From positions 1 through 32,000 of the forward strand of contig PRDJ01000061.1 in NCBI GenBank assembly GCA_003345555.1: a stretch of 32,000 nucleotides of DNA, in the 5' to 3' direction. This document shows, piece by piece, positions 1 through 32,000 of the stretch. The notes beneath the pieces were generated by a model. That model had not been told where the DNA came from, searched no databases, and saw only the letters and a program-made list of their open reading frames with translations. Made by a program: the position numbers and the translations under genes. Numbering within the stretch: position 1 is the first letter of the stretch; the number at the start of each line of letters is the position of its first letter. Origin of the DNA: Candidatus Thorarchaeota archaeon. Lineage in GTDB: Archaea > Asgardarchaeota > Thorarchaeia > Thorarchaeales > Thorarchaeaceae.

Positions 1-164
1 CAGTTATTACCCTTTTGATGATATAAACCGATTGAAATGCACAATAAGCGTTGATAATGCCCGGATTGCGTATCACAGTCAATGTGTACCATCTTCGTAA
101 TCGTGGAGAGTTATCACCGACCTGTAGGGTTTGGGACATGCTTAACACCTAAGGAAGCCAATAC

Positions 165-275
165 ATGTTCGAGGTGAGCTTGTTGTTCTGGTTCCGAGAC
201 GAGGATGACTTTGACGACGACTGGGACGACGAAGACGACTGGAGCGACGACGAGGATTTTGACGAGGACTGGTAG
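165..275 (+). CDS. Hyper-acidic microprotein, 36 aa (30-31 aa if started at TTG 183/180); not in the supplied ORF track
   Basis: Manual translation gives MFEVSLLFWFRDEDDFDDDWDDEDDWSDDEDFDEDW*. ATG at 165, TAG at 273-275, SD-like GAGGTGA at 171-177 just ahead of in-frame TTG codons. Third codon positions vary (GAC/GAT, GAG/GAA) while D/E is kept. A strong hairpin follows. Confidence 0.6.
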   Translation: MFEVSLLFWFRDEDDFDDDWDDEDDWSDDEDFDEDW

Positions 276-317
276 AATCGCCCCAGAAGGACAACGGTAA
301 CTACCTAGAACAAAGGC

Positions 318-355
318 GGAGGTGAGCTCTAGGGATTGGCCCTGAGCTCACTTCC
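318..355. terminator. Strong stem-loop between convergent genes (micro-ORF / MTAP); possible bidirectional terminator or 3'-end stabiliser
   Basis: GGAGGTGAGCTC (318-329) pairs with GAGCTCACTTCC (344-355) with one G-U pair; inner AGGG/CCCT stem closes a 5-nt loop. Confidence 0.6.
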
Positions 356-364
356 ATCTGTCCC

Positions 365-1225
365 TCAGAACAGACCGTGAAGCATGGCGGTCTGACAGGT
401 GCATGTTGCTTTCTTGGGAATCTTAGGAATCAGCTCATAGGTCAGCTTCCGAACTCGATCTATGTTGTTGGACATCGTTTTCAGAACCATTTCGTGAGTT
501 ACATGCTCGGTTCCATAGACGTCCTTGTCAGTGGGCATAGCTATGTTCAAATAGCACATCCCAGCTTCTCGTGCTAGCACGGATTCGGGATACGCCGTCA
601 TTCCAACGACGTCCCAGCCCTGATTGTGGAAGAATATCGACTCCGCATAAGTTGAGAATCTGGGACCGTTTATGCAGACGTATGTTCCCTTCTCGTGGAC
701 CTTGTAGGTGAGCTGCTTTGCGGTCTCCACCGTAAGCTTTCTCAGCTCGGGACAGTAAGGGCTCCCAAATGGAACATGGGCTATGGGTCCTCCGTCAAAG
801 AAAGTATCCTTTCTCTGGCCGAACGTCCTGTCGAAAATCTGGTCAACAATCACAAACTCTCCCAAGTCTATCCTCTCCGGCTGCAGACTCCCACATGCAC
901 AAGGACTGATTATCCTCTTGACACCAAGTGACTTCATTCCCCACACGTTCGCACGGTAGTTGATCATGTGAGGTGGAATGCGATGATTTCTGCAATGCCG
1001 CGCCAGAAACGCGAGAGTGCGTCCCTTCACTGTTCCCACGATGAAGTTGTCCGATGGTGCTCCATAGGGAGTGAAGACCTTAATCTCGACGGGATTCTCG
1101 ATTACAGTTGGGTCATAGTTGCCACTGCCCCCGAAGAGTCCCAGCTCAATTGGCAGCAGCTTCTCAATCTGGTCCTTCTGCTTTGGATCCACCAACACAT
1201 ACGCAGGTTTAGCTTCGAATGCCAT
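365..1225 (-). CDS. mtnP: S-methyl-5'-thioadenosine phosphorylase (PNP/MTAP family)
   Basis: GGSG start motif, TPYGAPS, RH..HRIPPH.INYRAN, ACGSL, GPRFSTYAES, VVGMT..PE..LARE, C-terminal CxC. Confidence 0.92.
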   Translation of the reverse strand: MAFEAKPAYVLVDPKQKDQIEKLLPIELGLFGGSGNYDPTVIENPVEIKVFTPYGAPSDNFIVGTVKGRTLAFLARHCRNHRIPPHMINYRANVWGMKSLGVKRIISPCACGSLQPERIDLGEFVIVDQIFDRTFGQRKDTFFDGGPIAHVPFGSPYCPELRKLTVETAKQLTYKVHEKGTYVCINGPRFSTYAESIFFHNQGWDVVGMTAYPESVLAREAGMCYLNIAMPTDKDVYGTEHVTHEMVLKTMSNNIDRVRKLTYELIPKIPKKATCTCQTAMLHGLF

Positions 1226-1388
1226 GTTTCGTCAACTCCGGAGACGGTTTCCCTGAGTTACTCCGTGCAGCCCTCCATTTATAGCTAATGAAGAACCGTA
1301 AGCCAGTCCCGTCACAACAGCGGAGGACAAGCGCTTTCCAAACCGAGACGTCATGCTGCGAAGAGTGAGATCCAAGCCTTTGTTAGCA

Positions 1389-3323
1389 TTACGAGAACCC
1401 AAGAAGCACGAGCCCATAGTGCACGATTCCACCAAGCACGATAGCGAGCGACACTTCAACGAAGCTAATCATTGCGGCTCGCTTCAAGCCGAACTCCTTA
1501 GCTAGGACCGCGATCGTCGCAATGCACGGAATGTAGATCATGACCACGAATGCAAACACAAACATCTGCACGGGTGTCATGACCAAAGCGAAGTTCGTCG
1601 TCCCCATTAGCGACGCGAGAAGAATCATCGTCATTTCCTTTCGCAGGATACCGAATATGAGAACGATTCCTGTCACTGCTGGTAAGCCTAACCACAGGAC
1701 GGTCACTGGACTCATGGCTAATTGGACAATCGAGAGCAGCCCCACTACATTGCTAAGTTGAATCAAGAAGTTGCCGACGATAATCAGAGGAAAGGCAGTG
1801 TAAACGAATTCCTTCAGATTGACCCAAGCCTTCTTCATTGTCTTGTCCAGACTGGGCCTCCGATAACGGGGCATCTCCATAACAAGACCAGTTGGCTCTC
1901 CGGGAAGCACCTTGAATGCTAGGCGGCTGAGAGCGAATATGATGATGAAGTCAATGATGTACAGAACCGCAGCCCATCCGAATCCTACGTAGACGGCGAC
2001 CATCCCCATGATGACGATGCTTCTCGCGGTACAAGGAACGAGGCTCGTTGCGAAAGCACATATCAAACGCTCACGTCCCGTTTCCATGATTCGACATCCA
2101 AGGCAAGCGGGGACATTGCAGCCAAAGCCAAGCATCAGGGGGATGAAACCCTTGCCGTGAAAACCAATCTTGTGCATCGCTGAATCCATTAGAAATGCTA
2201 TCCTTGCAAGGTAGCCTGTGTCTTCAAGAATCGACAGTGCGATAATGAAAGGTACTATGTACGGAATCGCAACGGTCGTACCTGCAACCACCCCTTCGAT
2301 TAGCCCGGCCCAGATGAACCCTGCAAAATCACCGGGAAATGAAGAATAGTAGGCAGACTTGATCTGCAGGAATCCTTGGTCTAAGAGTGAAGAAATATGT
2401 TCACCCAGAAAGAAGACGCTGTAGAACATGAAGACGATGACGAGTACCATCATCACATAGCCAATCGCGGAGTGCAGGGCGAGGCGATCCACGCGTTCTC
2501 CGAACGTCTGCTTACGGACATCGTGAGCGGTAACGTCGGAGGAGACTCTGTGAGCAATCGTATAGAGCTCAGAGGCTAGGGCACTCCCTGCATCTTCGCC
2601 CGTGACATTCTCGATCTCACTTCTGAGCCTCTGCACAACAGCTTCAATCTCCGGTTTCTCTTTGTAAACCAAAGCCTCGATTCCATTATCACCCTCAAGA
2701 AGTCTGAGTGCGGCCCACCTCTTCGGAAAGGAAAGATTCACTGCTTCGAGCGTGTCGGCCAGCTGACGGACTCTGCTCTCGAGATCTGAGCTATACTTGA
2801 TGGGACTGGACCGTTGATATCGACCAAGCGAAACTCGTATGACCTCATCCATAAGACTCTGAAGACCGAAATTCCTAGTACCTACAGTTGGAACGACCGG
2901 CACTCCCAAAATTCGTGCGAGGCGTTCCGAGTCTATATTGAGACCTTTGCGCTCAGCAACATCCACTTGGTTCAGCGCGACGACCATGTGCGGCTGGAGT
3001 TCGAGGAGTTCTAGTGTCAGGAATAGGTTTCTCTCTAAAGCAGCAGCGTCAACAACATTGATTAGAACATCAGGTGCGGACGATGTTATGTACTCGCGGC
3101 TTATGGACTCGTCAGTTGAATAGGCTGTAAGACCATAAGTGCCAGGCAGGTCCACAATGTCGAGAACGCGACCGCAAAAGGCCAACGTGCCCTCTGCCTT
3201 TTCGACAGTCTTGCCGGGCCAATTACTGACATGTTGATGGAGACCAGTCAACTGGTTGAATATCGCGCTCTTACCGACATTGGCATTTCCAATCAATGCG
3301 ATTGTCAGATGCTGGCTGGTCAT
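1389..3323 (-). CDS. feoB: Ferrous iron transport protein B
   Basis: G1 GNANVGKS, G2 NWPGKTVE, G3 DLPGTY, G4-like NQVD, gate motifs GFGCNVPA and PCTAR, PCIAT, many TM helices. ATG 3323 overlaps the upstream stop (ATGA), so it is the likely start rather than 3341. Confidence 0.96.
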   Translation of the reverse strand: MTSQHLTIALIGNANVGKSAIFNQLTGLHQHVSNWPGKTVEKAEGTLAFCGRVLDIVDLPGTYGLTAYSTDESISREYITSSAPDVLINVVDAAALERNLFLTLELLELQPHMVVALNQVDVAERKGLNIDSERLARILGVPVVPTVGTRNFGLQSLMDEVIRVSLGRYQRSSPIKYSSDLESRVRQLADTLEAVNLSFPKRWAALRLLEGDNGIEALVYKEKPEIEAVVQRLRSEIENVTGEDAGSALASELYTIAHRVSSDVTAHDVRKQTFGERVDRLALHSAIGYVMMVLVIVFMFYSVFFLGEHISSLLDQGFLQIKSAYYSSFPGDFAGFIWAGLIEGVVAGTTVAIPYIVPFIIALSILEDTGYLARIAFLMDSAMHKIGFHGKGFIPLMLGFGCNVPACLGCRIMETGRERLICAFATSLVPCTARSIVIMGMVAVYVGFGWAAVLYIIDFIIIFALSRLAFKVLPGEPTGLVMEMPRYRRPSLDKTMKKAWVNLKEFVYTAFPLIIVGNFLIQLSNVVGLLSIVQLAMSPVTVLWLGLPAVTGIVLIFGILRKEMTMILLASLMGTTNFALVMTPVQMFVFAFVVMIYIPCIATIAVLAKEFGLKRAAMISFVEVSLAIVLGGIVHYGLVLLGFS

Positions 3324-4090
3324 TGTGCATGCCCTCTCCACCTTCTGCCCGAATGCGGACCTGGAGGAGCACCATGCCTTGGCGCCTTACCCTCGCTAAT
3401 CTCGACGAATACGAAGGACGCAAGCCCTCTTCCAAGAGCAAGTCTCGTGTCCCTAACCGCAATCTCAACAGGTCCTTTGAAAGGCGCGACGTTTACTACC
3501 CTTAATCGTGTGCCTTGCGTGAGTCCCATGTCAAGAAGACGCTTGTACGCTCCATTTCCTGCCCTCACAAATGCAACGACAGCTTCCTCACCAGTCCTCA
3601 GGTTCGACAGCTGAGTCACGAGCCGTGGGCGATCGTTTGCCTTTTTCCTTGCGGCTACACAGTCATCGCAGTCCTTGACTTCGAGGGAACACGGTGGAAT
3701 GGGGTTGTGATCGTCAGGACATGTTGCGGGTTGGTCGAGAGCTCGACACATGGCGTCCGCAACATCATCAGAAAGGCTGTGCTCAAGTCGGCAAGCTTCA
3801 GCATGTACCTTTTCACGCTTGAGGCCCAAGGAGTCATGCAAGTAGCGTTCCAAGAGCCTATGCTTTCTTACGATCCTCTCAGCGTAGGCCATGCCCTTGC
3901 CCGTCAGCGTTGCACCCTTGTATGGCTCGTACTCGACGAGACCGTCTTCTGCTAATCGCTTGAGCATCTCAGTAACGCTAGGAGGAGAGACAGCCAGCTT
4001 CTCAGCGAGCTCTGTGGTTTTTGCTGGCTCGCCCGTCTCATTGAAGGCATGAATCGCCTCAAGATACTCTTGGACGCTGTCGGTGCTCAT
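3320..4090 (-). CDS. DtxR/MntR/IdeR-family metal-dependent repressor with C-terminal FeoA (SH3-like) domain
   Basis: QEYLEAI wHTH, SPPSVTEMLKRL, RKHRLLERYL, EACRLEH, CP..HNPIP; FeoA signature RLLDMGL..GT.LRVV..APFKGPVEIAVR..RLALGR. Confidence 0.93.
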   Translation of the reverse strand: MSTDSVQEYLEAIHAFNETGEPAKTTELAEKLAVSPPSVTEMLKRLAEDGLVEYEPYKGATLTGKGMAYAERIVRKHRLLERYLHDSLGLKREKVHAEACRLEHSLSDDVADAMCRALDQPATCPDDHNPIPPCSLEVKDCDDCVAARKKANDRPRLVTQLSNLRTGEEAVVAFVRAGNGAYKRLLDMGLTQGTRLRVVNVAPFKGPVEIAVRDTRLALGRGLASFVFVEISEGKAPRHGAPPGPHSGRRWRGHAQ

Positions 4091-4103
4091 GTTTCGTCAT
4101 GAT

Positions 4104-4146
4104 TTAGGTGGCCCTAACTTATTTATAGATATTTAGGTCGACCTAA
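4104..4146 (-). promoter_or_regulatory. Two DtxR-type palindromic operators flanking the TATA box of the regulator-feoB operon
   Basis: TTAGG-TGGC-CCTAA (4104-4117) and TTAGG-TCGA-CCTAA (4133-4146), 29 bp apart; minus-strand TATAAATA at 4120-4127, about 30 nt upstream of ATG 4090. Confidence 0.8.
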
Positions 4147-4378
4147 TTTCTCCTACGGACATGAATTCAGATGGATTTCGGACATGGGTTCATCGGGAAA
4201 AATGACATCGCGAGACAATCTCTCTTCGTCGGCTTGTGATTCCGTGATCTCAATCAGGAGAATGCCCTCCGATATTGCTCCTGATACCAACTACTCAGCA
4301 TTGGGTATTCTTGGGTCGCATGAGTTAAGAGCAGGAGTGTGGATGATTTGCATTCGCGTAGGGGATGGAGACTCGTAC

Positions 4379-5035
4379 ATGAATGGAGAGCTCGGCTTCG
4401 AGACAAGCCTCGCCGAATCCAGAACCGTGAGACTGGCCTTAGCCCTTGGCATCATTGGAGCCCTCCTCGGTCTTTGCATCGTCTTTCTTCAGATACTTCA
4501 AGTCGAAGTTGTTGCAGAGAGAGGATATGCGACGCTCCAATATATGGCCAGAGTGTCAAACGTCATTGGAATGGCCTCTGGGGCATTCATGACTGCCGCG
4601 TTTGTTGGAGTGATGAGGAAGCATCTGAGTCCCCTCGGGTTCCTGTTCGTGGCTGTGTATGCTATCCAATGGATTGTACACTATGCCTTCCAGTACCTGT
4701 TGTCGCTCTTGTTCTCATTGGGACTGGTCAACGTGTACCCTTTCCTGTCGGCAATGACATCCACTTTCCTAATCTCGGTCTTGAGCTATGCACTCTGGAC
4801 AATAAGAGCAGTTGCAGCAAACAAGACTTCGTTACTAGCCATCGTAGTACTACGGCCCCTGATACCATGGGGCTTCCTGATTTACTACGTGTACTGGGTG
4901 CCCGGTCTAGCGGAATTGGCGGGTTGGATTGGGTACGCCTTCTACTATATCCCATCCATAGTCATGTCGTTTCTTCTTGGGCTTGCATATCTCGTATTCT
5001 TCCTGAAAGAGTACCTTCAGTGGCAGGTTATCTAA
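4379..5035 (+). CDS. Hypothetical multi-pass membrane protein (about 6 TM)
   Basis: Long hydrophobic segments. ATG 4379 follows purine-rich GGGGATGGAG and is preferred over 4184, whose N-terminal extension looks non-coding. Confidence 0.7.
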   Translation: MNGELGFETSLAESRTVRLALALGIIGALLGLCIVFLQILQVEVVAERGYATLQYMARVSNVIGMASGAFMTAAFVGVMRKHLSPLGFLFVAVYAIQWIVHYAFQYLLSLLFSLGLVNVYPFLSAMTSTFLISVLSYALWTIRAVAANKTSLLAIVVLRPLIPWGFLIYYVYWVPGLAELAGWIGYAFYYIPSIVMSFLLGLAYLVFFLKEYLQWQVI

Positions 5036-5054
5036 TGCTGCCACCGAGGAGACG

Positions 5055-5726
5055 TCACTTCATCATGCGCCATGTCTTGTCAAGTGGATACTGAATCAGC
5101 CCAAGGAAACCCATGTGCGCCTTGACCTTGGACAACTGCTCATCCGAAATAACTACGTTGTTGTACTCTCTCAGGTACTTCTTGAGCTCGAGAGTGCTCA
5201 TCTCCTTTATCTTCTCACCTTGGAATATCTTAGTAATGAGGGCCGTCAAGTCCTCGTAGAAATTCCACGGCCATATCTCCCAAGCCCACGCAACTTCAAC
5301 GCCGAAGTAGTCAGGTACGAACTTAGAACCAGCAATGTGCATCAAAGTAGCTGACTTCACTTCGGACGCGCGCCCTTGTTCCTTCACATGGTTCACAGCC
5401 AGAGTGAGACTCTCTCCGGTGTCAGTGATGTCATCGACAACCAAGACCTTCTTGCCCTTCACATCGCCGCTCAGCGGGCATGAAATCCTAGCCTTTCCGT
5501 CCTTTGTGGCGGTGACACCCCAGTGATCCACCTTGATGCTGTAGAGCTCTTTGACGCCGAGCAGGTCACACTCTATCCGGGCATGAACCCATCCACCTCG
5601 TGCAATACCGACGATTGCTTGCGGCCTCCACCCCGAATCTCTGACCTTCATCGCAGTCTGGTATGCGTATTGATAGATATCATCAAAATCAAGAATGTAG
5701 CAGAGAGGTCCCTTGAGTTCTACCAT
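5055..5726 (-). CDS. Type I phosphoribosyltransferase (archaeal hypoxanthine/guanine/xanthine PRTase-like)
   Basis: IVGIARGGW, PRPP-binding loop VLVVDDITDTGESL, PDY....W..WPW tail. Start at ATG 5726 preferred over 5867. Confidence 0.88.
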   Translation of the reverse strand: MVELKGPLCYILDFDDIYQYAYQTAMKVRDSGWRPQAIVGIARGGWVHARIECDLLGVKELYSIKVDHWGVTATKDGKARISCPLSGDVKGKKVLVVDDITDTGESLTLAVNHVKEQGRASEVKSATLMHIAGSKFVPDYFGVEVAWAWEIWPWNFYEDLTALITKIFQGEKIKEMSTLELKKYLREYNNVVISDEQLSKVKAHMGFLGLIQYPLDKTWRMMK

Positions 5727-5910
5727 CGCGGCAACCCGTCTTTCAGCCGGAGCTGCGTTACTTAAAGGTTTGTTCTTAGCACCGCTCTCGAGCGGATCTC
5801 GATTCCGACAGGGAACCGATTTGAGTGTTGCAGCAACAGACTTTGTCTTGGCCTGCGCACTAATCAACCGACCTTACGACAACTCGATGAATCAATAGTG
5901 CATTGAATAC

Positions 5911-6429
5911 CTACTCGAACCCACTGACCGTCACTTGTCCTACAGGTCTGCTCCCGCCTCTGACCTCAGACACTCTAGCTGCAAACCCACCAACAAGCGC
6001 CCCCAGAAACCATGCGTAATATGAGACAATGCCCAGCTGACCGTAAGCAACCAGGTTCAGCCCGACAGCGACACCAATAGTTTCCCAGACCACAACGTCT
6101 GCCACAAATGATAACAAGACAAAGATGACACCTGCGATGATCCCTTTCACAAGAGCACATACCTGGAATCTAAGTGTACATCCGCCGCCAACGAGGTTCC
6201 TATATGTCGTGACCGCAACGACAATCGGCAACCCTGCAAGCAAAATCATGGTGAATGGTTCCTGACGGAGGACAATCGACGCCACATAACCGAGGATTGT
6301 GACTATCGGATAAAGCACCAACCAGGAAATTGGAATCCAAGACCAAGTATTAGGGGTGTGAGTCATCTGCAATGTTGTCGCCCCTCGATTCACAAAAGCA
6401 GAGCAAATCACCTCTTCGGTATGACACAA
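5911..6429 (-). CDS. Hypothetical small membrane protein (4 TM, Gly-rich); start may be ATG 6366
   Basis: Four hydrophobic stretches and GxxxG-like motifs (LGALVGGFAAR). Confidence 0.7.
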   Translation of the reverse strand: MCHTEEVICSAFVNRGATTLQMTHTPNTWSWIPISWLVLYPIVTILGYVASIVLRQEPFTMILLAGLPIVVAVTTYRNLVGGGCTLRFQVCALVKGIIAGVIFVLLSFVADVVVWETIGVAVGLNLVAYGQLGIVSYYAWFLGALVGGFAARVSEVRGGSRPVGQVTVSGFE

Positions 6430-6444
6430 TGAATATCGCGACAG

Positions 6445-7293
6445 TTACACCTTCAGTTCCCATAGAATTGAATCAACCCTGCCCGGCGTGTATCGAACAC
6501 GCACGGTGACTCCCTCGCCGCTCACAACTTTCGTCGGAGTCTCAATTGGAAGGAAGATATCCCTCCATCCGTCTTCCATGTGGAGCGCGATATCGTCAAG
6601 GAGCTTAGCCTTGAAGAATCCCACGAGACCATGCAGAGTCCCTTGCTCGGATATGTCAAAGCTTAGTTCACGGTCTACTGTCTGCGGCGATCTATGACTG
6701 CCAAAATCAAACGATACGAGATGTCTTGCAGCCGCCAAGTCTTTGAAATCGTCGAGACCGACAGTCTGCGGTACGCGCGGAAAGTGGAGCTCGGGAAGCT
6801 CGAACCTGCCCCAAGCTGCGGGACTTTCAACGGGAACGATCCATACTTCAGCACTCTCCGGAATCAATCTGCCTCCTTTCTTGAGAAGATGCTTCAGAGC
6901 ATGAGAACACGCTGGCACCTGCTGCTCAATGAGCATCATCGATGAAAGCATCTCACATACGACGAGGTCGGCTCGCTCTGTCGGGCGGAAGTCTGAAAAG
7001 TGTCCAACGAAGAACTCAACCCTGTCTTCGAGGCCATTCATTGATGCGGCTTTCCTAGCGTAGTCGATACATTCTGGGCTGATATCGACAGCGGTTACCT
7101 TTCTGGCTCCGGCCCTCGCTGCTAGGAACGAAAGAACCCCCGATCCCGTCCCGAGGTCAATGACGTAGCTGTTAGGCGTCACCAGCTGTTTCAGCGCCTC
7201 ATCGAACTTGTGAATTCGCGACCTATGATCTAGGAGACTTGCAGCATGGAGTACCGGAAAAGGAGTTGCATACTTGCTCTTTGGCATCGCCAT
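6445..7293 (-). CDS. Class I SAM-dependent methyltransferase with PRMT-like architecture (archaeal COG4076-like)
   Basis: Motif I VIDLGTGSGVLS, VTAVD, double-Glu-like loop VVCEMLSSMMLIEQ, GGRLIP, C-terminal beta-rich part with GTLHGLVGFF. Confidence 0.85.
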   Translation of the reverse strand: MAMPKSKYATPFPVLHAASLLDHRSRIHKFDEALKQLVTPNSYVIDLGTGSGVLSFLAARAGARKVTAVDISPECIDYARKAASMNGLEDRVEFFVGHFSDFRPTERADLVVCEMLSSMMLIEQQVPACSHALKHLLKKGGRLIPESAEVWIVPVESPAAWGRFELPELHFPRVPQTVGLDDFKDLAAARHLVSFDFGSHRSPQTVDRELSFDISEQGTLHGLVGFFKAKLLDDIALHMEDGWRDIFLPIETPTKVVSGEGVTVRVRYTPGRVDSILWELKV

Positions 7294-7432
7294 TCATGAG
7301 TAATGCTGACAATATAACAAAGCTCCTCTCGCATACTTGAGGGGTCGCTGCAAGAAAGCACGATTTTGGCACAGGGGTCTTGAACCGCACTGCCGATTTG
7401 TGAGTCTCATACTGCCATATAGTGAGATACTT

Positions 7433-8686
7433 ATGGCGTCCGTCCAAGACGACACTGCAGCCTTTGACGGCTATTTGCCAGTATTCACGGGTCTTTCCGA
7501 ACCGACTAACAGAGGAAATGAATCGTTGATACATGCGAGCTTGAAGGATGCGGCGAGGGCACTTGAGGAAGGACGCGCAAAAGACGCAGTCTCCATCCTT
7601 GAACGAATCCTTGATTCAGACGGAGAGGATGCTGACATCCTTGTTTGCCTCGGCATGGCTCATCTTCAGTGCGGGGACCCTGCGAAGGCAGTGGAGGTTC
7701 TAAGGAAGGCAGAGAGCCTAGCAGATGACCACACTGTTCTTGCTCTTGTGATGGGGCGTGCTCTGAAAGCCTTGGGCGAGTTCGACGAGGCGGAGAAGTA
7801 TCTGAGGCTGGCTGTGCAACTCGATCCCGAAGAGCCAGAGGCATGGACCGACCTTTGCAAGGTTCTTTATGTCAAGACGAGATACGCAGAGGCATGCGAC
7901 CAGCTGCGTCGTGCAGTATCTCGCTTCCCGCAGGATAGGAAACTCCTAGGATTGTACGCGATGTCTCTTCACAGACTCGGCGACTACGGAGGGGCCGCTG
8001 AAATCTGGGAGAAGATAGAACGGCTGCAGCCCCAGTCTATTGTTGCAGTGTCGAACCATGCATATGCACTGCTACTTCAAGGAAGGGTCAGCGAAGCCGA
8101 GCACCTCATCGAGAAAGCCCTACAGATAGACCCGGATAACTACCGGACTCTAATCGTGCTTGGTGAGACTAAGTTTAGGCAGGACCGTGCCGAAGAGGCG
8201 GTTTCCATCTTCTCGAGCGTTCTACAGCTCGAGCCCAACAATGCAGAAGCTCTAGGGAGGCTTGCCGTACTAGCACAGCGTTGTCGCGACGAGGATGGCT
8301 GCGAATCCTATCTACAGAGGCTCAAGTCTAGTCTTGCAGAGAATCCTGAGTCTTGGCGCTATTTCCACGAGACTTACAGGCTGCTGGGTCGGACTCGTGA
8401 GCTGATCGATTGCCTACTCAAGGGAGCAAGAGATGATTCTGGTGCGGCTGCTGTGTGGGTAACACTCGCAGCAGAATATCAAATTCGGGGGGAATCCAAG
8501 CTTGCTGAGGACGCGTGGATGATCTCCATCAGGCTCAGAGGATACGTGAAGGCCCATTGTCCAAAGTGCCAGTACAACTTCCGAATCAAATACGAAGAGA
8601 ACGAATCCTTCGACATCAGCAATAGCCTGACTTGCCCGGCCTGCTTTGAGACTGTACCAATGCCTGAGGGACTTGCTCTTTATTAG
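7433..8686 (+). CDS. Tetratricopeptide-repeat protein with C-terminal Zn ribbon
   Basis: Repeated A..L..A..LDP.N..A...LG TPR pattern; C-terminal CPKC...CPAC. ATG 7433 preferred over TTG 7337. Confidence 0.88.
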   Translation: MASVQDDTAAFDGYLPVFTGLSEPTNRGNESLIHASLKDAARALEEGRAKDAVSILERILDSDGEDADILVCLGMAHLQCGDPAKAVEVLRKAESLADDHTVLALVMGRALKALGEFDEAEKYLRLAVQLDPEEPEAWTDLCKVLYVKTRYAEACDQLRRAVSRFPQDRKLLGLYAMSLHRLGDYGGAAEIWEKIERLQPQSIVAVSNHAYALLLQGRVSEAEHLIEKALQIDPDNYRTLIVLGETKFRQDRAEEAVSIFSSVLQLEPNNAEALGRLAVLAQRCRDEDGCESYLQRLKSSLAENPESWRYFHETYRLLGRTRELIDCLLKGARDDSGAAAVWVTLAAEYQIRGESKLAEDAWMISIRLRGYVKAHCPKCQYNFRIKYEENESFDISNSLTCPACFETVPMPEGLALY

Positions 8687-8709
8687 AGCGTTGACCCATC
8701 TACTGAGAG

Positions 8710-9204
8710 ATGGCGAGCCGTAAATATCCAAAGTACCCGATTCCATCAGTGGGCGGGGTAGTCGTCGGACGAAACGGTATACTCTTGGTACGAAGAGACA
8801 AAGAGCCCGGGAAAGGCAGCTGGAGCGTTCCCGGAGGCGCAATCGAGTTGGGGGAGGATCAAGAACGTGCCCTTGTCAGAGAGATTAGAGAAGAGACCGG
8901 CGTTCTGTCCAAGGTGATTCAGCTGTTGGGCACGGCGGACGTTGTGATTCGAGATTCGAAAGGAAAAGTCGAATATCATTACGTCATAAATCATTACTTG
9001 GTCAGAGCGCTTACTGACGACACCCGGCCTGAAAGTGCCGAGGCCGAAGTCAGATGGTTCAAGTTTGAAAATCTGCCGAAGACCGACATGAATCCGAGAG
9101 TCTACCAGCTCCTCGAACGAAACAAGGAGAAGATTGTCCTTCTGGCAGCCGGAACAGAAAGCAGCAAGCAATGGAGACTGGACACGCCCGGACACGGAAA
9201 ATAA
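8710..9204 (+). CDS. Nudix hydrolase (ADP-ribose pyrophosphatase-like)
   Basis: Nudix box GGAIELGEDQERALVREIREETG; LLVRR..EPGKG.WSVPGG; HYVI..Y. Confidence 0.92.
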   Translation: MASRKYPKYPIPSVGGVVVGRNGILLVRRDKEPGKGSWSVPGGAIELGEDQERALVREIREETGVLSKVIQLLGTADVVIRDSKGKVEYHYVINHYLVRALTDDTRPESAEAEVRWFKFENLPKTDMNPRVYQLLERNKEKIVLLAAGTESSKQWRLDTPGHGK

Positions 9205-9291
9205 AGTATATCGCCAAGAAGTATAAAAGGAAAAGGAATCGTGTTAGAAGTGGCAGAACTCTGTAGCATCTTAAGGAAGTGTTCGTAGCCG

Positions 9292-9753
9292 ATGTTCAGA
9301 ACAATAATCTCACTGTTAATATGCCTCCTTGTGGCTGTCGTAATTGGTGCATTCCAGATTCTGGGCCTAACGGTAGCTCAGATACAGGCACTACTAGGCT
9401 CTGGGTCTATAACCAGCGGTCTTCTGGCCTGGGGAGCTTTGCTCTTTGCACAGCTGATATTTCCGTACTCCGCCGCCTTGAGTGGCGTCTACGGACCTCT
9501 GGTTGCGCTTGGTGTTGCGGGATTTGTGGCAGGACTCATATCGAAGAGCGGTGTCAGGATGTTCTTCGTTTCCATCATCTCGATCGTCCTGTTCTTCCTG
9601 GGTTTCGCTCTGCTGAGCATGGGTCTGACCATCTCAGACTATTCCGCGATGTGGGGCATAATCCAGTCAATCGCAATAGACCTTGGCGCATCTTTCGCTC
9701 TGATCTTCATTCCAGGAGTCATTGGCGCAAGCCTGACAGCCGAGGAATATTAA
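9292..9753 (+). CDS. Hypothetical membrane protein (4-5 TM)
   Basis: Strongly hydrophobic, Gly-rich helices (GFVAGLI, GVIGASL); upstream TATAAAAG near 9221. Confidence 0.75.
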   Translation: MFRTIISLLICLLVAVVIGAFQILGLTVAQIQALLGSGSITSGLLAWGALLFAQLIFPYSAALSGVYGPLVALGVAGFVAGLISKSGVRMFFVSIISIVLFFLGFALLSMGLTISDYSAMWGIIQSIAIDLGASFALIFIPGVIGASLTAEEY

Positions 9754-9771
9754 ATCAACTAGAACTCTCGT

Positions 9772-9790
9772 AGGGGGTATCTTACCCCCT
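9772..9790. terminator. Hairpin at convergent junction, overlapping the RecJ stop codon
   Basis: AGGGGGTA-TCT-TACCCCCT, perfect 8-bp stem. Confidence 0.5.
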
Positions 9791-11308
9791 GCCCTCACTT
9801 TTTCTTTCGTCGGTTGACTGCAGGGATTTTGCGATCAGGTCTGATACTATTTCTAGGAATTCTTTCAGATAGTCAGAGTGTACAAACGCACCAGCCGCCA
9901 TGGGATGACCCCCTCCTTCTGCAACCATCGTTCCATATCTATCATTCAAGGATTTGCTGGCAGACACGAAGACTTCTCTCAGGTTGACGCCCCTCTTCAC
10001 AAGACTGCGGGCGGCGCGGCCAGATATCTTCAGCATAGGACCTTCGCCCGACACCTTGGTACTTACTCCAATCACCGGCTTGTCTGTAGGAACGATTCTC
10101 GACCCCTGAGCCATGCCTATCACTACACCTACAATGGTGTCAGGTGTTTCTGGATCCATGACGAGATACATCCCCGGTCTTTCCTCAACACCACCTGTCT
10201 CAAGACGCCGCAGCGCGCTAGCTAAGTTGGCACGGTGTTGCTGGAGTAGAGTCTGTCCTTCCCGCCAAGCCTCTAAGTCTCCGAAGCATATTCTGACACC
10301 CACCTCAGGTTTCTTGTTCCTTCCGCACGCGTTCAGCAGAGTCGAGAACTCTTTCGCAGTCCTGAGCTCCGTCCTCGGTGGGCGCCTGACAAGCGTCATC
10401 ACGTCACCGATGATACCAGTGGCGGCTTTGGGGTTCTCATAACTTTGAAGAATCGAATCAATTAGCTTCTGAATTACCCGTCTCTTCTCGTCGGGCTTCA
10501 AATCGGCCCATGTTCTCCAGATGTCCTCACTGTCCTTCAATGGGATGCCCAACTCATCAAAGAACGCAAAACACCCGTCCCTGTTGCCGGTGATTCCGGG
10601 AAGGTAGGGGTCTGTCGTAAACTCCAACAGGAACGGCAGCGGCCTTGTGCTTATCCCGAAGAATGTGAGGTCCTTGTGCACCTTGACGTAGCCATGTTGT
10701 TCTGCCAGAGCTATTATCTCCTTGTTCAAACCTGAAAACCCGCGACCATAGTAATCTTGAAGGTCACCCGTTGCGCCCACGACTGCCAGTTCGCTGAGAT
10801 CGACGTTCTCAGTTGATATCGCGTATGCAACCAAGAATGCCAAGCCTGCCCCTGAGAGTTCGGAACTCCCGATCATACCATGCTGACAAGGGTTCACTTC
10901 GATGATGCCTTGCTCGTTCTTCTCGCGCCAAGAATCCGGGTCTTCATCAGATGGAATATGATGGTCTAGAACGATGATGGCCTCGATGCCCGGTTGGCCT
11001 TGGATGTTCTCTCGCACAAGACTCATCTGACCAGACCCAAAGTCGGTGAATATGACCAAGTCTGGTTGTAACTCTCCCACGAGGGTCTTAACTTCTAGGA
11101 CGGTCTCGGAGCTCAGCTGGTGGATGTTTCTCCAAGATGTTTTCTTGCCGAGTCGCTCGAGCGTTGTGACCACTATGGCCAGAGAAGTTATCCCATCTGC
11201 ATCTATGTGTGAGATTGCAAGGATCTTTGTGGAATTCCTAACAGCGCTGGCGGCTCTGTTCACTTGGTCTCGCAGTGAATCCGGCTGTACGAAGCTGAGT
11301 CTCTCCAT
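9782..11308 (-). CDS. recJ: DHH-family exonuclease, archaeal RecJ/GAN (Cdc45 homologue)
   Basis: SHIDADG, TDFGS, LDHH, GDLQD, NACGR, DHHA1 motif GGGHPMAAG; catalytic motifs appear intact. Confidence 0.9.
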   Translation of the reverse strand: MERLSFVQPDSLRDQVNRAASAVRNSTKILAISHIDADGITSLAIVVTTLERLGKKTSWRNIHQLSSETVLEVKTLVGELQPDLVIFTDFGSGQMSLVRENIQGQPGIEAIIVLDHHIPSDEDPDSWREKNEQGIIEVNPCQHGMIGSSELSGAGLAFLVAYAISTENVDLSELAVVGATGDLQDYYGRGFSGLNKEIIALAEQHGYVKVHKDLTFFGISTRPLPFLLEFTTDPYLPGITGNRDGCFAFFDELGIPLKDSEDIWRTWADLKPDEKRRVIQKLIDSILQSYENPKAATGIIGDVMTLVRRPPRTELRTAKEFSTLLNACGRNKKPEVGVRICFGDLEAWREGQTLLQQHRANLASALRRLETGGVEERPGMYLVMDPETPDTIVGVVIGMAQGSRIVPTDKPVIGVSTKVSGEGPMLKISGRAARSLVKRGVNLREVFVSASKSLNDRYGTMVAEGGGHPMAAGAFVHSDYLKEFLEIVSDLIAKSLQSTDERKSEGRG

Positions 11309-11411
11309 GAACCTACAATCAGCCTCCTGCCCAAGTTATCATTTAAGCTGAGCGCTATGGAATAGCATTCTGGCGAGTATGCTTCGAGATGGGGCGACAC
11401 GGTCCGGGAAC

Positions 11412-11930
11412 TCAGCGTGCCTTGGCAATCTCACGCTGCCAGTCTCTAAGATCATCACGCAGCTTCTTCAGGTCATTGGCACTGATAGGATCGATGCGAT
11501 TATAGGTTCTCAGAATCCTAGTCCATCGCTGTATCCTGACTACGAGAGCACCCCCGCTCCCTCCCTGCTCAAGAGTCTCCGCAGCTTCGTTTATCTTCAG
11601 GGCCAAGTCACTAGCAATTGCTCCTTCTCTTATTTGGGAGTCAAGCGTGTCAAGAACGGCCTGAAGAGCTGACGCTGCCGAACGGGGTTCAGCAGCCGCC
11701 GAAGATGGTGCAGACACAGCTCCCGCCGGGGTCCTCCGTGTGCCTTGTAATACCTCTTCGAGTCTCTTGTTGTTAGTAGCGACTGCATTAGAGATCTGGG
11801 CCACGGTGTCTTGAATTTCCCCAATTCTCGACACTACCTCAATCATGCGATTCAGTGTGTCGGCCAAACGCTCAAGCGACGTGCTAATCTCTGCAAGCTT
11901 GGCTCGCACGTAGGTGTCATGTTCACTCAT
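11412..11930 (-). CDS. Hypothetical protein: N-terminal coiled coil, Ala/Pro/Ser linker, helical C-domain
   Basis: Heptad pattern over about residues 10-60, APSSAAAEP linker, purine-rich AGGGAAG before ATG. Confidence 0.75.
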   Translation of the reverse strand: MSEHDTYVRAKLAEISTSLERLADTLNRMIEVVSRIGEIQDTVAQISNAVATNNKRLEEVLQGTRRTPAGAVSAPSSAAAEPRSAASALQAVLDTLDSQIREGAIASDLALKINEAAETLEQGGSGGALVVRIQRWTRILRTYNRIDPISANDLKKLRDDLRDWQREIAKAR

Positions 11931-12088
11931 GTACTTCCCTCATATGGCACGGCATAATATGCTATGAACGGGGGCTAGGAGTCTGGCCAGTCTGATTAAA
12001 CTTTCTATGCGCTGAGTAGTTTATGATTGAGTTCAAGACAGGGAGCAGGCCACCTAAGGAGCACGCAGCCTAAGGCTCTGCAAAAACC

Positions 12089-12526
12089 GTGCTGCAACCT
12101 AATGTTATTATAGCTTGCTCGGCGACCGACACCATCGGAAGGCTTGGGATTCCAGCCACAAGGAGGCTGCAACCAACGTACGTAATCAGCAGCAAGAAAA
12201 GAGAGGAAGTGCCGGTTGCTGTGCCGGGCACAGAGAAGGCCAAGTGTCGTTGGCTCGTGGATCGAAGCAGCGGTGCCAAGACGTATGCTTTGCGTTTGTT
12301 CGAGATAGAGCCCGGCGGAATTGTGCCGCTACATCAGCATCCTGAAGAGCACGAAATCTTCGTTATCGGCGGCAAGGCCGAAGTCATGTCTGTTACGGGC
12401 AACACTTCCGCGCGAAAAGATGATGTGATATTCATTCCATCAAACATGATTCACGGAATCGACAATCGGAAGGGAAAGGAGGCCTTCAAGTTCATCTGTG
12501 TCATACCCTTGCTAAGCAAGGAGTAG
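12089..12526 (+). CDS. Cupin-domain protein (cupin_2); true start may be GTG 12209
   Basis: Metal-binding motif PLHQHPEEHE and motif 2 IFIPSNMIHGI; GAGG precedes GTG 12209. Confidence 0.85.
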   Translation: MLQPNVIIACSATDTIGRLGIPATRRLQPTYVISSKKREEVPVAVPGTEKAKCRWLVDRSSGAKTYALRLFEIEPGGIVPLHQHPEEHEIFVIGGKAEVMSVTGNTSARKDDVIFIPSNMIHGIDNRKGKEAFKFICVIPLLSKE

Positions 12527-12615
12527 GCCGAAAGACGCCTCTGTGACTCCAACTCGCCGCATTCATATGGGCAAGCAACGTCTTCATGGATAACAACCCG
12601 AAAGCCGGTGTGACA

Positions 12616-13422
12616 ATGAAGCTCAGGGACAAGCAATTGTGGCTCTTCGATGTTGACAACACGATTGTTGAACAAATCGAACATCCAACTCCCTTTCAAG
12701 ACGCACTTGACCTGTGTGATGAACTCGTCAGAAGAGGAAAGACTATCGGCATTCTGACAAACATTGGGCGTTTGTCATCGAGACAGATTCAGCGAATCCT
12801 GAATAGTGCCGGATTCAAGTTCGAAGCTGTCAACGTCTTCAGCGCCGGAGCTGCAGCAGCGGCGTACGTCCACAACAGGTACCCGGGCGCCAGATGCTTT
12901 GTTATCAGTGAAGGAGGAGCGATTGAAGACTTCATCGCAAGAGGGCTCGACGTGACCAATAACCCCCCGGTCGACTTTGTCGCAGTCGGCGCTGATAGGG
13001 GACTCACGTACGAGCGGCTGAATTTCGCTACAAAGATGGTCAGGGACGGCGCACCACTCGTCTGCATAAGTGGGAGTAGAGACTACCCTGGAACGTACTT
13101 GGGCAAAGAAGACACATTCATCGGTGAACGCTCAATCGTTGCGGCAATCGAGGACGCGACCGGCACAAAAGCTGTGATTGTCGGCAAGCCCCTGCCAGAG
13201 ATATTCGTGGAGTCTGTCAGGTCGCTTGGTTTCAGTATCGCAGAGTCTGTCATGGTTGGGGACAACCCCGCATCGGACGTAGCTGGAGGCCGGGCAGCCA
13301 GCATGACAACCATCCTTGTGAGGAGGGACCCATCGCTCATTCTATCGTACGATTCGCGAGGACTCGACCAGACTCCAGACGTTACTGTCAATAGTCTTGA
13401 CGAAGTCATTTCAAAGCTCTAG
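12616..13422 (+). CDS. HAD-superfamily subfamily IIA hydrolase (NagD-like phosphatase)
   Basis: Motif I FDVDNT, LTN, VGKP, motif IV MVGDNPASDVAGG. ATG 12616 or 12586. Confidence 0.92.
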   Translation: MKLRDKQLWLFDVDNTIVEQIEHPTPFQDALDLCDELVRRGKTIGILTNIGRLSSRQIQRILNSAGFKFEAVNVFSAGAAAAAYVHNRYPGARCFVISEGGAIEDFIARGLDVTNNPPVDFVAVGADRGLTYERLNFATKMVRDGAPLVCISGSRDYPGTYLGKEDTFIGERSIVAAIEDATGTKAVIVGKPLPEIFVESVRSLGFSIAESVMVGDNPASDVAGGRAASMTTILVRRDPSLILSYDSRGLDQTPDVTVNSLDEVISKL

Positions 13423-13512
13423 GCCGAAAGGTGAGCTTGTTTTGTAAGTGATAAATGCATAGCAGACAGAGCCCGAAAGACTCAAACGTGCTGAACCGGT
13501 CAACCTGATTCG

Positions 13513-14226
13513 ATGAGCCCTTATAGCAGACCCTTCACCGGGAAGCTGGCGAATGGGAGCCTCGTGAGTTTCAAGGTTGACTGTAAGGGGTTGAGCCTTG
13601 GGGTCATTCAAATGGTCGACGTCAGAGTCGCGCCATCGCCCCCGGCATTCGAGGACTACGAGCAAGAGGTTTTTGATCGTATCCGCTCTGAAATGACGCT
13701 TGATGGCCTCAAGGATGACCCAGTCTTTCGCTCATTCAGGGAGTTGTATTGGACCTTCGGGATGGATCCCACAAAACTGCGCGTCTCAAGCGAAGCGCTT
13801 CTGAGAAGGATACTCGTGGGTCAGAACCTTTGGCGAGTCAACAGTGTCGTTGATGTCGGCAACCTTGCTTCGGTCGTCCATAAGCTGCCAATCGGTTTGA
13901 CAGACCTGTCGAAAATCGTGGGAAAGCTGTCAGTCCGCACGGCCAAGAAGGGTGAATTGTTCCGCAGAATCGGTGGAGAAGCACTTGAGTGCAGAGGCAG
14001 AGAAATCGTTCTTGCTGACGAAGAGAAAATCGTCTGCTTTGGTTATGCAACGCACGACTCTGACATCACAAGGGTCACTGACCACAGCAACGAAGTCTTG
14101 ATGCTCATATACGGGTCCGCGCGAACAAGCGAAGATGAAATGAATCGTGCATCAACCACGACCTTGGACATGATTGAGCGGTGGCTTGACTGCCGCGTCA
14201 CGGGCCGGCGGCTGTTTCGTTCGTAG
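13513..14226 (+). CDS. Stand-alone B3/4 domain protein (PheRS-beta editing-domain-like, putative tRNA trans-editing); start possibly GTG 13564
   Basis: FRELYW.FG.DPTK.R.SSEALLRR, VN.VVD.GN..S....LPIG..DL, EIVLADEE. Confidence 0.85.
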   Translation: MSPYSRPFTGKLANGSLVSFKVDCKGLSLGVIQMVDVRVAPSPPAFEDYEQEVFDRIRSEMTLDGLKDDPVFRSFRELYWTFGMDPTKLRVSSEALLRRILVGQNLWRVNSVVDVGNLASVVHKLPIGLTDLSKIVGKLSVRTAKKGELFRRIGGEALECRGREIVLADEEKIVCFGYATHDSDITRVTDHSNEVLMLIYGSARTSEDEMNRASTTTLDMIERWLDCRVTGRRLFRS

Positions 14227-14273
14227 GTTGTGGTTGGCCGAGACTCTGTATCAGGAACAGTTCGAACCACAAC
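14227..14273. terminator. Long stem-loop at convergent junction (B3/4 gene / HerA gene)
   Basis: GTTGTGGTT (14227-14235) pairs with AACCACAAC (14265-14273), with further inner pairing (CGA/TCG, CTGT/ACAG); begins right after the TAG. Confidence 0.5.
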
Positions 14274-14283
14274 GAAGAGTACT

Positions 14284-16215
14284 TCAGAATTGCAGGAAAG
14301 GTTTCCCCAAGATTACTCGATCTAGTAGGTGACTTATGGTCGCCTTTTCAACGATTTCCTCGAAACGCTTCTTGAGCCTGCCACCGTCAACATATTCAGG
14401 CTCAAGTATCCCAGCGCTCTTGACTACCTCTTGGAGGATGTAATCGAACTCGTAGCTCAGATACTCGGTTGGCTTGCCGGTCTTCTCGTTCGGTGCAACA
14501 ACCTTCTTCGCAAGGCCCTGGGAAATTGCAGTCTTGGTTTCCTTCAGGTATGTTGACATTGCCCGCTCATATTCGAAGTTCTTGGCCTTCACCAGCTCCT
14601 TCAGGAATGGTAGACCGAAGGTGGTTCTGGCGACAGCCTCGATTCTAGCTATGAATGCGTTCATTATGTCGTCATACGAAACCGCTCCAAGCTTGCCGCG
14701 AGTTGCGAATATCTTATCTGTCTCCTTGACTGACTTGAGCTTGGCCCTCTTCTCGTCGAGGACTCTCGCCCTCTCCTTCTCTTGCCGCTTTCGCTCCTCT
14801 TCCCGGGCCTTCTCTTCTTCGCGTGCCTTGCGTTCTGCCTCTTTGCGTCTCTCTTCCGCGGAGCGAGCTTTCTCTAATTCCTCGAGTAGCCGTTGCTGTT
14901 CCTTCACCATCGCGGCCATGTGTTTCTGTACGTCCTGCTCTGTGAGTGTCACATGATTCGTCAATAGCCATCGTACGGCCATTTGGCTAACCTTTGGGGC
15001 CATGTCTGCTGACGAGAATATGAAGGAGGCAACTTCCTGACCAGGGAGAGCCTTTATGATTGACTCTGATTCCCTTTCTCCCGCGATGGGCTCAAGGATC
15101 CTCTCCAAGACCTTTAGTGACTGTTCGCTGCTTATTCGTCCAGTGGCGATTGTATTGAACTGCTCGAATGCCTTGTAGTCGATATCCTTCGGGCTTTGAG
15201 TGGAAATCACACATTCAATACCATATTTCCTTGCCTGGCGGAACAGCAAGAGATAGATCTCCTTCGGGCCGGGCGCCCTCATGCCAGCCGGGATGAATGG
15301 TGCGGCTTCGTCTTGGTATATTACCAGTTTCGGTCTCTCTGTATAGCCCTGCTTCAGCATCCAAGAATATAGTTGATTCAGGACAATAGAGATGAAGAAA
15401 TGCTTCTCTTCTTCGCTCCTTAATGTCTTAAGAAACAGGACGTTGATTGGCGTCTTCCCATTTACCGGCTTGGTCAACTCGTCGAAATCTAGTTGGCCCT
15501 CCTCCCGGAACAGCAACTGAGATGAGCCTACGGTCAAGCTCCGAAGGGCCGCCGCAAGTTTCTGCCTTTCGCTCACCTTCATGAATGGCTCAAGATCGAC
15601 ACCCACAGATTCTTTGTCAGCAACGAGCATGTCAGCGAGCTCGCCAAGGCCCTTGATTTTGACCTTGTTCTGCCACTTGACTCGAATGAGCTCGTACACG
15701 GCAGCAAAGGACTTGCTCTCCCAAGTGGATGTAAGACCAGCTACTTTCAGAAGAACCTTGACAAGAGTTCTCGCCGAGTTGTCCAGTAAGCGAATCATGT
15801 CATCAGGGTCGGCCTTCTCATCAGGCAGACTCAGGGGATTAATGGAAACGGACAAGCCCTTGCTACTAGCAGGTGTGTAGACTCGCACTATGACCTTGTC
15901 CAAGTATTGCTTGAGGCGAGAGGAAGGTACTCCCTTTGATTCGAGGACTTTCGGATCGCCGGGCAGCATCAACGATGCAATATCGCCCTGAGGGTCGAAT
16001 GCAAGAACTGGGATCCCCTGCATTGCCGCCTCTTCGAGAATGACTTTGCCCAGTACCGTCTTTCCAGAGCCTGTTGACCCGAAGATGCCCCCATGACGCC
16101 TTAGCAAATCAGTGCTTATCTCAAAACGTTCGTCGGTCTTGTTTCCCTGGGAATCCAGCTTGTAACCCAGCCATAATCCGTCTTTCGTCATCGAAAGCAC
16201 CATCTTGAACCGCAT
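14284..16215 (-). CDS. HerA/FtsK-superfamily ATPase (DUF87/DUF853-like) with charged helical linker and C-terminal domain; start may be ATG 16203
   Basis: Walker A GSTGSGKT, DPQGD, Walker B YQDEA, arginine-finger region RQARKYG, STQSP; E/K/R-rich stretch after the ATPase domain. Confidence 0.88.
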   Translation of the reverse strand: MRFKMVLSMTKDGLWLGYKLDSQGNKTDERFEISTDLLRRHGGIFGSTGSGKTVLGKVILEEAAMQGIPVLAFDPQGDIASLMLPGDPKVLESKGVPSSRLKQYLDKVIVRVYTPASSKGLSVSINPLSLPDEKADPDDMIRLLDNSARTLVKVLLKVAGLTSTWESKSFAAVYELIRVKWQNKVKIKGLGELADMLVADKESVGVDLEPFMKVSERQKLAAALRSLTVGSSQLLFREEGQLDFDELTKPVNGKTPINVLFLKTLRSEEEKHFFISIVLNQLYSWMLKQGYTERPKLVIYQDEAAPFIPAGMRAPGPKEIYLLLFRQARKYGIECVISTQSPKDIDYKAFEQFNTIATGRISSEQSLKVLERILEPIAGERESESIIKALPGQEVASFIFSSADMAPKVSQMAVRWLLTNHVTLTEQDVQKHMAAMVKEQQRLLEELEKARSAEERRKEAERKAREEEKAREEERKRQEKERARVLDEKRAKLKSVKETDKIFATRGKLGAVSYDDIMNAFIARIEAVARTTFGLPFLKELVKAKNFEYERAMSTYLKETKTAISQGLAKKVVAPNEKTGKPTEYLSYEFDYILQEVVKSAGILEPEYVDGGRLKKRFEEIVEKATISHLLDRVILGKPFLQF

Positions 16216-16292
16216 GTCCGGCAGTCACACTTAAGCATGTTCCATTCCTAAGCACCTTGCCTGTTGCCTAACGACTTTGCTAAAAGAAGTAG

Positions 16293-16318
16293 AGAATGGA
16301 AGTGAATTCTTCCATTCT
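16293..16318. terminator. Perfect 10-bp hairpin downstream of the membrane-protein gene
   Basis: AGAATGGAAG-TGAATT-CTTCCATTCT, 11 nt past the stop at 16330 on the minus strand. Confidence 0.55.
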
Positions 16319-16329
16319 TGTCGCTGACA

Positions 16330-16938
16330 CTACTGTGCTACTGGTTCGTATCGCCTTCCAAGGACAATCGCAATCACAATCACAAGTACTACAGCGAAGA
16401 TGCCTAGTACTAACGACGCTTGAGCATAGGAACCGAGGTAGAAGTAGGTGTACTCCAGTCCGAACTTGATCGCAGCCATGACGGCTCCCAGAAAGAGCGA
16501 CACGAGCATGAATCGAGCCGTCATCTCCTTCACCTTGCCCTTCTCTCCGCCTTTCATGATGGTTTCCCTGAAAATCAGGAAGACGAACAGGAACACATAG
16601 GCTATCACTATCATCGAACCAACGCCATATATGCTGCTCTGGAATGATATGCCCAGATCCAGGATTCCGTAGATGAGAATCGTGGCGATTGCCATGAGGA
16701 ACACAAACATGTTGCTAATCAGTTTGTCATCCGGATGAACAAACCCGGTCACCTCGGTGAAGGTGTTAACGATGCTCATGATGATGACAATCACGGAAAG
16801 CGCGGCGCCGACCAGCCATGCATAGTTCGGGTATTGAGAGGTGGATGTCTCAGGCAGGTACTTGAAAATCACGGCGAAAGCCAGAACTGCCAAACCAATC
16901 CCTGAAAGCACATTGCTAACGGTTGTTACTCTGACCAT
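16330..16938 (-). CDS. Hypothetical 6-TM membrane protein
   Basis: Six hydrophobic segments; GGAG upstream of ATG. Confidence 0.8.
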   Translation of the reverse strand: MVRVTTVSNVLSGIGLAVLAFAVIFKYLPETSTSQYPNYAWLVGAALSVIVIIMSIVNTFTEVTGFVHPDDKLISNMFVFLMAIATILIYGILDLGISFQSSIYGVGSMIVIAYVFLFVFLIFRETIMKGGEKGKVKEMTARFMLVSLFLGAVMAAIKFGLEYTYFYLGSYAQASLVLGIFAVVLVIVIAIVLGRRYEPVAQ

Positions 16939-16990
16939 TCTTGAGTCTCCCCAGCAGGGTTTATCTAATCAACCGTGTGGTGGTTGCTAA

Positions 16991-18226
16991 TTAACTCTTG
17001 CTAGGCCATAGCTGATTGTCGGCTATAGTCTCTCGTGTACGAGGTTCGGACATGAAATATGTGCCGACGATGGCGATGGCTATGAACGAAGCTACAAGAA
17101 TCGCAAGACCAAGAATACCGTACGTGGCGTATGCGAACCCACCACTTGCAGGACCGATTATCATACCCGTGCCAAAGAAGATGCTGTAAACTCCCATCGT
17201 GGTGCCTCGGGCGTCTCGCTCGGAAACATCAGTCAGGTACGCCATTGCTGCAGGCGGAAAGGCTCCAGCAACAAAACCTAGAGCAGGAAGAATGGGCCAT
17301 ACCGCCCAGAGAGCGGTGATATCTGCAGAATTGGACACCAAGAGGTACGCTAGCATGCCGAACCCGAGGAGCCCAACAATGATGAACGGTCGTCGCTTCA
17401 TGTAGTGATCAGACAAATGGCTCATAGTAATGATACCGATTACAAGGGAACCGCCGAGCATTCCGAACAAGATGAGCAAATCCGTGGCGGCCAAGGACTT
17501 GAATTCCTCTTCGAGGATTCTCTCCGAGTAGCCTATGAAAATGCCGTACATTGATATAATCGGCACATATACGGGCACGAGCTTCTGTATTCTCTTATCA
17601 CCGGCCACCTTTCTTATGAGACCAGTAATGCTCATCTCTACGTGAGTATCGGTTCGCGTCTCTTTGATTAGTGCCAGTGCTCCTAAACCTGCGAAGGCGG
17701 CGGCAAGAGCGGCCGCAACCAAGATGTTGAATGCAGTCCATCCGAACTGCAGTAGAAGAATACCGAGACTGAAGCCTCCTGCAAGACCGAAGAGTGTGGA
17801 CAAGTCATAGTAACCCATCAATCGGGCACGATTGGTCACAGATGACATATCAGCTACCATTGACAGCGTTGTCGAAACCTGAGACGCTGCACCGAGACCA
17901 AACACGGCTGAGAAGAATAGCAGAACAAGCACACTATTGGCAACAGCAAAAAGCAGCGCTGACAATGACGTGATAAAGAGACTGGCAACGAATATCGGTT
18001 TCCGACCGATTTTGTCGCTGTAGGAGCCGAAGAAAGAAACAGATGTCAGCTCCGCAATCGGGTAGACGAGCAGCACTGCTGCTATCTCTAACGTCTGTAG
18101 TCCGCCGCCCATGTACGAAGTGCTTTGAATAACCGCGATGCTAATATAGAATGAGGCGCGCATGATCATGGTCACGCCATACATGGCCATGATGTTCCAA
18201 AAGTGCCCCGACGCTCTGAGTCCCAT
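16991..18226 (-). CDS. Major facilitator superfamily transporter
   Basis: MFS motif A GSYSDKIGRKP repeated in the second half (SHLSDHYMKRRP), about 12 TM, RGTTMGVY. Confidence 0.93.
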   Translation of the reverse strand: MGLRASGHFWNIMAMYGVTMIMRASFYISIAVIQSTSYMGGGLQTLEIAAVLLVYPIAELTSVSFFGSYSDKIGRKPIFVASLFITSLSALLFAVANSVLVLLFFSAVFGLGAASQVSTTLSMVADMSSVTNRARLMGYYDLSTLFGLAGGFSLGILLLQFGWTAFNILVAAALAAAFAGLGALALIKETRTDTHVEMSITGLIRKVAGDKRIQKLVPVYVPIISMYGIFIGYSERILEEEFKSLAATDLLILFGMLGGSLVIGIITMSHLSDHYMKRRPFIIVGLLGFGMLAYLLVSNSADITALWAVWPILPALGFVAGAFPPAAMAYLTDVSERDARGTTMGVYSIFFGTGMIIGPASGGFAYATYGILGLAILVASFIAIAIVGTYFMSEPRTRETIADNQLWPSKS

Positions 18227-18339
18227 TCGGCTTTCCCATTTTTCCGCTCATTATGTTCCTAGTTATAAGTTAAACAGTCTGGCTGCGGGCACCAGACTTA
18301 AATTCTGCCCAGACCGAGCGTGCAGACGGGGTTCCATGG

Positions 18340-19164
18340 ATGAATTGGTTGGCCAAGATTGTGAAGGGAAAACCCGACGAGTACGTTCATGCCAAGCTCG
18401 TGAAGTATGGCATTGGGACATATCCGGGTCCCAGGACAGTCATAGGGCTCAGCCAAGGACGAATTGCATTCAAGGCGGACTTTGATCATGAGAGGATGTT
18501 TGTAGAGGGTTACCTCAAGTTTGCACCAAGAGGCATGCACAAAGTCTCCGGTACAATTGTGACCTATACCGATCGTAAGTCGGCATTCGCAGGCCTCACT
18601 CTCCCGCTTTCGTGGACCAAGTCGAAGGGAGAAGGCGCGACTGTTTTCAAAGCCAAACTAAGCGAAGCAGCGCCCATCGAAGACCTCCGGGCGTTGCTGG
18701 AAGCGGATGACCCGACCACGTTCCTTCTGCTGTCTATGAGCCCACGTGAAGGGACAAAGCCCTGGACCATAACCACCAAATCGTCATTTCCTAAGGTGAC
18801 CTTCGCAAAGGGTGCATCAGGAAAGGCAGAAGACAGCGGGGCAGATGAAAAGGGCGAAGAGGAAGAAGAGCCGGAATCCAAGCAAAAGGACCCCACATTC
18901 TGCAAGGGTGCTTATTCGAACACACCCGAAATCCTCGAATTTGTGTTGAGTGAGGCTATACCAGATCTGATATCCGAGGTAACTCCCAAGTCGAAGAACA
19001 TTGAGATTGATCATCAGATCGTGATTGACAGGATTGTTGTTCCAGAGGACGATAAGCTACCGTTCTCCGAGAAAAGAAGGCTTGCCAGAAAGACAGGTAA
19101 GCTTGTCCGAAAGATTACAATTGACGGAAAGACTACGAACAAAGAGTACCCCTTCACAGCATAG
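18340..19164 (+). CDS. Hypothetical soluble protein with acidic low-complexity loop
   Basis: 274-aa ORF with protein-like composition, TTATAAG near 18263, DEKGEEEEEPES insert. Confidence 0.75.
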   Translation: MNWLAKIVKGKPDEYVHAKLVKYGIGTYPGPRTVIGLSQGRIAFKADFDHERMFVEGYLKFAPRGMHKVSGTIVTYTDRKSAFAGLTLPLSWTKSKGEGATVFKAKLSEAAPIEDLRALLEADDPTTFLLLSMSPREGTKPWTITTKSSFPKVTFAKGASGKAEDSGADEKGEEEEEPESKQKDPTFCKGAYSNTPEILEFVLSEAIPDLISEVTPKSKNIEIDHQIVIDRIVVPEDDKLPFSEKRRLARKTGKLVRKITIDGKTTNKEYPFTA

Positions 19165-19240
19165 GGCTTTGACTATAGAGAGGTTTAAATCAGGGTCAAG
19201 TGAGGCTCGCGGAGACGAGTGATATCCGAGGTCGCATACC

Positions 19241-19432
19241 ATGATGCAGCTTTTTGAAGGGTACCTGATATGGGTGGCATTGACCTTCATTGTCCTTTCG
19301 CTGGTTTCGTTCTCGTGGATGGTCGTACACGTCGAACATGCCCGTCACTTCTCGAAGTATAAGGTGCTGTTCGCTTTGGTTCTAGGTTCACTCCTCATGG
19401 GTTTTGGTATTCATTTCCTGCTTCTAGTGTAA
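19241..19432 (+). CDS. Small 2-TM membrane protein (63 aa)
   Basis: Two hydrophobic helices separated by HVEHARHFSKYK; GAGGT upstream; double TAA stop. Confidence 0.7.
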   Translation: MMQLFEGYLIWVALTFIVLSLVSFSWMVVHVEHARHFSKYKVLFALVLGSLLMGFGIHFLLLV

Positions 19433-19559
19433 TAATAAGCGGCGCCGATAATTGGGCGAACATATGTCTACATAATGCATATCTACAGCGCCCCTGACAA
19501 GAAACGTAGAACTTGTCAGTGCTAACCAGTCAGATTCGGAATGAAGGAGACGCCTCCTC

Positions 19560-20732
19560 TTGAGCGACCATGAAATCGAGACCCTTGCAGCAGCCAGCGG
19601 ACAGAGGCTTGTTCGGGAGTTTGCTGACAAGTACGCCAATCTGAGAGAGAGGGTCCGAAGACTGCCAATGGCGGAAGCAAAGGAAACCTCAACTCAGCTT
19701 TCGTGCCCATTGGAAGTCGCACAGGTCGCTTCCCTGGTCAACCTAGATGGTATCCTGAGCGCCAAAGAGGCAGTAGGCATAATATCAGGCGAACTGCAGC
19801 GAAGAGCAACTGTCGGAGAGGATGTTCCCAACATATCAAGCAACATCTTGGATTTCTCGTTGGTCGAAGGCAGATGGATTGAGTACATCTATGGCAGTTT
19901 CGCTAGAGAACTGGAATTGAAGACCAGAGAGCTTTCGAACCTTGAGTCCGCTGCAGAATCTGAGAATATCACTGTCGAGAAGGCACTCATTATTCTCAAT
20001 GCAAGAACTAAACTGGCCGAGGGCTTCATCATGCCAGCAATACGGGCTTGGCTCGCGGAGCATCCCAAATCCAACAGCGAGGATCTGTTGATGGCCTTCG
20101 GACCTGCTGTAACCAAGTGGAAGCCCAGTACTCTGAAGGGGAAACTACTTCAGCTTCGAAGAAGGAACCAAGCCATGTTCAGACAACTGAGGACGGCCCT
20201 TACGTCAGCTTCTGAATCGGCAACGGTGGACGCCACAATGGCCCGGATTGACAGCCTTGTGGATGGACTAGGCGCAGATATGAGCAGAATGAGTCCGAAT
20301 GTCGTAGCCCATTTTATAGTTCATATTGCTCCAAGGCCAACGGGCAGAGGAGACAAATCCCGCTATGTAGAGGTGGGGGTCAGTTCAACCCGAGGAGACA
20401 AGACCGAGCCGGACATGGCTTCCCCATTCGATTTCCTAGAGAGAGATGTCCGCCTTGCGCGACGGCGCTCAGGTGCTGACCAGACGGCATATCTCAATGA
20501 ACACATATCTCGCGTAATTCGTGTTCTGAAATATCAAGGGAATTCCATCTCAGATTGTGTAGAGAGGTGTGTACTCGAAATCCGTGAACGTCTGCATTTG
20601 CAGAATGCACCAGCCAGTGAAATCATCGAGAAGGCAAAGGCAGAGCTTGCTGACGCGCCAGCTGAACAAAGGGATGAGATTGCGACAAGAATCGTGTCTG
20701 ACTTCATCAATTCCTACGTCATTGTCGGGTGA
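19560..20732 (+). CDS. Hypothetical mainly alpha-helical protein (390 aa, TTG start)
   Basis: Long ORF; AAGGAG about 10 nt upstream of TTG; 6-nt gap to the next gene. Confidence 0.8.
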   Translation: MSDHEIETLAAASGQRLVREFADKYANLRERVRRLPMAEAKETSTQLSCPLEVAQVASLVNLDGILSAKEAVGIISGELQRRATVGEDVPNISSNILDFSLVEGRWIEYIYGSFARELELKTRELSNLESAAESENITVEKALIILNARTKLAEGFIMPAIRAWLAEHPKSNSEDLLMAFGPAVTKWKPSTLKGKLLQLRRRNQAMFRQLRTALTSASESATVDATMARIDSLVDGLGADMSRMSPNVVAHFIVHIAPRPTGRGDKSRYVEVGVSSTRGDKTEPDMASPFDFLERDVRLARRRSGADQTAYLNEHISRVIRVLKYQGNSISDCVERCVLEIRERLHLQNAPASEIIEKAKAELADAPAEQRDEIATRIVSDFINSYVIVG

Positions 20733-20738
20733 CAATCA

Positions 20739-21509
20739 ATGGAACACGGACCAATCTTCTGGCTGCTCGGCATCGAAGCATACGACTACGATGTCGGGGT
20801 CTTGCGTGGGACCGATTTGAAAGGGAAAGCCTTGATCCTCTCCCGACAGCTCTGGTCGATAATCCGAGGAGAGACGGTCATTTCCGTTCTAATTGGACCG
20901 GGAGTCTTCAAGGGAGTAGCGACTATCGGAAACCGAAGGGTCGAAATACTGGAACCGTTGCTGGCATTGATGTTTGATCCGACCCATATGCGGGCTGACG
21001 AGCCTGTACCACTTGTTGATATTATCTCTCCCGAAGTGATTGATCCGTTGGCAAGCCGCAAGACGGAAGAAATCATGACCACAATCCGTCAGCTCGTCAT
21101 TGAACGAGGTAATGTATTGGCGGCTGAACCACTCATGAAGATGAGAACGGACGCTAATGTCCCAACAACAGCATACGCAATGGATTTGCTGAAGAAGATT
21201 CATGTAGCTCACGTGTCTGGCACGCAGAGGGCCAGATTCATTCTTGCAGGCACCAACAGCCCGATGTACCGGCCTCTTGTAGATTGGTACAAGAAACGGA
21301 AATACGACGAACCCGCGCGCATCAAGGTTATGGCCATGCCTTTCAACAAATTCAGCAGTTCGGTGGACATAGAGACTATGTCTGACTGGACAATCGTAGA
21401 GAAGGCAGGCATCGATGGGAATTCCGGAATCGAGGCCATTCATGAAGAATATGAGCAGACTCTTGGTGGCTTGCGGGAAAACGAGAGCCTGTTCATATAC
21501 GAAGTTTGA
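20739..21509 (+). CDS. Hypothetical protein (N-terminus weakly EVE/PUA-like)
   Basis: 256-aa ORF whose stop overlaps the helicase TTG start (TTGA). The domain guess is pattern-based only. Confidence 0.75.
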   Translation: MEHGPIFWLLGIEAYDYDVGVLRGTDLKGKALILSRQLWSIIRGETVISVLIGPGVFKGVATIGNRRVEILEPLLALMFDPTHMRADEPVPLVDIISPEVIDPLASRKTEEIMTTIRQLVIERGNVLAAEPLMKMRTDANVPTTAYAMDLLKKIHVAHVSGTQRARFILAGTNSPMYRPLVDWYKKRKYDEPARIKVMAMPFNKFSSSVDIETMSDWTIVEKAGIDGNSGIEAIHEEYEQTLGGLRENESLFIYEV

Positions 21510-24181
21510 AAACTGAAAAGGCTCCATGCCTAGGAACCTTGTTCTGTGAGGCCACTGCAGTGGAGGTCGTAGACGCAGAGATAAAGAAGCGACTTTCTGA
21601 GCCATACGTACTCCTGCTCAGACGCGCAAGGCAGGAGATGGCTACACTAGTAGGGGTCTTCTCCGAGGTCTTGTCAGATAGACAGCGAGCATCTCTCACG
21701 GGAATGGTCGAATACGGGTACAGAGCCGCAGGCCTGCTTGAAATCAAGCGTGCATATTTCATCAGATACAACAAGCCCGTGTACTTTCAAGAGAGGGAGT
21801 TCCATGAGATACTCAGGAAAGCAAACAATATTCTCATCCCTGGCAAAGAAGTCCCGTCGTTCATAGAAGACCTACGGACCTTTCTTGCTCGCATTCAGAC
21901 AGCCCGACCAAGGATTGTCCCCGTCTGTCCAACCTGCTTGCGTGATGATCGCCTCACTGTTCTCTCTCGGAGAAACGCAGTGAAGGTGTCTGAAAGCCAA
22001 GTCTCATGTATCAGCTGCGCGCAAAGCGACCTCAAGACTGAACTCAAGAATATGGGCATCACATTGTCCCGGGCCATGGTCGTCCAGCTTGAGCGGCAAG
22101 TCTCGCGAGTCAAGTCCGTGCCGAGGCTTCTGGAGATGCTGACACCGGGTTTCGACCCGACGCGGGAAAGAGAGTTGACACTGTTTGACACTATCTCTGT
22201 CGGCGAAAGCGGCCCGGTGCAACATATATCCGCTCTACCAATTCCAGAGGAGCTTGCTCGGCTGCTTCAAGCCGAAGGCATCCAGAATCTGCTTCCTGTC
22301 CAGCAATTGGCCGTCGAATCTGGCTTGCTACGCAATGCTAGTCTCTTGGTAGTATCATCCACTTCATCAGGAAAGACGCTAATCGCGGAACTTGCAGGCA
22401 TACCGAAAGCAGTGGCGGGTGAGAGGCTGATCTATATTGCTCCTCTCGTTGCTCTCACTAACGAGAAGTATGAGCAGTTCAGAAAACGATACCGGGCGCT
22501 CGGATTGCGCACGGGGATAAGAGTGGGCATGTCTCGCCTCGATGTGGGAAACGAAGGCAGGCCAATCGTAGACACGGACATATCCAAGGCAGACATCATA
22601 TGTGCCACATACGAAGCATTGGATACGCTATTTCGCTCAGGGGAGTCTGCGCAGCTAGACAAGGTCGGTACGATAGTAGTAGACGAGATTCAGAACCTAG
22701 CAGACCCCGAGAGAGGACCTGAGCTTGACGGATTGGTGGCAAGGCTGAGATACCATGCTCCCCGCGCTCAAATCCTCTGTTTATCTGCCACTGTCGGAAC
22801 TCCAGAGAATCTGGCGAAGGAACTCAAGCTGACCTTAGTTAATCACACTGGCAGACCTGTACCATTGGAACGTCATCTGGTCTTCGCTCATAGTGAAGAA
22901 GACAAACGAGAAGTAATCCGCAGACTTGTCCTTCAGGAATTTCACAATACGAGTAGTGCGGGGTTCAAGGGGCAGTCCATCGTGTTCACCTATTCACGAC
23001 GCCGGGCACATGCCTTGAGCGATTGGCTGCGTGAGAACGGGACTTCATCCACCGTCTATCATGGAGGTCTTACTTACAGCCGCAGGCGTCACGTTGAATC
23101 AGCATACTCTAAACAGCGCTATGCATGCGTTGTCACCACCGCAGCTCTAGGAGCCGGAGTGGACTTGCCAGCATCTCAAGTCATATTCGAGTCTCTCGCG
23201 ATGGGCTCAGACTGGTTGACAAACGCTGAGTTCGAACAGATGCTCGGTCGGGCAGGTCGCCTCGGCAAACACGACAATGGGCTCGTCTACCTCCTAGTTC
23301 AGCCTGAGCGGAAATATCACAGTGGGCAAGAGAGAACAGAAGATGAAGTGGCGGTCGATCTTCTCAACGGTGTAGTGGAGAATGTTGAACCGACATCGGA
23401 TATCGAAGCCTGCGCCGAACAGATACTCGCCACAATATGCTCGACAGGGCTGATTGACTTCAAGGACGTTGCGCGTGCCTACAACGACATGCTCTCGACC
23501 ACTGTTCCCGCTTCGGAGGCGCTGAAGTATCTAGTCCGGCACCACATGATAAGAGTTCAAGACAACGGGGTCTACCCCACAGAACTGGGCAAAGCCACAT
23601 CCGTCTCTTTTCTGACTCCGAGCGAAGGGTTGGATGTTCTGAAACACATTGAAACCATGGATGTCTTGGATACAGCCATCAGGCTCGAGCCATTTGATAA
23701 TGTGTACTTGAGCGCGAAGCTGCAGGCCGAGGTAGATGCTGCATTTAAGACTCATATGCCAACTCGTCTGTTCTCAGGAGTCATGTCCGACCTCGCCGAC
23801 TTCGGCCACCAGCGGGAAAGTCACGCCAAATTCCCGGGATGGGTCTACGAAGTGTTCAGTCGGTGGATAGCAGAGATATTCAACTGCGGCTGCCGCGATT
23901 TTCCGGAATGTGACCACGGCATGATAAGGCTTGGCAGGTGGATTGTAGAACGAAGGAAGGAGGGCTTAAATCCATCTGGCATTGCCAAGCGCTTGCACGA
24001 CGATTTTGAACTCTGGGCATATCCAGGAGACTTGTTCACGTGGCTGGACTCTCTGATTCATAACCTCAAAGCAGTTCAGCGAATCGCGGCCATTGCAGGC
24101 AAGACGGACTTAGGCGTACAGATTGACAGTCAGATAGCAAGGATCGAACGTCCACTCGAACCAGTCGAAGTCAAAGAGTGA
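21506..24181 (+). CDS. Archaea-specific SF2 (Ski2-like) helicase, COG1202/DUF5814 type
   Basis: Q motif LLPVQ, Walker A STSSGKT, DEIQ, LSAT, YHGGL, TTAALGAGVDLPA, QMLGRAGR; N-terminal CPTC/CISC and C-terminal CGC...CDHG motifs. Confidence 0.92.
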   Translation: MKTEKAPCLGTLFCEATAVEVVDAEIKKRLSEPYVLLLRRARQEMATLVGVFSEVLSDRQRASLTGMVEYGYRAAGLLEIKRAYFIRYNKPVYFQEREFHEILRKANNILIPGKEVPSFIEDLRTFLARIQTARPRIVPVCPTCLRDDRLTVLSRRNAVKVSESQVSCISCAQSDLKTELKNMGITLSRAMVVQLERQVSRVKSVPRLLEMLTPGFDPTRERELTLFDTISVGESGPVQHISALPIPEELARLLQAEGIQNLLPVQQLAVESGLLRNASLLVVSSTSSGKTLIAELAGIPKAVAGERLIYIAPLVALTNEKYEQFRKRYRALGLRTGIRVGMSRLDVGNEGRPIVDTDISKADIICATYEALDTLFRSGESAQLDKVGTIVVDEIQNLADPERGPELDGLVARLRYHAPRAQILCLSATVGTPENLAKELKLTLVNHTGRPVPLERHLVFAHSEEDKREVIRRLVLQEFHNTSSAGFKGQSIVFTYSRRRAHALSDWLRENGTSSTVYHGGLTYSRRRHVESAYSKQRYACVVTTAALGAGVDLPASQVIFESLAMGSDWLTNAEFEQMLGRAGRLGKHDNGLVYLLVQPERKYHSGQERTEDEVAVDLLNGVVENVEPTSDIEACAEQILATICSTGLIDFKDVARAYNDMLSTTVPASEALKYLVRHHMIRVQDNGVYPTELGKATSVSFLTPSEGLDVLKHIETMDVLDTAIRLEPFDNVYLSAKLQAEVDAAFKTHMPTRLFSGVMSDLADFGHQRESHAKFPGWVYEVFSRWIAEIFNCGCRDFPECDHGMIRLGRWIVERRKEGLNPSGIAKRLHDDFELWAYPGDLFTWLDSLIHNLKAVQRIAAIAGKTDLGVQIDSQIARIERPLEPVEVKE

Positions 24182-24186
24182 ACGGC

Positions 24187-24453
24187 CTACCCTCTTGGAA
24201 CCTCTATAGGCTTCTCAACCTCAAGTACGACTCGAAGTCTTGATAGGTCATCAGCCGCCATGGAATCCAGATTGAGGTCAAGCCACACATGAAGGTCTCT
24301 GCGTATCACCTCCGCCTCAGATAATCTTGCCAGAGGTAGCAACGCCTCATCAGGCTTCAGCTGGAAACGTCTGCTCCCGCATTCACATGCGCCATCGAGA
24401 ACCTTGTCGATGTCAGCTGAGACTCTGCCGCACGCACTGCACTTGAATAGCAT
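24187..24453 (-). CDS. Small Zn-ribbon protein (OapC/COG3364-like N-terminus)
   Basis: FKCSACG...VLDGACECGSRRF pattern. Confidence 0.65.
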   Translation of the reverse strand: MLFKCSACGRVSADIDKVLDGACECGSRRFQLKPDEALLPLARLSEAEVIRRDLHVWLDLNLDSMAADDLSRLRVVLEVEKPIEVPRG

Positions 24454-24641
24454 CTCTATAGTCGCCAGTTGAACTGGTCATCAATTGTCTAAGAGTATTG
24501 GTAATGCACGGATATTACTGAGAACTTGCTGCAAAAAGCCTCAAACAAAGACTGATTCTTCAATGCGAGGTTTCTTTGGTGGGCCCGTCAAGGAACAGAC
24601 TTATCTGTTGCACGTGAAAACACGAACTGGGGCGTAACATC

Positions 24642-24944
24642 ATGCCAAAACCTTGTGCAATCTGCCGCGGCAAGTCTAAGATGCGCTGTGACCATTGCAG
24701 AAACGAGTTTTGCCAAGACCACGCAGTCAGATGCTCTTCCTGTGGCACCATCACATGCATCAGAGACCTTGGCCGCAAGGTTGAGTGCCCTACATGCAAG
24801 AACCCCTTGGGCATTTGCCCTGAGGACCTGCTTAACGGGAAGATAGTTCGGATGATCGCCAAAGGACGCCAATGCCCCGAATGCGGATGGACTGCTACAT
24901 CAGCACCAGCATTAGACAAATCACGAAAACTAGGAACGCTATGA
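24642..24944 (+). CDS. Cys-rich multi-zinc-finger protein (AN1/HIT/B-box-like N-terminus)
   Basis: 13 Cys arranged as regular CxxC/CxxH/CxxD pairs. The 3' end overlaps the opposite-strand gene by 50 nt. Confidence 0.75.
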   Translation: MPKPCAICRGKSKMRCDHCRNEFCQDHAVRCSSCGTITCIRDLGRKVECPTCKNPLGICPEDLLNGKIVRMIAKGRQCPECGWTATSAPALDKSRKLGTL

Positions 24945-25146
24945 TTAGCGCGATTCTCTGGGCTTTTCCACCGAAACCCCACACGATGGGCAATGGCCCA
25001 ATCAAGACAATTCCCTTGCTTTGAGGTCTCATTTCCGAATATTCAGTCCGCTCGGTCGCCATCACAATCAGGCCCGCAACAACGAGTACAATCCCCAACG
25101 CGATAATCACTAGAGCTAACAATGGGAATTGCGTGGCAGCCTGCAT
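24895..25146 (-). CDS. DUF131-family small membrane protein
   Basis: Signature GIVLIGPLPIVWG between two TM helices. Confidence 0.8.
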   Translation of the reverse strand: MQAATQFPLLALVIIALGIVLVVAGLIVMATERTEYSEMRPQSKGIVLIGPLPIVWGFGGKAQRIALIIAFLVFVICLMLVLM

Positions 25147-25232
25147 TGCTGTCGCGGTTGGATTGTCAATGTCTAGCGCAGTGCGTCCTCTCCCACCAGA
25201 GCATGGGTTATGACCCGGTGTACTATATCAGA

Positions 25233-25808
25233 TCATTCCTCGCTTTCTTCTTTGTTGTCATACTTGACGGATGGCAGATTGAAGTCCATTCTCTCGTACC
25301 CGCCCACGTTATCACCTTCTAGAGCCCACAATACGACAACGCTGTCATAGATTTCATGGTCGAGCAGACTCTCAATGGCTATGTCGTGAGTCCCTAAGGG
25401 AAATCTCCAGATTATCTCAAAGTCATATGGAGCTGTTTCTTCCTCAAGCCAGGTCTCTATTCTGTTCGCTTTTGGCGCGAACTGACCTGAGAAGTCGATG
25501 AGGTATACGACCGCAACAACGTCACTCTCGCCCTTCAAGAAGATATCAGTGTAATGGACATGAGACCGCACTCCCCGACTGTTGATTTCCACTCGCTCCT
25601 TGTCAAGATAGTATTGCAGGTTGTTTGACAGGGTTTCGATTTCCCTCCTGAAGCTCTGTTCGTCCTGCAATACCTTCTGATAGTAATGATCGGGGTCGAC
25701 ATATTCGTAGCACAGACGTTCGTGTATTTCCCCTGACCTTGAGACCGAGAAGAAGGATTCCGCATGAATGGGCTGCACCATGTCAGAAGGACTTGTCACG
25801 GGACTCAC
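25233..25808 (-). CDS. Hypothetical acidic beta-rich protein; start GTG 25808 or ATG 25781
   Basis: ORF abuts the beta-CASP stop directly (TAG-GTG); protein-like composition. Confidence 0.75.
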   Translation of the reverse strand: MSPVTSPSDMVQPIHAESFFSVSRSGEIHERLCYEYVDPDHYYQKVLQDEQSFRREIETLSNNLQYYLDKERVEINSRGVRSHVHYTDIFLKGESDVVAVVYLIDFSGQFAPKANRIETWLEEETAPYDFEIIWRFPLGTHDIAIESLLDHEIYDSVVVLWALEGDNVGGYERMDFNLPSVKYDNKEESEE

Positions 25809-26813
25809 CTACTCAAGCGGCACTGCGCTGACGCCAGCATGTGCGAGTTCGCCGCAGAATCTTCTGGCGTTTCCAGCGAAACAATAGACAATGCGTGGGT
25901 TCACGGCTTGTACGAAATCCATGAGTCCCGGGAAGTCCGAGTGAGCACTGAGCGGGAATCCCGAGTTATTGAGTTCTCTGAGCGCCCAGCCTGAGAGATT
26001 GAATGATGAAGTCATGTTTCTGATCTCGTTGGCCGTCTGTTCCCCAAGTATTCTTGCCAGACTGGCAAACGTATTGCTCACCGAAGAACTGACAATGGCA
26101 TAGTCCCGCTCTAACACGCCGGCTTGCCTGGCGCGCTCAATTGGCGTGTAGGTCAATCGAGTACCGTGGCTGGCGTAGACTTTGCTGACCTCGTCGATGA
26201 CCCGGTTGCCAGTTAGAACCTCAAAACCACCCTCCTCAAGGACAGCAATAGCCTCCTGTGCCTTGCCTAACGAGTAAGCCTTGAAGAGGGGAATCATACC
26301 CCTGTCCAGCTCTCTTCGGGCAGCTTCGAGGATCATTGAATGCACTTTGGCCCTTTCAGGAAAGACCCATTCGGGGGATCCATAGGTTGCTTCGGTTACC
26401 AGAACGTCCGCAGCAGCTGGCTCGGCTGCATGATGAACGACACTGTCAACAACGTTATAGTCACCGGTGTAAAGGACTCTCAACCCATCATCGAACTCGA
26501 GAAGAAACATGGCTGAACCAATTACGTGACCTGCATTCAGTGCCGTGACTCGAACGCCGTCGAGATCCAGATCTCTTCCCCACTCTATTGTTGTCGCCTG
26601 TAGCAATGAGGCCTCGTTCCGTGCAAGAAGCGCATCCTGTGTCTCAGCAGTCGCAACAAAATCTCTAGCCGAAAACAGGTTTGTTGTATGGTCGGTGTGT
26701 GCGTGCGATAGAAGAGTTGTGACTTCGGGAACCCCGGTGTCAAACGCAAGTCTCACTTTGCGGTATTCGAGCAGTAATCCCGAACCTCTCTTGTCAAGTC
26801 TCAAAGCGGACAT
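25809..26813 (-). CDS. MBL-fold metallo-hydrolase, beta-CASP nuclease family
   Basis: SHAHTDH, AGHVIGS, YTGD, EATYG, AYSLGKAQE, motif SAHSD. Confidence 0.9.
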   Translation of the reverse strand: MSALRLDKRGSGLLLEYRKVRLAFDTGVPEVTTLLSHAHTDHTTNLFSARDFVATAETQDALLARNEASLLQATTIEWGRDLDLDGVRVTALNAGHVIGSAMFLLEFDDGLRVLYTGDYNVVDSVVHHAAEPAAADVLVTEATYGSPEWVFPERAKVHSMILEAARRELDRGMIPLFKAYSLGKAQEAIAVLEEGGFEVLTGNRVIDEVSKVYASHGTRLTYTPIERARQAGVLERDYAIVSSSVSNTFASLARILGEQTANEIRNMTSSFNLSGWALRELNNSGFPLSAHSDFPGLMDFVQAVNPRIVYCFAGNARRFCGELAHAGVSAVPLE

Positions 26814-26888
26814 TGCATGACCTCGACCGACCGGGTATATGACTCACAAAAGCCTTTCCACGTGACAGTGAAGACTCGTCTCGCCATC

Positions 26889-27794
26889 TCAAAGAACTTT
26901 TCGCATCATCTGCAACAGTTCTCTTTTGAACGGAGAACTGCATATCTCGGCTAGCGATCCGACAAGCTCTCTCTGTCCCTGGCCAACAAGCAGCAAATCA
27001 AGTGACTTGACCCTAGATTCAACACACAGGTTCAGTAGACCGGCAGCGAATTGAGTGACATCAAGTTTCTCGCTATCGTGCAGGCAGACAGTCACGAGAG
27101 CACGTTTGCCATATGGCATGAAACCCGTCAAAGCCAACGCCCGTCCTTTCACTGACAATGTCTTGAGAGACCTGAGGCCAGCGGCAACTGACACGGCAAG
27201 ATGTGCTTGTGAACAGCTGAGCCCGGATTCCATTCCAGCTTTTCGGAAAAGCGCATCAGCCCGGGCAAGGTCAGGATGAGAATCCCACTGACGTCCATGA
27301 ATAGCAGCTTTTCTGCCCGAGATATTCTCCGCAGAGTAGTGACACAACTGTTCTGCTTTCTGAAACCCATTTGTTTCCAAGATTGGCATGACCCATGCTG
27401 GAAGATCGTATGCGAGAGGAAAAGGAATGCCATTACGATTTCTGGAATGATTGACGAGAGCCTCCACTTGGACAATGCTTGCGCTTCGAAAGAAGGGCAG
27501 CGATGATTTGATCATGAGAGAGAGCAGTTCTTTCCTGAAACTGGGCTTCATTCTCACGGAAACCAAGCACAGAGTGCATGCAACACTGTCGCGATAAGCC
27601 GCGGTGCCCCCTATTGGGTTGCTCTCCACCGAAGATAGATAGAGTAGGGCACCCGAAAGGCTAACGAACGCATCCATATATCCCCGAAGTGCGTCTTTTT
27701 GGACCAGACTGGACCGAGACTCATCGAGATTCAGCCATAGGCCACTCTCAGTCCTGCTGAGTCTTCTCGTGTAGAGAGTCGAGGGCTTGGCCAT
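26889..27794 (-). CDS. Hypothetical protein, possibly degenerate GNAT-fold; ATG 27794 preferred over 27968
   Basis: VSVRMKPSFRKELLSLMI resembles GNAT motif A and ILETNGFQK resembles motif B, but the canonical R/QxxGxG/A is absent. The confidence value refers to the CDS; the GNAT call is about 0.4. Confidence 0.7.
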   Translation of the reverse strand: MAKPSTLYTRRLSRTESGLWLNLDESRSSLVQKDALRGYMDAFVSLSGALLYLSSVESNPIGGTAAYRDSVACTLCLVSVRMKPSFRKELLSLMIKSSLPFFRSASIVQVEALVNHSRNRNGIPFPLAYDLPAWVMPILETNGFQKAEQLCHYSAENISGRKAAIHGRQWDSHPDLARADALFRKAGMESGLSCSQAHLAVSVAAGLRSLKTLSVKGRALALTGFMPYGKRALVTVCLHDSEKLDVTQFAAGLLNLCVESRVKSLDLLLVGQGQRELVGSLAEICSSPFKRELLQMMRKVL

Positions 27795-28035
27795 CGGGGT
27801 CGCTTCCTTCAATCTCGATTTCGCTGCAACTTGCGTTTGGCAGTTATTGAACCTGTGCCTGTTCAAGACATTGCGACTCTTCGAGTGCATCTCTTGCGTG
27901 AACAGACCTTGGTCGGCCGTTCTGAACTGGGCCTGCTGATCTTCTGTCACTTGTCCCTCCGAAGTCATAGGAAACGAGAATCATCGATGGGTTTATGATG
28001 GACTTAAGCCTCACCAGAAAAGTCGCCTGAAACAT

Positions 28036-29025
28036 ATGAGATCCTTGGTTCTTACACAGGATGGGCTTCGCTTGGGGGATACGCCGAAGCCTTCTGTCAT
28101 GCCAGGGGATGTGAGGATAGAAGTTCGTGCTGTCGGCATATGCGAGACAGACATATCAATCTGGAAAGGAACCATTAATGTTGGACTTCCTCTGATTCTT
28201 GGTCACGAGATAGCCGGCGTCGTCGAAGAGAGCTCAGTTGATGAGTTCACACCGGGGTCGCTTGTCATAACCGAAGCAAACGCCAATTGCGGTCGATGTT
28301 GGTATTGCAGGAATGACACGAAGGCATTGTGTTCAGACAAACGGATGATTGGAGTCACAACTGATGGAGGATTTGCTGAGTATATCAGTGTCCCGGCAGA
28401 CATTGTGCACGTCCTTCCGCCATCGTTGGACGCAGTGTCAGGGACCTTTGTTGAGCCGCTGGCATCCGCAGTACAGACGTATCTTCAGAGCCCATCAAAG
28501 CCCCAAGAAGTTGTCGCCGTGGTAGGCAGCGGCAAGCTCGGCCTTCTAATTGCCCAGGTGTATGATAGCTTCGGCGCAGAAGTCTATGTGTTAGGGCGTA
28601 ATCAGTGGCGACTCGGTCTAGCCAAGCAGCTCGGCCTTACTCACACTGTGAGCACCGTAGGAGATCAATGGAAGAAACAGATCCTCGACTCAACGTCAGG
28701 TGTGGGTCCCAGAATTGTCGTTGAGGCGACCGGCAATCCTGAAGGTTTGAAAACGGCTCTCGAGATTGTGAGGTCCGGCGGAGTCATCGCCCTGAAGAGC
28801 CACTACCAAAGGACCACCGACATTGATTACAATTCGATTGTTGAGCGTCAGATAACGCTTCAAGGCAGCACCGTCGGCCACTATGATACAGCGATTGATA
28901 TGCTGGATAAGGGACGCATTGAAGTCAAGCGCCTCGTTTCGAAGCAGTTCTCACTCGAACATGGGATTGAGGCTTTCGAGTATGCTGACAAGCCCGGTGT
29001 GGCCAAGGTCGTCGTCAGGGTGTAA
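28036..29025 (+). CDS. Zn-dependent medium-chain dehydrogenase (threonine/sorbitol dehydrogenase-like)
   Basis: GICETD, GHE, structural Zn site CGRCWYC...C, EPLA, Rossmann GSGKLG, EATG. Confidence 0.93.
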   Translation: MRSLVLTQDGLRLGDTPKPSVMPGDVRIEVRAVGICETDISIWKGTINVGLPLILGHEIAGVVEESSVDEFTPGSLVITEANANCGRCWYCRNDTKALCSDKRMIGVTTDGGFAEYISVPADIVHVLPPSLDAVSGTFVEPLASAVQTYLQSPSKPQEVVAVVGSGKLGLLIAQVYDSFGAEVYVLGRNQWRLGLAKQLGLTHTVSTVGDQWKKQILDSTSGVGPRIVVEATGNPEGLKTALEIVRSGGVIALKSHYQRTTDIDYNSIVERQITLQGSTVGHYDTAIDMLDKGRIEVKRLVSKQFSLEHGIEAFEYADKPGVAKVVVRV

Positions 29026-29039
29026 GGCGGAGGCACCAG

Positions 29040-30323
29040 ATGCCTGAGTTTGACACTGACCTTCACATTCACTCGCACCACTCAATCGGTGTTAGTCATA
29101 CAATGACAATCCCCAATCTCGTGAATGGCGCCGCCGAGAAGGGACTCGACATTCTCGGCACTGGTGACGCGACTCAGCCAGATTGGCTTGACCATCTCAG
29201 ACGGAACCTCGTACCATCCGGAGAGGAATTGAAACAAGAAGGCATCTCATTCATACCCACGGTAGAAATCGAGGACGGCGAATCGATTCATCACCTCGTG
29301 ATACTGCCCGATTTCGAATCAGTAGAAATGCTCCGAAGCTCCCTGCGACCATTCTCGCCAAATATCGACAGCGAGTGGGGCGGTCGTCCCAGAGCGAATA
29401 TCGGACCTTCGGATCTTGCGGCTCTTGTGAGAGAAACAGGAGGGTTTGTCGGTCCAGCGCACGCATTCACGCCCTTCAAGTCGGTATTTCGGGAGGGCCG
29501 GTATGAGTCGTTGCTCGCTTGCTATGGAAAGGAAGCGGCGAATATCCATTTTATAGAACTGGGTCTTTCTGCGGATACTGAAATTGCAGACTACATACCC
29601 GAACTGCGTGGAATCACCTTCATCACCTCAAGCGATGCTCATTCGCCTTCTCCAGACAAGCTCGGCAGAGAGTTCGTAAGATTCTCCATGGAATCAGCCA
29701 CATTCGATGAGCTCAGAAAAGCCATCCTTAGACAACAAGGCAGAAAACCTATTCTGAACGTGGGCCTAGATCCGCGCCTAGGAAAGTACTATCTCTCGTT
29801 CTGCAGCTCTTGTCGACGAACAGTGCAGATACTTGAGGGAGAAGGACATCCTTGGTTTGACACACTCAATATCTACATCGAGTGCAAGAACGACGACGAG
29901 AAGGCTGCGCTTCTCCGTGATGTGCACAAACGCCGCGCGAAGTGTCCTATCGATGGAAAGAACTTGCGACTCGGCGTTCGCGACCGTGCTATGATGATTG
30001 GCACACCAAGAAGCGAGTCTCTATTTGATCGTCCACCGTACCTGCACGTTCCGCCGCTGCTTGATGTGATTTCTGCGTCGATGAATGGCATGGCGAAATC
30101 AACGAAGAGTGTAAGGAGTCTCTACGACAGAATGCGAAGCAGCATAGGCAGGGAGACGACAATACTCATCGATGCACCAATTGACAGAGTGTCAAAGATT
30201 GACGGGAGAGTGGGAGCCATGGTTGAGGCGCTCCGGAATGGGACTGCGACCTATGCTGCTGGGGGCGGAGGAAGATACGGTTGGCTTGTACCTCCCTGGC
30301 AGACTGGCAAGCCAATCAAGTAG
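29040..30323 (+). CDS. Endonuclease Q family (PHP-domain, TIGR00375-like) DNA repair endonuclease
   Basis: DLHIHS..S..VS, KGL.ILGTGD, HHL, PAHAFTP, ELGLSAD, SSDAHS, LGRE, GLDPRLGKY, GVRDR, GGGGRYG. Confidence 0.88.
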   Translation: MPEFDTDLHIHSHHSIGVSHTMTIPNLVNGAAEKGLDILGTGDATQPDWLDHLRRNLVPSGEELKQEGISFIPTVEIEDGESIHHLVILPDFESVEMLRSSLRPFSPNIDSEWGGRPRANIGPSDLAALVRETGGFVGPAHAFTPFKSVFREGRYESLLACYGKEAANIHFIELGLSADTEIADYIPELRGITFITSSDAHSPSPDKLGREFVRFSMESATFDELRKAILRQQGRKPILNVGLDPRLGKYYLSFCSSCRRTVQILEGEGHPWFDTLNIYIECKNDDEKAALLRDVHKRRAKCPIDGKNLRLGVRDRAMMIGTPRSESLFDRPPYLHVPPLLDVISASMNGMAKSTKSVRSLYDRMRSSIGRETTILIDAPIDRVSKIDGRVGAMVEALRNGTATYAAGGGGRYGWLVPPWQTGKPIK

Positions 30324-30354
30324 GATAATACCCTCTATACACTGCAACTCGAAA

Positions 30355-31608
30355 CTAAACGGGAATTCCTATCAGAACTCGACCAATCCATGCATTCTGA
30401 CCCTCCGAGGTCTCCGTGATAAATCCTGAGACAAACACGCCGCCAATGGGAACGGCGATGACACCAAACGCTGTGTCGAAACCATCGGCAGACCCGTTTA
30501 TCGTGATTCTCGTATAGAAACGGAGGTTCATGTCATAGAGCGCTATCATCATGTTTGCTCCGCCTGAAACCTCGGTGTAGGTTCCCACCTGGACAAGATA
30601 ACTTCCATGCTGCGCAATTGAATATGCTGTGTCATCTCCATTCCCGGGACCATTTACTGTAATATCGTTCAATAGGTTCAGGTTACTGTCGAACTTGGCC
30701 AGCCATGCATTATAGCTTTGACCAGCTTCAGTTATCGTACCTGTGGCATAGAGATACCCGAAATAATCGTCTCGGCAGATGCCATAGCCCTTGTCCTCGC
30801 CGCTTGTGGGCCCCGCAATGATTACCTGGCCCAAGAGCTGCAAGTCCGCATCAAACTTGCCAATCCATATGTCATAGCCTGTTCCAGCTTGACTCATCGA
30901 GCCGCTTACGAATAAGTTGCCCACATCATCAAGGAGCATGAATCGGCCCTTATCGGTCATGCTCGCAGGGCCATCAATCGTGATGTTTCGTACAAGATTG
31001 AGATCGGAATCGTACTTGCCAATGTAAATATCGTAGCCGTGGCCAGGTAATGTGACGGTACCCGTTATGTAAACAGTACCTGAATCATCCAAGAGTAGGC
31101 CATATGCTTCGTCCGTCCCGTTGCTTGGTCCATCAAGAGTGATGCTTTCTTCAATGGTCAGATTGAGACTGTACCTTGCTATCCAGATGTTGTGGTCTTC
31201 TCCAGCCTCAGTTACGTAGCCCGCGGCGAAAAGATGCCCATGGCCGTCCAGAGCCAGCCCGTAGCCCGCATCGTCGCCCAAGGGACCGCCAAAGGTTGTG
31301 TTTCCGACTTGCTCAATCTGGCCGTAAGTTGAATTGAGTTTCCAAATGATGCCATCCTTGCCGTGACCCGGCACGGTAATGAAACCGGTTGCGTATAGAA
31401 CGCTTTGATTCTCGTCATATGCCATTCCGAGAGCCCAATCGTCACCACCAGAACCACCATCCATGCTCACCGAGTCGATGAACACCAAACTCGGACCGCC
31501 AGAAGGGATACCCGTCTGAAAACTGCCGAGAATCACGGCCACGATTATGACACAGCCGATGATTATCGCCACTGAACGTCGTCTGGCCTTATGCTCGCTG
31601 TCTGGCAT
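30355..31608 (-). CDS. Membrane-anchored extracellular 7-bladed beta-propeller glycoprotein
   Basis: Basic N-terminus plus one TM helix; seven repeats of GP..G.D.AYG...D..G.LY.TG..T......IW..K.D..L; seven N-x-S/T sequons. Confidence 0.85.
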   Translation of the reverse strand: MPDSEHKARRRSVAIIIGCVIIVAVILGSFQTGIPSGGPSLVFIDSVSMDGGSGGDDWALGMAYDENQSVLYATGFITVPGHGKDGIIWKLNSTYGQIEQVGNTTFGGPLGDDAGYGLALDGHGHLFAAGYVTEAGEDHNIWIARYSLNLTIEESITLDGPSNGTDEAYGLLLDDSGTVYITGTVTLPGHGYDIYIGKYDSDLNLVRNITIDGPASMTDKGRFMLLDDVGNLFVSGSMSQAGTGYDIWIGKFDADLQLLGQVIIAGPTSGEDKGYGICRDDYFGYLYATGTITEAGQSYNAWLAKFDSNLNLLNDITVNGPGNGDDTAYSIAQHGSYLVQVGTYTEVSGGANMMIALYDMNLRFYTRITINGSADGFDTAFGVIAVPIGGVFVSGFITETSEGQNAWIGRVLIGIPV

Positions 31609-31626
31609 TTCATGCCCTCCAGGTCT

Positions 31627-32000
31627 TCACTTCGAAGACAAGATACCAAGTTCCTGTACTGTAGTAAAGTGATATAAATCCTCTCGCGCATAATCACGAA
31701 ACAGACCTAGACTTGGATTCATTACAACATGCATTCTCACCACCCGATACTCGAGCCGGGTGAGTGCGATGTTATCGTGCACGAAAGTCTGGGCAGGACC
31801 AGAATGATAGTTCTGATGCTCAGGAGGAATCGTAACCTGACCGTCGTCAAAGGGATAATTCGTGAAGTCGGTCGAAGCACCACCGTCAGCGTGAGCGCTC
31901 AGCGATGGTACGGCTTCACGAACATAGTGGTTCAAGATGAGGTTACAGAAAAGACCTATGACGTCCATCTCTCTTCTGCTGTGATGACGAAGTGTAGATT
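31627..32000 (-). CDS. C-terminal part of a hypothetical protein, probably truncated by the window edge
   Basis: The frame stays open upstream of ATG 31968 to the window end (STLRHHSRRE-M...); the stop lies 18 nt before the next gene, whose GGAGG SD is in that gap. Confidence 0.6.
   Translation of the reverse strand, partial: STLRHHSRREMDVIGLFCNLILNHYVREAVPSLSAHADGGASTDFTNYPFDDGQVTIPPEHQNYHSGPAQTFVHDNIALTRLEYRVVRMHVVMNPSLGLFRDYAREDLYHFTTVQELGILSSK

Follow-up and report, generated by a model that had tools for sequence, protein, structure and literature searches.

A conserved hyper-acidic, tryptophan-punctuated micro-gene of Thorarchaeota, its linkage to a gene for a basic protein, and its likely relatives near ABCE1 in TACK archaea

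The DNA analysed here (the window) is a stretch of 32,000 nt that begins at the end of a Thorarchaeota contig, and close to that end lies a very short gene that converges with an mtnP-like gene (Table 1). The first-pass annotation had described an open reading frame of 36 codons at this place (165..275, forward strand) as an unannotated gene for a hyper-acidic microprotein punctuated by aromatic residues, and this description holds in all its parts: the final 25 residues comprise 19 D/E, five W/F and one S, the aromatics (F16, W20, W26, F32 and W36 in the 36-codon numbering) are spaced 4-6-6-4 with Trp as the last residue, and the frame has expression signals of its own. It is the sole ORF of such a kind across the 2.28-Mb genome. 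The proposed length of 36 aa needs to be revised, however, since ATG 165 is not conserved, and the likely product of this frame is a peptide of 30 aa (window:183-272:+, stop codon left out) that contains 19 D/E, four Trp and four Phe, begins with MFWFRDEDD and ends with DEDW.

Table 1. Features of the micro-gene locus and its neighbours (window coordinates unless a contig is named)
Feature	Position	Strand	Remarks
Promoter-like box CTTAACACCTAA, archaeal TATA-like element	141..152	+	42 nt 5' of the TTG start; function as a promoter presumed
In-frame extension from ATG 165	165..182	+	Probably 5' leader, alternative start at best
Shine-Dalgarno sequence GAGGTGA	171..177	+	5 nt 5' of TTG 183; invariant in three-species alignment
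Microprotein CDS	183..275	+	Runs from the conserved TTG to a TAG stop; product of 30 aa with net charge -18.5
GC-rich hairpin in the micro-gene/mtnP intergenic region	314..359	.	Probably a shared two-way terminator
mtnP-like purine/MTA phosphorylase (PNP_UDP_1)	365..1225	-	Convergent; context only; Pfam
FeoB	1389..3341	-	
DtxR-FeoA	3320..4090	-	
c3, uncharacterised basic protein	contig C41, L002:390-1280	-	Divergent from the micro-gene, ~0.3 kb upstream

ATG 165 occurs in this genome only, and the codon together with some 20 nt around it is absent from the two other species of the genus. It lies about 24 nt downstream of the promoter-like box, with the Shine-Dalgarno sequence further downstream, and would thus be expected to fall in the zone where the transcript starts. 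The SD-like GAGGTGA that had been assigned to the 36-codon frame is present, but it lies downstream of ATG 165 and therefore cannot serve that codon; instead it serves TTG 183. In the three-species genus alignment, the promoter-like box, the Shine-Dalgarno sequence and the TTG codon are all conserved, the box being the best conserved upstream block. More widely, a GGTGA-type Shine-Dalgarno sequence was found 5 to 8 nt upstream of the start in all 14 type-A orthologues, and 14 orthologues have a (C/T)TTA(A/G) box 41 to 47 nt 5' of the start that the SD serves.

Downstream of the ORF, the strong hairpin that had been reported is indeed present; its core stem (318-355) has a predicted folding energy of -38.5 kcal/mol (z -3.7), and none of 200 shuffled sequences folded as well. 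All 13 of the orthologous intergenic regions have a GC-rich hairpin of 8 to 12 bp, often followed by a U run, as judged from single folds. The sequences of these hairpins differ and are not alignable, which explains why RNAalifold returned no consensus for the 13 downstream regions, and Rfam gave no match either for this hairpin or for the locus as an RNA family. The gene on the far side of the hairpin, mtnP, adjoins the micro-gene in most Thorarchaeota, but the linkage is lost within the genus: in one congeneric species (G002) the micro-gene has been parted from mtnP yet is still divergent from c3, the gene described below, and a functional link to mtnP is therefore unsupported. In other Thorarchaeota a phosphoribosyltransferase gene directly follows mtnP; the FeoB/DtxR module was inserted in this genome alone. 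A role tied to the iron operon, which is missing at the orthologous loci of other genera, is likewise unsupported. A peptide that buffers or chelates Fe, Ca, Mg or polyamines, the alternative offered by the first-pass annotation, would suit the extreme density of carboxylates and the aromatics, and the window has genes for FeoB/DtxR and an MTA phosphorylase close to the ORF. Nevertheless, we consider such a role very unlikely, given the history of these two linkages, the poor capacity of a single 30-aa peptide as a bulk buffer, and the nature of the conserved companions (c3, an oligo-lysine peptide and ABCE1; see below), none of which is a metal or polyamine gene.

Comparison with relatives indicates that positions 183-275 of the forward strand form a genuine protein-coding micro-gene. 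Most genera of the family (Thorarchaeota), at least 14 of them, have an orthologue, and the differences among these orthologues fall at codon positions 1, 2 and 3 in the numbers 217, 275 and 1346, with 73% at the third position. Among the codon changes, 561 are synonymous and 621 exchange one D/E or one aromatic residue for another, against 249 of other kinds. When 400 genomes of the phylum were scanned with a DNA pattern encoding D/E-D/E-W-D/E-D/E...D/E-D/E-W-stop, 61 gave a match, and none did so with the reversed control pattern. DNA patterns were used in place of a profile HMM, which, when built from 14 orthologues, recovered just four known positives because of composition filtering. Thus, the conservation in relatives that the first-pass annotation had proposed to look for is present in the frame, the start region and the general aromatic pattern. 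Even among species of the genus, individual aromatics change place and there are indels, implying that there is no fixed binding register.

The view that the ORF is no gene, being either a decaying GAC-rich repeat (as the first-pass annotation had feared) or a chance ORF, seems scarcely tenable in the light of these data. Its appeal lies in the low complexity of the sequence and in its absence from the places where a gene would leave traces. Gene finders miss it; exact look-up of 10 family members in a collection of 15 billion proteins found none of them present; and wetland metatranscriptome contigs from two runs cover mtnP only (364-1021) and not 165-275, so that no RNA contig spans the ORF, although such contigs cannot show absence. 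A decayed repeat is nonetheless at odds with variation that is frame specific and concentrated at third positions, with a Shine-Dalgarno sequence, start and promoter-like box that are conserved while the intervening sequence diverges, with the retention of the ORF and its conserved neighbours over many genera and phyla, and with the zero matches of the reversed pattern. Tandem Repeats Finder reported only a weak 18-nt unit in 1.9 copies, so the ORF is not a microsatellite, and the repeat is found without indel in an independent public wetland metagenome contig that covers 29-1150. The window protein matched no Pfam family (E<=0.01), the other members tested matched no Pfam or NCBIfam model, no scored matches came from a homologous-protein search with two longer queries (a type-B relative of 41 aa and a Thermococcus form of 60 aa), and peptide motifs such as EEEWEEEW and DDDWDDD were absent from a full-text literature search. 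The best score in an ESM Atlas feature search (0.83) was to unnamed clusters and lay under the useful range. Two other candidate identities were set aside: a LysW-type carrier protein (the peptide has no zinc ribbon, its C-terminal residue is W and not E, and there is no ATP-grasp neighbour) and a RiPP precursor (modifying enzymes are absent nearby).

The gene on the other side of the micro-gene lies on a separate contig, C41, the 3' end of which overlaps positions 1-171 of the window with ~95% identity. In another genome (G003) the micro-gene has a divergent neighbour that shares 81% identity with the C41 ORF that we call c3. This C41 ORF encodes a protein of about 280 aa with a pI of 10.7 and a net charge of +24. 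The predicted structure of c3 (AF2 pLDDT 88.7) has two ferredoxin/Cas2-like domains and a three-helix bundle. Its nearest shapes were hypothetical proteins of Thor- and Bathyarchaeota, followed by ChrB_N/PaaX_M-like proteins; Foldseek against the PDB gave nothing at E<=0.001, with weak similarity to PaaX (8a39) and Rv0674 (3kfw), and VIA-align matched the C-terminal three-helix bundle alone, to spectrin-like repeats, a common arrangement. Within this search c3 was found only in Asgard and Bathyarchaeia genomes. Of 88 genomes with c3, nearly all have a single copy (seven show two matches), and its distribution follows the family tree. In a type II toxin-antitoxin system, a Cas2/VapD-like toxin and a small acidic antitoxin would form a co-directional operon with a patchy, mobile and multicopy distribution; for c3 and the micro-gene, the orientation varies with the lineage (see below).

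The micro-gene is linked to c3, and the two form a module in Asgard lineages and some Bathyarchaeia. The acidic DNA pattern was matched within ~0.5 kb of c3 in 34 genomes from two families; the three pattern-positive families are all c3 positive, and the c3-negative families (~290 genomes) all lack the pattern. In pattern-negative families, a blind scan of the c3 flanks revealed an acidic micro-ORF with aromatics or Leu beside c3 (families f31, f32, f12 and f13 and two further genera). In Thorarchaeota the two genes diverge, in f12 and Bathyarchaeia they point the same way, and at one Thermoproteota locus c3, the micro-gene and ABCE1 stand in a row on one strand. The divergent orientation would also fit a role for c3 as a regulator of the micro-gene rather than as a ligand of its product. 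In two genera of the family (g4 and g5) type-B micro-genes are present and c3 is undetectable, and in most TACK lineages the micro-gene lies beside ABCE1 without c3; hence c3 cannot be the sole partner across the whole family. A third kind of neighbour is an oligo-lysine micro-gene, which in f12, f31, f32, three f1 genera and two Bathyarchaeia loci shares the strand of the acidic one at a distance of 40-140 nt. No such gene was found in the window, on C41 or elsewhere in this 93%-complete genome.

Micro-ORFs of 23-60 aa with the same features were found in Thorarchaeota, Bathyarchaeia, Desulfurococcales, Thermoproteales, Methanomethylicia, Nitrososphaeria and Brockarchaeota, and the window peptide belongs to an undescribed (D/E)n-W microprotein family of Asgard and TACK archaea in which homology rests on context. 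It shares the family's traits of a length of 20-60 aa, more than 60% D/E, Trp or Phe every 4-7 residues and, usually, a Trp end (here 19 of 30 residues are D/E and eight are aromatic), together with an SD and promoter-like box of its own and a frame under purifying selection. At non-Asgard loci, ABCE1 lies within 2.5 kb of the micro-ORF in 32 of 59 cases, and in 25 of these 32, from at least five classes, it is directly downstream on the same strand, sometimes with TFS between; the TACK micro-ORF precedes ABCE1 by 50-110 nt. For the 64 Asgard micro-ORFs, ABCE1 was never found within 2.5 kb, and the ABCE1 gene of this genome, on contig C42, has no acidic micro-ORF upstream, so adjacency to ABCE1 is a feature of the TACK branch only. 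The ABCE1-side form is Glu rich, with a Trp at intervals of 4-7 residues and in many cases also at the C-terminus; like the window form, it comes with an SD and a promoter of its own and is overlooked by gene finders. The window form differs in being Asp rich, in using Phe as well as Trp and in being tied to c3. In some Bathyarchaeia the Glu/Trp form has c3 as a neighbour in common with the window form, and a nearby phosphoribosyltransferase gene is a further common feature; it is on these common neighbours, not on alignable sequence, that homology of the Asp-rich Asgard and Glu-rich TACK forms rests, and peptides of low complexity can arise by convergence. Thermococcus forms, with a basic PPKKKK head and an acidic Trp tail, were not accepted as certain relatives, as they precede MoeA/SerRS and not ABCE1 or c3.

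The ABCE1 neighbourhood brings with it a further set of possible functions. The peptide could associate with ABCE1 or with translational GTPases, or regulate them, acting as a free mimic of the tail of the ribosomal stalk protein aP1 or in the manner of the acidic Trp motif of eIF3j/Hcr1. The acidic C-terminal tail of aP1 (P1/P2 in eukaryotes) has a hydrophobic/aromatic end, whose hydrophobic residues attach it to NBD1 of archaeal ABCE1, and it also binds aEF1A and aEF2 (PMC6125642); eIF3j, likewise, is an ABCE1-associated factor (PMC2824034, PMC7780240). With ABCE1 directly downstream of so many TACK micro-ORFs, such a role is possible, but on the whole it appears unlikely for the window peptide, in view of the Asgard distribution described above and of the frequency with which unrelated genes sit together in conserved archaeal strings of "information" genes. 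In addition, the aP1 tail is tethered to the ribosome, is joined to an N-terminal stalk dimerisation domain and carries an L-x-x-L-F-G helix (PMC6125642), whereas the microprotein is free, has neither that domain nor an LxxLF(G) stalk motif, and uses Trp.

Alternatively, the ORF might act in cis as a translated sensor, in which acidic runs near the N-terminus that destabilise the translating ribosome (intrinsic ribosome destabilisation) report Mg2+, polyamine or recycling capacity and so tune a downstream gene. Consecutive N-terminal D/E residues cause stochastic abortion of translation in bacteria and eukaryotes (PMC9718836, PMC12673854), and both the short distance to ABCE1 in TACK archaea and, here, the adjacent gene for salvage of MTA, a polyamine by-product, would suit a sensor. 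We regard this possibility as decidedly doubtful, because in the window the probable terminator hairpin and the convergent gene leave nothing downstream to regulate. Moreover, the arrangement of the ORF with ABCE1, TFS and the oligo-lysine ORF is not constant, with the order reversed in places, and the Trp periodicity and frequent terminal Trp would be superfluous to such an effect.

Finally, ABCE1 carries two [4Fe-4S] clusters, and its eukaryotic counterpart Rli1 requires the Trp-terminated adaptor Lto1, which brings it to the complex for Fe-S insertion (PMC10245660, PMC4523923). Clients and adaptors of this eukaryotic (CIA) system are recognised through a C-terminal [LIM]-[DES]-[WF] signal, in which conservation is limited to the final two positions (PMC10245660, PMC4523923). 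The window peptide ends with E-D-W and its TACK relatives lie beside ABCE1, so a [D/E]-W-COOH end could mark it as an Fe-S delivery adaptor acting in the manner of Lto1. We think this highly improbable. The peptide fits the last two positions of the signal but has an acidic residue in place of L/I/M at the antepenultimate one, several c3-linked orthologues end with D/E rather than an aromatic residue, there is no Yae1/Lto1-like deca-GX3 part, and the signal is reported to be eukaryote specific and missing from prokaryotic Fe-S proteins (cited among PMC10245660, PMC4523923).

Our preferred interpretation, to which we assign a probability of about 0.4, is that the micro-gene product is a disordered, polyanionic, Trp-anchored ligand of a basic partner, probably c3, in a setting linked to translation. 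The peptide would bind a basic surface of c3 that would itself bind nucleic acid, with long-range charge attraction carrying most of the binding and the Trp side chains docking in hydrophobic pockets of c3, in the way that eIF3j uses its acidic Trp motif on the eIF3b RRM. It might thereby shield or chaperone c3, or compete with RNA there. The pairing is suggested by opposite charges (+18 to +41 across the c3 family versus -18.5 for the peptide), and the ABCE1/TFS neighbourhood in TACK archaea suggests that the process would be translation or ribosome recycling. Prediction of a complex between c3 and the microprotein gave an ipSAE of 0.00 in two runs without controls, a result that speaks neither for nor against binding. 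A broader proposal, and a quite unlikely one in our estimation, is that the micro-gene, the RRM/Cas2-like c3 and, in other genera, the oligo-lysine peptide represent an ancient archaeal polyanion-polycation module that acts on ribosomes or on recycling by ABCE1 (it might, for instance, control how the subunits associate or shield a factor that binds RNA), and that it is a prokaryotic forerunner of eukaryotic acidic Trp adaptors such as eIF3j or DSS1.

If it is translated, the micro-gene represents a family of genes that is widespread in archaea and wholly overlooked by standard annotation. Its stable companions are ABCE1, an essential ribosome-splitting ATPase that archaea have in common with eukaryotes, and the very basic c3, which makes the family a tangible lead towards some accessory factor in translation or the handling of RNA in archaea; to this the Asgard branch adds what the ABCE1-linked TACK copies do not, namely, a defined candidate partner. 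More generally, low-complexity frames of 30 codons are not to be dismissed as repeats without comparative checks.

Several known systems invite comparison with the window peptide. DSS1/Sem1 (PF05160) is a small, disordered, acidic eukaryotic adaptor and ssDNA mimic with W/F anchors, about 70-90 aa long, with two acidic-aromatic blocks and a C-terminal helix. The first-pass annotation had likened the peptide to DSS1/Sem1 or to the acidic tail of WASP, and the idea of an acidic, Trp-anchored "hub or mimic" peptide is plausible as a working mode, by analogy only. Kinship is another matter, and it is most improbable that the peptide is an archaeal homologue or forerunner of either, binding RPA, the proteasome or Arp2/3. 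Acidic tracts with W/F and an Asgard host constitute a likeness of composition only. No Pfam family, DSS1_SEM1 included, matched the peptide; no PDB chain matched in a profile search of the whole set at E<=10, and a Pfam scan at E<=10 with seven longer type-B relatives was equally negative, although the HMMER composition filter penalises such sequences. With its 30 residues (no more than 36), the peptide reaches only half of DSS1's length or less, with a single acidic tract and no C-terminal helix or non-acidic C-terminal segment. The A motif of WASP/WAVE ends a WH2-C-A module within a larger protein, whereas the micro-gene encodes a stand-alone 30-mer without WH2 or C elements from its own SD, start and stop. 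Furthermore, the conserved neighbourhood holds no proteasome lid, BRCA2 or RPA-type partners, c3, ABCE1 and TFS do not indicate these or Arp2/3, and the family also occurs in TACK archaea without the known partners of DSS1; its presence there equally argues against a eukaryote-like, Asgard-specific origin.

Closer in mode is eIF3j, a eukaryotic protein of about 260-270 aa. Its disordered acidic N-terminal segment (NTA) places a conserved Trp in a hydrophobic pocket of the eIF3b RRM, a ferredoxin-like domain (PMC2824034). The likeness lies in an acidic Trp segment meeting a ferredoxin-like domain, two of which are predicted in c3; the difference is that eIF3j relies on one key Trp, whereas the window peptide is a stand-alone 30-mer with four Trp and four Phe and no sequence homology to it. 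Prothymosin-alpha and histone H1 form a disordered polyanion-polycation complex. The archaeal peptides are far shorter, and the oligo-lysine partner is a feature of other genera, but the placement of an acidic peptide gene beside an oligo-lysine gene and the gene for a protein of charge +24 resembles this pair and suggests charge-driven complexes that form without folding.

The short acidic open reading frame flagged in the first-pass annotation is present, with 19 Asp or Glu, five Trp or Phe and one Ser in its final 25 residues, and its translation shows the claimed aromatic spacing of 4-6-6-4 and a C-terminal Trp. The strong downstream hairpin ascribed to it was also recovered, and every orthologous downstream region carries a GC-rich hairpin of its own. 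The proposed start is probably not the one used: the Shine-Dalgarno-like GAGGTGA exists, but it lies 3' of the ATG at 165 and therefore cannot serve it, and a TTG follows five bases past the motif. Fourteen orthologues share a layout of GGTGA-type Shine-Dalgarno sequence, 5 to 8 nt, ATG, GTG or TTG, one to three bulky hydrophobic residues and an acidic tract, and in all 14 a (C/T)TTA(A/G) box lies 41 to 47 nt 5' of the start linked to the Shine-Dalgarno sequence. Across an alignment of three species of the genus the box, the Shine-Dalgarno sequence and the TTG are kept, while the 20 nt from box to Shine-Dalgarno, ATG 165 included, vary. The product is thus likely to be a 30-aa peptide (window:183-272:+) with a net charge of -18.5, and the micro-ORF is the only one of its kind in its genome.

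Coordinates of the micro-gene, its signals, mtnP and the oligo-lysine micro-ORFs (window positions unless a locus is named)
Feature	Position	Strand or orientation	Basis or property
Micro-gene ORF	165..275	+	read from sequence
Shine-Dalgarno GAGGTGA	171-177	+	layout conserved in orthologues
Likely start codon TTG	183	+	conserved in 3-species alignment
Hairpin	314-359		-38.5 kcal/mol, z -3.7
mtnP-like phosphorylase	365..1225	convergent to micro-gene	Pfam scan of window
Oligo-lysine micro-ORF, L051	1591-1671	strand of acidic gene	
Oligo-lysine micro-ORF, L062	1595-1669	strand of acidic gene	
Oligo-lysine micro-ORF, L195	2742-2816	strand of acidic gene	
Oligo-lysine micro-ORF, L200	2805-2879	strand of acidic gene	
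Oligo-lysine micro-ORF, L034	1231-1311	strand of acidic gene	
Oligo-lysine micro-ORF, L192	2728-2799	strand of acidic gene	
Oligo-lysine micro-ORF, L122		strand of acidic gene	
Oligo-lysine micro-ORF, L132		strand of acidic gene	

The genome assembly comprises 82 contigs (93% complete), and position 1 of the window is also that of contig C61. Contig C41 overlaps window 1-171 with its 3' end (L002 1404-1572), at about 95% over about 170 nt, an overlap from which we take the two contigs to be adjacent. The break falls just where the acidic repeat begins, and differences between strains within the metagenome are its probable cause; window 29-1150 is covered, with zero indels, by an independent contig from a public metagenome. 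The window also encodes a HerA-like ATPase and three typical archaeal or eukaryote-like information-processing proteins: a PRMT5-like methyltransferase with a PRMT5 oligomerisation domain (6445-7293, -), a RecJ/GAN-like DHH-CID protein (9782-11308, -) and a DEAD-box helicase with a C-terminal DUF5814 domain (21506-24181, +). The HerA-like, RecJ/GAN-like and DUF5814 genes mark their host as archaeal.

At the mtnP loci of 30 relatives, acidic Trp-punctuated micro-ORFs occur in nearly every genus of the family and mostly end in DDW. Those of Thorarchaeota are of two kinds, type A being short (alignment A1) and type B longer, with W-G-D-E-W at its core (alignment A2). Differences among type-A orthologues number 217, 275 and 1346 at codon positions 1, 2 and 3, a pattern compatible with no reading frame but this one, and 561 synonymous changes and 621 D/E or aromatic swaps stand against 249 other changes. 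A DNA pattern for the C-terminal half of the microprotein matched 61 of the 400 genomes of the phylum, in three families (f1, 54/85; f12, 6/19; f32, 1/5), whereas a reversed control pattern matched none of the same 400. Tandem Repeats Finder reported an 18-nt unit in just 1.9 copies. The third-position bias, the 61 matches against none for the control, the low copy number and the orthologous hairpins led us to reject the decayed GAC-rich repeat named at the outset, which conservation of frame, Shine-Dalgarno sequence and start in relatives also contradicts. Within the genus the aromatic positions drift and indels are present, and the terminal Trp is frequent among orthologues but not universal. 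That the micro-ORF is not a gene seems barely credible: this is a conserved micro-gene with independent signals, encoding an extremely negative peptide with regularly spaced aromatics.

A three-Trp DNA pattern was run against the genomes of about 185,000 species and, besides Thorarchaeota, the matches listed included Bathyarchaeia, Desulfurococcales, Thermoproteales, Thermofilum, Methanomethylicia, Nitrososphaeria, Brockarchaeota and Nezhaarchaeales. The archaeal members among the matches listed are ORFs of 23 to 60 aa built from M, hydrophobic residues, (E/D)3-6 W repeats and W-stop; the bacterial matches listed are mostly C-terminal tails of longer proteins. Thermococcus forms were also among the matches listed, and their relationship to the TACK/Asgard family is uncertain. 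These ORFs of Thermococcus and other Thermococci MAGs (L072, L116, L117, L156, L170, L171; 46-70 aa) combine a basic head, MQPPKKKK, with a long (E/D)n-W tail whose last residue is W; they are usually found 5' of MoeA and seryl-tRNA synthetase, with a Cdc48-like ATPase gene in divergent orientation. Another acidic tail with a near-terminal Trp occurs in the window's own genome (L203 245-592, -; G000:C39), in a 115-aa protein that has a four-Cys zinc ribbon at its N-terminus and a poly-Glu tail of about 60 residues ending EEDWL. None of ten family members looked up was present in a 15-billion-protein collection, neither the window protein nor its type-B relatives matched Pfam, the type-B relatives had no match in the PDB, and the family's peptide motifs were absent from 8 million full texts; we found no description of the family in these resources or in NCBIfam.

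Around 134 micro-ORF loci, every ORF within 2.5 kb was assigned to a cluster, and clusters that recurred were named by their Pfam matches. In TACK archaea, ABCE1 (Fer4_RLI, Fer4 and two ABC domains) lies 50 to 110 nt downstream of the micro-gene on the same strand, in some loci with a TFS/RPB9-like gene interposed, and Cgi121, a THUMP protein and a phosphoribosyltransferase lie upstream. In four Thermoproteota and Brockarchaeota loci (L065, L096, L158, L177) a single-cassette stand-alone ABC ATPase of about 243 aa sits immediately 5' of the Glu/Trp micro-gene, followed by ABCE1. ABCE1 was found within 2.5 kb of 32 of the 59 non-Asgard micro-ORFs listed and of 0/64 Asgard ones, and the ABCE1 gene of the window's genome (contig C42) has no acidic ORF upstream. 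The strong synteny in TACK, and the binding of the aP1 tail to ABCE1 NBD1 (PMC6125642), would suit an ABCE1 or stalk-tail mimic, but with no ABCE1 synteny in the window's own genome we consider this unlikely. A CIA-type Fe-S targeting adaptor, suggested by the resemblance of [D/E]-W-COOH to a eukaryotic signal and by the service of Lto1 to ABCE1 (PMC10245660), is highly improbable given that the terminal Trp is not shared by all orthologues.

Two neighbours recur beside the Asgard micro-gene: convergent mtnP and c3, a basic protein of about 280 aa. In the window, mtnP is also accompanied by FeoB and a DtxR-FeoA fusion (1389-4090, -), whose ORFs overlap by 22 nt. A 283-aa ORF without assignment (4184-5035) lies in the same interval, before a phosphoribosyltransferase gene (5055-5867, -). 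Since the latter directly follows mtnP in other Thorarchaeota, the iron genes look as though they had been inserted into a string of MTA/purine salvage genes, an insertion peculiar to this genome. The first-pass suggestion of a cation-chelating peptide near an iron operon accordingly loses its footing, and binding of cations or polyamines is very unlikely, as neither iron nor MTA neighbours are among the conserved companions.

The c3 gene of the window's genome (L002:390-1280:- on C41) encodes a protein 81% identical to the micro-gene's divergent neighbour in a relative (G003); at 23% identity (E 3e-9) it also matches a Thermoproteota protein encoded immediately 5' of a micro-gene and ABCE1. 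Profile searching located c3, within the 400 genomes, in f1 (59/85), f12 (17/19), f13, f31, f32, f8, f15 and f10, and not in about 290 genomes of the remaining families; outside these eight families it occurs at three loci whose titles read Bathyarchaeia or Thermoproteota. Each of the three families with pattern matches also has c3, and in 34 genomes about 0.5 kb or less separates a pattern match from c3. The congeneric species G002 has no micro-gene downstream of mtnP; its micro-gene, which likewise starts MFWFRDEDD and ends DEDW, lies on another contig, divergent from c3. In lineages that the pattern missed, an acidic micro-ORF interspersed with Trp, Phe, Tyr or Leu is found next to c3 in f31, f32, f12, f13 and two more f1 genera; none was seen beside c3 in f8 or f15, and the f10 contig is truncated. 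The relocation in G002 and these flanks strengthen the link as judged by gene order, and lead us to regard c3 and the acidic micro-gene as a module of which mtnP is merely a frequent neighbour. Two Thorarchaeota genera (g4, g5) have type-B micro-genes without c3, and c3 is also missing from most TACK carriers. An intergenic block between c3 and the micro-gene, …GATGATATAAACCGA.TGAAA… (window 20-100; L004 about 2600-2700), is well conserved among the window's genome, C41 and G003, and may be a c3 promoter or operator.

c3 has no Pfam or NCBIfam match, and its sequence homologues are all named "hypothetical protein". Its AlphaFold2 model is confident (pLDDT 88.7, pTM 0.81) and predicts two alpha/beta ferredoxin- or Cas2-like domains and a long three-helix bundle. 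The nearest predicted shapes are Thor- and Bathyarchaeota hypothetical proteins (TM 0.7-0.8), then ChrB_N/PaaX_M-like ones (TM about 0.5), with no clear match among solved structures. Residues R116, R125, P134, D251 and Y260 are near-invariant (alignment A3), and the family has a pI of 9.8 to 11.3 and a net charge of +18 to +41 (+24 in the window's genome). Genetically, the micro-gene is stably coupled to c3, a strongly basic protein carrying ferredoxin-like domains.

In other genomes the acidic micro-gene is linked with ABCE1/TFS and with an oligo-lysine peptide. The latter is encoded by an unannotated lysine-rich micro-ORF of 17 to 24 aa. It opens with MAKKK or a sequence close to it, closes with a run of lysines, and is located on the strand of the acidic micro-gene, 40 to 140 nt to either side. 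Carriers are f12, f31, f32, three f1 genera and two Bathyarchaeia loci; none was found in the window, on C41 or elsewhere in the 93%-complete genome. This looks like a polyanion-polycation gene pair. A cis-acting acidic leader that destabilises the ribosome would draw on a real phenomenon (PMC9718836, PMC12673854), but the window has no gene downstream of the ORF to be regulated and gene order differs among loci, which makes it distinctly unlikely.

In a complex prediction with c3, which speaks neither for nor against binding, the peptide has a pLDDT under 50, and we infer that the microprotein is disordered. Its charge would draw it to a basic surface, on which Trp side chains would anchor it; the best candidate partner in its own genome is c3, which it might shield or chaperone, or for which it might compete with nucleic acid. 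Because of the ABCE1 neighbourhood in TACK, the setting may be translation or recycling. We give this reading as a whole a probability of 0.4. The kinship with DSS1/Sem1 or WASP proposed at first is scarcely tenable, given that no homology was found, the architecture is wrong and the family also occurs in TACK. The microprotein would be of an already known type, the small acidic aromatic-anchored disordered ligand, in a new variant form. The closest worked example of the binding proposed here is that of eIF3j, whose acidic Trp motif is seated in a hydrophobic pocket of the eIF3b RRM (PMC2824034).
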